A stretch of DNA of 64,000 bases from Chloroflexi bacterium HGW-Chloroflexi-2 (GCA_002840735.1 PHBY01000003.1:186734-250733); one strand, 5' to 3'. Positions 1-64,000 are shown, counted from the stretch's first letter. The notes: generated by a model not told the origin, from the sequence alone. Numbers and translations: made by a program.

Positions 1-2
1 AA

Positions 3-194
3 AGTGAAGTGGATGCAACCGGAGCTGGGGATATTTTCGCTACATCTTTCTTCATACGCTTGATTCAGACAAAAGATCCGTGGACTTCAGCCCGATTTGC
101 TACATATATTGCTGCAAATTCTGTAACACGAAGAGCGATGGAAGGCCCCCCAACAGATGCAGAAGTTCAAGAAAATTTAATTGAGATTATTTAA
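3..194 (+). CDS. PfkB-family carbohydrate/nucleoside kinase, C-terminal fragment (gene begins upstream of window)
   Basis: The ORF enters from the left edge. DATGAGDIF matches the PfkB signature-2 motif (DxTGAGD) near the C-terminus. Confidence 0.6.
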   Translation, partial: SEVDATGAGDIFATSFFIRLIQTKDPWTSARFATYIAANSVTRRAMEGPPTDAEVQENLIEII

Positions 195-209
195 ATTAAT
201 CAGGAAAAT

Positions 210-1001
210 ATGGCAAGAATATTCACATTAGTCAATCAAAAAGGCGGAGTAGGCAAAACAACCACAGCCATCAATCTGGGGGCATACCTGGGATATTTTG
301 GACAAAGAGTTTTAATAGTTGATTTAGATCCTCAGGCGAATGCAACTTCATCACTTGGGATCGATAAACAGACGGTCAAACATGGCACGTATGAAGTCCT
401 GATTGGATCTCAGCCAATCGCCCCTAACATTTTGCATAATCCTCGTTTAAAAATTTCATTATTACCATCTTCTCCCTCCTTAGCTGGAGCGGAGATTGAA
501 CTGATTGATCTGGATAATCGCGAGTATTTATTAAAGCGAGCACTCACCAATATTTCAGACCGATACGACTATATTCTGATCGATTGTCCCCCATCATTGT
601 CTTTGCTGACAGTTAACGGTTTGATTGCAGCGGAATCAGGGGTCATTATTCCGGTGCAATGTGAATATCTTGCCTTGGAAGGTTTAGGGCAATTGACGCA
701 AACAATCCGAAAAGTTCAGAACTCTCTCTTCCCAGAATTGCAAATAAAAGGCGTCGTTTTGACAATGTATGATGGCAGGACCCGCCTGGCACTGGATGTA
801 GTCAGTGAAGTGCAACGTTATTTTTCAGATCAGGTTTACCAGACAATTATTCCCCGCAGTGTCCGACTGGCAGAGGCGCCCTCATATGGCACACCCATTT
901 CTGCATTTGCTCCTGAATCAACAGCTGCAAAAGCCTATGCTGCTTTAGCAAAAGAGATCCTAGCACAAGACGGTATTATAATTCCATTAATCGAGGAATG
1001 A
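210..1001 (+). CDS. parA: Chromosome partitioning ATPase ParA/Soj
   Basis: Deviant Walker A NQKGGVGKTTTAINL. It aligns along its full length with the Soj/ParA family and sits directly upstream of parB. Confidence 0.9.
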   Translation: MARIFTLVNQKGGVGKTTTAINLGAYLGYFGQRVLIVDLDPQANATSSLGIDKQTVKHGTYEVLIGSQPIAPNILHNPRLKISLLPSSPSLAGAEIELIDLDNREYLLKRALTNISDRYDYILIDCPPSLSLLTVNGLIAAESGVIIPVQCEYLALEGLGQLTQTIRKVQNSLFPELQIKGVVLTMYDGRTRLALDVVSEVQRYFSDQVYQTIIPRSVRLAEAPSYGTPISAFAPESTAAKAYAALAKEILAQDGIIIPLIEE

Positions 1002-1009
1002 GGTTCTAA

Positions 1010-1870
1010 ATGGCAAAAAAACCAGGGTTAGGTAGAGGATTAGATGCATTAATACCAGGTTCTAAACCCACGATTACAGAAGAAGAAAATCAGGTTTCTG
1101 AATTACCCATCGAAAGAATTCTCCCTAATCCCCATCAACCCCGTAGCATCATGGGTGATGAAGAACTCCAAGAACTGGCACAATCCATCCGGGAACATGG
1201 CATTATTCAACCGCTGCTGGTCATTCCCAAAAACGATCGGGAAGAATACGTATTAATTGCCGGGGAACGCCGCTTGCGAGCTGCAAAATTAGCTGGTTTA
1301 CAAAAAGTGCCTGTCATTTTCAGGCAGGCAAGTGATCAGGAACACCTTGAATTGGCATTGATCGAGAATGTCCAGAGAGCAGATTTATCCCCTCTTGAAA
1401 CTGCTGATGCTTACGAACAATTAAACAAGGAATTCAATTTGTCGCATGAGGAAATAGCAAAACGGGTCGGAAAAAGCAGAGTCTCGGTGACGAACACCAT
1501 TCGATTATTGAAGTTACCTGAAAAAGTAAAACTTGCGTTAGCAAAAAATGATATCTCTGAAGGACATGCCAGAACTATTTTAGCCTTAGAAACACCTCAA
1601 GCTCAATCAGCAGTTTTAGATATCGTGATTAAAAATAATTACTCCGTTCGACAAACCGAAGAATTGGTTAAAAAATATAGCGGTGATCGAGAAACGAAAT
1701 CTCCCCCAAGAGTCAAAGATCCTGAAATCAAAGCGTTGGAAGAACGCTTTCAGGACAAATTGGGTATGCGTGTCAATTTGGACCATCGGGGGGATAAAGG
1801 TAAAATCATCATCCATTATTATTCAAATGAGGAACTTAACTCGTTAATAGACCGTTTCATTGAGGATTAA
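1010..1870 (+). CDS. parB: Chromosome partitioning protein ParB/Spo0J
   Basis: ParB-box motifs PNPHQPR and IAGERRLRAA, and the HTH region SHEEIAKRVGKSRVSVTNTIRLLKLP. Confidence 0.9.
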   Translation: MAKKPGLGRGLDALIPGSKPTITEEENQVSELPIERILPNPHQPRSIMGDEELQELAQSIREHGIIQPLLVIPKNDREEYVLIAGERRLRAAKLAGLQKVPVIFRQASDQEHLELALIENVQRADLSPLETADAYEQLNKEFNLSHEEIAKRVGKSRVSVTNTIRLLKLPEKVKLALAKNDISEGHARTILALETPQAQSAVLDIVIKNNYSVRQTEELVKKYSGDRETKSPPRVKDPEIKALEERFQDKLGMRVNLDHRGDKGKIIIHYYSNEELNSLIDRFIED

Positions 1871-1876
1871 TCTTTT

Positions 1877-3466
1877 ATGTTAATTCTCCAGAATGCACGA
1901 ATTATAGAATCTGAAAATCATTCCGGCATGTCTGAAGCCCTGGCAATCCGCGCTGGGAAGGTTGTGGCTGTCGGACGTAATGCAGATGTTTTATCATTGG
2001 CAGATCGAAATTCAGAAATCCTTGACATGCATGGAAAGACAATCCTGCCTGGGCTGACTGATTCTCACATTCACCTGCAACACCTGGGTAGAAGTCTCAG
2101 CATGGTAAATTGTGAAACTGACAAAATTCAGGATTGTTATGATCGCTTGAAAGACAGAGCAAATGGTACCACTCCTGGCGATTGGATACTCGGTTATGGT
2201 TGGAATCAGAATCAATGGTCAGGTGGATTTAACGACATAGCATTACTGCACCAGGTCTCTGAAGAACACCCGATTTTTATAACAGCCAAGTCTTTACACG
2301 CTGCCTGGGCAAATAAACGCGCTCTTGAAATGGCAGGGGTCACGCGTGAAACGACAAACCCACAGGATGGATTCATAGGAAGAAATGCTGAAGGCTATCC
2401 AAACGGCTTATTGTTTGAAAACGCCATGGGGTTGATGAATGACTTCATTCCTGCTCAATCCGGTCAAACACTTAGCGATAATCTACACGCAACACAGTCG
2501 GAATTATGGAAAACTGGCATCACCGCTGTTCATGATTTTGACGGTGCAGAATGTTTTGCAACTTTGCAACAATTAGATCGTCAAAATAAATTAATGCTGA
2601 GAATAGTAAAAAGTCTGCCTTTACAAAATTTAGAAGCCGCGGTGCAAACTGGGCTTCAAACTGGTTTTGGATCTGATTTTTTGCGCATTGGCTCCATAAA
2701 GCTGTTTGCAGATGGTGCACTGGGTCCTCAAACGGCAGCTATGTTGGAACCATATGAAACAAATCCCGATAATTCTGGCATTCTCATGCTATCCAGAGAA
2801 GAAATCATACAGTACGGGAAATTTGCTACCAAAAATGGTCTCTCACTCGCGATTCATGCGATTGGTGATAGAGCGAACCGGGAAGTCCTTGATGCTTATT
2901 CAGAAATCAGGCAATATGAACAGGAAAATCATTTGCCAGGTTTACACCATAGAATTGAACATGTTCAGGTGCTTGCCGAACATGATCTCAATCGATTAGC
3001 GGAAAATAATATCATCGCATCCATGCAACCGATTCATTTGGTGTCTGATATGGATACAGCCGACCGTTTTTGGGGCAGGAGATCACGCTATGCCTATGCT
3101 TTCAATAGCCTTTTACATAATGGTACAAAACTCATTTTTGGATCTGACTCACCTGTCGAATCATTCAACCCATTCTTTGGTATGTTTGCGGCTTTGACAA
3201 GATCTAAATTGGATCATCTCAAATCCAGTAGCTGGTATCCTGAAGAGAAAATTTCATTGGAAAACATCCTGGATGCATACACGATTAATCCTGCCATTGT
3301 CTCTGATTGGGATGATAAAATCGGTAGTATTTCAGCCGGTAAATTCGCAGATTTAATTGTTTTACCGGTCAATCCATTTGAAATAGACCCCTTTGAATTA
3401 AAAGATTTATATCCTGTTGCAACAATGGTTGCTGGTCAATGGGTCTGGCAGGAGGACGAATTTTAA
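1877..3466 (+). CDS. Metal-dependent amidohydrolase (YtcJ-like, amidohydrolase_3 family)
   Basis: N-terminal LPGLTDSHIHL metal-binding HxH motif, KLFADGALG, AIHAIGDRA and a C-terminal GSDSPVE motif are typical of this family. Confidence 0.75.
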   Translation: MLILQNARIIESENHSGMSEALAIRAGKVVAVGRNADVLSLADRNSEILDMHGKTILPGLTDSHIHLQHLGRSLSMVNCETDKIQDCYDRLKDRANGTTPGDWILGYGWNQNQWSGGFNDIALLHQVSEEHPIFITAKSLHAAWANKRALEMAGVTRETTNPQDGFIGRNAEGYPNGLLFENAMGLMNDFIPAQSGQTLSDNLHATQSELWKTGITAVHDFDGAECFATLQQLDRQNKLMLRIVKSLPLQNLEAAVQTGLQTGFGSDFLRIGSIKLFADGALGPQTAAMLEPYETNPDNSGILMLSREEIIQYGKFATKNGLSLAIHAIGDRANREVLDAYSEIRQYEQENHLPGLHHRIEHVQVLAEHDLNRLAENNIIASMQPIHLVSDMDTADRFWGRRSRYAYAFNSLLHNGTKLIFGSDSPVESFNPFFGMFAALTRSKLDHLKSSSWYPEEKISLENILDAYTINPAIVSDWDDKIGSISAGKFADLIVLPVNPFEIDPFELKDLYPVATMVAGQWVWQEDEF

Positions 3467-4482
3467 TGGCTTCCAGAAAGAAACCCGTTTCTCCTGAAAT
3501 ATTAGTGCCAAGAATTGGTGAATATTTAGTTCAAAGGAAAATAATTACCTTGCCAGAACTTAATAAGGCTTTGTTCATTCAGCTGGAAAAAGCCAAACAG
3601 GGAGAGGAAATGCCACTAGGAAAAATCCTGGTGGAGATGAATTTAATTGATCAGGAGACGCTCGACGAAGCAATCACAGAACAACTGATTCGATTTCGTG
3701 ATGCCCTCGAACAAAGCAACCGGCAACTGGAACATCGTGTACAGCAAAGAACCGCAGAATTACAAGATGCACTGAACAAAATAAATGAATTAAATCAACT
3801 TAAAAATAATTTTATTTCCAATATCTCCCATGAATTAAGAACGCCTCTCACTCACATAAAAGGATACCTGGATTTGATGATTTCGAATGACCTGGGTCCA
3901 TTATCAGAAGATCAAAATCAGGTATTGGAAATCATGGGAAAAGCAACAAATCGTCTGGAACGATTAATTGAAGATCTGATTATGTTTACATTTGCTGAAC
4001 ATGAGCAGGTACTTATCTCTCCCGGTGAATTTGATCTGGTTGCTCTCACCCAGGAAATAATCTCTAATTTTCAAACTACCTTCACACAAAACCAATTCAA
4101 GCTCGATGTAATCCCTGAAATGAAATCTGCCTTTGTAATGGCTGATCAAAAAAAGATAGCCTGGGTAATTACCCAACTGATCGATAATGCAATAAAATTT
4201 TCAAAAAAAGGGGCAATTATCGAGATTTCCATTTTATGGACACAGGAGATCGTTAATCTAAAAGTCAAGGATAATGGGATTGGCATTCAGGAGGAGCGAA
4301 TTCACGAGATTTTTGAGCCATTTCATCAATTAGACAGCTCTTCCACCCGGAAAGCTGGTGGAGTTGGCCTGGGACTTGCACTTGCTAAGAAGATAATTGA
4401 ATCACATGGTGCTACACTTAATGTAGATTCTAACTTTGATGTTGGAAGTTCTTTTGATTTTTCATTAAATAGATTGAAATAA
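3466..4482 (+). CDS. Soluble sensor histidine kinase with N-terminal T2SSE_N/MshEN-like domain
   Basis: H-box SHELRTPLTHIKGY, N-box QLIDNAIKFS, DNGIGI, GGVGLGLALAKKI. The N-terminus has tandem RIGEYLV...Q / PLGKILV...Q repeats. Start chosen at the ATG overlapping the upstream stop (TAATG) rather than the track start at 3439. No TM segment is evident. Confidence 0.8.
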   Translation: MASRKKPVSPEILVPRIGEYLVQRKIITLPELNKALFIQLEKAKQGEEMPLGKILVEMNLIDQETLDEAITEQLIRFRDALEQSNRQLEHRVQQRTAELQDALNKINELNQLKNNFISNISHELRTPLTHIKGYLDLMISNDLGPLSEDQNQVLEIMGKATNRLERLIEDLIMFTFAEHEQVLISPGEFDLVALTQEIISNFQTTFTQNQFKLDVIPEMKSAFVMADQKKIAWVITQLIDNAIKFSKKGAIIEISILWTQEIVNLKVKDNGIGIQEERIHEIFEPFHQLDSSSTRKAGGVGLGLALAKKIIESHGATLNVDSNFDVGSSFDFSLNRLK

Positions 4483-4487
4483 TAAAA

Positions 4488-5684
4488 ATGATTGAGCCTT
4501 TATTACCCATAAAAACAGAAACCCTCTATTCATTAAGTAAAATATGTTGGGAATCTTCGAATTGGAAGCAGGCTCTGGATGTAATTTGCAGCGAAATCCG
4601 ACCCTATTTCATTTTTGACAACCTCGCTGTTTATCTTTATGATGAATCACATTCTGACCTGGATATTGCATACGCCCGGGCAACTGGACGAGGGAAAAAT
4701 AAAGAAGCAGATGTTGCCTGGGGTGAAAGTATTATTTCAGACGTGATAAAAAACAACCGAACGATTCTCTCCGAACCTTCTGAAGAAGAATCTGACCGAT
4801 TGAAACGACCTCATATCCTGGCAATTCCCCTTCAATCCAAAAAAGCTGAGCTCGGTGTCGTTGTTATCATCCGCTTTGGGACGCCAATTTTTACCAGAGA
4901 CCACATTAATTTTGCTGAGTTTATGTCATCCCAAATTTCATCCATGATACTCAGACAAGAACGTGAATCTATGATCAATCAGTTACAGGAACATATTCAA
5001 ACGCTGCAAATACAGGACGATTTTATATCAACGCTTTCTCATGAATTGAAAAATCCGATTGGTTTTATAAAAGGTTACACCACCACATTACTCCGTCAGG
5101 ACACAAGTTGGAGTATAGAAAATCAAAATGAGTTTTTACAGATCATTGACCAGGAAACAGATCGATTGAAAGAATTAATTGATAATCTATTAGATTCATC
5201 GCGGTTCCAATCAGGTAAGACAACCTTGAATATTCAGTTGTTACGAATTGATGCCTTGCTGAACGATGTAATTTCTCATGCCAGAATTCACCATCCAGAA
5301 CTTCAGATAAATCTTGATATTCGTCAGGAATTACCAACGCTACAAGGAGATCCCAGACGATTGAAACAGGTATTCGATAACCTGGTTTCAAATGCAGCAA
5401 AATATGCCCCTGGAAAACCCCTTCTATTTCGAATCTACAAAGAACCTCAAGGCATCACAATTGATGTAAAAGACACCGGTCCCGGAATCCCGGCAAAAGA
5501 CCTGGAAAAAATATTTGAACGATTTTATCGATCTGAAGCGCACAACCAGGACACGCGTGGATCCGGTTTAGGTTTATTTATTTGCAAGAAAATTATTGAA
5601 GCACATCAAGGTCAAATCAACGCAACTTCTATTCCCGGAAAAGGAACTACGATCCATGTGTTCCTTCCGTTTATCGAAATGTAA
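4488..5684 (+). CDS. GAF-domain sensor histidine kinase
   Basis: About 170-aa N-terminal GAF-like region, H-box SHELKNPIGFIKGY, N-box DNLVSNAAKYA, DTGPGI, GSGLGLFICKKI. Confidence 0.8.
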   Translation: MIEPLLPIKTETLYSLSKICWESSNWKQALDVICSEIRPYFIFDNLAVYLYDESHSDLDIAYARATGRGKNKEADVAWGESIISDVIKNNRTILSEPSEEESDRLKRPHILAIPLQSKKAELGVVVIIRFGTPIFTRDHINFAEFMSSQISSMILRQERESMINQLQEHIQTLQIQDDFISTLSHELKNPIGFIKGYTTTLLRQDTSWSIENQNEFLQIIDQETDRLKELIDNLLDSSRFQSGKTTLNIQLLRIDALLNDVISHARIHHPELQINLDIRQELPTLQGDPRRLKQVFDNLVSNAAKYAPGKPLLFRIYKEPQGITIDVKDTGPGIPAKDLEKIFERFYRSEAHNQDTRGSGLGLFICKKIIEAHQGQINATSIPGKGTTIHVFLPFIEM

Positions 5685-5708
5685 TATTATGTTCACCTGG
5701 AGGTTCGG

Positions 5709-6419
5709 ATGACAAAAGGTACAAAAATTTTAGTAGTGGACGATGAGAAACTCTACCGGCATCTGCTTGAGATTAATTTAGATACTGAAGGGTATGAAGT
5801 TATCACGGCAACAAATGGAGAAGAGTGCCTTGATCTTGTTTCCAAAAAACATCCCGATCTTGTCATTCTTGATGTGATGATGCCAAGATTGGATGGTTTT
5901 TCAACCCTCGAAAGAATTCGCCAATTTAGCGAAGTTCCTGTTATTATGCTGACAGGAAAAAATGAAGAAAAAGATCGCGTAAAGGGACTCAATTCTGGCG
6001 CAGATGATTATGTAGCCAAACCTTTTTCAGCCACTGAGTTGATTGCCCGGGTTCGATCCGTATTACGTAGATCACTCTCAACAGAAACATCGAAAGCAAC
6101 ACGTTTTTTTGAACATGGTGACCTTAAAATTGACCTGGCACGTGCAGAAATCTGGCAGGATGACTCCCCAATTTTTTTGTCGGCGACAGAATACAAATTA
6201 TTAATCCAATTTGCTCATAATGTTGGAAAAGTGTTATCAGCAGAAGAGTTACTTTCTGCTATTTGGGGACCGCAATATCGCCAGGATAAAGAGATCCTTT
6301 GGGTAAGTATTGCCAGATTGAGACAAAAAATTGAAAAAGATCCTCATAGCCCCATACACATTGTTACAAGGTCGGGCCTTGGGTATCTGATGCCCCCTAT
6401 AGATGCATTGAAACAATAA
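5709..6419 (+). CDS. OmpR/PhoB-family response regulator
   Basis: Receiver domain (ILVVDDE ... DLVILDVMMP ... K at VAKPF) plus a winged-helix C-terminus (LSATEYKLLIQFAHN ... GLGYLM). Confidence 0.9.
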   Translation: MTKGTKILVVDDEKLYRHLLEINLDTEGYEVITATNGEECLDLVSKKHPDLVILDVMMPRLDGFSTLERIRQFSEVPVIMLTGKNEEKDRVKGLNSGADDYVAKPFSATELIARVRSVLRRSLSTETSKATRFFEHGDLKIDLARAEIWQDDSPIFLSATEYKLLIQFAHNVGKVLSAEELLSAIWGPQYRQDKEILWVSIARLRQKIEKDPHSPIHIVTRSGLGYLMPPIDALKQ

Positions 6420-6432
6420 ATGAGGAAAAAAT

Positions 6433-6720
6433 ATGATTACCCAATTTGAAGAAAAAGGAAAAATATTTACCCCCAAAATAACAAAAGATCAAAGAGAAGT
6501 GATTATTCAAACAACTACGCAAAAAATTAGAGGGTTTTTTCACGTTCAAATGGATTTGCGTTTATTGGATGAATTAAATGAAAGCAATCATTTTTTAGCT
6601 TTGACAGATGTTGAAATCCTGGATGTCAATGAAAATGTAATTTATAAATCAAATTTTCTTGCCATCAATACAGATCAGATTATCTGGGTATTGCCCTCAG
6701 ATGAAATAATTGAGAAATAA
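6433..6720 (+). CDS. Small hypothetical protein (95 aa), no family recognised
   Basis: Clean ORF packed between the response regulator (13-nt gap) and the CpaF-like ATPase (13-nt gap). It has no TM segment and no motif I can name. Confidence 0.5.
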   Translation: MITQFEEKGKIFTPKITKDQREVIIQTTTQKIRGFFHVQMDLRLLDELNESNHFLALTDVEILDVNENVIYKSNFLAINTDQIIWVLPSDEIIEK

Positions 6721-6733
6721 TAGTGAGATGTAA

Positions 6734-8029
6734 ATGAATCCAACTGATTTCAATAAGTTGAAACAACATATTCTGACGTTGATCTTCAGAGAGCTTGAAA
6801 ATAAACGGCCTCCTTATCGTGATCGAGATGAATTTGTAAGAAACACGCTTAAAGCTGTTTATCAATCCCTGAATATTAAGTTGCCGCAAACGATACAGGA
6901 CCAGTTATTCAAAGAAATTTTAGATGAAATTTTAGGCTTTGGTCCCCTTCAATCCTTATTAGAAGATCATACGATCAGTGAAGTGATGGTAAATGGCCCG
7001 AATTCTGTTTATATTGAACAAAAAGGAAAATTAGTCAAAACCGGTATCACATTCGAGGATGATGACGCAGTTTTAAGAATCATTGAAAAGATTATTATGC
7101 CCCTCGGTCGCAGAATCGATGCCGATACCCCAACGGTTGATGCCCGCCTCCCGGATGGATCACGTGTAAATGCCGTCATACCTCCGGTGGCGATTGATGG
7201 GCCAACCATTACCATTCGAAAATTTGAGAAAGGCAGACTGTCTGTAGACCAGCTGATAGAATTCGGTTCTGTTACCAGGAACATGGCAAAATTTCTGGAA
7301 GCCTGTGTCATCTCACGCTTAAATATTATGATATCGGGTGGTACCGGTTCAGGTAAAACAACTCTGTTGAATGTTTTATCGCGATTTATCCCACCAGCTG
7401 AACGGATTGTAACCATTGAGGACGCAGCTGAATTGCAATTGCAGCAGGAACATGTAGTCCGTATGGAAACAAAACCACCGAATATTGAGGGTAAATATCA
7501 GGTTTCCATTCGTGAACTGGTGAGAAATTCATTACGCATGCGTCCAGATCGAATTATTGTTGGTGAGGTTCGAGGTGGAGAAGCGCTGGATATGTTGCAG
7601 GCGATGAACACCGGTCATGATGGTTCATTAACAACTTTACATGCTAACTCTCCCCGTGATGCTTTATCGAGATTAGAAACATTATGTTTGATGGCAGGAA
7701 TGGATTTGCCAATTGGTGTAATTCGTGAACAAGTTGCCAGCGCCATTGATTTAATCGTGCAACAGTCCCGATTGAGTGATGGTAGTAGAAAAATAACATC
7801 GATCACCGAAGTTGCTGGCATGGAAGGTAACACGATTGTGATGACCGATATCTTCAAATTTGAAAAAACTGGTATTACGCCAGAAGGAAAAGTGATTGGT
7901 GAACTCAAACCAACAGGAATTCGTCCATTCTTCACACCACGTCTTGAACAAAATGGGTTTATGCTCGGCCCTGAGGTCTTTGGAGCCAGTGTTGCACAAA
8001 TTTTGGCCTCCGGAAGGCAACGTCGTTAA
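6734..8029 (+). CDS. cpaF: CpaF/TadA-type secretion ATPase (type II/IV secretion NTPase family)
   Basis: Walker A GGTGSGKTT, Asp box ERIVTIEDAAEL, Walker B RPDRIIVGEVRG, His box GHDGSLTTLHAN. Confidence 0.9.
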   Translation: MNPTDFNKLKQHILTLIFRELENKRPPYRDRDEFVRNTLKAVYQSLNIKLPQTIQDQLFKEILDEILGFGPLQSLLEDHTISEVMVNGPNSVYIEQKGKLVKTGITFEDDDAVLRIIEKIIMPLGRRIDADTPTVDARLPDGSRVNAVIPPVAIDGPTITIRKFEKGRLSVDQLIEFGSVTRNMAKFLEACVISRLNIMISGGTGSGKTTLLNVLSRFIPPAERIVTIEDAAELQLQQEHVVRMETKPPNIEGKYQVSIRELVRNSLRMRPDRIIVGEVRGGEALDMLQAMNTGHDGSLTTLHANSPRDALSRLETLCLMAGMDLPIGVIREQVASAIDLIVQQSRLSDGSRKITSITEVAGMEGNTIVMTDIFKFEKTGITPEGKVIGELKPTGIRPFFTPRLEQNGFMLGPEVFGASVAQILASGRQRR

Positions 8030-8085
8030 ATTCCTGCTATAATTTTTTATAGAATTTCGTTTCGGCTAAGGATTAGAATACCATT

Positions 8086-8766
8086 ATGAAAAATAATAAA
8101 CTTTACGTACAAATTCGTAGTAAAAAATTAGGGATTTTATTAATGGATGCTCGTCTTTCAAAAAAAATCTCTGTTGAGGATATTTCAAAACAAACAGGAA
8201 TTGCTGAAAATCGATTGATACTATTTGAAAATGGTAGTATATCCCCCAGCTTACCTGAATTAGAAATTCTGGCATACACCTATAATCTGCCCATGAATCA
8301 CTTTTGGGGAAGGAAAATTTTACAATCTGATGCAAACAATGAATTTAATGAAAAATTTCAAACATTATTGAAAATCAGGAACAAAATTATTGGTACGAAT
8401 ATTAAATCAAAGCGCCAGGAAAGCGAGATTTCAAGCGAGAAACTCGCTGAGAAATGTGAGATCGACAAAGATCAACTATCAAAATTCGAATCTGGCGAGG
8501 AGGAAATTCCAGTACCAATTCTTGAGATTATTGCTAAATGCTTAAATTGCCAGATCGAAGATTTCTTTGATAACCAGGGGATTATTGGTGCATGGCGTAA
8601 AGAAAATGCCGAAATTAGCAGTTTGAAAGAACTGCCACAGGAATTTAGAGAGTTCATTACCAAACCAATTAATGCACCCTATCTGGATCTGGCGATGAAG
8701 TTGAGTGAGTTAGATGTCCAAAAATTACGTATGGTTGCAGAAGGACTGTTAGAAATAACTTTATAA
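8086..8766 (+). CDS. Transcriptional regulator with two XRE-type helix-turn-helix domains
   Basis: Two copies of the XRE HTH pattern (ISVEDISKQTGIAENRLILFENG and ISSEKLAEKCEIDKDQLSKFESG), each followed by a P...LE.. helix. Confidence 0.7.
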   Translation: MKNNKLYVQIRSKKLGILLMDARLSKKISVEDISKQTGIAENRLILFENGSISPSLPELEILAYTYNLPMNHFWGRKILQSDANNEFNEKFQTLLKIRNKIIGTNIKSKRQESEISSEKLAEKCEIDKDQLSKFESGEEEIPVPILEIIAKCLNCQIEDFFDNQGIIGAWRKENAEISSLKELPQEFREFITKPINAPYLDLAMKLSELDVQKLRMVAEGLLEITL

Positions 8767-8771
8767 TCGCT

Positions 8772-9302
8772 ATGAACATAAATAGTGATATATCCAGAGC
8801 CAATGATCTCTTCAAACAAAAAAAATATGTAGACGCAGCCAGATTATTTGAAAAACTTGCCAGCGCATATCAGGATTTAAAAGAAGTTTGCAAATCAGCT
8901 GAGATGATGAACAACGCCAGCGTTGCTTACCTGATGGCAGGAGATCCTCAAAAATCCTATGAGTTATCAAAAGACACTCATTTAACCTTTGAAGAAACAA
9001 AGGATTGGAAAAATTACGGTCTGGCAATGGGTAATCAAGCTTCTGCTTTGGAAAATTTGGGCAAAAAAGACCTGGCATTAGAATATTATCAAAATGCTGC
9101 TGATAAATTGAAACTGGCTGGTGAGAAAGAATCCAGAGCTTTTGTGCTAAAAAGAATTTCAGCCCTTCAAATCCAAAAGGGAGACCAATTGGATGCCCTG
9201 GGTAGTATGACAGCAGCGTTGCATAATCTACCAGAACTTTCCAGGAGAGAAAAAATTCTAAAAAAATTAACCGACCTGGTTATGAAAATTGGAACTCGAT
9301 AA
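8772..9302 (+). CDS. TPR-like repeat protein
   Basis: Helical repeats with the A..Y/A..L/G pattern (YVDAARLFEKLASAY; ALEYYQNAADKL). No catalytic motif. Confidence 0.5.
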   Translation: MNINSDISRANDLFKQKKYVDAARLFEKLASAYQDLKEVCKSAEMMNNASVAYLMAGDPQKSYELSKDTHLTFEETKDWKNYGLAMGNQASALENLGKKDLALEYYQNAADKLKLAGEKESRAFVLKRISALQIQKGDQLDALGSMTAALHNLPELSRREKILKKLTDLVMKIGTR

Positions 9303-9317
9303 AATTTAACTTTTACA

Positions 9318-10166
9318 ATGTATTCTTCATTAGAAATTCGACCGGCGACTGAAAGAGATCACGCAAAGTTAAATTTCTTTTTAAGTTATGAATTTTTTAT
9401 TCATCAACATTTGGATTGGCAGCCTGTTCTTGATTGGTTAGGGTTCCAACCTTTTTATCTTGCTTTTCATGATGGTGATATCATTGCATGTTTAGCTGCG
9501 CCAAGCGATGTAAGTGAAGTCGCCTGGGTGCGATTATTTGCCTGTTCATCATTATATTCACGAGCAGACATCTGGAATCTGCTTTTTGACCAGATTATCA
9601 AATCATACCAGGGAAAAGTTTCAACAATTGCTGTACTTGGCATTCATCAATGGTTCGTAGATTTATTATTGAAACAATCCTTTGAAGTTCACCAAAATAT
9701 AATTGTGTTTGAGTGGTTTGATCAAATTTTTTCTCAGCCACAACCATTTCAAGATTTAATGATACGACCTGCAGCGTTTGAGGACCTGAGTGAAGTTGCT
9801 AAACTGGATGGTCGTTGCTTTGCTCCAATCTGGCAATTGCCTGAACAATCCTTGAAAAAGGCTTATCCACAGGCCGGATATACAACCGTGGCAGTTCATG
9901 AGGGAAGAATCATTGGCTATCAAATGAGTACGGAATCCTATTCTTCCGCGCATTTGGCCCGTCTGGCAGTTGATCCGGATTTTCAGGGAAATAATATTGG
10001 AAAAATTTTACTGGTTGATTTATTTACCCATTATGAAACCACTGGGATTCATAAAATTACTGTGAACACACAGGATGATAATTTTTCTTCGAAGGCATTA
10101 TATTCTCGTATGGGTTTTATTCAAACTGAAGAAAAATATCCGGTTTTGATTCGAAGAATATCGTAA
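9318..10166 (+). CDS. GNAT-family N-acetyltransferase (tandem GNAT-like fold, RimI-like C-terminal half)
   Basis: The C-terminal half has the acetyl-CoA motif LAVDPDFQGNNIGKILL and YSRMGF. Confidence 0.7.
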   Translation: MYSSLEIRPATERDHAKLNFFLSYEFFIHQHLDWQPVLDWLGFQPFYLAFHDGDIIACLAAPSDVSEVAWVRLFACSSLYSRADIWNLLFDQIIKSYQGKVSTIAVLGIHQWFVDLLLKQSFEVHQNIIVFEWFDQIFSQPQPFQDLMIRPAAFEDLSEVAKLDGRCFAPIWQLPEQSLKKAYPQAGYTTVAVHEGRIIGYQMSTESYSSAHLARLAVDPDFQGNNIGKILLVDLFTHYETTGIHKITVNTQDDNFSSKALYSRMGFIQTEEKYPVLIRRIS

Positions 10167-10193
10167 ATTCGCGGTCAAACTTTACATTACGGG

Positions 10194-10221
10194 TTGACTT
10201 TGCCTTATTTGCGTTTAAAAT
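10194..10221 (+). promoter_or_regulatory. Candidate sigma-70 promoter for the DsbA-like gene
   Basis: TTGACT, a 16-nt spacer, then TAAAAT, about 30 nt upstream of the GGAGG RBS and the ATG at 10250. Confidence 0.35.
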
Positions 10222-10249
10222 TCCAATTACTATTTATGGAGGATTATTA

Positions 10250-10930
10250 ATGGGTAAAAGACAGGAAATCAGGAACAAGAGAATTAAAAAAGCACAAAGT
10301 CAACGACGCATCGTATTAATCAGTGTAATTGCCATATCTCTTCTCATTTCAGCATTTGTAATTTATCAGTCTCAGAAACCCGTCGGGGACATTAAGACCA
10401 TTGAAGAGAAGACGCGTCCACAAACAGATGGACTAACTATGGGTAACCCCGATGCAACTATCGTAGTTGAAGAATTTTCAGATTTTCAATGTGTTGCCTG
10501 TTATCGCTTCTGGCAGAATTTTGAAGAAGATTTTATTAATCGCTATGTGGCAACCGGTGATGTATTATTCAAGTATGTGCCTTTTAGTTTCCTTGGCAAT
10601 GAATCGATCCAGGCAGCGGAAGCAGCATATTGTGCAGAAGAAGAGGGAAGATTCTGGGATTATCATGATACGTTGTTTCTGAATTGGAATGGTGAAAACG
10701 CAGGGAACTTCAGTGATAAACGTTTAGTTGCTTTTGCCGGTTCGTTGGGATTGGATGAGAACAATTTCAGATCCTGTCTGAACAGTAATCGTTATAACAG
10801 TGATGTTCAGGAGGGCCTACGCTACGGGCGAATTTCAGGAGTCAACGCCACCCCAACTTTTCTGGTCAATGGAACACTGGTTTATAGTGATGCTTTGTTT
10901 TCAACAATTGACGAGTTATTAGGAAAATAG
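10250..10930 (+). CDS. Membrane-anchored DsbA-family thiol:disulfide oxidoreductase
   Basis: N-terminal TM helix (IVLISVIAISLLISAFVIY) and a thioredoxin-fold CxxC active site (FQCVACYRFW). Confidence 0.8.
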   Translation: MGKRQEIRNKRIKKAQSQRRIVLISVIAISLLISAFVIYQSQKPVGDIKTIEEKTRPQTDGLTMGNPDATIVVEEFSDFQCVACYRFWQNFEEDFINRYVATGDVLFKYVPFSFLGNESIQAAEAAYCAEEEGRFWDYHDTLFLNWNGENAGNFSDKRLVAFAGSLGLDENNFRSCLNSNRYNSDVQEGLRYGRISGVNATPTFLVNGTLVYSDALFSTIDELLGK

Positions 10931-10941
10931 AAAATCTATTA

Positions 10942-10978
10942 AAATCAGGTCGGAAAAAAGACTCCGATCTGATTTTTT
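10942..10978. terminator. Bidirectional rho-independent terminator between convergent genes
   Basis: A 13-bp stem AAATCAGGTCGGA / TCCGATCTGATTT (one G-U pair), flanked by an A-run on the left and a T-run on the right. Confidence 0.6.
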
Positions 10979-10980
10979 AA

Positions 10981-11694
10981 TTAATAAATTCCAAATAAAT
11001 TAAAAATCCAGATAACCAGTGGTAAAACGATAAAACCAGGCAGGAAATTAGCAACTCTGATTTTTTTAACTTCTAGCAAACTGCTAACAGCAATCCCTAT
11101 CAACATGATTCCCCCAATAGCGCTGAATTCAGCCAATACCTGATCAGACATGATGAATTGTAGTTGAGTTGCCAATAGTGAAAGTCCACCCTGATAAACG
11201 AGGATTACAAGACTGGAAAATAGTACCCCGATTCCGAGACTGGATGCAAATGCAATCGCCGCAAACCCATCCATTATTGCTTTTATCACCAGCGTATTAT
11301 AATCACCGGTCAGACCATCCTGGATAGAACCCAGAATTGCCATTGGTCCAATCGAAAAGAGTAATGACGCCGACAGGAATCCGCGGATGAATTTTGCACT
11401 CTCAATTCCTTTGTTCCTGTTAAACTTTCTTTCGAGAAATACACCCAGGTGAGATAAAGCATCCTCGATTCGCCACCACTCACCTAGTAAAACCCCAATC
11501 AACATACTGATTAATACGACCAGTGCATTTCCAGTTTGCATGAACAATCGGATGCCATACGCGAATGTAAATAAGCCTAAGGCCATCATTACGGTATAAC
11601 GGACTTTTTCCGGTAAGCGATTTCCTAATAATAAACCAAAAAATCCCCCCAGCAGAATTGTAGCGACGTTGATAATTGTTCCGGTTAAATGCAT
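10981..11694 (-). CDS. DUF554-family integral membrane protein
   Basis: N-terminal GTIINVATILLGGFFGLLLGNRLPE pattern and a polytopic membrane profile typical of DUF554. The ATG overlaps the upstream stop (TGATG). Confidence 0.7.
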   Translation of the reverse strand: MHLTGTIINVATILLGGFFGLLLGNRLPEKVRYTVMMALGLFTFAYGIRLFMQTGNALVVLISMLIGVLLGEWWRIEDALSHLGVFLERKFNRNKGIESAKFIRGFLSASLLFSIGPMAILGSIQDGLTGDYNTLVIKAIMDGFAAIAFASSLGIGVLFSSLVILVYQGGLSLLATQLQFIMSDQVLAEFSAIGGIMLIGIAVSSLLEVKKIRVANFLPGFIVLPLVIWIFNLFGIY

Positions 11695-12236
11695 CACTTC
11701 ACCAATGTTTGGTCACCTTTGCCAACGATAAAGTTTTCGTATAATTCTAAAATAAACAACAATGAGGATAATCGATTAAGAAATCGTAATAACTCCTGAT
11801 TCTCAACAAAACCAAGATCCAGAAGCTCTGCCAATCGTCGCTCAGCTCTGCGGACAATCGTCCTGGATAATGCTAAGAAAGCGCCACCTTTTGTATCGCC
11901 TGGAACGATAAATTCAGAAGGAATGGTTGTCTTTTGGCTTATATTTTCAATGGTCATTTCTATCCAGGTAACACTTTCCTGATTGATCGCACGGAAATTT
12001 TCCGCTACTTCTTTTTCTGAAGCTACTTCTCCCATAACAAGATAGAGTTGTTTTTGAACCTTTAAAATAATTTCCTGGATCTCTATCGAACAAACAAAAG
12101 CTCTACATAAACCTAAAGCTGCACTGGCTTCATCCAGACTCCCAATCGTTTCCATGCGGGGATCATATTTCTTTACGCGGTCTTTCCCTAACAATCCGGT
12201 CGTACCATCATCACCAGTTTTCGTATAAAAGGTCAT
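11694..12236 (-). CDS. ATP:cob(I)alamin adenosyltransferase, PduO type
   Basis: N-terminus MTFYTKTGDDGTTGLLG is the hallmark PduO-type motif. Start chosen at the internal ATG that overlaps the upstream stop (ATGA). Confidence 0.85.
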   Translation of the reverse strand: MTFYTKTGDDGTTGLLGKDRVKKYDPRMETIGSLDEASAALGLCRAFVCSIEIQEIILKVQKQLYLVMGEVASEKEVAENFRAINQESVTWIEMTIENISQKTTIPSEFIVPGDTKGGAFLALSRTIVRRAERRLAELLDLGFVENQELLRFLNRLSSLLFILELYENFIVGKGDQTLVK

Positions 12237-12811
12237 TTTTTCTCTCCTGGTTGTAGAAATTTCCTGTACATATACCAATATTTCTCCGGTGGAAAGATCT
12301 CCGATAATTCACTATCCCAAATAAAACCATCCTCCAACGTTGCATATTTGTACTTTTGATCCAGAATGGTTATTTGTTGAAAGAAATTTTCTCTCTCCAA
12401 TTCATCTATTTCATCAATCAACAAACCGATCATCAATCTGATCTGAAGTTGGTTATTCATTTGAGGTTGAGAAAATTCCGAATCTGACCGCAAATCCTGT
12501 ATAAATTGGTTCCACTGACGGATTCTTACTGGTAATTCTTCAGAAACTTTTTTTTGCCAGTTAGCCAACCATTTGGTTTTTAAAGCTAAAAATTGATTCA
12601 AAATGGAATCATTATCCAAATAATTTAGATTGTGGAGCATAAAAGAAGAGATCAATAATCTACCTGCACTGATTCTAACTCGACGTTCTGAAGGTGAGAA
12701 TTTTTCATTGGAAAGATTAAGTTGCCAATAAATCTCGTTTGAAAAAAGAAATGATTCCCATTCTGAAGTAATTTCTTTTAATATTTCCTCTTCAAATTCA
12801 ATTTTCCACAT
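12233..12811 (-). CDS. Hypothetical protein (about 192 aa)
   Basis: ORF translationally coupled on both sides (TGATG with the SBP gene, ATGA with the PduO gene). GGAG lies upstream of the ATG. No recognisable motif. Confidence 0.5.
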   Translation of the reverse strand: MWKIEFEEEILKEITSEWESFLFSNEIYWQLNLSNEKFSPSERRVRISAGRLLISSFMLHNLNYLDNDSILNQFLALKTKWLANWQKKVSEELPVRIRQWNQFIQDLRSDSEFSQPQMNNQLQIRLMIGLLIDEIDELERENFFQQITILDQKYKYATLEDGFIWDSELSEIFPPEKYWYMYRKFLQPGEKK

Positions 12812-14550
12812 CACTCTTCTCCACTTGAACTTTCGAGTGAAGGTGTAGTTATAGTCTCAGGTTTTGGTCCGATAATATACCAATTCTTTACTGTCTGAAA
12901 ACGATCACTGGTATCAAACAGCGGTCCAACCGTTACGCCTTGAACCTGTTTTGAAATTGCAAAATTATAAACAGGATAAAAAAGCGGGAGTGCAGGGAGT
13001 TCTTCTTCAAACACAACCTGGAAATTGCGATAAAACAATGATCTATCAATCAGGTTCGTTGTTATCCTGGCCTGTTCAAGATAATCACTGGCAACAAAAT
13101 TGTCCCATTGAGAATAATTCTGTCCACCGGTTGCCTGTACCTGGTCCCAAAATGGATAGGGATCAGGGTCTGGAGTCCAGGATAAATCCAGGTCCACTAA
13201 GACCGCCTGGTATGAACGCGGATTGAGATGGGAATTGATTAATTCAGAATAAGATACACCGCGAATATTTACAGAGATGTTTAATGCTTCCCAGTTTTGT
13301 TGAATCATCTCCGCTAATTGACGATGAGTTTCATTATCAGGATACAGTAGTTCAAATCTAAACTCCACTCCCTCTTTGGCCCGAATTGTCGTGTTCTCGC
13401 CTCCCAGAACATACCCGGCATCTTTAATTAATTGTGTGGCTAGATTTGGATCGTATGCTACCGACTTAATACCATCATAGTATGCCCAGGTGCCTGGTAG
13501 GATGGGGCCATTCGCAATAATTGCCTGGCTGTTAAAGATTTTATCAACCATTTTTTGACGATTTAAACCGGATAATAATGCTTTTCTCACATTAACATCC
13601 TGGAAGAAAGGTACTTCTTGATTTTTAAGATTGAAGAATATCAGCGTTAATCGAGGTTCCCGTGCAGTATATAAGGCTAAATTAGGATCGATTAATGTTT
13701 CTCCTAAAATTGAAGAGTCAACTTTGCTAATCCCCAGCACCAATCCATCCTGAAAAGCTTTTAATGCATCTGAGGAATTATCATAATATCGAAACACCAT
13801 TTGTTCGATAAGTGGTGGATTCTCAAAATAATCCTTATTAGCTCGAAGAATAACCCCTTTTATCTGATTATTTTCAGTAATTAATGCATCAAAAGCGTAA
13901 GGACCACTTCCTACGGGTTGAAAGTTAAACCCAGAATCAATCATTTGTTCAAAACTCAGATTACCTAATAAGTGCTCAGGAAGGATTCCGAAGGATAGAT
14001 AATCCAGGAAAGGAGCAAATGGTTCTTCCAGGCGGAATTGAATCGTAGTTTCACTTAATGTTTTGACATCCACTTCCGTCCAGAATGATCGAATATCATC
14101 CGGTACTACACCTTCACCATCTCTGATCATATTGATTGTAAATAAAATATCATTCGTGGTCAGTGTTTTACCGTCATGCCATTTTACATCTGGACGAAGG
14201 GTGATATTGTAAATTGTCCCATCTTGAGAAATACCATAAGTTTCAACCAACTCTAATTTTGGTATACCTCGTTCTTCAAAAGTAATCATCCTGCTGAATA
14301 ACAATCTATTTAACTCACGATCAGCAGCATTGTAATAGTCCAACACAGGATTTAATCTTTGAAATTTTCCAACCAATGCCTCAGTATACACCCCCCCCTG
14401 CTGTGGTTCAGGAACATCCACAGTTGACGAAGCATCCGGTTTTTCGTTGATTAATAAAATTCCAACAACCAGACCAGTCAAGAAAATGATAAGTAATTGC
14501 CAACGTAATTTTTTCATAAGGTTTGTCGTTAAAGAAAATAGGGCGACCAT
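12811..14550 (-). CDS. ABC-transporter substrate-binding protein, family 5 (peptide/nickel type), TM-anchored
   Basis: Length, an N-terminal hydrophobic anchor and family-5 SBP-like blocks (DVKWHDGKTLTTNDILFT, GSGPY). No permease or ATPase genes are adjacent. Confidence 0.75.
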   Translation of the reverse strand: MVALFSLTTNLMKKLRWQLLIIFLTGLVVGILLINEKPDASSTVDVPEPQQGGVYTEALVGKFQRLNPVLDYYNAADRELNRLLFSRMITFEERGIPKLELVETYGISQDGTIYNITLRPDVKWHDGKTLTTNDILFTINMIRDGEGVVPDDIRSFWTEVDVKTLSETTIQFRLEEPFAPFLDYLSFGILPEHLLGNLSFEQMIDSGFNFQPVGSGPYAFDALITENNQIKGVILRANKDYFENPPLIEQMVFRYYDNSSDALKAFQDGLVLGISKVDSSILGETLIDPNLALYTAREPRLTLIFFNLKNQEVPFFQDVNVRKALLSGLNRQKMVDKIFNSQAIIANGPILPGTWAYYDGIKSVAYDPNLATQLIKDAGYVLGGENTTIRAKEGVEFRFELLYPDNETHRQLAEMIQQNWEALNISVNIRGVSYSELINSHLNPRSYQAVLVDLDLSWTPDPDPYPFWDQVQATGGQNYSQWDNFVASDYLEQARITTNLIDRSLFYRNFQVVFEEELPALPLFYPVYNFAISKQVQGVTVGPLFDTSDRFQTVKNWYIIGPKPETITTPSLESSSGEE

Positions 14551-14615
14551 CTTTTCAGTTTTGAATCGCCCAGGATGGTTCTATGAACTTGGTACATCAG
14601 TAAGGTGTATATATC

Positions 14616-14843
14616 CTAATTTCTTATAATCACTGCTGCAATTGTTAAAATAAAGAATAATACACTTAATCCAATGGTAATGTAGAATAGGGTTTTTTCA
14701 ATCCCACGACGAGCCGTAAAGACACCTGAATCGCCACCGGTTAAACCACCCAGACCTACACCCTTATTTTGCATAATTACACTGATAATCAGTGCAACAG
14801 AAGTTATAATCAAAGCCACATCTATGTATAAAACCACGCTCAT
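14616..14843 (-). CDS. secG: Preprotein translocase subunit SecG
   Basis: 75 aa with two TM helices and a central Gly-rich loop QNKGVGLGGLTGG, typical of SecG. Confidence 0.75.
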   Translation of the reverse strand: MSVVLYIDVALIITSVALIISVIMQNKGVGLGGLTGGDSGVFTARRGIEKTLFYITIGLSVLFFILTIAAVIIRN

Positions 14844-14921
14844 CCTCCAATCAAGAATTCAGGATTACCCTGAGAAATAACAGACCAAATTATAACGTTT
14901 ATAAGGGAAAATAGTCAACCT

Positions 14922-15995
14922 GTGGAAGAATTAGTCATTAACCTTCATATTCATAGTGTATATTCTGATGGTAGCTATACCCATCAACAAATTGCTGAAG
15001 CTGGGATCATCTCTGGATTGGATGGATTGATCATCACAGACCATAATGTTTTGGTTCATCACATGGATGGTTACTATCAAAAAAACGGGAAGAAAATTCT
15101 CGTGATCGTCGGTGAGGAAATCCATAATAAAGTCCTTACAACTCAAGAGAACCATCTTATCACCTTCGGACAATCCAAAGAGCTTTGTAATTATGCTGAG
15201 AATCCTCAACAATTAATCCATCAGGTGAAGAAAAACGGAGGTTTATCTTTTCTTGCCCATCCATTTGAGGAACCCCTCCCACAAGTAAATGAAACAGCTA
15301 TTACCTGGGAAGATTGGAATGTTGATGGATATACCGGTATTGAAGTCTGGAATCACCTCAGTGAATTGAAAAACGAATCCAAAAGTTGGTTACAGCTTCT
15401 GGCAAATGTGTTTTTCCCCAACAGATATGGGTATGGACCGCATCCATTATCAATGAAAAAATGGGATGAATTAATATTATCCGGGAAAAAATTGACAGCC
15501 GTTGGCGGTTCTGATGCCCATCGCTTAGTTATGAAAAAAGCTTTTTTTACACGCTTAATATTCCCATATCAGTTCCATTTCAAATGTGTTAATAACCACA
15601 TCCTAATTCCACAGCCATTGACCGGGGATTATCTCATCGATCGGAAAATAATCATTGATGCATTTCAACAAGGAAAATCATTTATTGGATATGATCTACC
15701 GGCTTCAACCAAAGGATTTCGTTTCTATGCCCAGGGCAAAAGAAACACAGCTATCATGGGAGAAGAAATCGAATTGGATTCATCGGTTACATTTCAAATA
15801 AAGCTTCCTGAAGTTTCAGAATGCCGATTAATTCATAATGGAAAAGTCATAAAAATTTGGAATGATCAGGAAATCTGTACTTATATTACCAAATCTCCTG
15901 GGATTTATCGGGTTGAATGTTACATTCAATTCTTAGGCAAACAGCGCGGTTGGATATTCAGCAATCCAATCTATGTTCTGGATAAGAGGAGATAA
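14922..15995 (+). CDS. PHP-domain metallohydrolase (CehA/McbA-like)
   Basis: GTG start. The N-terminal LHIHSVYSDG PHP motif plus later ITDHN and GGSDAH metal-ligand motifs. Confidence 0.7.
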   Translation: MEELVINLHIHSVYSDGSYTHQQIAEAGIISGLDGLIITDHNVLVHHMDGYYQKNGKKILVIVGEEIHNKVLTTQENHLITFGQSKELCNYAENPQQLIHQVKKNGGLSFLAHPFEEPLPQVNETAITWEDWNVDGYTGIEVWNHLSELKNESKSWLQLLANVFFPNRYGYGPHPLSMKKWDELILSGKKLTAVGGSDAHRLVMKKAFFTRLIFPYQFHFKCVNNHILIPQPLTGDYLIDRKIIIDAFQQGKSFIGYDLPASTKGFRFYAQGKRNTAIMGEEIELDSSVTFQIKLPEVSECRLIHNGKVIKIWNDQEICTYITKSPGIYRVECYIQFLGKQRGWIFSNPIYVLDKRR

Positions 15996-15997
15996 TC

Positions 15998-16486
15998 ATG
16001 ACACAAAACAATGCCACCCGTTTCCTGCAAACCAGAAAAATTCCCTTTGAGGTTTTTGAAATTCCGGGTGGAAAGAGAACTGCTCAGGAAACAGCAAATT
16101 TATTGAATGTTCCCATTGGAAGAGTCTTCAAAACAATCGTTCTTCAACCTCTCGTCCCTGGGAAACCAATTCTCGCTATCGTTCCAGCGGATAAAACAGC
16201 CGACTTAAAATTAATCGCCAAATTTCTAAATGAAAAGAAACTTGCTTTCCCCACGCCACAAGAAGCAGAGAAAATGACTGGTTTACAGACAGGTGGAATT
16301 TCAGCACTGGCATTAATCAATAAAGGTTTCCGAATTTTACTGGACAGTTCCGCCAACGAAATGGAATGGATGCACGTTTCTGGGGGCGAAAGAGGGATTA
16401 ATATAAAACTTCAGGTAAAGGATTTTATAAAAATTACAAATGCCAGAATTGCAGCTATTAGCAAGCCTAAGGATGGAAGAGAATAA
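15998..16486 (+). CDS. ybaK: YbaK/EbsC-type aminoacyl-tRNA deacylase
   Basis: Size and the YbaK pattern (KTIVL, conserved Lys; GGISALAL for the GGxSP-like loop). Confidence 0.75.
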   Translation: MTQNNATRFLQTRKIPFEVFEIPGGKRTAQETANLLNVPIGRVFKTIVLQPLVPGKPILAIVPADKTADLKLIAKFLNEKKLAFPTPQEAEKMTGLQTGGISALALINKGFRILLDSSANEMEWMHVSGGERGINIKLQVKDFIKITNARIAAISKPKDGRE

Positions 16487-16487
16487 A

Positions 16488-17939
16488 CTATCCTTTTACA
16501 ACGGCTAAAGGCACTAATCTGGCTATTTTCCTTGCTAAATCCGCTCCACAGACAGCTTCAATAACCTGATCAACATCTTTGTATGCGCCAGGTGCTTCTT
16601 CAGCTAACCCAGACATGGAACCAGCCTGAATATAGATTCCCTTTTTCTCCAGATCGATTTTAAGTTGGTCTCCCCGAATAGTCTTTTTTGCTTTTTGCCG
16701 GCTCATCAAACGCCCTGCGCCATGACAACTGGACCCAAATGAACGTTCCATACTTGCCTTCGTGCCAGCTAATACCCAGGAGGATGTTCCCATACTCCCA
16801 GGCACCAGTACAGGTTGCCCGGTTTTGGAAAATTCGTCCGGGATACCACTTGAACCTGGTCCAAATGCTCTCGTTGCCCCTTTTCGATGAACACAAACTT
16901 TTCGCAGCTCTCCATCCACCAAATGGTCTTCAATTTTTCCTATATTATGGGCAATATCATACACCTGATAAAGTTGCCAGTTTTTAAATTTTCCAGCCAA
17001 TACCTGTTCGAATGCTTTTCTTGCCAGATGAGCCAATACCTGTCGATTACAAAATGCATAATTTGCTGCTGCGCGCATGGCTGCCAGGTAATCCTGGCCT
17101 TCCTGTGAATTCAATGGTGCGCATACCAATTCCCGATCTGGAATTTTGATCCCATATTTATGAATCGTTTTTTGAAAGGATTGGACAGTATCACTACAAA
17201 CCTGATGTCCAAGACCGCGAGACCCACAATGGATCATAACCGCAATATTTCCTTTTTGTAAACCAAAGATTTCTGCTGTCTCTTCATCAAAAATCTCTTC
17301 TATAAGGTCAATTTCAATAAAATGGTTGCCACTACCGAGGGATCCTAATTGCGGTAACCCCCTTTTTTTTGCTCTTTCACTTAATTTTTTGGCATTCGCA
17401 CCAGGAATACAACCATTTTCCTCTGTTCTGCGCAAGTCCTGTTTCGTGGCATATCCATTTTTCAACGCCCATTGAGAACCATCTTCGCATATTTCATCCA
17501 ACTCTTTCAAACAAAGATGAATTCCCCCTTCAGAACCTACACCACTTGGACAATGATGGTCCAATGCAATAACCAGTGATTGAATTTGATTTTTTACAAC
17601 CTCATATGGTATCTGTGATGCCAGCAAACGGACACCACAATTGATATCATAACCGATACCACCCGGTGAGATGACACCTGTTGAAAAATCGGTAGCTGCA
17701 ACACCTCCGATTGGAAATCCATAACCCTGATGCATATCTGGCATTACAACCACCGAACCAACAACGCCGGGAAGTGTGGCAGCATTGATAGCCTGTTCAA
17801 CGGATAAATCAGATAAACTTTGTTCTAACATTTTTCGGGTGGAAAATATTCTTACCGGCACACGCATATCAGATCGGTAATTACTGGGAATTTTCCACTC
17901 ATAGTCACTTATCTTCTTAAAATCAGTTAACGCAACCAT
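16488..17939 (-). CDS. rtcB: RNA 3'-phosphate ligase RtcB
   Basis: Diagnostic blocks [32 protein letters not shown] and SSCHGAGR. Confidence 0.95.
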
Positions 17940-17954
17940 ATCGCTTCTCTTCCA

Positions 17955-18374
17955 TCATACATCAAAAACGACAACAACCGAATACCCTTTCTTTGTATGA
18001 TTGATTTTTAGGTTATGGTAGGTAACCGCTTTAATTTCCTTTCGGACACTTTTTATTTTCTTGAGACATAACCTGCCCGAAATCTTTTCTTTTTCTATCA
18101 ATAATTCAGAGATTTTTGCACATAGATTATCTTCTTGAATTTTAAAATTACATTCATTCAATAGCGAAATCAACATACTTTCTAAATCAATATCTTCTAT
18201 GCAAAATTCCTGAAAATTTCCAGGATCAGTATCATCCACTTCAATTTCAATGATGCTGTTCAGACCTTCGACAGCTAATTTGAAAAGATCCTTCAAGGTG
18301 CTTGCCCAAATTCTCAATGAAATATCTGCAGTGTGTTCAATTTCTAAATAACCTTCAGGTTTATCAGGGGTCAT
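17955..18374 (-). CDS. Archease (RtcB activator)
   Basis: 139 aa. N-terminal EIEHTADISLRI (EHTAD motif) and C-terminal KAVTYHNL are typical of archease. It lies directly upstream of rtcB on the same strand. Confidence 0.85.
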   Translation of the reverse strand: MTPDKPEGYLEIEHTADISLRIWASTLKDLFKLAVEGLNSIIEIEVDDTDPGNFQEFCIEDIDLESMLISLLNECNFKIQEDNLCAKISELLIEKEKISGRLCLKKIKSVRKEIKAVTYHNLKINHTKKGYSVVVVFDV

Positions 18375-18408
18375 TGCATGTTTTCTCTTTCGTTTATAAT
18401 TATAAAAT

Positions 18409-19185
18409 ATGAGCTCTATATTTGAAAAAATTGAAAAACAATTACAGAATTTGATAGAGAACAGTGTTCAATTATTTCCCTGGAACTCTCTCCAGAAATC
18501 TGTAGTCATTTCAATCGTTCATGAATTGCGTGATATTTTAATCAAAGCGATTGATAATAACGAAACTATACCCAACATCTATTCAATTTCTGTCCATCCA
18601 GAAGTCTACACAAATCTCAATTCAGATCACCATTGGATACAGGAAATCCAAAAAACGTTAACCGAAAGCGCTGAGGAGTATACCTCCCATTTCATTGGAG
18701 AAATCAGCGTCGAATTTTTTGCCGATCCTGAAATCCTCGCAATAAGTGAATACAGGATTAATTCTTATTCAGTGATAAATGAAATAGAGAAAACAGCGGT
18801 TTTAAATACAAATTTAAATGTTCGCGAAAATAAAAAATTTAGATCCGATGCTTATCTTTTATTGCCAAATAAAGATATTTTCCCACTAACGATTGCAATT
18901 ACACAAATTGGTAGAAAAAATGACAACCATTTGATTATTGATGACCCCACCATTAGCAGGAATCACGCACAAATTCGGAATATCAATGGAAACTTTGTGA
19001 TTTTTGATTTAAATTCAACTTCCGGGACATTTGTAAATGGCATTAGAATAAAACAAGCGTTACTTCGTGGTGGTGATGTGATTTCTATTGCTAATTATCC
19101 ATTAGTTTATGGAGAAGAGGACGATTCGAATGATTTTGACCAAGGCTCCACAACAGAAATTCCAAGAATTGTAGATTCAAAATGA
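18409..19185 (+). CDS. FhaA-like protein (DUF3662-like N-terminus plus C-terminal FHA domain)
   Basis: The N-terminus MSSIFEKIEKQLQNLIENS resembles the FhaA N-domain. The C-terminal FHA core is IGRKNDNHLIIDDPTISRNHAQI ... DLNSTSGTFVNG. Confidence 0.7.
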   Translation: MSSIFEKIEKQLQNLIENSVQLFPWNSLQKSVVISIVHELRDILIKAIDNNETIPNIYSISVHPEVYTNLNSDHHWIQEIQKTLTESAEEYTSHFIGEISVEFFADPEILAISEYRINSYSVINEIEKTAVLNTNLNVRENKKFRSDAYLLLPNKDIFPLTIAITQIGRKNDNHLIIDDPTISRNHAQIRNINGNFVIFDLNSTSGTFVNGIRIKQALLRGGDVISIANYPLVYGEEDDSNDFDQGSTTEIPRIVDSK

Positions 19186-19613
19186 CAGCTATAGTTGTAC
19201 TCATCTTACGAATCATACTCGCAATCCTTTTATTGGGGTTTGTTGGATTATTGTTTTTGACGACCTGGCGTCAATTAAATACGCAGATCAAGCTTCTTTC
19301 TCCGGATTTATCGTCCAATATTCGCATTTCATTTAAAGAGAATCCTGAACAGGAAGCCTTTGTAATCAAACAAACGGATGTGCTTCTGGGTCGTGATCCG
19401 AATTGTAAGATCCATATTCCAGATGAAACTATTTCTGCACAACACGCAAGGCTCTATTTAATTGATCAAAATTGGTGGATACATGATCTGAATTCAACCA
19501 ATGGAACATTTCTAAATGATGAACGTATCGATCAACCGTGTATTTTAGCTGACAATGATATGCTGCAAGTCGGTAATGTAAAATTAATTATTCGCACAAT
19601 TACTTCGCATTAA
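19182..19613 (+). CDS. Membrane-anchored FHA-domain protein (FhaB/FipA-like)
   Basis: N-terminal TM helix, then FHA core LGRDPNCKIHIPDETISAQHARL ... DLNSTNGTFLND. It overlaps the upstream gene by 4 nt (ATGA). Confidence 0.75.
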   Translation: MTAIVVLILRIILAILLLGFVGLLFLTTWRQLNTQIKLLSPDLSSNIRISFKENPEQEAFVIKQTDVLLGRDPNCKIHIPDETISAQHARLYLIDQNWWIHDLNSTNGTFLNDERIDQPCILADNDMLQVGNVKLIIRTITSH

Positions 19614-19637
19614 TAAAAATTCTCGAAGGAGGTACCT

Positions 19638-20501
19638 ATGTCTCACAAGATTGATCTCGGTGTCATTGGAGGAACAGGTATTTATCAAATGGAAGGTGTT
19701 TCTATTGTTGAAGATCTGGTGGTAGAGACTCCGTATGGTCCACCCAGTTCACCGATCTTCATCGCTGATGTAGAAGGGAAAACGATTGCTTTTTTAGCAC
19801 GACATGGTATCGGACACCGAATCCCTCCTTCAGAAATTAATAATCGGGCGAATATCTTTGCTTTAAAGAAATTAGGGATCAAAAGCGTGGTTGCGATTTC
19901 TGCCTGTGGATCATTACGTGAAGATTTCGCCCCTGGTGATATTGTGATACCAGATCAAATTGTTGATTTCACGAAAGACCGTGTGAGAACTTTTTTTGAG
20001 ACAGGATTGGTAACTCATGTAAGTACTGCAGATCCATTCTGTCCACATCTATCACAATTATTGTACGAATCTGTCGTAGAGACAGGGGCGAAAGTCCACA
20101 AAGGCGGTTCGTTCGTAACAATTGAAGGACCCAGATTTTCAACCAAAGCAGAATCAAATTTGTTCCGTTCTTGGGGAATGTCTATCATTGGAATGACCAC
20201 CTCTCCTGAGATTTTTCTTGCGCGTGAAGCTGAGATGTGTTATGCAGCCTTCGCCCACGTAACAGATTACGATGTCTGGCATGTTCATGAAGAATCAGTT
20301 ACTGTTGAGATGATCCTAAAAGTTCTCAAGAAAAATGGTCAGATAGCCAATGAATCAGTGCTTAACCTCATCAAAAAACATGAATCATATGATTGTGATT
20401 GTCAGCATGCGCTGGCCAGTGCTATAACCACCCATCCAGATTATGTGGATTCCAGTCAAAAAGAAAAACTCAGCATTTTCATTAATAAATATTTACAGTG
20501 A
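19638..20501 (+). CDS. mtnP: S-methyl-5'-thioadenosine phosphorylase
   Basis: GVIGGTGIY N-terminus, ARHG.GH, GMTTSPE and the overall PNP/MTAP family-2 pattern. Confidence 0.85.
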   Translation: MSHKIDLGVIGGTGIYQMEGVSIVEDLVVETPYGPPSSPIFIADVEGKTIAFLARHGIGHRIPPSEINNRANIFALKKLGIKSVVAISACGSLREDFAPGDIVIPDQIVDFTKDRVRTFFETGLVTHVSTADPFCPHLSQLLYESVVETGAKVHKGGSFVTIEGPRFSTKAESNLFRSWGMSIIGMTTSPEIFLAREAEMCYAAFAHVTDYDVWHVHEESVTVEMILKVLKKNGQIANESVLNLIKKHESYDCDCQHALASAITTHPDYVDSSQKEKLSIFINKYLQ

Positions 20502-23101
20502 ATCAAATCAAAAATCTTTTCTTCAATGATAGAGATCGACTTCAATTAAACCTCTTTATTCTGGGTGGTTCAATCCTTTTTCTATACAGCACTATACTCA
20601 CATTTGCACCTGTTATTCGCACATTAAGCTGGCAAAACTCAGTCAAATGGGAACAATGGGTTGGATTCGTGGTATGGCTCATCCTCAGTATTTTGATTCA
20701 TAAATCCAGTATCCGTTTCTTGCCCAATCGGGATCCATATATCTTACCAATTGTTTATATGTTGACCGGAATTGGAATGCTTACCATCTTCCGTCTTTCA
20801 ATATCCTTTGGATGGCGTCAATTAATCTGGTTTAGTTTAAGTTCTTTGGTTTTGTTTTTTGGCGTCAAATTTCCTTCAATTATCAACCTGCTGCGACGCT
20901 ACAAATATATTTGGCTCTCTTTAGGATTGCTGGTTACTGTATTAACATTCTTTTTTGGGATTTACCCTGGTGGAGAAGGTCCACGTCTCTGGTTGGGATG
21001 CTGTGGAATATACTTCCAACCTTCCGAACCATTAAAACTATTGTTTATTATCTTTCTTTCAGCATTTTTTGCGGATAACTGGGCATTACGAAAGAATTTA
21101 TCTGTCTTGATCATTCCTTCGTTGGTCATTGTGATCGCTGCCATTCTGATACTTTTTGCCCAACGGGACCTCGGGACAGCATCCATTTTTCTCATTATTT
21201 ATGCATTTTTTATCTTTATCGTATCCGGAAAAAAACGCTCTGTTTTCATTTTTTTGACAATCATTGTCATAGCAGGATACTTTGGATACCAGAATTTTGG
21301 TGTCATCCAGATCCGAATTGATGGCTGGTTAAATCCTTGGGTGGATGCATCCGGAGGCTCATATCAGATCATTCAATCCATTCAGGCAATTGCTGCAGGC
21401 CGTATTTTGGGAACAGGGCCAGGATTGGGCAGTCCAGGAATAGTCCCGGTTGCGATTTCGGATTTTATTTTTGCTGCTGTCAGTGAAGAATTAGGTTTGT
21501 TTGGCAGTCTCTTTATCATTAGTTTATTTGCATTTCTTGCCTTTAGAGGTTTCTCAATCGCCATTAAGGGAAGAAATCAATATCAAAGGTTGTTGGCATC
21601 AGGAATCACTGTATTTCTGTCAATCCAATCGATTCTCATAATCGGAGGAAATACAAGATTTTTGCCCCTAACAGGTGTTACACTGCCATTTATGTCCTAT
21701 GGAGGTTCCTCTCTACTTACCGTTTATATAGCCATTCTCATTTTACTCTGGATCAGTCAAAGTCAAACCTCACGAGCTGTCGTTCAGGATGAAGCCAAAC
21801 CTTATATTTTCACGTATTCTTTGATTGTGTTCAGTTTTATATTTATCGCGTTGATCACAGCCTATTGGGCAACCATACGCTCAGATGGTTTACTGTCGAG
21901 AACCGACAACTTACGGAAAATTATTAATGATCGTTTTGTTCCCCGTGGAGATTTGCTGGACCGACAAAACAATCCAATTTTAATTACCACTGGTGATCGT
22001 GGATCATTTGAACGCTTGTTACAGGAGCCTTCCCTATCTACAACGGTGGGGTATAGCCACCCATTTTTAGGGCAGAGTGGTTTAGAAGCCAGTATGGATA
22101 CTTATCTGCGTGGATTAGCCGGGGTGCCTACTTCAAATATCTGGTGGAATGAATTGCTTTATGCCCGTCCTCCGGATGGCAGGGATATCAGAACGACCAT
22201 TGATCTGAATAGGCAACGACAATTAGTTAATACACTCCAGGATTATCATGGAGCAGCCGTGATCATGAATGCAAAAACAGGGGAGATTTTAGGGTTATGG
22301 TCATCTCCCAGTTACAATCCTGCTCAATTGGATGATGCGTGGGGTGAATTATCGATTGATGAAAATGCTCCGTTGATTAATCGTGTTGCGCAAGGAAAAT
22401 ATGAAATTGGAGAGTTATCAGGTTTATTTTTATATTCATATTTAATCGAAAATTCTACCGAAATTGAGGATGAAAATTTCTTCGAAACAGGAAATTGTGC
22501 AATTCCACTAAGTAATCTTGAAAGAAACAACCTGAAAATTGCCTTGATGAGTGGGTGTGAAAATGCCAATTTATTCCTGAATTCGTTGATTGAGGTGGGA
22601 AAAGAAAATGAAATAATTCGAAAATTTGGTTGGAATGAAAATTATTCATTCGAACTTCCTTTTGAACCAGTTGCTTTAATGGCTCATGAATCGCAACTGT
22701 CCTTTGGTTCTACTTTATTATCTCCCCTTCAAGTTGCCAGGTCAGTCTCTGCTTTTTCAAACGCAGGTGAAATACCCTACCCCAGATTAACATTGGCAGT
22801 AAATACACCTCAACAGAATTGGGTGATATTCTCTGCTAAAGAGCCAATTCGAATAATTGACACATTTTCTGCAAATCAGACAGCTAAATTTTTCAGTCGC
22901 AAAGATTATCCTGCCTGGGAAATAACCTCATCAAATGGCTCAGGTGAGAATCCAATTCACTGGTATGTAACGGGGACGATGCCAGACTGGCAAGCAACAC
23001 CACTGGTTTTTGTATTAACGCTCGAGAATGGCTCATCACAGGAAGCAAGAGAACTTGGACGTCAGATCATGGAACAAATTCTTACATCGGGGAGTAAGTA
23101 A
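20498..23101 (+). CDS. Fusion protein: SEDS glycosyltransferase (RodA/FtsW) plus class-B PBP-like domain with degenerate transpeptidase motifs
   Basis: GTG start overlapping the mtnP stop (GTGA). SEDS motifs are QPSEPLKL and PVAISDFIFAAVSEELGLFG. After a TM linker comes a PBP dimer/pedestal-like region (PRGDLLDRQNNPI) and a transpeptidase-like region (AAVIMNAKTGEILGLWSSPSYNP, INRVAQGKY). The SxxK, SxN and KTG motifs are not canonical. Confidence 0.85.
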   Translation: MNQIKNLFFNDRDRLQLNLFILGGSILFLYSTILTFAPVIRTLSWQNSVKWEQWVGFVVWLILSILIHKSSIRFLPNRDPYILPIVYMLTGIGMLTIFRLSISFGWRQLIWFSLSSLVLFFGVKFPSIINLLRRYKYIWLSLGLLVTVLTFFFGIYPGGEGPRLWLGCCGIYFQPSEPLKLLFIIFLSAFFADNWALRKNLSVLIIPSLVIVIAAILILFAQRDLGTASIFLIIYAFFIFIVSGKKRSVFIFLTIIVIAGYFGYQNFGVIQIRIDGWLNPWVDASGGSYQIIQSIQAIAAGRILGTGPGLGSPGIVPVAISDFIFAAVSEELGLFGSLFIISLFAFLAFRGFSIAIKGRNQYQRLLASGITVFLSIQSILIIGGNTRFLPLTGVTLPFMSYGGSSLLTVYIAILILLWISQSQTSRAVVQDEAKPYIFTYSLIVFSFIFIALITAYWATIRSDGLLSRTDNLRKIINDRFVPRGDLLDRQNNPILITTGDRGSFERLLQEPSLSTTVGYSHPFLGQSGLEASMDTYLRGLAGVPTSNIWWNELLYARPPDGRDIRTTIDLNRQRQLVNTLQDYHGAAVIMNAKTGEILGLWSSPSYNPAQLDDAWGELSIDENAPLINRVAQGKYEIGELSGLFLYSYLIENSTEIEDENFFETGNCAIPLSNLERNNLKIALMSGCENANLFLNSLIEVGKENEIIRKFGWNENYSFELPFEPVALMAHESQLSFGSTLLSPLQVARSVSAFSNAGEIPYPRLTLAVNTPQQNWVIFSAKEPIRIIDTFSANQTAKFFSRKDYPAWEITSSNGSGENPIHWYVTGTMPDWQATPLVFVLTLENGSSQEARELGRQIMEQILTSGSK

Positions 23102-23218
23102 TCTCGAGAATTTTGAGTTCAACGAAAACTAGTTATCTGTCAAAAATGAAACTGATAATTGGCATGAAAATTCTTCCTTTAGAAAGAAAATCATCCAAGT
23201 AGCAAGTTCATGTATTAG

Positions 23219-24379
23219 AAGAACTTTGTTAAACTCACCTCTAAAGAACGAACCTAACTCGAAAAACTTGTTTCATCAGGGAATGCCCCAGCCAGGAAAC
23301 ACCGCCGTGCGAGAATATTGCTCAAGTCGGATTGCGAGGAAGGCAGTCCTAATTGGACGTATGCGGAAATATGCAAAGCGTTTGATATCAATCCACTTAC
23401 AGTGACCAATGTGCGTAAAGCATTCACTGAAAGAGGGTTAGCAGAATCAATAATCCGTAAAAAACCTGATCGTGAGTACCAGCACCGACTGGATGGGAAT
23501 GTGGAAGCTCATCTCATTGCTTTAGCATGCGGAGAAGCGTCAGAAGGATATGAGCGGTGGTCGTTATGCCTTTTACAAGAGCGGTTTATAAAGCTGGAGA
23601 TTATTGAATGCGTTTCGCATGATACCATTAGTACCACGCTCAAAAAAACGAACGTAAACCTTGGTTGAAAGGGGAATGTTCATTCCCCCTAAAGCGAATG
23701 CAGCGTTTGTCTGCAATATGGAAGATGTTTTAGAAGTGTATATCCGAACCTATGATCCAAAACAACCACAAATCTGTATGGATGAAACCTGTAAGCAGTT
23801 GTTGGCAGATCTTCAAACACCATTACCATTACAAACTGGACAACCACAGCGGTTCGATTACGAGTACGAACTAGAAGGAGTAGCTGACCTGTTTATGTTC
23901 TTTGAACCTTAAGCAGGGAAGCGGTATGTGAAAGTAACGCCACGACGAACCAATCGAGATTGGGCGATTGCAATGCTGAACTTTTGGATAATATTTATCC
24001 TCTAGCTGAGGTCACTGATGTGGTGATGGACAATCTAAATACCCACTCTCCCAGTTCTTTCCATGAAACATTTGAACCAGAGGAAGCCCGAAGATTAGTA
24101 AATCGGTTTGAATTTCATTACACACCGAAACACGGCAGTTAGCTCAACATGGCTGAAATTGAACCGAGCATTTTGACCTGGCAAGGTCTCAATCGTCGTA
24201 TTTCAGACATGACTGCTTTGAAACGGGAAGTAAAAGTCTGGAAAGATGAACGAAATGCTAAAAATGTGAAGGTTGATTGGCGATTTACGACGTCTGATGC
24301 TCGTATTAAATTGAGGCATCTCTACGCAGTAATTCAGGAAGGGTTATCTGGTGGAAGAATTAGTTGCTTGAAGTTTTAA
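23219..24379 (+). pseudogene. Decayed IS630-family (DDE) transposase
   Basis: Four ORF fragments plus upstream sequence together rebuild an IS630-type transposase: LTSKERT*LEKLVSSGNAPARKHRRARILL..., ...VVMDNLNTHSP..., FHYTPKHGS*LNMAEIE..., DWRFTTSDARIKL. It is interrupted by in-frame stops (about 23255, 23910, 24140) and frameshifts (about 23665 and 23970). No start codon is retained. Confidence 0.8.
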
Positions 24380-24425
24380 TATCCAGGTTCCATTGAATTT
24401 GAATACTGTGTTAGCCCGTTTCTGG

Positions 24426-25013
24426 CTAGGGAAGTGGGCTTTCTGCCAGCATGAATCGGATTGATAATTCTTGAAATGCCAACTTTTTTGGTGTGTTGTT
24501 GATCAACGCCATTATTCTTGTTACACACTCATTAACATCGAGAACGGAAGTGTCTACTTCGAGATCATATAAACCATGACTGTGGACACTTTCGAATTGA
24601 TACTGAGCAGTACCAATATTTCGGTCGCCCCGCTCTTTTTCACGTTGTTCTGCTATTCTTAATGGACATCTCACGCCTACAAAAAGAACATCCAAATCTT
24701 TCCAATTCTCGACACATTCTTTCAGCCACCCATTTTCCTGTAATACATGGTCAACAAGCACGTTATTGCCTGATTGTGCCAAAGATGCAACACACTTATG
24801 TAAACCAGATACCACAGTAGGAATAAGATGGGAAAGAATTATGGCCTCATCCTGATTTGTTGGGTTTAGGTATTTTTCAGGATACATATGAAAAAAGTCA
24901 TCTACTGAAACATACATATAAGGTTCTTCCAATTTATCTTGTAGAGCCTTGGCAATCGTGGTTTTTCCAGAACTCGATGTTCCATTTAGAAAAATAACAA
25001 GTCCTTTTTTCAT
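24426..25013 (-). CDS. Chloramphenicol-phosphotransferase-like (CPT family) P-loop kinase
   Basis: P-loop LNGTSSSGKTT and a block LDVLFVGVRCPLRIAEQREKERGDRNIGTAQYQFESVHSHGLYDLEVDTS that closely parallels Streptomyces venezuelae CPT as I recall it (LDVLWVGVRC...RGDR...YDVEVDTT). Confidence 0.75.
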   Translation of the reverse strand: MKKGLVIFLNGTSSSGKTTIAKALQDKLEEPYMYVSVDDFFHMYPEKYLNPTNQDEAIILSHLIPTVVSGLHKCVASLAQSGNNVLVDHVLQENGWLKECVENWKDLDVLFVGVRCPLRIAEQREKERGDRNIGTAQYQFESVHSHGLYDLEVDTSVLDVNECVTRIMALINNTPKKLAFQELSIRFMLAESPLP

Positions 25014-25197
25014 GTTTTACCTTTTTTCTGGTACATCCGTGATTTTTACTTCTCTGAATCCATTATAGACTACATTCAAAAATATATCTTGTTTGGCCAA
25101 CATCCTTTATTTCGCCTAAAATGCTGATTTTTCACGAATAGGTCGGTCGATTGCAGCTTACTTCATCCTGAATATGAAAATGACTCTTGACAGACTA

Positions 25198-26481
25198 CTA
25201 GGCAACTTTTACCAGATGATAATTCTTGCGACCTTTTCTGAGAATTAAGTAGCGATTTTCTATCAAAGCATCGGTTTTGATCAATTGATCAACCTCGGTT
25301 ACACGATTATTGTTAAGGTTAATTCCACCTTCCAGAATCAACCTTCTTGCCTCACCTTTAGATTTAGCAACACCACATTCAACCAGTAAATCAATAATGA
25401 ATTTTCCATCCACTTCAAAGTCGGTTCTGGAAAGTTGAGTGGATTGCACATCTGCAAAAATTTCTTCAATATCTGAACCTGTCAATCCTTCTAAGCTGCC
25501 ACCAAATAATACCTGCGTAGCCTGTTCTGCTCTACTCAATGCCGTTTCGCCATGAACAATGCAGGTTATTTCTTTTGCAAGCCTCTTTTGTGCTACTCTT
25601 TCCTCTGGGCGTTCTGAAACAGAAAATTCCAATTCATCAATGACATCTTTAGATAAAAATGTGAAATACTTCAGGTAATTAATGACATCTTTGTCATCCG
25701 TATTCAGCCAGAATTGAAAGAATTTATAAGGTGATGTCCTTTCAGGTTTTAGCCAGACAGAACCAGATTCAGTTTTACCAAATTTTGTGCCATCCGATTT
25801 CGTAATCAAAGGATACACCATGCCATAAACTGAATGACCGGTTATTCGGCGCACTAATTCTCCCCCAGCGGTAATATTTCCCCATTGGTCACTTCCACCT
25901 GTCTGCAAAATACAATTTTCATGCTGATGTAGATGCAGATAATCATAAGATTGTAGTAGCATGTAGCTGAATTCTGTATAAGAGATTCCCTCCTCACGAT
26001 CAATTCTCGATTTAACTGAGTCTTTCGCCAGCATATAATTGATCGTGAAATGCTTTCCGATATCTCGCAGGAACTCGATCAAATTTAACTTCATTAACCA
26101 GGATGCATTATTCAGTACCCGGGCAGGGTTCGCCTTGACTTTAAAATCAAGGAAATGTGCTAATTGTTGTTTGATGGACTCAACGTTTTCTTCGATGATT
26201 TGGTGGCTCAATAATTGTCTTTCTGAAGACTTGCCACTCGGGTCACCAATCATACTCGTTCCACCACCTGCTAATGCAATTGGATGATGCCCAAAGCGTT
26301 GCAATCGGGCTAATGCCAGTAAAGGAACCATATGTCCAACATGCAGACTGTCGGCTGTAGCATCGAAACCATTATAAACAGTAACCTTTTTCTCTCCTAA
26401 AATGTTGTCAATTCCATCGACGTAGTCAAAAATCATTCCTCGCCATTTTAGTTCGTCAAAAGCATTGTTTATGATTGTCAT
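25198..26481 (-). CDS. tyrS: Tyrosine--tRNA ligase
   Basis: HIGH-type motif LHVGH, KMSKS-type motif KFGKT, and a C-terminal S4 domain. Confidence 0.95.
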   Translation of the reverse strand: MTIINNAFDELKWRGMIFDYVDGIDNILGEKKVTVYNGFDATADSLHVGHMVPLLALARLQRFGHHPIALAGGGTSMIGDPSGKSSERQLLSHQIIEENVESIKQQLAHFLDFKVKANPARVLNNASWLMKLNLIEFLRDIGKHFTINYMLAKDSVKSRIDREEGISYTEFSYMLLQSYDYLHLHQHENCILQTGGSDQWGNITAGGELVRRITGHSVYGMVYPLITKSDGTKFGKTESGSVWLKPERTSPYKFFQFWLNTDDKDVINYLKYFTFLSKDVIDELEFSVSERPEERVAQKRLAKEITCIVHGETALSRAEQATQVLFGGSLEGLTGSDIEEIFADVQSTQLSRTDFEVDGKFIIDLLVECGVAKSKGEARRLILEGGINLNNNRVTEVDQLIKTDALIENRYLILRKGRKNYHLVKVA

Positions 26482-26614
26482 TAATCGATACCACCTTTCG
26501 TGTTAAGTAATCGCAATTCTAACATGAATCAATTGAAGATTATGGAATCATATGTGGATGCTGGATCACATGGTTAATTAAACATGGCAATGTCAGGGAA
26601 TTAAATTTATTCCC

Positions 26615-27523
26615 TTAATGATTGTAAATACTTCTTAATGCGCTTTCTAAATCTGGGTATTTAAATTGGAAGCCATGCTCCAGGAGTTTTCTGGGGTAGA
26701 CATTTTGTCCATCAAGCACAAGTTCGCTTTTTTCACCCAATACTAATTTTAATCCAAAAGCTGGAACAGGAAACCAGTATGGTCTTCGCATCACTTTTCC
26801 GACAACCTTGCCGAAATCTTTATTGGGATAGGATGTGGGTGCAGTAAGATTAACCGCACCACTCAATTTGGGATTGCGCATCACAAAATCAATTGCCCGA
26901 ACATCATCCTGCAGATGGATCCAGGATACATATTGACGCCCACTTCCAAGTGGTCCTCCAGCAAATAATTTGAAGGGTAATACCATCAAAGGTAACGCAC
27001 CAGATTTGGCATCCAGTACGATTCCCATTCGAATGATCACACGTCGAATACCAACAGCATCCAATACACCTGAAGAGTTTTCCCATTTTTGAGCTACATC
27101 CGCCTGGAATCCTTTTCCATTAGGTGAAGATTCATCGAATGTTTCATCCAGACTGCTACCGTAATATCCCACAGCGGATGCCTGAATAAACACATCGGGT
27201 TTATCCCCAGAATCTATGATTGCTTTGGACAGTGCATTTCCAGCTTGAACTCTTGAACTGATAATCCGTTCTTTTTTTGCTTTTGTCCAATTACCATTAC
27301 CAATATTGTCACCGGCTAAATTGATGACAGCATTGATATCCTTAAGAAAAGGAATTAATGGCTCAGAAGACCTGGCATCCCATTCAATATATTTTTTTGA
27401 ATCGGAATCTTCTTGTCCATCCTTACTTCGAGTTAACACAAGAACTTGATCACCTGTTTTAATCAAATTCTTTATGAGAGCTTTGCCAATAAGTCCAGTA
27501 CCACCGGAGATAAGAATTTTCAT
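26615..27523 (-). CDS. TIGR01777/YfcH-family NAD-dependent epimerase-like protein (with DUF1731 C-terminus)
   Basis: N-terminal Rossmann motif ILISGGTGLIGKAL and conserved C-terminal LEHGFQFKYPDLESAL. Confidence 0.8.
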   Translation of the reverse strand: MKILISGGTGLIGKALIKNLIKTGDQVLVLTRSKDGQEDSDSKKYIEWDARSSEPLIPFLKDINAVINLAGDNIGNGNWTKAKKERIISSRVQAGNALSKAIIDSGDKPDVFIQASAVGYYGSSLDETFDESSPNGKGFQADVAQKWENSSGVLDAVGIRRVIIRMGIVLDAKSGALPLMVLPFKLFAGGPLGSGRQYVSWIHLQDDVRAIDFVMRNPKLSGAVNLTAPTSYPNKDFGKVVGKVMRRPYWFPVPAFGLKLVLGEKSELVLDGQNVYPRKLLEHGFQFKYPDLESALRSIYNH

Positions 27524-27774
27524 AATATTTCCCTCATTTCAAATCAATGATTTGTTATTAAGTCAATATCAAAATAACATCAACTTTATTTGTTTAACAA
27601 GCTTTTACAGAATTTTAACAATTTAATAATAGAAGCACTCAAACTCATTATCACATTAATTGTATAGTTATCAGGCACTACGTACAATGAACAAACTAAA
27701 ATTCATTGTCATGATAAATGACTTATGCTTGTGAATCAAAAACTTTAGAATCTGCTATAATTTCTCAAAGTACT

Positions 27775-28278
27775 ATGTCTGATCAAGTTCTTGTGCTCAA
27801 TGCAAATTTTGAACCCATTAATATCTGTGACTTAAAGCGCGCCTTTGGTCTGATACTCACAGAAAAAGCGACGTTGGTAAGTAATGGGCGTGGTTATTTC
27901 TACAGTATCAACCAAAAATTTCCGATTCCATCCGTTATCCGACTCCAAAGGATGATCCATCGACCAAGAGCGCAGGTTCATCTTACCCGCAAAGAAATAT
28001 TCCGGCGAGACCATTACACTTGCCAATATTGTGGTCATCATTCCTCAAATCTCACCATCGATCACGTAATCCCTAAACGACTGGGAGGTGAATTCTCCTG
28101 GGAAAATCTGGTTACTGCCTGTTCTGTGTGTAATCATAAAAAGGGTGGCAGAACGGTTCATGATGCTGGTATGAAATTATTGCGGATTCCCAAACCCCCA
28201 CCAGCGAATGCAATGTATATTTTCGCAAGAAATAACTTCACAGATGAAGAATGGCTACCTTTCCTACAGGGATGGTAG
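27775..28278 (+). CDS. HNH endonuclease
   Basis: CQYCG ... LTIDHVIPKRLGG ... NLVTACSVCNHKKG (HNH with two CxxC zinc knuckles). Homologues usually start near VLVLNANFEP, so I prefer the ATG at 27775. The track start at 27718 stays possible. Confidence 0.75.
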   Translation: MSDQVLVLNANFEPINICDLKRAFGLILTEKATLVSNGRGYFYSINQKFPIPSVIRLQRMIHRPRAQVHLTRKEIFRRDHYTCQYCGHHSSNLTIDHVIPKRLGGEFSWENLVTACSVCNHKKGGRTVHDAGMKLLRIPKPPPANAMYIFARNNFTDEEWLPFLQGW

Positions 28279-28283
28279 TGTCT

Positions 28284-29705
28284 CTACGGTATTAACCACA
28301 AGGCTAACTCAGGTGTAAGCCAAACTTCAATCATCGCGGCAATAAACATCATGGGTATTACCAAACCTAGCATTACTTTTGTCCAATTGGCAATTGACTT
28401 AAGCCAGACTTCGCCAATCGTTTGTTGGTTATCAGGTGTGGCGAAAATGACGCCAATTTGAAAAATGGCTGCTGTGGCAATCACTGCTGCTGGAATTTCA
28501 ATAATTCCATGCGGAAGAATAAATCCTAAAAAGTATGTACTCAAACTTAAACCGGCATTACCTAATAAACCCATGATGTATCCAACAATTCCGATAGATG
28601 CGAATAATGGCAGCACACCAAATATCCCCAAAGTAATCACCCCCAGAATAAAAGCCAACAAAAGCACCCGAATATTCTGCCAGAAAATCGTGATAACAGG
28701 AGAAAAATTACCAAAAGACCAATTCTGACTCAATTGTGTCAGTTGTTCTTGCATATTTTCCACGCCCAATTGTTCAACCGGAAACTCAAACCTGGTTATT
28801 TGTGATCTGCCTACAAAGAAAGCTACCACAACAAGCAGGCTGAGGATTAAGATGGAGTAACGAATTTCTTTGATGTAAGGAAAAACTTCAAATTGGTACC
28901 AATTCTTAAGAGTGGTTGCCTTCCCAAAAAAATTCATTCGGAATACCTTCCAACCCCAACGGAAATTGAGTACATCAATATCTCTGCCCAGTAATTCTTC
29001 CCGGCTAAAGTGTGCTAAACCAATTCTTAACAATAAGATCGCCAGAATGGACAAGCCAAAAACAACCCACCACAAGGTTACATAATTTCCCCAAAACATC
29101 ACAATACTTTCCCCTTGAATTAACAATGCCATGGGGATAATGATAAAACTCGCCAGTAAATTCGCTGCGCGAACAGATGTCGCCTGAGTGGAAACAACCA
29201 CGGCTCCGGCAACCATCACAACAGCCTGAATAATTGTAATAGCAATGATTTGAATGATTAAGTGTAAGTCTGGTAATGGAACGTTATTTATGATCAATCC
29301 AACACTATACACCAACATACCCACAAAACTGGCAAACAATGGCGGTACGATCGAGGAAATCAATTTTCCAATATAGATTTGCCAATCCAATAATGGGGTA
29401 TTGAATAAAGGTTCAATACTTCCGCGTTCTTTTTCTCCTACAAAACTTTCTAATGCAATTACCAATGAAACCGATATGGGAAAAAAGCCAACGATCATCA
29501 TCGAAAATGGAACCAATCGTTCACCAACGATTGTAGCTCCGTACCGGTTGACGAATTGGAGAACTTGCGCCGTTGTGAAATTCATTAAAAATGGAAAGAA
29601 TATTGTCAACCCAAGAATAGGGAAAATAATCCGCCAATCCCGAAATTGATCGCGTACTTCTCGTTTTGTAATCACCAGGGCAAGTTTCAGTTGATTACTC
29701 ATCAT
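28284..29705 (-). CDS. ABC-2-type permease fused to a SpoIIM/DUF95-like membrane domain
   Basis: The N-terminal half is a six-TM ABC-2/NatB-like permease following the ATPase gene. The C-terminal half carries the DUF95 hallmark LPHGIIEIPA plus IFWQNIRVLL. Confidence 0.7.
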   Translation of the reverse strand: MMSNQLKLALVITKREVRDQFRDWRIIFPILGLTIFFPFLMNFTTAQVLQFVNRYGATIVGERLVPFSMMIVGFFPISVSLVIALESFVGEKERGSIEPLFNTPLLDWQIYIGKLISSIVPPLFASFVGMLVYSVGLIINNVPLPDLHLIIQIIAITIIQAVVMVAGAVVVSTQATSVRAANLLASFIIIPMALLIQGESIVMFWGNYVTLWWVVFGLSILAILLLRIGLAHFSREELLGRDIDVLNFRWGWKVFRMNFFGKATTLKNWYQFEVFPYIKEIRYSILILSLLVVVAFFVGRSQITRFEFPVEQLGVENMQEQLTQLSQNWSFGNFSPVITIFWQNIRVLLLAFILGVITLGIFGVLPLFASIGIVGYIMGLLGNAGLSLSTYFLGFILPHGIIEIPAAVIATAAIFQIGVIFATPDNQQTIGEVWLKSIANWTKVMLGLVIPMMFIAAMIEVWLTPELALWLIP

Positions 29706-30627
29706 TATTATTCATCTTAACCTGGTTAATTGCTCCCAGATATGCATCTTCTAATTTAATTGGGACTTCTTCAAAGGATACCAAATCGTATTTTTCAGTC
29801 AATAAACGAATCAAAACTGGATTTTGAACCGTCGGGTTCTCCACCTTAAAATAAATAATGCTTTCATTTCGATTTACGATTTGAACACCATCAGGTAAAT
29901 CAGAAAACTTTCCCTCCATAGAACTAACAAATTTTGCAGCAAAAACTGGTGATCCCACCAGTGAATTTTTTACTTCCTGCATGGATTTATTTAATATGAT
30001 GCGGCCTTCCTGTATGATAGCAATTTGATCACATAATTCTTCCGCTTCCGCCAGATTATGTGTGCACAAAATGATTGTCCGTTCTTTGTTACTCAAACTT
30101 TTTATAGCAGAACGAACAATCTTAGCACTTTCTGGATCCATCGCAGAGGTTGGTTCATCCAGTAATAAAACCGGAGGTTCATGAATGATGGCTCTCACAA
30201 GAGCCAATTTTTGACGCATTCCTTTCGAGTATTCACCCAGGCGTTTCTTGCGGAATTGATCCATTCCTAATTGTTCTAAGATGGGATTAATTTTATTCAG
30301 AACATGGGCGCTTGAATATCCGTACAGCTCACCAAAGAAAATTAGATATTCCTCAGCGTTCATTCTGCCATATAAACCATGGTGTTCAGTTAATACACCC
30401 ACCATCTTGCGAACTTCTGATGGTTGTGCATATACATCATACCCGGCAACTTTTGCCCAGCCACTGCTGGGTCTGAGTATGGATGATAACATTCGAACAG
30501 TGGTGGTTTTTCCAGCACCATTCGGCCCTAATAAAGCAAGGATTTGGCCAGCATGAACATTCAGGTTGACTTGATTAACTGCTGTAAAATCGTCAAAGAT
30601 TTTGGTCAGTTCCTGTGTTTCTATCAA
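29695..30627 (-). CDS. ABC transporter ATP-binding protein
   Basis: Walker A GPNGAGKTT, signature YSKGMRQKLAL, Walker B VLLLDEPTSAMD. It overlaps the permease gene by 11 nt. Confidence 0.9.
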   Translation of the reverse strand: MIETQELTKIFDDFTAVNQVNLNVHAGQILALLGPNGAGKTTTVRMLSSILRPSSGWAKVAGYDVYAQPSEVRKMVGVLTEHHGLYGRMNAEEYLIFFGELYGYSSAHVLNKINPILEQLGMDQFRKKRLGEYSKGMRQKLALVRAIIHEPPVLLLDEPTSAMDPESAKIVRSAIKSLSNKERTIILCTHNLAEAEELCDQIAIIQEGRIILNKSMQEVKNSLVGSPVFAAKFVSSMEGKFSDLPDGVQIVNRNESIIYFKVENPTVQNPVLIRLLTEKYDLVSFEEVPIKLEDAYLGAINQVKMNNNDE

Positions 30628-30660
30628 CTGTCCTCGCTTATGAAATAAATTCCACTTTTC

Positions 30661-31503
30661 CTAACCAGCCTTCTGCGGAACAGCTGGAAATTTTTCTACA
30701 CTCTGTTTGTCCTTTAATACAGTTCTTTTAAGAATAAGCGTGATTAATGATGCGATGGCTATGATCGCCATAATTGTCTGGTTTGCATTGATCCCACCCA
30801 CATTAGATGGATCCAGCCGAATAAATTCTAACAAGAACCTGCCTGAGGGGTATATAACCAGATAAATCAGGAAAATATCGCCTCTGAATAATTTCTCTTT
30901 TAATTTTCGTCCAAGAACCAATAAAACTGTCATATTCATTAAGTTCCACAAAGATTCATACAAAAACATCGGGTGGTAATACGCCACATTCATATATTCT
31001 GCTAATCTTCGGGATGGTTCTATAAAAATTGCCCAGGGAAGATCCGTAGGGGCACCATATAGTTCCTGGTTGATAAAATTACCCCACCTGCCCACTGCCT
31101 GGGCAAGTGCCAGGCCGGGAGCAATGATATCCACCCAGGAAGCAAAACTTAATTTCTTTTTTCGGGTATAGAGCCATAATGCTAATGCCCCACCCATGAC
31201 TGCACCAGGAATTCCTAATCCACCTGCACGTATATTGATCGCATCCAAAGGATGCGTCAGATAATATTGTGTTGTAATTCCCATCTCGACCATGGAAGCT
31301 GGAGGTGTGAGAATGTGCCAGATGCGTGCACCAATAATACCAGCAATCAGTAGCCAGGGCATCACATCCCATACTACATCGGTGTTAAAACCTCGACGTT
31401 TGGCTTCAACAGTTGAAAGCCAGGCTGCCAATATTGCACCAAACATAATAATGACACCGTAAAAATGTATAAATAATTTACCAATATAAAAACCTTCGGG
31501 CAT
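30661..31503 (-). CDS. lgt: Prolipoprotein diacylglyceryl transferase
   Basis: Lgt signature GRWGNFINQELYG and a polytopic profile. Confidence 0.9.
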   Translation of the reverse strand: MPEGFYIGKLFIHFYGVIIMFGAILAAWLSTVEAKRRGFNTDVVWDVMPWLLIAGIIGARIWHILTPPASMVEMGITTQYYLTHPLDAINIRAGGLGIPGAVMGGALALWLYTRKKKLSFASWVDIIAPGLALAQAVGRWGNFINQELYGAPTDLPWAIFIEPSRRLAEYMNVAYYHPMFLYESLWNLMNMTVLLVLGRKLKEKLFRGDIFLIYLVIYPSGRFLLEFIRLDPSNVGGINANQTIMAIIAIASLITLILKRTVLKDKQSVEKFPAVPQKAG

Positions 31504-31512
31504 TTTTCACCT

Positions 31513-32154
31513 CTATTTAATATCTTTTTTTAATCCCACAACATCCTGTGCTAGATAAGCCTGTTTACGAACGGACCAAATCCTTTGAATTGCCGTGAAA
31601 TTGGCCAGAATTGCCAGAACCCATAAGGCAACCAATGGTATATTGAAGATTAAACATGGAATCAGAATAATCAAGCGTTCTAACCTGGTCATTATTCCAA
31701 CTTTTGCATCATAATTCAATGCCTCTGCTCGTGCTCTGTTATAAGAAACCATAATGGAACCTGCTGCGGCAAAGAAAACCAGCATGATGGCCAGTGTGTT
31801 TTGAATTTTGGCGAAGTGATATAACAAACCAGCAAAAACAAACAGTTCCGAATAACGATCAGTAACTGAATCAACGAATCCACCGAACCGTGTTGGCTCG
31901 TTTCTTAACCGGGCCATGGTTCCATCCAGAGCGTCGATGGGAGCAAATACTAATAGGATAATACCACCCCACATAATTTCCCCAAATGCAATAAGTATTG
32001 CGGAAATAACGTGACCAATAAGCCCCAGAATCGTGATCATATTCGGTTTGAGACCCAGGTTATTGAGGAACCCACCAATCGGGTCCAGAATTCCTTTGAA
32101 TTTTTTTCTCATCAGGTCAGAAAAACTTAATTTTTTCTTTTCAGAATTATCCAA
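31513..32154 (-). CDS. CDP-alcohol phosphatidyltransferase family protein
   Basis: Canonical motif D-G-x2-A-R-x8-G-x3-D-x3-D, seen as DALDGTMARLRNEPTRFGGFVDSVTD. Confidence 0.8.
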   Translation of the reverse strand: MDNSEKKKLSFSDLMRKKFKGILDPIGGFLNNLGLKPNMITILGLIGHVISAILIAFGEIMWGGIILLVFAPIDALDGTMARLRNEPTRFGGFVDSVTDRYSELFVFAGLLYHFAKIQNTLAIMLVFFAAAGSIMVSYNRARAEALNYDAKVGIMTRLERLIILIPCLIFNIPLVALWVLAILANFTAIQRIWSVRKQAYLAQDVVGLKKDIK

Positions 32155-32238
32155 AATCCACCTACAATCTCAATTTTTTGATTTGCTTATCCTATCGTAC
32201 GGCTAAAGAACTGTCAAGACAAAAGATTAGAAATTAAA

Positions 32239-34449
32239 TTATTCCTCATCCTCTCCGGCATTCTTCATATCTTTCCAATCATCGTTCGGGTCGATCATTA
32301 CTTCCCGATCCTTCCCGCCACCCTGGCTGGGACCGACAATGCCCATTTCTTCCAGTTGATCCAATAATCTGGCAGCCCTCGGAAATCCGATCCGAAGTCG
32401 GCGTTGTAGTAATGACGCAGATGCTCTGCGGCTAGTCTTCACCAATTCAATAGCTTGCACCACCAGATCATCACCTCCTTCTTCTTCCATTACTTTCATA
32501 AGGACTTCCCAAGGTGCAGGTTCATCTAACCTGATTTGTTCTGATTGACGCCAGAAATCAATAATTTGATCGATTTCATGGTCGGTGACAATAACACCCT
32601 GTGCCCTTTGTGGAGCGCCAACATCTGGAGCCAGGAAAAGCATGTCGCCTTTTCCCATCAAAGATTCCGCCCCATTCATATCCAGAATAACCCGGGAATC
32701 AATGGAAGAAGCGACAGTAAAGGCAATTCTTGCCGGAAAATTTGCTTTAATCAGTCCCGTCACTACATCAACACTTGGTCGTTGTGTTGCGACAATCAGA
32801 TGCATGCCAACGGCTCGAGCCATTTGAGCTAATCGAACCAGGCTATGCTCTGTTTGATCTGGGGAGGATAACATCAAATCAGCCAGTTCATCGACGATAA
32901 TCACTATTCTGGGCAAAGTAGCTTGATTTTTCTTCAACATTTTTGTGTTATAGGCATCCAGATCTCTGGCTCTAGCCTCCTCTAATAAACGGTAGCGTTG
33001 ATCCATTTCTGATATAGCCCAGCGTAGAACACCCACCATGCGGTCAATAGATGTTTCTACTTTACCCAGTAAATGCGGGACACCATTAAACCTCACCAAT
33101 TCAACCATCTTTGGATCCAACATGGCTATTCGTAAATTGTCCGGGGAATTATTCATCAGTAAGCAGGTAGTGATAGCGCTGACGCAGACTGATTTTCCTG
33201 ATCCTGTTGTTCCTGCAATCAGCAGGTGCGGCATTTTGACCAAATCAGCGATGACAGGTTGTCCGGAAACGTCCTGCCCTAATGCCAGGCTTAATGGGGA
33301 GCGGAGTTTTTGAAATCCTTCAGATTCGAGTATGGGCCTTAAGCGCACCATTTTTGATTGCATGTTCGGTACTTCTATACCAACATAGGATCTCCCCGGA
33401 ACCGGAGCTTCTACCCTTAACCGTTCAGCCGACAACGCTAATGCCAGGTCACGGGCAAGAGAAGAAATCTGAGATACACGCACTTTATGTTTATTGATTG
33501 TCCCATCCGGATTTTCTTTTTCCACGAACCCTGGTTCAACTGCAAACTGTGTAACAGTCGGTCCAATTCGATAACCTGCGACCCGGGCAGGAACTCCAAA
33601 TTCATCCAGAGTTTTTTCAATTTGTTCACCCATCACCTGAACCTGAACGTTATCCATCACAAAAACCTGTTCGGCAGCTAAAAGGTCAAAGGGAGGTAAA
33701 TTGTCCTGCCGATGAATGATCGCAGCAGGTGTCATAACCGTCTGGCTTTTCAATTGCTCAAGAATTTTTTTATCTCGCGATAATTTCTGATCCAGATCAA
33801 CTTCTGGAGAATTTAAACTGGTAAAGCCTGCTAATTCATCCAATCCTTTGTTTTGAATATAGACTTCTGTCCAGGCGTCCAATTTTTTAATGAGAAATGA
33901 GAAAAATCCTGTCCCAAGAGCAATGCTGAAGATGAAAAGAAAGATTAGCAGAATGGAGAGAATTGGTTCAGGTAAAATTTTGCTGAATAAATTTGCCAAA
34001 CCCCAACCGATGAATCCTCCATCCATCCCAGATTCAGCTCTTTGTAAATCCATCTCCCCATAAATGGATAGTAAAGCAATTGCATTGAAAAAACATAATT
34101 CAAATGCTAAAACCCGTGATAATGGAAACCGAATATCTCCAAAAATTCTTCTTCGAAAACTCCAAAATCCAATGGCTGCAAAAACAATAACAAAGCAATA
34201 ACTTCCCCAACCAAACCATTGGGTGATTAAATTGACCCAATTGGAGATGAGACTTCCTGCCGTCCATCCAATCAGTCCGAACAATGTTAATACAGCCATT
34301 GCAAACATCGAGATGCCAAGAAAATCCAGGCCATATCTACTAAGAATGGGTTGAATTTTACTTAACCAGTTTTGATGGTAATCAGTTGGCTTTTGATCGT
34401 TTTCCAATGAATATTGTTTGTTCTTAATCTTCCCTGATTTTTTACTCAT
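32239..34449 (-). CDS. ftsK: DNA translocase FtsK/SpoIIIE
   Basis: N-terminal TM helices, motor domain with Walker A GTTGSGKS, Walker B IVIIVDELADLM, and a C-terminal gamma winged helix (ASASLLQRRLRIGFPRAARLLDQLEEMGIV). Confidence 0.9.
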   Translation of the reverse strand: MSKKSGKIKNKQYSLENDQKPTDYHQNWLSKIQPILSRYGLDFLGISMFAMAVLTLFGLIGWTAGSLISNWVNLITQWFGWGSYCFVIVFAAIGFWSFRRRIFGDIRFPLSRVLAFELCFFNAIALLSIYGEMDLQRAESGMDGGFIGWGLANLFSKILPEPILSILLIFLFIFSIALGTGFFSFLIKKLDAWTEVYIQNKGLDELAGFTSLNSPEVDLDQKLSRDKKILEQLKSQTVMTPAAIIHRQDNLPPFDLLAAEQVFVMDNVQVQVMGEQIEKTLDEFGVPARVAGYRIGPTVTQFAVEPGFVEKENPDGTINKHKVRVSQISSLARDLALALSAERLRVEAPVPGRSYVGIEVPNMQSKMVRLRPILESEGFQKLRSPLSLALGQDVSGQPVIADLVKMPHLLIAGTTGSGKSVCVSAITTCLLMNNSPDNLRIAMLDPKMVELVRFNGVPHLLGKVETSIDRMVGVLRWAISEMDQRYRLLEEARARDLDAYNTKMLKKNQATLPRIVIIVDELADLMLSSPDQTEHSLVRLAQMARAVGMHLIVATQRPSVDVVTGLIKANFPARIAFTVASSIDSRVILDMNGAESLMGKGDMLFLAPDVGAPQRAQGVIVTDHEIDQIIDFWRQSEQIRLDEPAPWEVLMKVMEEEGGDDLVVQAIELVKTSRRASASLLQRRLRIGFPRAARLLDQLEEMGIVGPSQGGGKDREVMIDPNDDWKDMKNAGEDEE

Positions 34450-35380
34450 CGATCAGACCTAAGCCTAAACGTCTTCTTTCTATATCAATATGGAGTATTT
34501 TAACGGTTAACACCTGACCTGTCACAAACATACTTTCAAGATCTCTATGTGCCAAACCTTGTTGGATGGACGAAATATGAATCAATCCTTCAACACCTTC
34601 ATCCAGACGGGCAAAAACCCCAAAGCGTGTAATGGCTGTCACAGTTGCTGGCACGATATCTCCAATGACGTACATTTCTGCCAATGACTCCCATGGATTT
34701 CTAAAGAGACGCTTTAGACTTAAAGCAATCCTGGCACTTTCTTCACTGACCTGCAACACCAGCACTTTTATAGGTTGACCTAAAGATAGGATCTCACTAG
34801 GATGCTGAACCCGCCCCCAAGACAATTCTGAAACGTGAATCAATCCTTCCACACCGCCAAGGTCAACAAATACACCAAAATCGGTGATATTGGTAATGAC
34901 TCCATTGACAATGGATCCTGTTTTCAATGTCTGAAATAGTGCTTTGCGGCTTCCTTCACCCGCCAATGCTGCCCTTTCGGACAAAACAACTCTTTCCTGA
35001 CTGGGTTCACATTCGATAACTTTCAACTTAATCGTTTTTCCTACATAATTTGTCAGAACTTCGCGTTTTTCTTCTTCATCAAATTCATTAGAAGATTCGA
35101 TCAGGTGTGACAATGGCACAAATCCCTGAATACTATCCCCTTGAACTAATAATCCCCCACGATTGAACCCCTGTACAAATAATTCGACAATCTCGTCATG
35201 ATCAAAAACGGATGTAACTTTTTCCCAATCCACCATCAAAGCGCCAGTGGATAGCGTTATTCTTGTTTCACTATCCTGGACATCCGGTTCCAAAATTTCT
35301 TCATCTGCCAATATGGATGCCCACCACCCTTCATCCATGGGTGGTAATTCTGGTTCTTTTTTGATTTTGCTTAGATGCAT
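34442..35380 (-). CDS. S1 RNA-binding-domain protein (three S1 repeats, ribosomal protein S1-like)
   Basis: Repeated S1 OB-fold pattern (GFVPLSHL, GVFVDLGGVEGLIHVSEL, GVFARLDEGVEGLIHIS). Start set at the ATG preceded by GGAGGA; the track start is a TTG. Confidence 0.7.
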   Translation of the reverse strand: MHLSKIKKEPELPPMDEGWWASILADEEILEPDVQDSETRITLSTGALMVDWEKVTSVFDHDEIVELFVQGFNRGGLLVQGDSIQGFVPLSHLIESSNEFDEEEKREVLTNYVGKTIKLKVIECEPSQERVVLSERAALAGEGSRKALFQTLKTGSIVNGVITNITDFGVFVDLGGVEGLIHVSELSWGRVQHPSEILSLGQPIKVLVLQVSEESARIALSLKRLFRNPWESLAEMYVIGDIVPATVTAITRFGVFARLDEGVEGLIHISSIQQGLAHRDLESMFVTGQVLTVKILHIDIERRRLGLGLIDE

Positions 35381-35447
35381 AAAGAATTTCCTCCAGAACA
35401 ACCAATTTTTCGAGTTCTTAACTCAAAAAATTGGAAAAGAATGCTAA

Positions 35448-37367
35448 TTAATCAGTGACATTATCTTCATTGCGTGCTTCTTTTTCCATTTCAATAATTT
35501 TGTTGGCAACTGTTTCGATCGCTACCCTCTGTTTTCTATATAAATCAGCTTCTGACATTGATAATTTGATGGCAATTTCCCGAACTTTTCTTCCTTCCAA
35601 AAACTTCATCTCTAAAATATTATACAGTATCCATTCTGCGGTAAAGCGTCTTTCACCCTCAGGTTTTACCTGGTTAATGGCATCTCTTAAAATGGAGCGT
35701 AATGCGTTCGCTTTATTACCTTCTCCTTCATCGGCAGCTTCCTGAACAACCTGTAGTTTCAGTAATGGATTATCAGTTAATTTTGGTCCACCCCAATAAT
35801 GTGTGAGCGCATCTTTAACCCAGGTCGTTAGATCTCCACTTTGAATTGGATCATCAGCAGAAAAGACGCGTTCACGATCATATCGACCCCGAGAACGCAA
35901 TTGTTGGATGGTGTTAACCCTGGTACTTAATTTTTCCATGGATTCAAAAATCTGGATTTGCATCCTTCGATCACTTAATGCTGAAGAAGCTCTTTCAACC
36001 ATCATAGTTAATGCGCTTTTTTGTTCATTGTCCAATTCACTTATGTCAACACCTGCTAATCCCAGGATTCCAATCAATTGTTTTTGTTCTTGATCACCAT
36101 TAATATTTGATTTCAAGGGAAATAAAGACGTGTTTTCCCATTGGAAAATTTCGGGAAAATCATCATTTTCAGTAATTATTTTTGATAGTTCATCAGAAAT
36201 CTTTTGATCGTTAAACTGAATTTTTCCATTGGTGAGCACCAATTCAAGTCCATCTTCACTGATCGAAACGATAAATGAGCCAGAAGACTGTAATCTATCC
36301 ATAAGTGCTGATAAAATCATCTCCAGAAACTCTAAAAGATCATTACGGGTTAGTAATCTATTTTCCAGAGTCTGTAAGATTTCTATATCTTTTTGATCGT
36401 TACCATAAAAGAACCACTTCTCACCCAATGGTGATAACAGTGTGATTAAATGCTGAAAAATCACGATCGTGGCTACCATGACAATCGGTATAAACACTTC
36501 AAAATCATAGCCAAAAACAGCCCCTGTTCTTCTGACAAGCGTTGTTAATCCAAGTGTAATACTTGCTGTCACAGGACCACGCATAATCCATTTAAGCAAT
36601 CTGGTTTTTACCACCCGATCTGACCAGGCAACTCCAAAAAATGCCACAGAATAGGCCATCATGATGATCAAAAAGTAGAAGATCAGGTTGCTAATCGTGG
36701 CGACAATCCAGAACATGCCATCCAGACGATTTGCCAGACCAGAGCCATACAATAAGAAGGGGAATGATCCTATAGCAGGAGCCAAAGCACCTACGACTAA
36801 ATATCCCATTCTACGTCGACTGACAGGTGTGACGGTACGAATATAAGCCCTGAAAAAATTGATCCACGAAAGAAGCATGACGATCCAATAGTAGATGGTA
36901 AATAATTCTGTAATCAAAGTTCTTTCGAGATGAGGAGCAGATAGTTGGTCCGTTGTAATTGAGCCTACAAGAATATCAAAGGGAATGAGAATCAATAAAA
37001 ATACAGAGAATAAATAAGCAATCCGTACCGCCCACCGTCGTCGCCACCTGCTGGGGCGCCCTGTGGTTGCGACAAGTGCATCGGAAAAATGTAAATAGGT
37101 CGGAGGTAACAATACGATTCCCAGCCATTGTAATTTAAGCCAGAATTCCATATTTGTTTCATCGATAGCAATTCCGCCTAAAGCTTCAGCAGTGAACACA
37201 ATCACCACACAAACCAGAATCATGGCAAACGATCGGGCAACCCGATCTTTGAGATTGAATGTTAAAGCATACAATAACAATGAAAATGCTGTTATCGCTA
37301 TCCCCGCTGTGAGAATATCGTTTATTGTCCGAACAAGATTAATAAAACCGTCGATCCAATTGACCAT
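35448..37367 (-). CDS. Polytopic membrane protein with C-terminal sigma-70 region-4/LuxR-like HTH (putative membrane-tethered one-component regulator)
   Basis: About 300 aa containing roughly 8 TM helices (resembles the 7TM N-domain seen on some kinases), a soluble middle region, and the C-terminal segment WILYNILEMKFLEGRKVREIAIKLSMSEADLYRKQRVAIETVANKI. No kinase or ATPase motifs. Confidence 0.6.
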   Translation of the reverse strand: MVNWIDGFINLVRTINDILTAGIAITAFSLLLYALTFNLKDRVARSFAMILVCVVIVFTAEALGGIAIDETNMEFWLKLQWLGIVLLPPTYLHFSDALVATTGRPSRWRRRWAVRIAYLFSVFLLILIPFDILVGSITTDQLSAPHLERTLITELFTIYYWIVMLLSWINFFRAYIRTVTPVSRRRMGYLVVGALAPAIGSFPFLLYGSGLANRLDGMFWIVATISNLIFYFLIIMMAYSVAFFGVAWSDRVVKTRLLKWIMRGPVTASITLGLTTLVRRTGAVFGYDFEVFIPIVMVATIVIFQHLITLLSPLGEKWFFYGNDQKDIEILQTLENRLLTRNDLLEFLEMILSALMDRLQSSGSFIVSISEDGLELVLTNGKIQFNDQKISDELSKIITENDDFPEIFQWENTSLFPLKSNINGDQEQKQLIGILGLAGVDISELDNEQKSALTMMVERASSALSDRRMQIQIFESMEKLSTRVNTIQQLRSRGRYDRERVFSADDPIQSGDLTTWVKDALTHYWGGPKLTDNPLLKLQVVQEAADEGEGNKANALRSILRDAINQVKPEGERRFTAEWILYNILEMKFLEGRKVREIAIKLSMSEADLYRKQRVAIETVANKIIEMEKEARNEDNVTD

Positions 37368-37390
37368 TGTAAATTACCAATAAACTATTT

Positions 37391-37930
37391 TTATTTCAGA
37401 TATTTGGAAAAGAATAGAGCAATATCCTTATTAGGATAATATGAATCATTATATCCGGAAAACTCAAATCCTAATTTAAATGCCAGTTTGATCGCTGGAT
37501 AGCTTTTGGGTGGTATTTCAAGTGTCAGTCTCCGATTTCCCCGTTTTATGGCCCAATTTTGAGCTGCTAAAACCATGGCTGTTCCAACTCCCTGTCGTCT
37601 GATAGAATTATCCACGACCAGATCCCTGATGACAGCAGATTGAATTTCCAAAACTTCGATCAAACGGATATAACCAACATGTTGTCCATTGTGGATTGCA
37701 ACCATTAATCCGGGTGCCTGTTGCCATTCATTTTCTAATAATTCAACCTGTCTGGGATAAGCAACTTGCGTGGGTCTTGGTAGGCGAATTTCACGAAAAG
37801 AAATCAGAAATTGACCATCTTCAATCGTTCGGTCCATTTGCCAGACATAGTTTGACTTACAGGAGTGATCCAAGGAGATCAACTCAATAATATCTGCGGA
37901 TACTGCTTGTCGGATTTCAATTTGAGGCAT
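37391..37930 (-). CDS. GNAT-family N-acetyltransferase
   Basis: Acetyl-CoA binding block LVVDNSIRRQGVGTAMV and C-terminal KLGFEFSG. Confidence 0.75.
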   Translation of the reverse strand: MPQIEIRQAVSADIIELISLDHSCKSNYVWQMDRTIEDGQFLISFREIRLPRPTQVAYPRQVELLENEWQQAPGLMVAIHNGQHVGYIRLIEVLEIQSAVIRDLVVDNSIRRQGVGTAMVLAAQNWAIKRGNRRLTLEIPPKSYPAIKLAFKLGFEFSGYNDSYYPNKDIALFFSKYLK

Positions 37931-37942
37931 TTTCTCTCTCCC

Positions 37943-38620
37943 TTATTGATTAACTATTCGTACAGAAACGATACAGGCAGGGTATTCATTATTGTCATTA
38001 TCTAATACTACCAGGCGTAATAAATAATCACCTGGGACAATCTGAGATGTATTCCACAATCCAATTTGATCTTCAATGACTACTTTATTATCACCTGCAA
38101 TTGTTTTCCAAAATGTATTTCCGGGTTCAGTATATTCATATTTATAAAACCCAAAATTTTCAATATTCACCGTTCCAATTAATTGCACAACATCAGCAAT
38201 TTCTGAAGCTGGTTCAGGATATACCCATTCAATTTTACCTTGTATACATCCATCCTGGGTGGAGGTAGGAGTTGGGGATGAATTTTCATCATTCTCCACA
38301 AGCGCAAAGGGTGGATTTGTCGGTGAAGGCGAAGCAAGAATATCAATGGTAGGTGTAGCAAGAGCAGTCTGGTCAGGTAATAAACTGCTGGAATAAGTCA
38401 CAAAAAAAAACTCACCCACAAATAGAATAAATATCAGTAATAAAATAGAAAGCGCTGATCTAAACCTTCGTTGGGCTATGTCACGCTCCAGGCCAAAAGC
38501 TGCTTCACGCCAGTTACCAATCGCTTTAAATAATCTGGAAAAGAATATGAGCGAGATGAGACCGAGAATTACATAGAACCAGATCTCAAACTCAATCAAA
38601 AAATCAAGAATTTCAGTCAT
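37943..38620 (-). CDS. Hypothetical membrane-anchored protein with Pro/Thr/Ser linker and C-terminal beta-rich domain
   Basis: Two N-terminal TM helices, a low-complexity linker (SPSPTNPP...SSPTPTSTQ), then a predicted beta-sandwich. ATG at 38620 preferred; the track start at 38641 is a TTG. Confidence 0.5.
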   Translation of the reverse strand: MTEILDFLIEFEIWFYVILGLISLIFFSRLFKAIGNWREAAFGLERDIAQRRFRSALSILLLIFILFVGEFFFVTYSSSLLPDQTALATPTIDILASPSPTNPPFALVENDENSSPTPTSTQDGCIQGKIEWVYPEPASEIADVVQLIGTVNIENFGFYKYEYTEPGNTFWKTIAGDNKVVIEDQIGLWNTSQIVPGDYLLRLVVLDNDNNEYPACIVSVRIVNQ

Positions 38621-38644
38621 ACCAGACCATAACCACCACAATCA

Positions 38645-39481
38645 TTATATTTCTGAAAGTAAACCCCGAACGATGGTTGTCAGTCTGGGAACCAACACCT
38701 TGCCTGCTTCCAAAACTTCATCATGGGTTGTGATCGTAGTTCCATCCAGGTTCGCTTTATTGCTGATCCCTGAAATACCTAAAACACGTAAACCTCCATG
38801 CCGAGCGATAATAACCTCAGGCACCGTTGACATTCCAACCGCATCAGCACCAATCGCTCTCAAAAACCGTAGATCTGCAGGTGATTCAAATGAAGGGCCG
38901 GATAATGAGACGTACACGCCAGAAAAGGTTTGAATGTTGTTTTTATCCGCAACCTTTTTTGCTTTTTCTATCAGAATCCGATCATAAGCCTGACTCATAT
39001 CTGGAAACCTTGGTCCAAATTCATCCAGATTTGGACCTCTCAGGGGGTTGTTACCGGTCATTGCAATCATCGCAATGTGATCGGATAAAAACATAACGTC
39101 GCCAGGCACATACTCCGGATTGATGGCACCTGCTGCGTTGGTAACAACTAATAATTCAACCCCCAATCTTTGCATCACTCTGACAGGTAAAGTGACCTCC
39201 GCCATGCTATAGCCTTCGTAATAATGTGCTCTACCTTGCATCGTAATAACTGTCTGGCCCTCAAGTTTTCCAATCACCAATCGGCCAGAATGTCCATGGA
39301 CAGTGGATGTGGGCCAGTATGGAATATTATTGTAAGAAATAAAATCAGGGTCTTCAATTGAGTTGGCTAAATCACCTAAACCAGAACCCAGGATCAGACC
39401 GACTTTAGGTTGATATTTTGTTAAGTTTCGAATAGACTGAGCTACCTCATCGATTTCAGCGAGAGTAAAATATTCCTTCAT
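38645..39481 (-). CDS. punA: Purine nucleoside phosphorylase (PunA type)
   Basis: GLILGSGLG, HGHSGRLV, GRAHYYEG, NAAG and GMSTVPE blocks. Start set at the ATG preceded by GGAGG. Confidence 0.85.
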   Translation of the reverse strand: MKEYFTLAEIDEVAQSIRNLTKYQPKVGLILGSGLGDLANSIEDPDFISYNNIPYWPTSTVHGHSGRLVIGKLEGQTVITMQGRAHYYEGYSMAEVTLPVRVMQRLGVELLVVTNAAGAINPEYVPGDVMFLSDHIAMIAMTGNNPLRGPNLDEFGPRFPDMSQAYDRILIEKAKKVADKNNIQTFSGVYVSLSGPSFESPADLRFLRAIGADAVGMSTVPEVIIARHGGLRVLGISGISNKANLDGTTITTHDEVLEAGKVLVPRLTTIVRGLLSEI

Positions 39482-39624
39482 AAAATAACCTCCACAATCT
39501 GTTGTGAGATTTAATATTGTCAATTTAACAAAAAGAATTATTTCGCGTGTAACCAGAAATCAATTCCCTGAATTTATCTGTAATAAATTATATCAGAATA
39601 TAAATCGTGGCTCGAACCAGCGAA

Positions 39625-40659
39625 TTAATTTGACATGATCTTCATGAAAATTTCAGATACTTTTACGATATCATCATCAGAAATTCCATAATGGGTGACC
39701 AATCGGAAACCTCTGTTTTTTGATGTGCCAATTAAAACACCCATAATTTTTAATTCTTCGATCACCTGAATATTAGTCCTGGTATCACAATCATCCAGGT
39801 CTATAAAAACCATATTCGTTTGGGGTGAATTTTCTCGCACATGCAGATGAGGGATATCTCTCAGTTTATCTGCCAGAAGAAATGCTCTTTGATGATCTTC
39901 TTCCAGTCGATCCACCATTGTTTCTAAAGCGACTATACCAGCTGCCGCTAAAATTCCAGCTTGACGCATTCCCCCACCCAATTGTTTTCGAATTCGACGA
40001 GCTCGGTGTATGAAATCCTGAGTTCCACATAGCACACTTCCAACAGGTGCTCCCAGTCCTTTACTCAGACAAAATGTTATCGAGTCTACTCCATCAACCA
40101 AATTCTGGACCGGTAATCCCAGTTTGATGGCAGCATTAAAAATTCTAGCCCCATCCATGTGCACGAATAAATCATTATCCTGGGATATTTTTACTACTTG
40201 TTGAATGAATTCGGGTTCTAAAACAACACCCCCACAGCGGTTATGTGTATTTTCAAGCGCAATCAACCTGGTAGTTGGAAAATGTACATCCTCCATTCGA
40301 ATGGCATTTTTCAAATCGGATATTCTTATTGTTCCATCTGCTTGATTTGGAACAGTATGAACCATGATGCCACCCAGCGCAGACACACCACCGACCTCGT
40401 AATAAAAAGTATGAGCCTGGTCGCCCATGATGGCTTCTTCCCCTCTTTGGCAGTGGGTTAAGAATGCGATGAGATTGCCCATTGTACCAGAAGGAATAAA
40501 TAACCCGGCTTCTTTCCCCATCCTGTCAGCTGATAGTTCCTCCAGATAATTTATTGTAGGGTCTTCTCCATAAACATCGTCCCCCACATCCGCTAAAGCC
40601 ATTGCATGGCGCATTTCATCCGTAGGCTGGGTAACAGTATCTGAACGTAGGTCAATCAT
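39625..40659 (-). CDS. ltaE: Low-specificity L-threonine aldolase
   Basis: N-terminal [13 protein letters not shown], and the PLP-lysine region [13 protein letters not shown]. Confidence 0.85.
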
Positions 40660-40675
40660 TTCAATTCTCCAAAAT

Positions 40676-41602
40676 TTATTGATGTCGCAATTCTCTGAGC
40701 AACTGGTTCATATCTTCTGGTATGGGGGCCTGGAAAATTTGGGGAGTTGAATCACCAGGCAAGATAAATTCGATTTGATAAGCGTGGAGCATTTGTCTAT
40801 CTGCATCCAACAATTGTTTTCGATGTCCATAAATTCGATCACCAACAATTGGACATCCTAAAAATGCCAGATGAAGTCTGATCTGGTGTGTTCTGCCCGT
40901 ATGGGGATAAGCTGCAATTAAGGCATGCTGATCAAATTTTTCAATAACCTTATATTCCGTTACGGATTCGCGCCCACGACTGATAGGGACGATAGCCATT
41001 TTCTTGCGGTGGGATGGATCTCTTCCAATCGGTGCCTCCACCCGCCCAGTAGGTGTTGGTGGAAAGCCATCTGTCAAAGCATAATAAGTTTTATGTACAC
41101 TTCTTTTTCGAAACTGGTCCTGTAAAAAGCGATGGGCTTTATCATTTTTTGCCAGGAGGATTAAACCAGATGTATCTTTATCTAGTCTATGAACGACTCC
41201 AGGCCGATGCTCCCCACCAACACCCTCCATATCTGGCGCATAATTGAGTGCTGCGTGAACCAGCGTGCCGAAAAGGTGACCAGATGCAGGATGAACAACC
41301 ATCCCGGCTGGTTTATTAACAATCATCAAATCAGCGTTCTCAAAAATAATATCCAGTGGAATCTGTTCCGGAATCAGGTTACTTTTTACAATCGGAGGAA
41401 TTGTTATGGAGATTTCACTCCCTTTTTCGAGATTTATACCACCCTTTAATACTGGTTTTCCATTAACACAAACCATACCACCCCGTATAAATGTCTGTAA
41501 TCGGGATCGTGAGAAATCGGGAAATTGATCAACCAGATATTTATCAAGACGTTGGCTTTCCGTTAAATCAAATTTTAAATTAAAAATATTATTCATGTCC
41601 AC
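40676..41602 (-). CDS. rluD: RluA/RluD-family 23S rRNA pseudouridine synthase
   Basis: N-terminal S4-like domain (RLDKYL), catalytic [10 protein letters not shown], and THQIRLH. Confidence 0.85.
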
Positions 41603-42145
41603 TCAGACATTTTCCATCAAATCAGTATCGCTTTCGACTTGCGATTCCTGATTTGTAACTTTTTTCTTCTTTTCCTCAATCTCAGTGATCCAAACACCTA
41701 AGATCAAAACAACCACACCGATCGTGATACTTGCATCGGCAATATTCCAAACCGGAAAATTTCCAACTGAAACAAAGTCGGTTACATGCCCAATCGTCAA
41801 ACGATCGATCAGGTTACCTAAAGCGCCACTAAGTTGTAAACTCATTGCTAATCTTAAAGACCAGTCCGATGCTGGAACTCTGGGAAAATAGAAAACAATA
41901 ATCAGGGCAACAATAATTGCGACAATGGAAAAAATATCTCCGAATCCCTGAAACATTCCAAAGGCAACACCGGTATTCTGTACGTGTACGATTCTTACAT
42001 ATGGCAACATCCAATCCCATGGCACCCAGGTTTCCGTCCATAAATCCAGGTTTTGGCGAACCAGGTATTTTGTATATTGATCCAGGCTGATTATTACAAT
42101 CGCAGTTACGATTAATAATGAGTAAGTTCGTAGTAATTTTTTCAA
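41603..42145 (-). CDS. lspA: Lipoprotein signal peptidase II
   Basis: Four-TM profile and the conserved blocks NTGVAFG and GALGNLIDR, FNIAD-like WNIADASI. Confidence 0.85.
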   Translation of the reverse strand: MKKLLRTYSLLIVTAIVIISLDQYTKYLVRQNLDLWTETWVPWDWMLPYVRIVHVQNTGVAFGMFQGFGDIFSIVAIIVALIIVFYFPRVPASDWSLRLAMSLQLSGALGNLIDRLTIGHVTDFVSVGNFPVWNIADASITIGVVVLILGVWITEIEEKKKKVTNQESQVESDTDLMENV

Positions 42146-42206
42146 AAAAAGACCTCATTAACAGGTTAGAAATTGTTACAAACTTAAATTCACAATTTCT
42201 TCAAAA

Positions 42207-42723
42207 TTAATTTTTCCCTTTTGATTTTACCGTACTTTCGTTATTTTCTTGGAAGAATAAATAAAGTTGATCATTGTTTGAGTAAGGAATTTTCAAATAT
42301 TCCAAAAATTCATTGAGACCCATCAGAAAATCCGAATACAATAAATGGGCTTTGCAGGATGATAAACAATCGCTGGCACCGAATCTTTGTACTGGAACCT
42401 TGAAGGGGTCATTTTCTTGAATTTTCTGACACCATACGCATTCTTGATTTGTTTGCATTGTGAAAACGGCTGCTACAAAATCCATATAAGGACGCAAATA
42501 ATCTATATGCCAGAATTTTTTCTTTTCCATTGAAATGTGGCGAAGCAATCTAGCCTGTAATCCCCCGCTACCTTTTGCGCTTCCAAAGTAAAAATAATAT
42601 CCAGCATTAAACAGATCTTCCTGATTTACCAATCGAAACATTCATAGAATTATTTAAATGAAATATCAAGCAGTAACTGCCAATTTCTTGTGGTATATCC
42701 CCAACGATTTCGAAATTTCTCAT
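42207..42723 (-). pseudogene. DUF123 (GIY-YIG superfamily) gene interrupted by a frameshift
   Basis: The track ORF (42207..42641) starts right at the family core GYYFYFGSAKGSGGLQARLLRHISMEKKKFWHIDYL. A 38-aa ORF in another frame (42607..42723: MRNFEIVGDIPQEIGSYCLIFHLNNSMNVSIGKSGRSV*) supplies the missing N-terminal strand pattern (GxYxL...IxxGKxG). Confidence 0.6.
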
Positions 42724-42748
42724 AACAAAAAATAAAACTTTATTACAC

Positions 42749-42793
42749 AAAATCCAGACAACCCTTCAAAATAGGAATTGTCTGGATTTTTTT
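42749..42793 (-). terminator. Rho-independent terminator downstream of ileS
   Basis: Stem AAAATCCAGACAA / TTGTCTGGATTTT, 10-13 bp, with T-runs on both strands. It starts 12 nt after the ileS stop. Confidence 0.6.
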
Positions 42794-42804
42794 CTTAGAG
42801 TTAC

Positions 42805-45800
42805 TTATAGTTTCTCAACGCCTAGTTTTACGGTTTCTCCATCAAATTCACTCACAATCTGTGTCATTTGTGGACTCGGTTCACCTGCCACTAATTCAAG
42901 TGTCAGTGTTTCATTCTTTATATATTTAGAAAACTCATTGACCGCTTGTGTTAATTTAGGTGTTGCAGAATAAACCAATCTGATCCGGTCAGAAATTTCG
43001 AAATCAGCTGTCTTTCTTAAATCCTGAACACGCCGAACAAACTCACGAGCTAAACCTTCTAACTTGAGTTCAGGTGTGATGACCGAATCTATCGCCACGG
43101 TGACTAATTGATCCGACTGCACAGCCAAACCTTCAACTGGTTGAGTCTCTACCAACACTTCTTCAGAAGAAAGTTCGACAACTTCATCATTCACAATCAC
43201 TTTTAATGATTCATTATTAGCAATAGCTTTATGTGCTGATGAATCTCCTTGTAATTTGGTCAATGCCTCCTTCAATGCAGGGAATCGACTACCAAAGCGC
43301 GGACCCAACAATTTATTGTTGGGTAAAATACGATAGCTGACCAATTTCTCGGCTTGTAAAACTGTTTCGAAGAATTTGACATTTAGCTCATCGCGAATGA
43401 TCTCCACGAGAAAATCGGGAAGTTGATATTTCTGATCAGCTGTGTACACCAGTACCCGGGATAGTGGCTGGCGGACCTTTAAATTAGCGCTTGCACGTGC
43501 CCCTAAACCCAAACTGGCAATACGCCGCCCCAAATTCATTTGCACAACCAATTCACCATCCAATGCATTTTCATCTATCTGCGGATAATTGGTAAGATGG
43601 ATGCTTTCATAAGCGTTTTCGTAGATCGACCGTACCAAATTCTGATACATGACTTCCGTAACAAAAGGAACAAAAGGGGCCAATAAACGGCTGAATTTAA
43701 CCAGCACATGATAAAGTGTGGCATAGGCAGTATTCTTATCCGCATCATGTTCACTCTTCCAGAAACGTCGGCGGCTTCGGCGGACATACCAGTTAGTCAG
43801 ATCTTCAACGAACGGTTCAATCATCAAAGTCACAGCAAACGAATCTGAGTTTTCCAGCGCTTCATTTACCCGACCGGTAATGTCATTTAAACGAGCCAGT
43901 ATCCAGCGGTCCAATGGATTGTCACTGAGCGGTGTTGCTCCTTCTGGTGTTTGGGGATCAAACCCTTGGGTATTTGGCTGCCATCCATCCATGGTAGCAT
44001 AGGTAACAAAGAAGCTATATACATTCCATAGCGGGATCAGAAAACCACGGCGTACTTCTTCGGCTTTGTTATAACCGAAGAGCAGATTGTTTTCAGGTTT
44101 CTGGGAACAGTACATCCAGCGCATTACGTCTACACCCATTTTGTCAGCAGCTTCGTTAAATTCGATGGAATTTCCCCAGCTTTTATGCATCTCGCGTCCA
44201 TCTTCTGCCAGCAAGGACGCATAGCTGAAAACTTGTCGGAATGGTGGCGTATTGTCCAGAACTGTTGCCATCACCAACAGGCTGTAAAACCAGTTGCGGA
44301 ACTGACCAGGGAAAGATTCACTGATCCAGTCCGCTGGGTACCATTTGCGCCAGTTGGTTAGATCATTTCGGTAGCCAATCGTACTGAAGCTGACGATACC
44401 GGCATCTAACCAGGGATTGCCTACATCAGAAATACGCTTCATCAGTGCGCCACATTTGGGGCAACTTATTTTGATGGCATCCACGTAGGGGCGATGTGGT
44501 GTATGTCCTTCGAATTGATCCCTTCCCTCCACAGCACGTTCCTTCAATTCGATATCATCTCCGATAACTTCATAATGTTTACAGGAACCACAAACCCAGA
44601 TTGGTAAAGCCAGACCCCAATAACGTTTCTTTGAGATCATCCAGTCGTGCATGTTCTTTAACCAGTCCAATTCACGGGCATGACCGAACTCAGGAATCCA
44701 TCGAATCTGATCGACGACATCCATGATTTGATAGCGCAGACTGCGATCTTTCTCTGCAGAAGTCAATTCCTCACGCGGTTTGTCATAGGTTTCACCCATG
44801 CTCACGTACCATTCATCCACCAACCGGAAGACCAATTCTGTCTTACAACGCCAGCAGGTAGGATAGCGGTGTGTGTAATTTTCCACTTTGTACATGCGAC
44901 CATTCTCTTCCAATGCCTTAAAGACATGAGGAGCCACTTCTGAAACATGCATACCAGTGAAAAAACCAAAATGGGAAAGGAAAACACCCTCTTCATCCAG
45001 TGGTGCCAGCATGGGGAATCCATGCTCACGGCCTAACTTGAAGTCTTCGGCACCACAGCCAGGGGCAATATGTACAATTCCGGTACCTTCTGCATCACCC
45101 ACATCATCCCATAGAATTACCTGGTGAGCCTGAACTGCATTAATCCTGACATCCTTGACCAGATCTCTCAATTCAGTACGGCCGCCGATCATATTCGCTG
45201 CTTCTAATTCATCGAATGGCCCATCGTAAACCCAACCTTCCATTTCGGAACCTTTTAACTCTGCCAGTACCTCAAACGTACCTTTAAGCATGTGTGTGGT
45301 CCCCTTAGATAGGTAAAAGATTTCGTCTCCCTGCTTTACTTTAACATAAGTTAATTCCGGACCAACCGCTGCAGCAACGTTGCTGGTCAATGTCCAGGGT
45401 GTGGTAGTCCATACCAGCAGGGATTCTCCTGAACGGCCGCGAAGCGGGAATCGCAAGGTGACGCTGATGTGGGTTAGTTCATCATAACCATCAGTAACGA
45501 TCTCATGCTGGCTGAGTCCTGTTGCACAGCGCGGACACCAGGGCATTACATCAGCACCTTGATACAGCCAGCCGCGTTCCCAACAGGTTTTAAGAAAACG
45601 CCAGATCATATAGTTATTTTCATTAGAGAAAGTAAAGTAGCTTCCACCTAAATCAGCCGAACCCAGCCTACCTACCAATTGCTCAACCGTATCAGTAACC
45701 GGGCCGTTAGGGCCAGGTACAGTCATCACCTGTGTTGGATCTTCCACTAACTTATCTGCCATCTCACGCAGTAATTGGGGGTCATTCCAGTCCATCCAGT

Positions 45801-46230
45801 AACCCAGACGAACAGATTGTTCTGTTTGAACAGCAGCATAACGTAAAACGCGCTCTTTGCATTTGAGTACGAATTTCGCCAATCCGTAGTCCTCGATATC
45901 TTTTTTGGTAGTAAAACCTAACGCTTTTTCCACTTCCACTTCCACCCAAAGGCCCTGGCAGTCAAATCCGTTCTGATAACGTAATTCGCGCCCACGCATA
46001 GTCCAAAAACGATTAAACACATCTTTGTAAGTACGCCCCCATCCATGATGAACACCCATCGGATTATTTGCTGTAATAGGACCATCCTGAAAAGACCAGG
46101 TTGGCTGTCCTTTATGTAATTCTCTCATTTTATTGAAAGCATCACTGCTTTTCCAAAACTCAAGAACCTCGTGTTCCTGTTCAACGAAATTTATCGTACT
46201 TGATGCTTTTTTAAACATCTTTGTTGTCAT
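42805..46230 (-). CDS. ileS: Isoleucine--tRNA ligase (long form)
   Basis: Class-I aaRS with HIGH-like GVHHGWGR, KMSKS-like GREMHKSWGN, CP1 editing insert, and zinc-knuckle motifs (WCPRC, CWRCKT, CGSC, CPKCG). The upstream T-box has an AUC specifier. Start set at the ATG preceded by AAGAGG. Confidence 0.9.
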   Translation of the reverse strand: MTTKMFKKASSTINFVEQEHEVLEFWKSSDAFNKMRELHKGQPTWSFQDGPITANNPMGVHHGWGRTYKDVFNRFWTMRGRELRYQNGFDCQGLWVEVEVEKALGFTTKKDIEDYGLAKFVLKCKERVLRYAAVQTEQSVRLGYWMDWNDPQLLREMADKLVEDPTQVMTVPGPNGPVTDTVEQLVGRLGSADLGGSYFTFSNENNYMIWRFLKTCWERGWLYQGADVMPWCPRCATGLSQHEIVTDGYDELTHISVTLRFPLRGRSGESLLVWTTTPWTLTSNVAAAVGPELTYVKVKQGDEIFYLSKGTTHMLKGTFEVLAELKGSEMEGWVYDGPFDELEAANMIGGRTELRDLVKDVRINAVQAHQVILWDDVGDAEGTGIVHIAPGCGAEDFKLGREHGFPMLAPLDEEGVFLSHFGFFTGMHVSEVAPHVFKALEENGRMYKVENYTHRYPTCWRCKTELVFRLVDEWYVSMGETYDKPREELTSAEKDRSLRYQIMDVVDQIRWIPEFGHARELDWLKNMHDWMISKKRYWGLALPIWVCGSCKHYEVIGDDIELKERAVEGRDQFEGHTPHRPYVDAIKISCPKCGALMKRISDVGNPWLDAGIVSFSTIGYRNDLTNWRKWYPADWISESFPGQFRNWFYSLLVMATVLDNTPPFRQVFSYASLLAEDGREMHKSWGNSIEFNEAADKMGVDVMRWMYCSQKPENNLLFGYNKAEEVRRGFLIPLWNVYSFFVTYATMDGWQPNTQGFDPQTPEGATPLSDNPLDRWILARLNDITGRVNEALENSDSFAVTLMIEPFVEDLTNWYVRRSRRRFWKSEHDADKNTAYATLYHVLVKFSRLLAPFVPFVTEVMYQNLVRSIYENAYESIHLTNYPQIDENALDGELVVQMNLGRRIASLGLGARASANLKVRQPLSRVLVYTADQKYQLPDFLVEIIRDELNVKFFETVLQAEKLVSYRILPNNKLLGPRFGSRFPALKEALTKLQGDSSAHKAIANNESLKVIVNDEVVELSSEEVLVETQPVEGLAVQSDQLVTVAIDSVITPELKLEGLAREFVRRVQDLRKTADFEISDRIRLVYSATPKLTQAVNEFSKYIKNETLTLELVAGEPSPQMTQIVSEFDGETVKLGVEKL

Positions 46231-46254
46231 ACTACCTCTTTCTATCAATAGATA

Positions 46255-46582
46255 ATAAAAAACCTTCCTCCTGGGTAAACCTTAAGGTTTACGCACACAG
46301 GGACGAAGGTCGATTTTCATACTTCGCGGTACCACCCCGCTTCCCGTCTTTCGACGGACACTTACCAGGACTCCTGACCATGAAAACATGGTCCGTTATC
46401 CCGAGTTATTGGTAACGGGTTGATTCCCGGCGTACTTACTCAGGCATCTTCCTGATTGCCTTTTCAGTTTGCAGCTCCGGAAGGATTTTGGGCATTCTGT
46501 TCAACCCTGGCTCACACCAATTCCAGGTTCGCTGTTTGATGAAGAATGCTTACTCGTTTCCATCATCGCTTTTTTAAGATTG
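46255..46582 (-). promoter_or_regulatory. T-box riboswitch leader (Ile) controlling ileS by transcription attenuation
   Basis: On the minus strand: a Stem I-like region with GA/K-turn GCGAUGAUGG, AGUA, AG bulge AGCGA and distal loop UUGGUGUGAG; F-box-like CCGUUACC; T-box sequence GGGGUGGUACCGCG (46325..46340); then a long terminator helix (46262..46310) followed by U6. Confidence 0.85.
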
Positions 46583-46588
46583 CCCCAA

Positions 46589-46617
46589 ATCATACCAGAA
46601 TTCCTGGGAAAATTCAA
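46589..46617 (-). promoter_or_regulatory. Sigma-70 promoter for the ileS T-box leader
   Basis: Minus strand reads TTGAAT, a 17-nt spacer, then TGG-TATGAT (extended -10). Confidence 0.6.
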
Positions 46618-46657
46618 TTATGAGCTTATTTTGTGTCTTTTCAATAATCAGCGGTCA

Positions 46658-46695
46658 GGGTGTTTTTGGCGTGCCCCAGCACGCCAAAAACACCC
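46658..46695. repeat. Perfect GC-rich inverted repeat / stem-loop
   Basis: GGGTGTTTTTGGCGTG(C) ccca (G)CACGCCAAAAACACCC, a 16-17 bp perfect stem, 50 nt downstream of the stop of the 46745..47500 gene. No U-tract follows on the minus strand. Confidence 0.5.
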
Positions 46696-46744
46696 GCTTA
46701 CCCCGATTTATTGAGATGATACCTTATTTTGATTATTCATTTTG

Positions 46745-47500
46745 TCAAATCTCCGGTGCAGGAGGTTTATCCATCCATTTTTGAACATAATGAGTAATGG
46801 TAACCATCAGGAAAAGATACATTGCAACCAATAATAAACCTCCTACAAGCCATTGACCAAAAAATGCAAGCAACAAACCAATAATCATTACGCCGGTAAT
46901 GGAAAGCATAAGCCGTTCGTAATAAAAATTGTTTTTTCCCTGTAATAACGATGAACGATACATCAGGTAAATTCCCGCTGCTATCAGAAGTGTTCCGGAT
47001 AACAGTGCCAGCAAGAAAAATTGGTTGCTTTTCAGAAAAGGTACATTTACGACCATAACCCCACAGGAAGCAGTTGTCAAACCAGTTCCACGACTACTGA
47101 TAATATTCACTCTGAATAAAACAAATCTGTTCCAGGCAGCATCTTCTGGATAAATATACCAATGCATTACCTCAGATTCACCTGGAGTCAGTTCCAACGA
47201 TGTTTCATCGGAGGCAACATAAATGACATATCCTAAAGATTTATATCCCCGAACAACTTTCTTAACATCTTTGTCAAAATTATTTTCGATTCCTATGGAA
47301 ATCACACCGAAATCATTGGTTGTGATCAGGTGTGGGCATAATAAATTAAATTCAGACCTATCTGCATGAGTGGCTGGTTGGAACATGTAGCCTTCAAGAT
47401 CAGCCCAAACTGACCCTGTCCACAGAAATAGACCTATGGCAACTCCTAATACAAACAGGATTATTGAGGTAATAAAGTAGATCTTCGCTTTTTTCGTCAT
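46745..47500 (-). CDS. Hypothetical membrane protein
   Basis: N-terminal TM helix, an extracytoplasmic domain of about 140 aa, then three C-terminal TM helices. Start set at the ATG preceded by GGAG. Confidence 0.5.
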   Translation of the reverse strand: MTKKAKIYFITSIILFVLGVAIGLFLWTGSVWADLEGYMFQPATHADRSEFNLLCPHLITTNDFGVISIGIENNFDKDVKKVVRGYKSLGYVIYVASDETSLELTPGESEVMHWYIYPEDAAWNRFVLFRVNIISSRGTGLTTASCGVMVVNVPFLKSNQFFLLALLSGTLLIAAGIYLMYRSSLLQGKNNFYYERLMLSITGVMIIGLLLAFFGQWLVGGLLLVAMYLFLMVTITHYVQKWMDKPPAPEI

Positions 47501-47619
47501 AAAAATCTCCAGAATAATATCCGCAGCAGAGTATATCACAAGCAAAAAAAAATCATTAGACGGGTTTTCAACCCATGTTTCAACCCATAAGCCGAGTACA
47601 CACTCTTATTTAAATCGCC

Positions 47620-47646
47620 AAAAAAAGAAGTGCTCGTGAGCACTTC
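47620..47646 (-). terminator. Rho-independent terminator downstream of pdp
   Basis: Minus strand has GAAGTGCTC-ACGA-GAGCACTTC (8-9 bp GC-rich stem) followed by UUUUUUU. Confidence 0.7.
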
Positions 47647-47670
47647 CATGGAAATTTTCGACCGATATAT

Positions 47671-48978
47671 CTAATCCACGATTTCATAAAATAATGGCAG
47701 AGGTTCGCATTTTTCTTCTTCAATCTTGTAAGCCTGAAGCACCTGCCGTTTCGCCAATTCCAGTTTTTCCTTAGAATTAGCATGGATTGTGAACAGTGGT
47801 TCACCTGCAATTACATAATCCCCAACTTTATGATGAACAATTATTCCAACAGCATGATCGACAGGATCACCTTTCTTAGCTCTTCCCGCACCCAGATCGA
47901 CTGAGGTTTCACCTATGATGCGCGCATCGATCCAGTGGACAAATCCATTCTTATCTGCATTTTTCGTCTCAATAAAAATGGCTTTTGGTAATAGATCTGG
48001 CTGGTCAATGAATTTAACATCGCCTCCCTGGGCAATAACCATTTGGCGGAATTTTTCCCAGGCTTTACCATTTTTAAGGACATCTTCCACCATTTGTCGA
48101 GCCTGTATCAAATTCTTGGCTTTCTTGCCCAACATAACAAGATAAGCAGCAGCAGAAAGACAATGTTCTACGAAATCATTTGGTCCGCCACCATGTAAAG
48201 TATCAATGGCTTCCAGGAGCTCCAGGGAATTTCCAACGGCATTTCCCAGGGGTTGATTCATGTCTGACAACATACAAACGGCTTTGCGACCACTGATTTG
48301 TGCAATCGAAACTAACAAACGAGAGAGTATTCTGGCATCTTCCAATGTGGTCATAAAAGCCCCAACCCCCACTTTAACATCCAGAACGATAACCTGAGCA
48401 CCCCCGGCAATTTTTTTGGACATAACAGAGGAGGCAATGAGCGGCATTGATGGTACAGTGCCGGTTACATCTCGCAAGGCATACATTTTGCCATCTGCAG
48501 GCGCCAAATCTCCACTTTGACCGGATAATACAATCCCGATTAATTTTAGTTGCTGGATGAATTCTTCTCGGGTTAGGTCAACCCGGTAACCAGGAATGGA
48601 TTCCATCTTATCCAGTGTGCCACCACTGAATCCTAAACCACGTCCCGACATCTTTCCAAAAGGCAAACCACAAGCCGCAACAAGTGGTTCAACCACCAGG
48701 GTGGTTTTATCGCCCACACCACCGGTTGAATGTTTATCCAGGCAGATATCAACCACGTCGGATAAATCAAGAATCTCACCAGAATGAGCCATAGCCAGGG
48801 TTAAATATGTCGTCTCCTGATCAGTCATGCCATTCAATAACACAGCCATTGCCCATGCAGCTGCCTGGTAATCTGGTATATCACCAGCAGTAAATCCATT
48901 GATGAAGAATTCTATTTCATCTTTACTGAGTTCTTGTTTATCTCTTTTTTTGATGATGATATCGACAGCTTTCATCAT
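47671..48978 (-). CDS. pdp: Pyrimidine-nucleoside (thymidine) phosphorylase
   Basis: DKHSTGGVGDK, SGRGLGFSGGTLDK and the overall family-3 glycosyltransferase/PYNP pattern. Confidence 0.9.
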   Translation of the reverse strand: MMKAVDIIIKKRDKQELSKDEIEFFINGFTAGDIPDYQAAAWAMAVLLNGMTDQETTYLTLAMAHSGEILDLSDVVDICLDKHSTGGVGDKTTLVVEPLVAACGLPFGKMSGRGLGFSGGTLDKMESIPGYRVDLTREEFIQQLKLIGIVLSGQSGDLAPADGKMYALRDVTGTVPSMPLIASSVMSKKIAGGAQVIVLDVKVGVGAFMTTLEDARILSRLLVSIAQISGRKAVCMLSDMNQPLGNAVGNSLELLEAIDTLHGGGPNDFVEHCLSAAAYLVMLGKKAKNLIQARQMVEDVLKNGKAWEKFRQMVIAQGGDVKFIDQPDLLPKAIFIETKNADKNGFVHWIDARIIGETSVDLGAGRAKKGDPVDHAVGIIVHHKVGDYVIAGEPLFTIHANSKEKLELAKRQVLQAYKIEEEKCEPLPLFYEIVD

Positions 48979-49002
48979 TTCACCTTTCGTAAAAACCCCA
49001 TT

Positions 49003-49044
49003 TAAAAAAGAAAGAACGCCAACAATGAATTTATTAGCGTTCTT
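49003..49044 (-). terminator. Candidate rho-independent terminator downstream of jag
   Basis: Stem AAGAACGC / GCGTTCTT followed on the minus strand by UCUUUUUU. The loop is large and may pair further. Confidence 0.5.
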
Positions 49045-49053
49045 TTATTTAAC

Positions 49054-49824
49054 TTACTTTTGTTTTTTGAGAATAATTGTTACTTTACGATTTGGTTCTT
49101 CACCAACACTCTCCGTCATCACATATTCATGATTCCGTAACTCCAGATGGATCACTCGACGCTCATTGGCTGGCATCGGTTCCAGATTTTGTCTTCGACC
49201 CGTGTGAACAACCTGCTCTGCCATTCTACGTGCCAGAACCTTTAATTGTCTTTCACGTCGTTCCCTATATCCCTGCACATCAATCATTAGGGGAACCCAT
49301 TCTCCATATTCTTTGGCAACGATCAGACTGCTGATATATTGAAGTGAATTCAAGGTTTCGCTACGGCGGCCGATCAGGATGCTTAAATCTCTGCCCAGTA
49401 TTTCCACCTGCACCATTCTCTGGTCTCGTTCATCGATGGGTGCAACGTACTTTGCTTCAACTTTTGCATCGATGTGCATTTTTTGAAGCAATTCCCAAAC
49501 AACATCTTCGGCTAATTTTAAAACCGGGTCTTTTTCGATCTCAACGGTATCTGTAACAATTGGAGAAGGTTTTTCAGCTATTGGTTTTTCAACAGTAGCT
49601 CTTTCAGTTTTGGGGTTCAGTTCAGGTTTTTTCTCTTCTCCATTGCGAATAGAAAGTCGTACACGAGCTTGTCTACTCCCCAACCCAAACAGACCTTTAC
49701 TGCCTTGATCCAATACTTCAACATCCAACTTGTCTTGCGCTATTCCTAATGTCTTTGCCCCTTGTTCGATTGCTTCTTCAACAGTAGGAGCTATGAATTC
49801 CTGGGTAATTTTTTTGTATTCCAT
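49054..49824 (-). CDS. jag: Jag/KhpB RNA-binding protein (Jag_N, KH, R3H)
   Basis: N-terminal Jag_N pattern (TVEEAIEQGAKTLG) and C-terminal R3H (LEPMPANERRVIHLEL). Canonical position after yidC. Confidence 0.85.
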   Translation of the reverse strand: MEYKKITQEFIAPTVEEAIEQGAKTLGIAQDKLDVEVLDQGSKGLFGLGSRQARVRLSIRNGEEKKPELNPKTERATVEKPIAEKPSPIVTDTVEIEKDPVLKLAEDVVWELLQKMHIDAKVEAKYVAPIDERDQRMVQVEILGRDLSILIGRRSETLNSLQYISSLIVAKEYGEWVPLMIDVQGYRERRERQLKVLARRMAEQVVHTGRRQNLEPMPANERRVIHLELRNHEYVMTESVGEEPNRKVTIILKKQK

Positions 49825-49839
49825 AAGAGATCCAACTTT

Positions 49840-50643
49840 CTACTTTTTCCGTTTTGTTGAAACTGCCACTGGTTTATTGGTTTTTTTGCCAGGCAAGAGG
49901 TTTCTCCAATTGACTTTTCCTAACATTGCATATTGGGCAATACCGAGTAGGTTTGATACCAGGAAGTATAAAGATAATCCCGATGCCAATGTCAATGCCA
50001 GATAACCCATAAAGAAAGGCATGTATATGTTCATCATATTACCCATCATCGCCGTTTGATCTTTTGGATTTTGTGATGGTGGTTGAATCAATTTTGATTG
50101 GACATAGGTTGAAATAACCACCAATATAGCCAGAATTGGAATTCCAAATGAAAGAAATGGGAGATTTAATCGTTCTGGTTGCCCTAAATCCATCCATAAA
50201 AATTGACTGTTCAACGGTATGATACTTGAGACATCCAGAAAATCTGAATAGACGTGACGGACCAAATTAAGCACCTCTACTGGAGTTGCTGCTAAAGCAG
50301 CAATAATACTCTGGTATAGAGCGATGATAATTGGAAATTGGATCAAAGTTGGTAAACAGGAGGCAAATGGGTTGATACCTTTTTCTTTGTAATACTTCAT
50401 TTGCTCCTGGGCTAATTTTTCCTTATCGCCCTTATATTTTTCCTGTACTTTTTTCCACTCTTCGTCCTGTTGCATATTCTGCATACCCTGGGCGCCTTTA
50501 ATTTGCTTAACCATCAAAGGATGAGTGATTAAACGTATTATGATGGTGAAGAGAATGATCGCAATCCCGAAGTTTTTACCAACGATACTGTAAATAAATA
50601 GTATTACATTTATAAAGGGAGTAATGATTATTGCATCCCACAT
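49840..50643 (-). CDS. yidC: Membrane protein insertase YidC (short, Gram-positive-like form)
   Basis: Conserved blocks GIAIILFTIIIRLITHPL, GINPFASCLPTLIQFPI and FLWMDLGQP. Confidence 0.9.
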   Translation of the reverse strand: MWDAIIITPFINVILFIYSIVGKNFGIAIILFTIIIRLITHPLMVKQIKGAQGMQNMQQDEEWKKVQEKYKGDKEKLAQEQMKYYKEKGINPFASCLPTLIQFPIIIALYQSIIAALAATPVEVLNLVRHVYSDFLDVSSIIPLNSQFLWMDLGQPERLNLPFLSFGIPILAILVVISTYVQSKLIQPPSQNPKDQTAMMGNMMNIYMPFFMGYLALTLASGLSLYFLVSNLLGIAQYAMLGKVNWRNLLPGKKTNKPVAVSTKRKK

Positions 50644-50657
50644 TTTTTAACCTGCCT

Positions 50658-51710
50658 TTACTTTTCTGGCGTGAATTTCCAGATCTCATTGCCATTAAAA
50701 TCGTAAGCTTTGATGACTTCTTCCCCTTGAGAAATACCCAAAACCAACAAGCCATCCACAATTACTGGGCCAGTATACAATTTTCCAGTAATGGAGCGAG
50801 TCCACAAGATGTTTCCATTGAAATCCAAAGCAACCAACTTGCCATTTTCACCCGCAAATACAACTCCATCAGGCATGACTGCTGGCGCTCCAGATACCAT
50901 CTCACCCATCACATAATCCCATACAGCATTTCCATCAGTAGCAGACACCGCAAATATTTTTCCAGCAGTATCACCATAATAAACTACTCCATTGTCATAT
51001 ACTGGCTGAGACCATAAACCCACTTCGGATTTATTCTTCCATAGAATTGCACCGTTCTTTGCATTAACAGCAACCACTTCATTCGCAAGAGTCGCCACAA
51101 AGATCGTATCTGTATCAAAGGTTGGGCTATAAACGATTGCACCACCCATGTCTACTTCCCAAATTGATTGGCCACTTTTGATATTAATCGCATATAAATA
51201 ATGGTCCATGGAAGACAGGTAAACTACATCTTCATGAACAATTGGAGTGGACCAGAGTGCATGATTGGCTGTGAATTTCCATTTTAGATTACCATTCAAG
51301 TCCAATGCGTATAAATTATGATCCGCATTAGGAGCTAAAATTGTATCTCCAACCACGAGTGCACCACCAATATAGCGGTTAGTTGCACCTTCAAAGGTCC
51401 AGATTTCTATACCGGTTTGAATATTCAACGCCGACAAAGTGTTTTTATAATCGCCAACGATTATATTCGATCCGTTGATAGCAGGGTTTGCATAATAAGT
51501 TCTCGCTGCTTCAACTTTTTCAGGGTATCGCCAATTCAGAGATCCATCTTTTAACCGTAATGCATAAACCTGATTTGCATAGGCAACATAAACAGAATCC
51601 TCATCACCGGAAATACCTGGCCAACCACTGGCATTCAAGACTCCACTACAAGCGGACAAGCTTAATGTCAGCATGACAAACATTGTAATTATTAATATTT
51701 TTTTCTTCAT
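50658..51710 (-). CDS. PQQ-like beta-propeller lipoprotein (BamB-like repeat family)
   Basis: Lipobox LSLSAC after a signal peptide. There are repeated G..W.. / Y..D...G...W blocks typical of PQQ/BamB-type eight-bladed propellers. Confidence 0.75.
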   Translation of the reverse strand: MKKKILIITMFVMLTLSLSACSGVLNASGWPGISGDEDSVYVAYANQVYALRLKDGSLNWRYPEKVEAARTYYANPAINGSNIIVGDYKNTLSALNIQTGIEIWTFEGATNRYIGGALVVGDTILAPNADHNLYALDLNGNLKWKFTANHALWSTPIVHEDVVYLSSMDHYLYAINIKSGQSIWEVDMGGAIVYSPTFDTDTIFVATLANEVVAVNAKNGAILWKNKSEVGLWSQPVYDNGVVYYGDTAGKIFAVSATDGNAVWDYVMGEMVSGAPAVMPDGVVFAGENGKLVALDFNGNILWTRSITGKLYTGPVIVDGLLVLGISQGEEVIKAYDFNGNEIWKFTPEK

Positions 51711-51759
51711 TGAACTCTTTAATTTCAGGGGGTAATTAAACTCATTAAACCTGATTCAT

Positions 51760-52041
51760 TCAGGGAACAGGGTCGTAACCACCGGGGTTAAATGGATTGC
51801 AACGCAACACCCGCCAGATCGCCATCAATAAACCTTTTATGGCTCCATGTTTATAAATGGCCTGATACCCATAATGAGAACAGCTGGGATAGAAGCGGCA
51901 GGTATTCGCCGGTAATGCTGGAGAAATTAGTTTCTGATATAAACGAATGAAAACCAATAATATCCAGCGCGGAAAATTTCTCAAATTGAATGGTAAGGAA
52001 TTTAAAGTAGGCTCATTCGGATACTCGTGTAGATAACTCAT
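51760..52041 (-). CDS. yidD: Membrane protein insertion efficiency factor YidD
   Basis: Hallmark [19 protein letters not shown]. It overlaps the rnpA stop by 4 nt. Confidence 0.85.
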
Positions 52042-52391
52042 TTCCTTCCACTTTCGTCCAAAAACAATCCTGCACGCTTTAGCAAGCAGATCTCTGCTGC
52101 GATAATATCACAAAAAGCAGCATCCACAATTGGTTTTCTTGCCAGAAACACCAGATCCCAACCAGGCTGAATATTTTCCATTAATTCGCTCAAACTGGCT
52201 CGCATCCGGCGTTTCGCACGATTTCTTGTAACAGCATTTCCAACAGCCTTACCAGCAGATACTCCAATTCTGAGTAACCCATCAGGGTTTGGCAATATGA
52301 TCAAAACGAGTAGAGGATGGGCAATGGATTTTCCTGTTTGCTTTACCCGTTGAAAATCGTTTGATCGCGTTAATCGATAGTTGCGTTTCAC
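52038..52391 (-). CDS. rnpA: Ribonuclease P protein component
   Basis: The RNR-type motif [15 protein letters not shown], the size, and the position between rpmH and yidD. Confidence 0.85.
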
Positions 52392-52449
52392 TCATTTACC
52401 TGTCCGCAAATCATCTGATGACAGGTTTGATCCGAACAAGAAATTAACT

Positions 52450-52617
52450 TTACCAGCTAATTCTTTTAACATGAGGTAGCGTTACTGCAAGACTACTGCG
52501 TCCACGAAGACGACGGCGTTTCAATACATCACGTCCACCTTTGGTTGCCATTCGTGCTCGAAAACCATGCACTCGAATACGATGTTTTTTCTTCGGTTGG
52601 TATGTCCGTTTGGGCAT
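52450..52617 (-). CDS. rpmH: 50S ribosomal protein L34 (55 aa, C-terminally extended)
   Basis: Not in the ORF track because it is under 60 aa. My own translation is [55 protein letters not shown], which matches the L34 consensus (KRTYQP...HGFR.RM.T..GR.VL..RR..GR..L). Confidence 0.85.
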
Positions 52618-52672
52618 AGATTATTCCTTTCAAAGTTGAATTATATCAAAACTAAAAAACCGACAAGCGATT

Positions 52673-52701
52673 ATTATACCGCAACGGAGTATTGTGGTCA
52701 A
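52673..52701 (-). promoter_or_regulatory. Sigma-70 promoter for rpmH-rnpA-yidD operon
   Basis: Minus strand reads TTGACC, a 17-nt spacer, then TATAAT, about 55 nt upstream of the rpmH ATG. Confidence 0.55.
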
Positions 52702-52830
52702 ACCTGATCAGCTTTTTTTCATCCTTTTTCCAGTGCAATTGTTCAGCAAACTTGGAAGTGGGCTTGCGATATAATTACTGGATATCAAAAATAAATTTTA
52801 CCAGAAATTCAGAAATTTGGAGATGTAGAA

Positions 52831-53784
52831 ATGTTTACTCCACATATAACGAATAAGGTTGCAATTGTTGGCATTGGAAATGTAGGAGCCACACTTGCGT
52901 ATGCACTGACACTCTCCGGTCTGGCAACTGAAATTGTGCTGATAGATCGTAATACCCATAAAGCTGAAGGTGAAGCAATGGATCTGATGCATGCTGTTCC
53001 ACTCGTTCGACCCACCAGGATTTATGCGGGTGATTATAAAGATGCCCAGGGTGCAGCAATCACAGTCGTGACAGCAGGAACGGCTCAACGAACAGGAGAA
53101 ACAAGGTTGGATCTTGCACAAAGAAACACCGATATTTTTAAACAAATCATTCCTGAAATTGTGAAATACAATCCCAATGGATTGATACTGATTGCCACAA
53201 ATCCGGTGGATGTTTTAACTTATGTTTCCATCAAAGTATCCGGGTTACCAGCGCAACGGGTTTTCGGATCAGGCACTATCCTCGATACAGCCCGTTTCCG
53301 TTATCTGTTATCCACACGATTTGATGTGGATCCCCGCAGTGTTCATGCTTTTATCATTGGTGAACATGGAGATAGCGAGGTGGCTGTCTGGTCTCTGGCG
53401 AATATAGCCGGGATGAGTTTGACGGATTATTGCAAAACCAATCTGATGGCTTGCAGTGATGATGATCTCACCCAGATTTTCACTCAAACACGGGATGCTG
53501 CTTATCACATTATTGAGCGCAAAGGAGCGACCTATTACGCGATCGGAACCGGTTTGGAAAGAATCATTGAAGCCGTTTTGCGCGATCAAAGCACAGTCCT
53601 TTCCGTTTCCAGTCTGATCGATGATTATTATGATCTTCAGGATGTCTGTTTCTCATTACCAACGGTTATTGATCGTGGAGGAATTGAGAGGGTGCTGAAA
53701 CTTAAATTGAATGATGATGAAAAAACTGGTCTGGAAAAATCCGCCAATATCCTGAAAGATACGATTCAAAAACTGGATTTCTAA
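52831..53784 (+). CDS. ldh: L-lactate dehydrogenase
   Basis: Rossmann motif VAIVGIGNVGA, substrate loop GTAQRTGETRLDL (Gln at the LDH/MDH discriminating position), and catalytic IGEHGDS. Confidence 0.85.
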   Translation: MFTPHITNKVAIVGIGNVGATLAYALTLSGLATEIVLIDRNTHKAEGEAMDLMHAVPLVRPTRIYAGDYKDAQGAAITVVTAGTAQRTGETRLDLAQRNTDIFKQIIPEIVKYNPNGLILIATNPVDVLTYVSIKVSGLPAQRVFGSGTILDTARFRYLLSTRFDVDPRSVHAFIIGEHGDSEVAVWSLANIAGMSLTDYCKTNLMACSDDDLTQIFTQTRDAAYHIIERKGATYYAIGTGLERIIEAVLRDQSTVLSVSSLIDDYYDLQDVCFSLPTVIDRGGIERVLKLKLNDDEKTGLEKSANILKDTIQKLDF

Positions 53785-53843
53785 TTAGTTTATCATTTCA
53801 AGAATTCGCTTCAACTCAGGTTGAAGCAAAAACAACTGTAAAA

Positions 53844-53880
53844 AAGACCAGCCTAAAAATCTGGTCTTTCTATTTTTCTT
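53844..53880 (+). terminator. Rho-independent terminator downstream of ldh
   Basis: Stem AAGACCAG / CTGGTCTT followed by TCTATTTTTCTTT. Confidence 0.65.
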
Positions 53881-53941
53881 TGGGAACTTATTCACAGATT
53901 TCTTCGTCTTATGTATGAAGGTTAATCTTAAGGAGTCTGAA

Positions 53942-54889
53942 ATGAGAAACATGAAACTATTATTAAGTGTTATTTTGATTGCATTCTTAGTTGCTTGCAG
54001 CCCAGGCAGTTCACCAACTGTCTCGCCGGAAGAAATCGATAAAGCCCTGGATGCGATCCGGACGGAAATATCTCAAACGTTAGCAGCTGAAACTGTCACA
54101 GAATCTACAGCTACCGCTTTACCGCCAGTTCCAACGGTAGAACCTACACAGGAACCTTTACCATCTTCTACCCCATTGCCGACTGCAACAGCTGTGATTT
54201 TACCAACAGCCATACCAGCCACACCAACGGCTACAGCTACTGAGCAGCCAAAGGCGATGATTACCATTATAGGTGTAGAAAAAAATGTGGCTGTAACGGT
54301 TCAGGCAGATCTTTTCCCAGCCAATCAGGTATTCAAAATCCGGGTCGGTTCATTAGATAACTTTTTCAAGGATTATGTTGAAGTTGGAACCATCAATTCA
54401 GGTAGTGGAGGAACATTCAAATTCACAGTGCTTCTACCTGAAAAGGTTAAAGATGTTGAGAAAATCACAGTAAGATTGGATAGCGCAGCAGGTGTTTATG
54501 CATACAACTATTTCAAGAATGAAACCAGTGGAACGATTCCAGCGGTAGCAACTCCAGTCACCAGCTCAATTTGTCAGGTTTCAAGCTCGCCAGCTCTGTC
54601 AGCAGTGATGAAAGCAGGAGAAGATTTCGATGCAGTCTGGACTGTCAAGAACATCAGTGGAAAAACCTGGGAAGCAGGTACACTGGATTACAAGTACATT
54701 CGAGGAACGGAACTACACAAATATGAATCTCTGTATGACTTCAATGAAACAGTGAAATCCGGTGACTCCGTGAAAATCAGAGTGGATATGCTTGCCCTTC
54801 ACACCGCTGGTACATACACCACCAATTGGGCTCTGGTACAGGGAAGCAATATTATTTGTAATCTGCCAATCACCATCATCGTAAAATAA
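53942..54889 (+). CDS. Secreted lipoprotein with Pro/Thr-rich linker and C-terminal NBR1/FW-like Ig domain
   Basis: The start has an AAGGAG RBS. Lipobox FLVACS. The linker is LPPVPTVEPTQEPLPSSTPLPTATA.... The C-terminus fits the bacterial NBR1-like pattern (FDAVWTVKNISGKTWEAG ... SGDSVKIRVDM ... GTYTTNWALV). Confidence 0.6.
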   Translation: MRNMKLLLSVILIAFLVACSPGSSPTVSPEEIDKALDAIRTEISQTLAAETVTESTATALPPVPTVEPTQEPLPSSTPLPTATAVILPTAIPATPTATATEQPKAMITIIGVEKNVAVTVQADLFPANQVFKIRVGSLDNFFKDYVEVGTINSGSGGTFKFTVLLPEKVKDVEKITVRLDSAAGVYAYNYFKNETSGTIPAVATPVTSSICQVSSSPALSAVMKAGEDFDAVWTVKNISGKTWEAGTLDYKYIRGTELHKYESLYDFNETVKSGDSVKIRVDMLALHTAGTYTTNWALVQGSNIICNLPITIIVK

Positions 54890-54908
54890 GAATCCAATAA
54901 ATTACAAA

Positions 54909-54940
54909 AAAGACCATCAGCAATGGCGGTCTTTTCTTCT
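54909..54940. terminator. Candidate bidirectional terminator between convergent genes
   Basis: AAAAAGACCAT...ATGGCGGTCTTTTCTTCTTT, an imperfect stem with a T-run on the plus strand and an A-run before it. Confidence 0.4.
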
Positions 54941-56218
54941 TTAACGAGCGATTTCTCCATTTAACCCATGCTCTGAAAAAGCTGTTAATTTCGTTTTAGT
55001 AATTTGGTTGGCTAAATTGAATGGAGATTTTATGGCTATGCGCAAATAATTTCCGGTCAGACCTTTCATCAACCAGCGACCATCTGGCATCTGCTCCCCA
55101 CTCTCCCACAGAACCTCGGCGGTTTTTCCCAGATATGCTGATTGGTATTGATAGGTCATCTCTGCAAAAACTGCCCGCATGGCAGCCGAACGTCGTTTCC
55201 GTATTGCTTTGGGAATTTGATGTTCATAAGTCGCTGCGGCAGTACCCGGTCGGGCGGAAAACGGAAAAATGTGTCCCCCTGCAAAATTCACTTGCCGAAC
55301 AAATTCCATCGATTCTTCGAATAGTTCATCAGTCTCTCCAGGAAAGCCAACGATCATGTCGGTTGTGATGGACATATCCGGTACCACTGCTCTGGCATCC
55401 TGAATAATGCGTATGTACTTTTCCGGAGTTGTTTTGCGCGCCATCCTTTTCAAAATAGCCCCTGAGCCTGATTGCAATGGTAAATGCAAATGCGGACATA
55501 ATCTGGGATCCTCCCATAGGCTGAAGAAATCCTCGCCCAGATCCCAGGGCTCCAGTGAGGATAATCGTAAACGCTGAATGTTGGTTTCCTTTAAAATCGT
55601 CTCAATCAAGTCTCGCAGGTGTAATGTGTGATCTATATCTTTTCCCCACGATCCTAAATGTACACCGGTCAGAACAATTTCCTTCACGCCGCCATCCAGT
55701 GCACTCTTGACATCCACCATTACCTCAACCAGGGGTCGGCTGACACCTTTCCCTCGTGCTACCCTGGTAATGCAAAATGTGCAGAAATTATCACAGCCAT
55801 CCTGCACTTTCAGAAAAGCCCGCGTTCTTAAGTGATCTCCCGGCAAAGGTTCTCGCGCCAGCGGTTCCAGATCAAATATCAAGGGTGTAATATGCAAAAA
55901 ATCGGATACCAATTTGTCTTTGTTCTCATTTAAAACCACGTTTTCCACCCCAGGCAGGTTCAATGCTGCTTGCGGCTCCAGTGTCGCCCAGCACCCGGTG
56001 GCAATAATATGACCTGCCCCTTTATGGGCTGCCTGGCGGATTTTTTGTCGGGAGTCGGAAGCAGCTGCACTGGTCACCGCACAGGTGTTGACAATCACCA
56101 GATCTGCTTTACCAGCATCTTCCACGACAATGTGTCCTGCCCTTCTGAATTGAGCAGCCATAATTTCAATTTCACTCTGGTTGAGACGACAACCAATCGT
56201 ATCAAAATAAACATTCAT
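54941..56218 (-). CDS. mtaB: tRNA t6A37 methylthiotransferase MtaB (radical SAM)
   Basis: UPF0004 N-domain (TIGCRLNQSE, VNTCAVT), radical-SAM CDNFCTFC, and a C-terminal TRAM-like region. Confidence 0.85.
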   Translation of the reverse strand: MNVYFDTIGCRLNQSEIEIMAAQFRRAGHIVVEDAGKADLVIVNTCAVTSAAASDSRQKIRQAAHKGAGHIIATGCWATLEPQAALNLPGVENVVLNENKDKLVSDFLHITPLIFDLEPLAREPLPGDHLRTRAFLKVQDGCDNFCTFCITRVARGKGVSRPLVEVMVDVKSALDGGVKEIVLTGVHLGSWGKDIDHTLHLRDLIETILKETNIQRLRLSSLEPWDLGEDFFSLWEDPRLCPHLHLPLQSGSGAILKRMARKTTPEKYIRIIQDARAVVPDMSITTDMIVGFPGETDELFEESMEFVRQVNFAGGHIFPFSARPGTAAATYEHQIPKAIRKRRSAAMRAVFAEMTYQYQSAYLGKTAEVLWESGEQMPDGRWLMKGLTGNYLRIAIKSPFNLANQITKTKLTAFSEHGLNGEIAR

Positions 56219-56229
56219 AACAAAAAACC

Positions 56230-56898
56230 TTATGGTTGAAAAACAGTCAGATTATCAAAGAAAATATCCACACCAGGTTCTTCGAAACTGCCTGCTATCA
56301 AACCTACATCGCCTTGTGTAAAGCTGTTATCCTGGATGGAAAACTGGTTTTGTCCATTAATGTCCAACTTCAAAAAATTATACTGACAGGTTACTACCAG
56401 AGAATTAATGGCTTTGCCTTGACGAACAGACGGGGCAAATTCCATGGATTCGCTGTTGATAAGCTGGTAAACTCCATCTTCCACTTTTATAATTCCAGCA
56501 TAGGCATCACTGCTGATCACAAAAGCGTAATAATTCTTTTCATCCCGCATCCGACAAATAACACCAAAGGTATTATTATCCGGTCCACCGATCTTAATAG
56601 CTTCTACTTCAATCCGAACATCAGTGAATGTATATCCAGGTTTCGAATAGAAATCCAGGTGCGGTTTGTCAACAAAAAAACGCAACCCATCCGCCTGATA
56701 AATCACATAAGAGCCATTCTGATTCCATGTATTCCATCCACTTTCGTTCGAAGAAAAAGTATCGCTGAATAATACTGTTCCAGACGGAGGGATCTCTGTA
56801 CTCACAGGAAAAAGCCTATCCACCACAGAACAGGCATTTAATATGACGATCAGGGACAAAGAAAAAATTATTCTTTTCATTGGAAATGATTTTAACAT
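56230..56898 (-). CDS. Lipoprotein with predicted concanavalin/DUF1080-like jelly-roll domain
   Basis: Signal peptide with lipobox ILNACS. The pattern LFSDTFSSNESGW ... GVICRMRDEKNYYAF ... GDVGLIAGS ... FDNLTV resembles LamG/DUF1080-type domains. The domain assignment is tentative. Confidence 0.55.
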   Translation of the reverse strand: MLKSFPMKRIIFSLSLIVILNACSVVDRLFPVSTEIPPSGTVLFSDTFSSNESGWNTWNQNGSYVIYQADGLRFFVDKPHLDFYSKPGYTFTDVRIEVEAIKIGGPDNNTFGVICRMRDEKNYYAFVISSDAYAGIIKVEDGVYQLINSESMEFAPSVRQGKAINSLVVTCQYNFLKLDINGQNQFSIQDNSFTQGDVGLIAGSFEEPGVDIFFDNLTVFQP

Positions 56899-56914
56899 GG
56901 ATATGGAAATGCGC

Positions 56915-58315
56915 TCAAGGGCTCAGGAATTTATTTGCCAATTGAATTAATGCGTCATTTTCCGCAAATTCGATAGTGCGTTTCAAAAAATAAGTGGAAA
57001 GTTGTGTTTTGTTCCGGAAATAAAAGAGTTGTCCCAAATGCAAATTTACCAATGCAGATTCAGGCGCTGCTTTATAGGCTGAAGTTAAGAAACGTTCTGC
57101 TGAAGTGTAATCCTCCAATATTAAGAATAACCATCCCAGGGTATCATAAGCTTCCCAATTATTCTCATCAATTAAAAGAGCCTGTCTTGCTGCCGGTAAT
57201 CCAATTTCTTGAATTTCAACCTTGTATTCTCCACAAAATCGTGCCAGATTAATCCAATAATATGAGTTTCCAGGTTCGATTTTTGTAGTTTTTATAAATG
57301 CCTGTAATGCTTTATCCACATTTCCTGCCAGGATGTATGTATTTCCCAATTCTTGTTGCCAAATAGCCTCACCAGGCTCATCACTGGATAATTCCTGATA
57401 CATTTCCAGACTACGCTCAAAATCATTCTGTGTCCGCCAATAGGAGGCTAAAAATGCTCTGGTAATGATCGATTTTGGTGAGATGCTCAGTGCTTTATTC
57501 AGAGCAGAAATGCCATCTTTACCAGAATTGATTAATGCATTTCCATACAAGGCCCAACCTTCCGCGTATTCAGGATCCAGACGCGTTGCATAGGCATAAG
57601 CCGCACTGGCATAATTCCATTCACCGATGGATGCCAATAGATTCCCGGATAAAACCATTTGATACACAGGATTCTCTTCCTGTATGATCATCTCAATTTC
57701 GGGTAAAAGAGATTGGATTTTGCGATTGGTAGAGCTGGTTATGGTTGTTAGGGCTGCTTCCGGTTCAAATATAATTTGTGAAAAAGCCAGAGGCAGAACA
57801 AGATCTTTATTTTCAGGGTCGATTTCCTTCCATTTCAATAATGTCTGGTAGGCACCAAACCAATCATTTTTCGATTGTTGAATCTGTATCAATGCCGGTA
57901 AATCTTCAGCTCTTAAATCTTTATGATTATTAATCGTTTGCCATGTAGCATAAGCATTCTCCAATTGATTGACATCCCAATAAACCTGCCCCAGAAGAAA
58001 TGTTTGATCGACCGTCAATGCTGAGATTGAATCAGCTACTTTGAAAGAATGAACGGCATCTTCAAGGTTTCCATTTTGGATTTGTTTTTCTGCCAACCTG
58101 ATCCATAAATTGGCATGCCAGGGTTGTTGTCTCAAAATCGTATGTGCGATTTCAATCCATTTTTCTGTTTGGTTTGTATTCTTGTATAAATCGAAACTTT
58201 GCCATTGGGATTCGATTGTTTTTGAATAAGGAGTTACATCCAGGTAGAGAGAGATCAGGAAAGGTAAGCATATGACAACAATGGAGGGTATTAATTGTTC
58301 CAATTTTCTCATCAT
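56915..58315 (-). CDS. TPR-repeat protein with N-terminal membrane anchor
   Basis: N-terminal TM helix, then at least 8 TPR-like repeats (W..LG..Y...G....A...F..A..L.P). Confidence 0.7.
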   Translation of the reverse strand: MMRKLEQLIPSIVVICLPFLISLYLDVTPYSKTIESQWQSFDLYKNTNQTEKWIEIAHTILRQQPWHANLWIRLAEKQIQNGNLEDAVHSFKVADSISALTVDQTFLLGQVYWDVNQLENAYATWQTINNHKDLRAEDLPALIQIQQSKNDWFGAYQTLLKWKEIDPENKDLVLPLAFSQIIFEPEAALTTITSSTNRKIQSLLPEIEMIIQEENPVYQMVLSGNLLASIGEWNYASAAYAYATRLDPEYAEGWALYGNALINSGKDGISALNKALSISPKSIITRAFLASYWRTQNDFERSLEMYQELSSDEPGEAIWQQELGNTYILAGNVDKALQAFIKTTKIEPGNSYYWINLARFCGEYKVEIQEIGLPAARQALLIDENNWEAYDTLGWLFLILEDYTSAERFLTSAYKAAPESALVNLHLGQLFYFRNKTQLSTYFLKRTIEFAENDALIQLANKFLSP

Positions 58316-58332
58316 ATGATCACCTGACCTGT

Positions 58333-58968
58333 TCAGGCATTAAACCAGATCAAAAGCAGACTGGCATATTCTGCCAGAGTCTGACGCCAACCCTGCGGAG
58401 ATAAATACCAGGTCAGAGGTTTATACCAGCTTTCTTCCACCGGATGTACCAGAACTTTAATATCAGAATCTTTAAATTCACGGTTGAAGATCATCTGTGT
58501 GCGCCGCGTATGATAAGGTGCAGTAATCACCAGTAGCGATGTAATATTGCGTTGTTTTGCCAGTACTTTAACAGCCATAGCTTCTTCTATTGTTGAAGAT
58601 GACTCTCCTGCTGTGACAAACATGGAATCTGCCGGTACGCCAGCATCAATGGCAATCCGCATCAGCTTTTCACTATAAGTCTGTCCTTCTCCTATATCTT
58701 CCGTGTGTGTTTTTGTGATGACCAAATATTTTCCGTACCCTTTTTCATACCACTTGATGGCTTCTTCCACACGATCCCCCTCATCGCCACTTAAGACCAC
58801 AATGGCATCAACCGGTTTGACTCGATCACCCACGATCAAATATGCACCTGCGCCAATCAAACCAACCCAGACGAGAATGAAAACAACCAGAATGACCAGT
58901 AAGAATATGAGACATCCCTGCAGCAATGATTTTGAATTCTGAGTTGAGTTTGATGCAGCGTTATTCAT
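58333..58968 (-). CDS. YdcF/ElyC-family (DUF218) protein, membrane anchored
   Basis: TM anchor, then the DUF218 pattern DAIVVLSGDEGDRVEEA ... LVITAPYHTRRT. Confidence 0.75.
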   Translation of the reverse strand: MNNAASNSTQNSKSLLQGCLIFLLVILVVFILVWVGLIGAGAYLIVGDRVKPVDAIVVLSGDEGDRVEEAIKWYEKGYGKYLVITKTHTEDIGEGQTYSEKLMRIAIDAGVPADSMFVTAGESSSTIEEAMAVKVLAKQRNITSLLVITAPYHTRRTQMIFNREFKDSDIKVLVHPVEESWYKPLTWYLSPQGWRQTLAEYASLLLIWFNA

Positions 58969-58984
58969 GCTTATGCTTTCTGTT

Positions 58985-60136
58985 TCACGTCTCCAATGCC
59001 TGTTTCATCCGCTCCAATCCTTCTATCATCATACTGCGTGGGCATCCAAAATTAAAGCGTACAAAGCCCTCCCCACCATGTCCAAATATCTTTCCATCGT
59101 TGAAAGCTACTCCAGCATCCTGAAGGAAAAATTCATAGGGACTCTTTTCTATTTCTAAATCGCGACAATCCAACCATGCCAGATAAGTGCCTTCAACCGG
59201 TGTGATTTTTATGTCCGGGATGTTTTCATGGATATATTCAACCAGAGCCCGATAGTTGCCATTCAGATAAATTAATAATTGTGATAACCATTCATCACCA
59301 TGTTGATAAGCTGCCAAAGCGGCTGTATAACCTAATAAGTTCACTTCCGGGACAATGCCAACTCGTGCCTGCTTTAGATTTTTTCGTAATTCCGGATTTT
59401 GTGCCACGGCAAAGGAAAATCCCAGACCTGCGATGTTATAGGTTTTACTGGGTGCCATTAATGTAATGGTTTTTTGGGCAATTTCTGGGTTGAGCGATGC
59501 GATCGGTATATGTTGATAACCGGGACAAATAATATCAGCATGAATTTCATCCGAACAAATATATATATCTTTCTTCAAACAAATATCTGCCATCGATAAT
59601 AATTCATTTTCGGTAAATACCCTTCCAACGGGATTATGTGGATTGCATAGTAAGAACATACTGGTATTTGAATCAATAGCGCTTTTAAATTGGTCAAAAT
59701 CAATCAGATATCTTCGGTGTAAATCCATTTGCAGAGGAGCATCTTTCCTGTGCGCGCTGGCATTTTGCGGGGCTGATAAAAATGGATGGTAAACAGGCGG
59801 CTGCATCAGCACCTGTTGATCAGGTTGTGTAAGTGCATGGATAACCAGATTAAAACCATTCACAACACCTGGCAAAAAAACAATATCTTCCAGTGAGATA
59901 TTCCATTGATACAAATTGCTCAGGCGTTCTTTAATCGTTTCTTTTAAAACCAGGTTTTCCGATGGATACCCAAACACCCCATGTTTGACCCTTGCTTCCA
60001 ATGCATCTATTACCGGTTGTGGAGATCGGAAATCCATATCTGCCACCCAAAATGGCAGGATTTCCTTATCATAAAGATTCCATTTAATACTATCGGTTTC
60101 TCGACGGGGAATTATTTCATCAAAGTTATATTGCAT
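58985..60136 (-). CDS. patB: PatB/MalY-type cystathionine beta-lyase (PLP aminotransferase class I/II)
   Basis: N-terminal DEIIPRRETDSIKW, VADMDF, NPHNPVGRVF, and the PLP-lysine region APSKTYNIAGL. Confidence 0.85.
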   Translation of the reverse strand: MQYNFDEIIPRRETDSIKWNLYDKEILPFWVADMDFRSPQPVIDALEARVKHGVFGYPSENLVLKETIKERLSNLYQWNISLEDIVFLPGVVNGFNLVIHALTQPDQQVLMQPPVYHPFLSAPQNASAHRKDAPLQMDLHRRYLIDFDQFKSAIDSNTSMFLLCNPHNPVGRVFTENELLSMADICLKKDIYICSDEIHADIICPGYQHIPIASLNPEIAQKTITLMAPSKTYNIAGLGFSFAVAQNPELRKNLKQARVGIVPEVNLLGYTAALAAYQHGDEWLSQLLIYLNGNYRALVEYIHENIPDIKITPVEGTYLAWLDCRDLEIEKSPYEFFLQDAGVAFNDGKIFGHGGEGFVRFNFGCPRSMMIEGLERMKQALET

Positions 60137-60307
60137 GAATCCTCATATTTTAATTAATAATTTTGTATCCTTATTCAATTTCAATACCTGGATACATATT
60201 ACGATTATACTTTCAGTAGAAATGCTTGTCGATGAGCCGTGATGATAAATGAAAAACAAAAAAATCAGATTGTCCTGTAAAATTAGAAAAAAAGACGGAT
60301 TTAACCA

Positions 60308-61198
60308 ATGAATTTACCCACCATTAATTTACTTACCTCCCATGGCTGGAAAGACTATGAATTGGTCGACAGTGGGAATGGATCTAAACTGGAACGCTAT
60401 GGTACTTATTTGATCAAGCGACCGGAACCAGAAGCGATCTGGAAGCCGTCCAAACCTGAAAAAGTTTGGAATCAACTCCATGCCGAATTTCTACCAACTG
60501 CCGAGAAGAATGGCGGGCATTGGATTGAACACCGTCCGATGGAAGAACGCTGGAAGATGCAATACAAAAACCTGACTTTCTGGGCTCAGAAATCCGCCTC
60601 CCGTCATTTGGGTGTGTTTCCCGAACAAGCCGTGCAGTGGGAATGGATTCAACAGCAAGCCAGCATTCCGAATGTGCGCTTAAATGTGCTGAATTTATTT
60701 GGCTACACAGGTATAGCGAGTCTGGCAGCAGCCAAAGCAGGCGCATTTGTTTCCCATCTGGACGCTTCCCGCAAAGTGAATCAATGGGGACAGGAAAATC
60801 AGGCACTCTCCGGGATTTCTGATCAATCCATTCGCTGGTTGGTGGACGACGCATTCAAGTTTGTTAAACGTGAGATTCGCCGTAATAGCAAATATGATGG
60901 CATTATCCTCGATCCGCCGAAATTCGGCCGTGGGCCCAAAGGTGAGGTCTGGGAATTTTACAAAATCTTGCCCGATTTGTTGGATAGTTGCCGGCAAATA
61001 TTGAGCGATAAACCCATCTTTGTTTTAATAACGGCATACGCCATCAAAGCATCATCTTTAACCCTTTATTACGGTTTAGAAGAGATGATGCGAAAACATA
61101 AAGGGAAAACAACCGTAGGTGAGGTTGTGTTAAGTGAAAAAACTGGCAAGAATGCCATCTCCATGGCAATTTATGGCCGCTGGACTTCATTATCTTGA
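60308..61198 (+). CDS. Class I SAM-dependent methyltransferase (RlmI/RlmK-like, Methyltrans_SAM family)
   Basis: SAM motif I VLNLFGYTGIASLAAAKAGA, and the catalytic region ILDPPKFGRG. Confidence 0.75.
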   Translation: MNLPTINLLTSHGWKDYELVDSGNGSKLERYGTYLIKRPEPEAIWKPSKPEKVWNQLHAEFLPTAEKNGGHWIEHRPMEERWKMQYKNLTFWAQKSASRHLGVFPEQAVQWEWIQQQASIPNVRLNVLNLFGYTGIASLAAAKAGAFVSHLDASRKVNQWGQENQALSGISDQSIRWLVDDAFKFVKREIRRNSKYDGIILDPPKFGRGPKGEVWEFYKILPDLLDSCRQILSDKPIFVLITAYAIKASSLTLYYGLEEMMRKHKGKTTVGEVVLSEKTGKNAISMAIYGRWTSLS

Positions 61199-61214
61199 TC
61201 AAAGGAATCATTTC

Positions 61215-62078
61215 ATGAGTACTCAAACAAAATTTGCGATTATTGGCGCAGGCGCTATGGGAGAAGCCATAATCGGTGGCTTATTACGTCAGAACCTGAC
61301 TTCATCAGAGAATATTCATGCATCCGAACCTCGCTTGGAACGTTGTGAAGAGTTGAAAACCAGATATGGAATAACAACTTCATCTCAAAATTTGGAGGTG
61401 ATTGAAAACGCAGATGTGGTGGTTCTGGCAGTCAAACCGCAACGCCTGGAAAAAATCCTGGCTGAATTGGCTGGCCATATTCCTGCCAAAGCAGTGGTAA
61501 TAAGCATAATTGCTGGCGCTTCGATTGAAAAAATTTCTAAAGGTCTGGCTCATAACACAGTTGTACGCACCATGCCAAATACACCTGGTCAGATTGGTAA
61601 AGGCATAACTGTTTGGTTTGCTCCGGCTAGCGTATCTGACCATCAATTGGAAAAAGCCCGCATGATGCTGCAAGCCCTGGGTGAAGATGTTCAGGTGGAT
61701 GAGGAATATTATCTGGATATGGCCACCGCTGTCTCCGGGACCGGTCCCATGTATGTCTACTTATTCATGGAAGCCTTCATGGACGCTGCTGTTCACCTCG
61801 GATTTTCACGTTACGTGGCGGAACAATTGGTGATCGAAACCATTCGAGGATCGGTAGATTATTACGAAAGTCAATCGGTTCACGTTGCGGATCTCAGAAA
61901 CAAAGTCACTTCCCCCGGTGGCACATCTGCTGCGGCTTTATATTACCTTGAGAAATCCGGATTTAGAACAGCTGTTTCGCGTGCCATCTGGGCTGCCTAT
62001 GAACGCTCACAGCAGTTGGGCAAAGGGAAATTAGATCAACATCCCGAAAAAAATAATGAAAATGGAATAATAGAATAG
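61215..62078 (+). CDS. proC: Pyrroline-5-carboxylate reductase
   Basis: FAIIGAGAMGEAI Rossmann motif, VLAVKPQ, MPNTP, and C-terminal VTSPGGTSAAAL. Start set at the ATG with an AAAGGAA RBS; the track start at 61134 overlaps the upstream gene. Confidence 0.9.
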   Translation: MSTQTKFAIIGAGAMGEAIIGGLLRQNLTSSENIHASEPRLERCEELKTRYGITTSSQNLEVIENADVVVLAVKPQRLEKILAELAGHIPAKAVVISIIAGASIEKISKGLAHNTVVRTMPNTPGQIGKGITVWFAPASVSDHQLEKARMMLQALGEDVQVDEEYYLDMATAVSGTGPMYVYLFMEAFMDAAVHLGFSRYVAEQLVIETIRGSVDYYESQSVHVADLRNKVTSPGGTSAAALYYLEKSGFRTAVSRAIWAAYERSQQLGKGKLDQHPEKNNENGIIE

Positions 62079-62099
62079 TAAACACGCAAGGAGTTAACA

Positions 62100-63044
62100 T
62101 TGAAATATCGCAATCTGGGAAATACTGGCGTTAAAGTTTCGGTCGTTGGAATAGGCACCAACCGTTTTGGATCAGATAAAACAAATCAATCAGAAGTTAA
62201 TAAAATTATTGATTATGCCCTGGATTTAGGGATTAATCATTTAGACACGGCCGATGCATACCAGAATGGAAATTCTGAAATTGTGTTAGGAAACGCGCTC
62301 AAAGGCAAATGGGATCGCTTCTTTCTTGCCACGAAATTTTACCATCCGACCGGAGTAGGAATCAATAATCGCGGTGCCTCCAGATACCATATCTTTAATG
62401 CCGTGGAAGCCAGCTTAAAACGACTCCAAAGTGATCATATTGACCTTTATTATGTGCATCGCTGGGATGCGGATACTCCCATTGAAGAAACACTTAGTAC
62501 TTTGGATGGTTTGATCCAGCAAGGTAAAGTTCGGTATATAGGTGCATCCAATTTCGCAGCCTGGCAACTGGCAAAAGCAAATTTTTTAGCAGATTTCAAG
62601 AATTGGAATGCATTTGCAGCGATCCAATCACATTATCACATGTTTGAAAGGGATCTGGAAAAGGAAGTAATCCCCTTCTGTCAGGCTGAAAAATTGGCAT
62701 TAATCCCGTATTTTCCTCTGGCAGGTGGCTTTCTGACCGGTAAATACCAGAGGGGAAAACCTGCGCCAGTCGGATCGCGTGGTGAAAGCAATGAATATGT
62801 TCAAAAATACATGACCGATAAGAACTATGATATTCTGGAGAAATTAATTACGTTTGCAAAGGATCACAATCACGAGATGAATGAACTGGCAATCGCCTGG
62901 TTAGTGGCACAACCTCAGGTGGCGTCCGTAATTTCAGGTGCCACCACTTTGGATCATGTCAATCAGAATGCTGTCGCTGCTGAATGGGAATTAACACAAA
63001 AAGAATTGGAAGAAATCGAGAAAATTTTAAAGGGAGATTCATAA
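62100..63044 (+). CDS. Aldo/keto reductase
   Basis: TTG start with an AAGGAG RBS. AKR blocks LDTADAYQNGNSE, DLYYVHRWD and GASNF. Confidence 0.9.
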   Translation: MKYRNLGNTGVKVSVVGIGTNRFGSDKTNQSEVNKIIDYALDLGINHLDTADAYQNGNSEIVLGNALKGKWDRFFLATKFYHPTGVGINNRGASRYHIFNAVEASLKRLQSDHIDLYYVHRWDADTPIEETLSTLDGLIQQGKVRYIGASNFAAWQLAKANFLADFKNWNAFAAIQSHYHMFERDLEKEVIPFCQAEKLALIPYFPLAGGFLTGKYQRGKPAPVGSRGESNEYVQKYMTDKNYDILEKLITFAKDHNHEMNELAIAWLVAQPQVASVISGATTLDHVNQNAVAAEWELTQKELEEIEKILKGDS

Positions 63045-63097
63045 ATATCTTCCCATTTTGATTTGACAGAATTTCAACCTTCTCCTAAACTAATCGA

Positions 63098-64000
63098 ATG
63101 CTCGCACGCGTTTTTTCTTGTGGCGTCATCGGATTAGAAGGCGTCATCATCGAAGTAGAAGTAGACTCAAGCAACGGACAACCCAAAGTGTTGATTGTAG
63201 GTCTACCCGACGCAGCGGTTCAGGAAAGCCGTGAACGCGTTCAATCGGCGGTTAAGAACAGCAGTTTCACCTTCCCCCGCAAACGAGTCACCATCAATCT
63301 CGCTCCGGCAGATGTGCGCAAAGAAGGACCAGCTTACGATTTACCCATAGCAGTTGGTGTTCTGGCTGCCAGCCAACAAATTAACCCCGTTAAACTTCAA
63401 AAAAGTCTGGTGGTTGGTGAACTTTCCCTGGATGGCACCTTACGCCATGTCCGTGGAGTGCTTCCCATGGCTGCCTTAGCCCGTGAGGAGGGCTTTCAGC
63501 GTTTGATCGTTCCCAAAGTCGATGCTGAAGAAGCTGCCCTGATACCGGATCTGGAGATCATTGCTGTCGAATCTTTAAGGCAATTAGCTGATTGGTTGCG
63601 GGGCGAAATTGAAATTGAGATCCCCAAGCCATCTTTTTCATTAGATGAAGCCATTCTGCAATACCAGACTGATTTCCAGGAAATCAAAGGCCAGGAGCAT
63701 GTCAAACGCGCTTTAGAGGTAGCCGCAGCGGGAGGGCACAATGTGTTGATGGTCGGGCCACCCGGTTCCGGAAAAACTCTGATGGCACGAGCTCTTCCTT
63801 CCATCATGCCCACGATGACCATTGACGAAGCTCTGGATGTCACCCGCATCTATTCAGTGGCAGACCAATTACCGTCTGATATCCCTCTCATGCGTAACCG
63901 GCCATTTCGCTCGCCCCATCACACCATCAGTCATGCCGGTCTGGTCGGTGGAGGAAACTGGCCACATCCCGGTGAGATTTCTCTGGCCCATCGTGGTGTT
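63098..64000 (+). CDS. comM: YifB/ComM-family Mg-chelatase-like ATPase (N-terminal 301 aa; continues past window end)
   Basis: My own translation is MLARVFSCGVIGLEGVIIEVEVD ... INLAPADVRKEGPAYDLPIAVGVL ... KGQEHVKRALEVAAAGGHNVLMVGPPGSGKTLMA, with no stop before the window end. Confidence 0.9.
   Translation, partial: MLARVFSCGVIGLEGVIIEVEVDSSNGQPKVLIVGLPDAAVQESRERVQSAVKNSSFTFPRKRVTINLAPADVRKEGPAYDLPIAVGVLAASQQINPVKLQKSLVVGELSLDGTLRHVRGVLPMAALAREEGFQRLIVPKVDAEEAALIPDLEIIAVESLRQLADWLRGEIEIEIPKPSFSLDEAILQYQTDFQEIKGQEHVKRALEVAAAGGHNVLMVGPPGSGKTLMARALPSIMPTMTIDEALDVTRIYSVADQLPSDIPLMRNRPFRSPHHTISHAGLVGGGNWPHPGEISLAHRGV

Follow-up and report, generated by a model that had tools for sequence, protein, structure and literature searches.

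Our data indicate that one gene of the Chloroflexi bacterium HGW-Chloroflexi-2 probably encodes the RodA-PbpA peptidoglycan synthase pair of Anaerolineae in one polypeptide, with the PBP half kept as a non-catalytic partner. The gene occupies positions 20,498 to 23,101 on the plus strand of the window (i.e., the 64,000-nucleotide stretch of DNA analyzed here). Our analysis supports a single polypeptide in which a SEDS domain with intact polymerase motifs is followed by a class B PBP (bPBP) fold missing all three catalytic motifs, and it confirms the observation of a SEDS protein fused to a motif-less bPBP made in a first-pass annotation of this DNA. SEDS-bPBP fusions as such have already been published, and the new part is apparently the conserved pseudo-transpeptidase. 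If our reading is true, this protein would be a natural case of a bPBP partner that is needed for something other than cross-linking.

Architecture of the fusion protein

The open reading frame begins with GTG, encodes 867 amino acids followed by a stop codon, and contains no internal stop. A Pfam search of the protein returned FTSW_RODA_SPOVE (aa 86-423, E = 2e-66) and Transpeptidase (aa 585-774, E = 1e-10). The SEDS (RodA/FtsW-type) glycosyltransferase domain (aa 1-421; 20,498 to 21,760) passed the curated threshold of PF01098 over aa 86-423 (224.6 bits, cut-off 26.4) and matched Pseudomonas aeruginosa FtsW (8bh1) and Escherichia coli RodA (8tj3_B). We found that D322 (21,461 to 21,463), the putative catalytic Asp within the S-D-F-I-F motif (ISDFIFA), aligns with the Asp of HTDFVF in P. 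aeruginosa FtsW and is kept in 121 of 121 aligned sequences (i.e., the window and 120 homologs), while QPSEPLK is kept in about 120 of them and E330 and E331 are invariant or nearly so. The N-terminal domain thus appears, from these alignments, to retain all the residues that are known to be important in polymerizing lipid II, and it is predicted to be a polymerase.

The SEDS domain is followed by an extra, 11th transmembrane (TM) helix (aa 430-460; 21,785 to 21,877), which is present in the full-length AF2 model (pLDDT 85.2, pTM 0.74) and coincides with a hydropathy peak at aa 437-455. This helix is the counterpart of the N-terminal anchor of free bPBPs, as unfused relatives begin with a homologous TM anchor, and in the model it returns the chain to the outside of the membrane. 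A PbpA-type pedestal, the non-penicillin-binding module, comes next (aa 470-584; 21,905 to 22,249). The match of Pfam PBP_dimer_2 to the fusion is weak and below threshold (13.7 against 27), and the pedestal was delimited by profile alignment to bPBP pedestals, in which the retained RGxLLDR and GQSGLE boxes (PRGDLLDRQN and GQSGLE in the window) align and R483, G484, D488, G525, G528, and E530 are invariant among homologs.

The remainder of the protein (aa 585-867; 22,250 to 23,098) is a penicillin-binding (transpeptidase) fold without catalytic residues. PF00905 scored 41.8 bits (cut-off 22.1; E = 1e-10) and covers only profile positions 1-199 of 299. An AF2 model of aa 470-867 (pLDDT 85.3, pTM 0.88) had PbpA-type bPBPs as its best Foldseek matches, with TM scores of 0.75-0.80 (4mnr, 4ra7, and 3upn), and the match to 4mnr spans the pedestal and head (0.78). 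The model and its matches indicate that the penicillin-binding fold is complete, beyond the partial coverage of the Pfam profile. The first-pass annotation had described a single 867-residue reading frame with a normal-looking SEDS half carrying QPSEPLKL and D322, one more TM helix, a bPBP pedestal, and a transpeptidase-like fold, and each of these elements was recovered here.

Loss of the catalytic motifs

We mapped the three catalytic motifs by phmmer and profile alignments to PDB structures, with a same-column control by hmmalign. At motif 1, E639-L-S-G642 (22,412 to 22,423) takes the place of S-x-x-K and aligns to STFK of 4mnr. Across the 121 aligned sequences, the Ser column holds T (62), N (17), A (14), S (13), E (7), P (5), and G (2), and the Lys column holds G (77), S (20), T (14), and A (10); the motif-1 Lys is absent from the window and from all 120 aligned full-length homologs. 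Likewise, there was no SxxK among the motif-1 rows listed for the best 150 cluster representatives of 1.84 billion proteins. At motif 2, G686-C687-E688 (22,553 to 22,561) stands for S-x-N/D and aligns to SSN of 4mnr and to SCD of Acinetobacter baumannii PBP2 (8zpc). Position 686 is G in 116 of 121 sequences, C687 is kept in 120 of 121, and position 688 is mostly P (80) or E (16). At motif 3, I809-T810-S811 (22,922 to 22,930) stands for K-T-G on strand beta-3, which spans residues 806-813 in the AF2 model, and aligns to GKTGTAE of 4mnr; none of the 121 sequences has Lys in column 809.

At the level of these alignments, we show that the PBP fold lacks both the nucleophilic Ser and the Lys in motif 1 (SxxK), that Ser and Asn are gone from motif 2 (SxN) and Lys and Gly from motif 3 (KTG), and that the active-site columns contain no genuine SxxK, SxN, or KTG. 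The loss is more than chance, since Lys is missing throughout the 121 sequences while S..K is present in 33 of 33 Coriobacteriia/Actinomycetota SEDS-PbpA fusions at the identical hmmalign columns. The same control returned S.N in 32 of 32 actinobacterial fusions covering the motif-2 columns, and KTG in the actinobacterial rows that cover motif 3.

These results bear out earlier claims that Glu and Gly replace the Ser and Lys of motif 1, that the SxN site reads MSGCEN, and that the PBP half has no SxxK other than SGSK at its C terminus (aa 864-867). The KTG site had been placed at either EITSS or VTGT; the former holds, while VTGT (aa 824-827) was rejected because it aligns to beta-4 (SWFVGMAP in 4mnr). 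A literal KTG at aa 593 was also rejected as motif 3, being part of the NAKTGEIL strand.

Conservation and selection

We found 120 full-length homologs of the fusion with identities of 42-99%. An uninterrupted fused reading frame of 859-867 amino acids is present in 15 complete, independently assembled MAG loci, and the same fusion occurs in the isolate genome of the cultured Longilinea arvoryzae and in one further locus (L021); locus L016 carries a shorter fusion of 804 amino acids. By the NG86 method, dN/dS was 0.09-0.16 in the dead domain, which contains no stops, compared to 0.04-0.115 in the SEDS domain and 0.05-0.12 in the pedestal. The dead domain is under purifying selection.

These data bear on whether the fusion, the dead motifs, or both are artifacts, either of a missed stop or frameshift joining rodA and pbpA or of a decaying 3' pseudogene. 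In a related lineage (L019), an unfused dead pbpA does lie directly beside a separate rodA, with a 4-bp overlap, and evolution has been faster in the transpeptidase half than elsewhere in the protein (at 43% overall identity, domain identities are 0.54 for SEDS, 0.48 for the pedestal, and 0.33 for the dead domain). However, recurrence of the same frame in the 15 MAG loci and the isolate, the breadth of the homologs, the low dN/dS of the stop-free dead domain, and the confident AF2 model leave an artifact with almost no likelihood. The fusion with dead motifs is real and ancient, and it is clade-wide in Anaerolineae (Chloroflexota) rather than peculiar to the source genome. The two refuting outcomes named alongside the first-pass annotation, genuine motifs in the active-site positions and an assembly artifact, were both tested and not borne out, and the motif loss is conserved among the 120 full-length homologs and the best cluster representatives. 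Conservation of the dead module across the clade makes it look like a natural partner needed for something besides cross-linking.

Conserved features of the head domain

Several residues of the head are conserved among homologs, including W775, W807, W822, NRxxQGxY, and C667 (22,496 to 22,498), which is an almost invariant extracytoplasmic Cys along with C687 (22,556 to 22,558). In alignment A1 the two (C198 and C218 there) are invariant, and in alignment A3 C687 is invariant and C667 is kept in at least 90% of the sequences. From their conservation, C667 and C687 possibly form a structural disulfide.

This conservation could also mean that the PBP-like domain has remained an enzyme with non-canonical residues (Cys687, plus the Thr that other members of the family often have in place of the Ser), which would carry out transpeptidation or another peptidoglycan reaction and be insensitive to beta-lactams. 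Purifying selection on the domain, the near invariance of G686 and C687, the conserved C667, Trp residues, and NRxxQGxY, and the Thr at the Ser column in 62 of the 121 sequences would all suit such an enzyme. We nevertheless regard it as rather improbable, since the Ser column varies, with Glu or Asn in the clade to which the window belongs, and neither catalytic Lys is replaced by a basic residue. In addition, Cys687 occupies the middle position of SxN, where the active A. baumannii PBP2 also has Cys, and a disulfide is a simpler account of two conserved extracytoplasmic Cys residues. Finally, one subclade (L016, P0219, P0259, and P0230) has deleted a segment of about 60-80 head-domain residues that includes motifs 1 and 2, C667, and C687, while the rest of the protein is kept. 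The deletion indicates that large parts of the head domain are dispensable.

Gene neighborhood

The fusion is the last gene of a conserved four-gene block on the plus strand. The block opens with an FhaA-like gene (18,409 to 19,185; Pfam FhaA_N 1.8e-7 and FHA 1.5e-19), which lies directly upstream in related loci that reach far enough, also in Longilinea. It overlaps by 4 bp an FhaB/FipA-like gene (19,182 to 19,613) that encodes an N-terminal TM region and an FHA domain (2.4e-21) and keeps its syntenic position in L001-L017, L020, and L021 wherever those loci reach so far. A methylthioadenosine/purine nucleoside phosphorylase (MTAP)-like gene (19,638 to 20,501; PNP_UDP_1 7e-45) is always immediately 5' of the fusion in related loci, and its stop shares 4 bp with the GTG start of the fusion, an overlap repeated in syntenic loci. 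Gene order is fixed among these loci as archease-fhaA-fhaB-MTAP-fusion, and a convergent tyrS on the opposite strand comes after the fusion. An FtsK gene also belongs to this conserved region. A search of the window and of the flanking 10 kb on either side in 20 related loci turned up no further PBP or SEDS gene.

We asked whether the fusion might be a division synthase equivalent to FtsW-FtsI, or the sole SEDS machine of these filamentous bacteria serving both roles. The SEDS half scores slightly higher with the NCBIfam equivalog for FtsW (229 bits) than for RodA (192 bits), its best PDB sequence match is P. aeruginosa FtsW, and the location of FtsK would fit as well. However, every NCBIfam score is far beneath its strict cut-off. 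Moreover, the PBP half is of the PbpA type (the weak PBP_dimer_2 match, and PF21922 recorded in many homologs), its best fold matches are Mycobacterium tuberculosis PbpA and PbpA-like proteins of Coriobacteriia, and the fhaA-fhaB context resembles the actinobacterial rodA-pbpA cluster, not the dcw cluster. A division or dual-purpose synthase is therefore unlikely, and we favor the RodA-PbpA assignment.

Proposed role

SEDS polymerases are activated by their cognate bPBP. We infer that the PbpA-like half of the RodA-PbpA fusion has lost peptide cross-linking, would not be expected to bind beta-lactams, and is retained as the non-catalytic partner that the SEDS polymerase requires. Contacts of the TM helix and pedestal may license or activate polymerization, while the head might stabilize the pedestal or serve as a docking site for regulators or for a further synthase. 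Glycan strands would then be cross-linked by a separate enzyme encoded elsewhere in the genome, which could be a different bPBP, a class A PBP, or an L,D-transpeptidase. Such an activation or scaffold role, with cross-linking in trans, would be consistent with the purifying selection and with published engineered dead bPBPs.

Co-transcription with the FhaA- and FhaB-like genes suggests that Ser/Thr phosphorylation might control the synthase, as for the actinobacterial cluster. This regulatory link is weak, since no Ser/Thr kinase or PstP phosphatase gene is adjacent to the fusion, unlike in Actinobacteria, and no Pkinase or PP2C domain was found among the genes listed within 10 kb on either side in L020 and L021.

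Comparison with known systems

SEDS-bPBP chimeras from Senegalimassilia faecalis and Rhodococcus jostii have been cataloged as "bifunctional class B" proteins, the latter with the order GTase, pedestal, TPase; the passages on fusions in that catalog do not mention dead members or Anaerolineae (PMC12516126). Similar to the fusion described here, Coriobacteriia SEDS-PbpA proteins (Eggerthella lenta and Atopobium parvulum; PDB 4mnr, 4jbf, 4n1x, and 4ra7) carry SEDS, PBP_dimer_2, and Transpeptidase in one chain, and the PBP half encoded in the window matches them best in both sequence and fold. Homologs of 4mnr, including one of 100% identity (P0284; 719 amino acids, probably a partial cluster representative), contain PF01098, PF21922, and PF00905. 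The Coriobacteriia crystal structures are beta-lactam complexes, and actinobacterial fusions keep S-T-F-K, S-x-N, and K-T-G, whereas the Anaerolineae fusions are without them. The term "bifunctional" implies that both centers are intact, while in the Anaerolineae fusion the SEDS center appears intact and the TPase center absent, as judged from the aligned motifs.

The actinobacterial cluster has the order fhaA-fhaB-pstP-rodA-pbpA-pknA-pknB. In both systems, FhaA (FhaA_N and FHA) and FhaB (TM and FHA) genes with overlapping frames precede the rodA-pbpA part in the same orientation. In Anaerolineae, however, an MTAP-like gene occupies the place of pstP, tyrS rather than pknA/pknB comes after the fusion, and rodA is joined to a dead pbpA in one gene.

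The two-protein RodA-PBP2 and FtsW-FtsI synthases (Thermus thermophilus 6pl5, E. coli 8tj3, and P. aeruginosa 8bh1) have a SEDS protein with the conserved Asp and an arrangement of TM anchor, pedestal, and head, both homologous to those of the fusion. Unlike these pairs, the fusion has its two parts connected covalently, by a short linker in the cytoplasm together with the anchor helix of the bPBP, and its head is predicted to be incapable of DD-transpeptidation.

Engineered inactive bPBPs offer a parallel to the proposed role. Bacillus subtilis PBP2B(S309A) supports division when PBP3 is present (PMC5656894), and activation of the FtsW polymerase by its cognate bPBP has been described in a study in which a figure marks catalytically inactive variants (bioRxiv 10.1101/358663). 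In such cases the structural or activating role is split from catalysis and another PBP cross-links, which is what we propose for the fusion. Those proteins are laboratory point mutants of canonical enzymes, whereas in Anaerolineae the loss arose in nature, extends to all three motifs, and is shared by every aligned homolog and representative listed, with one subclade adding a partial deletion of the domain.

A fused SEDS and class B PBP reading frame with a conserved polymerase half

The first-pass annotation described the ORF at 20498..23101 (+) as an uninterrupted fusion of a SEDS polymerase to a penicillin-binding protein of class B (bPBP). Our data agree, as the frame consists of 867 codons with a GTG start and 0 internal stops, and both Pfam domains are matched: FTSW_RODA_SPOVE at aa 86-423 (2e-66) and Transpeptidase at aa 585-774 (1e-10), the latter above threshold and spanning only profile positions 1-199 of 299. 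A weak match to the PbpA-type dimerisation domain was also found, and NCBIfam returned FtsW, RodA, and PBP2 models, every one well under its equivalog cut-off. The fusion and the gene upstream of it overlap by 4 bp, start on stop, a layout shared by related loci. Scanned for promoters and terminators, the region at 18.3-23.4 kb gave site numbers not above those of shuffled sequence.

The SEDS half can be aligned with the structures of P. aeruginosa FtsW and E. coli RodA. Since ISDFIFA of the fusion aligns with HTDFVFA, the putative catalytic aspartate, D322 (nt 21461-21463), is kept as had been proposed, and both D322 and QPSEPLK are essentially invariant in an alignment of 121 sequences. Judged by these residues, the SEDS active site is intact. 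An 11th transmembrane (TM) helix (aa 430-460) is the counterpart of the bPBP anchor, and the pedestal boxes that follow it are conserved.

All three transpeptidase motifs are lost at their aligned positions

We located the S-x-x-K, S-x-N, and K-T-G motifs (motifs 1 to 3) by alignment to 4mnr, a PbpA-type crystal structure from Eggerthella. In a pairwise PDB search with the PBP half, YEIGELSG of the fusion falls on YAPGSTFK of 4mnr, which places E639 at the serine and G642 at the lysine, the same Glu and Gly that were initially read there. A profile built from 21 family members aligned to 4mnr across the whole domain (E 1e-30) and placed G686-C687-E688 under SSN of 4mnr and SCD of A. baumannii PBP2, so that motif 2 is indeed lost at MSGCEN. 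In the same profile GKTGTAE of 4mnr falls on the strand containing I809-T810-S811. Of the two candidates first offered for motif 3, EITSS thus holds, while VTGT aligns with the following strand, beta-4 (SWFVGMAP of 4mnr), and is rejected.

We considered whether a displaced motif could stand in for those lost. By regex scan, the PBP half contains a single SxxK, the terminal SGSK at 864, as the first-pass annotation stated, and it lies in the C-terminal tail. The only KTG, at aa 593, sits in the NAKTGEIL strand that is common to bPBPs. We judge Cys687 unlikely as a substitute nucleophile, as it takes the place of 'x' in SxN and one subclade has deleted it.

Misalignment could also produce an apparent loss of motifs. 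The parent family of 4mnr itself consists of SEDS-PbpA fusions; its homologues (including the 100%-identical cluster representative P0284) carry PF01098, PF21922, and PF00905, and those of Eggerthellaceae, Olsenella, and other Actinomycetota go under the name 'FtsW/RodA/SpoVE family cell cycle protein'. As a positive control, these actinobacterial fusions were aligned to the same HMM as the Anaerolineae family, from which it was built. The control sequences that contain the SEDS domain read S..K in 33/33 cases at the columns that read E..G in the window protein, S.N is found in 32/32 where the window protein reads G.E, and the rows spanning motif 3 read KTG where it reads ITS. Because the control retains the motifs at identical columns, the loss is not an alignment artefact, and no genuine Ser-x-x-Lys, SxN, or KTG occupies the active-site columns of the fusion.

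The fusion and its motif loss are conserved across Anaerolineae

In a protein search we recovered 120 homologues that are fused and full-length (about 845-889 aa; 99% to 42% identity); their named sources include Anaerolineaceae and Longilinea arvoryzae (class Anaerolineae). Across the 121-sequence alignment, the motif-1 lysine column is never lysine (G77 S20 T14 A10) and the serine column is unconstrained (T62 N17 A14 S13 E7 P5 G2); the serine column of SxN is glycine in 116/121 sequences, and the lysine column of KTG is I, T, A, S, or V. Both the fusion and the motif loss are conserved in these homologues. When 1.84 billion cluster representatives were searched with a profile, 930 matched at E <= 1e-30, and every legible motif-1 row from the top 150 of these 930 lacked SxxK. 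Public records name these proteins by their SEDS half only, as 'FtsW/RodA/SpoVE family' or 'cell division protein FtsW'. One homologue, P0040 (63% identity), carries the JGI name 'glycopeptide antibiotics resistance protein' and at 611 aa falls short of the family norm, perhaps because the record is truncated or the N-terminus differs.

We asked whether the fusion might be an assembly artefact or frameshift. Related loci were found with a 5-sequence alignment as query, and an intact ORF of 859-867 aa is present in 15 complete MAG loci, with an 804-aa form in a further locus (L016). The fusion also occurs in the genome of cultured L. arvoryzae and on another 5.4-Mb contig. An artefact is ruled out by these intact fused ORFs and by the 120 protein clusters. 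A second possibility is that the PBP half is a decaying pseudogene. Compared with relatives at 72-91% identity, dN/dS (Nei-Gojobori) is 0.04-0.115 for the SEDS half, 0.05-0.12 for the pedestal, and 0.09-0.16 for the dead head domain (the transpeptidase fold), and at larger distances identity is 0.54, 0.48, and 0.33, respectively. The head domain is thus somewhat relaxed yet clearly maintained, and we reject decay on the basis of its dN/dS together with a confident fold prediction. AlphaFold2 modeled aa 470-867 with a pLDDT of 85.3 and a pTM of 0.88, and the top Foldseek matches in the PDB are PbpA-type bPBPs (Eggerthella 4mnr, the Atopobium 4ra7 series, and M. tuberculosis PbpA; TM 0.75-0.80). 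The model and the motif columns indicate a PBP half in which the fold is kept and the catalytic chemistry is gone. Two nearly invariant cysteines of the extracytoplasmic head domain, C667 (22496-22498) and C687 (22556-22558), lie approximately 20 residues apart and flank what was once the SxN loop; a structural disulfide may join them.

Dead relatives exist in unfused and shortened forms

Among the profile matches are unfused proteins of 440-470 aa, one named 'Anaerolineales bacterium', with their own Met-TM anchor and a degenerate YQPG[GST]xLQ. In one related locus (L019, 2-1923), a 466-aa PbpA-like gene starts within the 3' end of rodA, with an overlap of 4 bp; its product has its own TM anchor and reads YQPGSVLQ at motif 1, with the serine present and the lysine replaced by Gln. 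The unfused dead clade is sister to the fused clade in a rough neighbor-joining tree that has no bootstrap and an outgroup that is itself fused, and that is compatible with either order of fusion and inactivation. A subclade of approximately 780-805 aa (L016, P0219, P0259, and P0230) has deleted ~60-80 head-domain residues, which cover the helix of motif 1, C667, and the G-C loop of motif 2, and has kept the rest; its 804-aa member lies at 8585-10999 of L016, on the complete chromosome of Anaerolineales bin917 (CP070639.1). This subclade is a further reduction step of the pseudo-transpeptidase.

A proposed polymerase with a non-catalytic partner

Current models hold that a bPBP activates SEDS polymerisation through TM and pedestal contacts and cross-links the product, and evidence that these two roles are separable comes mainly from engineered point mutants. 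We propose that the fusion protein would polymerise lipid II, with its PbpA-like half making the contacts, by TM helix and pedestal, on which SEDS enzymes depend. The PbpA-like half would be incapable of cross-linking or of acylation by beta-lactams, and cross-linking would be supplied in trans by a separate enzyme. Two precedents exist for a non-catalytic partner role: in B. subtilis, PBP2B(S309A) supports division if PBP3 is present (PMC5656894), and FtsW activation depends on a bPBP (10.1101/358663). Sequence, structure, and evolutionary evidence support the earlier pseudo-enzyme reading of the PBP half, and a polymerase joined to a non-catalytic partner is a plausible functional model.

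A broader proposal, which we consider rather unlikely, is that the RodA partner of Anaerolineae is a permanently non-catalytic module, giving a polymerising machine without its own transpeptidase. The wall would then either be cross-linked wholly in trans by another enzyme class (L,D-transpeptidases or class A PBPs) and be intrinsically indifferent to PBP2-targeting beta-lactams, or the conserved Trp-/Cys-rich pseudo-transpeptidase cleft would have a new function, such as stem peptide sensing or partner docking under FHA/phospho-Thr control.

A 2025 catalogue lists SEDS-bPBP chimeras as putative 'bifunctional class B synthases' (117 InterPro proteins; PMC12516126), and Coriobacteriia SEDS-PbpA versions have been crystallised with beta-lactams. 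The architecture itself is therefore already known. In the literature we found no account of a conserved bPBP that is catalytically dead throughout a clade, whether fused or unfused, in Anaerolineae or elsewhere, and nothing specific on natural catalytically dead bPBPs or Anaerolineae PBPs. A large, ancient clade that has lost all catalytic residues, in a domain under purifying selection and often joined to the polymerase, would demonstrate in nature that the non-catalytic role suffices for bPBP retention. The fusion, a 1:1 covalent SEDS-pedestal complex, would be useful for structural and biochemical work, and it predicts that beta-lactams do not target the putative elongation synthase of an abundant group of environmental and wastewater bacteria. 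There is also an annotation problem, as records carry SEDS-only names and domain-based surveys would count these proteins as 'bifunctional' transpeptidases.

Gene neighborhood and comparison with the actinobacterial cluster

Synteny is very stable where a locus reaches far enough: SBP-SecG-PHP-YbaK-RtcB-archease, fhaA-fhaB-MTAP-fusion, and tyrS. The fusion closes an overlapping or tightly spaced string that begins with FhaA-like (FhaA_N and FHA), FhaB-like (TM and FHA), and MTAP-like phosphorylase genes. The RtcB RNA ligase gene and its archease partner (16488-18374, -) are divergent from the adjacent fhaA, and their pairing is kept in most related Anaerolineaceae loci. In most syntenic loci tyrS directly follows the fusion, whereas the window has an insertion at 23318-25013. 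It holds an IS630-like transposase fragment ORF (23318-23668, HTH_32/HTH_29; the HTH ORF is common to locus L014), further IS630-like fragment ORFs without Pfam matches (23661-23912 and 24149-24379), and a chloramphenicol-phosphotransferase-like kinase gene (24426-25013, -). Pfam also identified parA-parB at the window start (210-1870) and a jag-yidC-yidD-rnpA string on the minus strand near 49-52 kb (49054-52391), markers usually found near the chromosomal replication origin; the cumulative GC skew minimum lies near 56-60 kb.

Neither the 64-kb window nor the flanks of related loci yielded a second PBP or SEDS gene. The gene string upstream of the fusion recalls the actinobacterial cluster fhaA-fhaB-pstP-rodA-pbpA-pknA-pknB, although neither a phosphatase nor a kinase gene adjoins it here.
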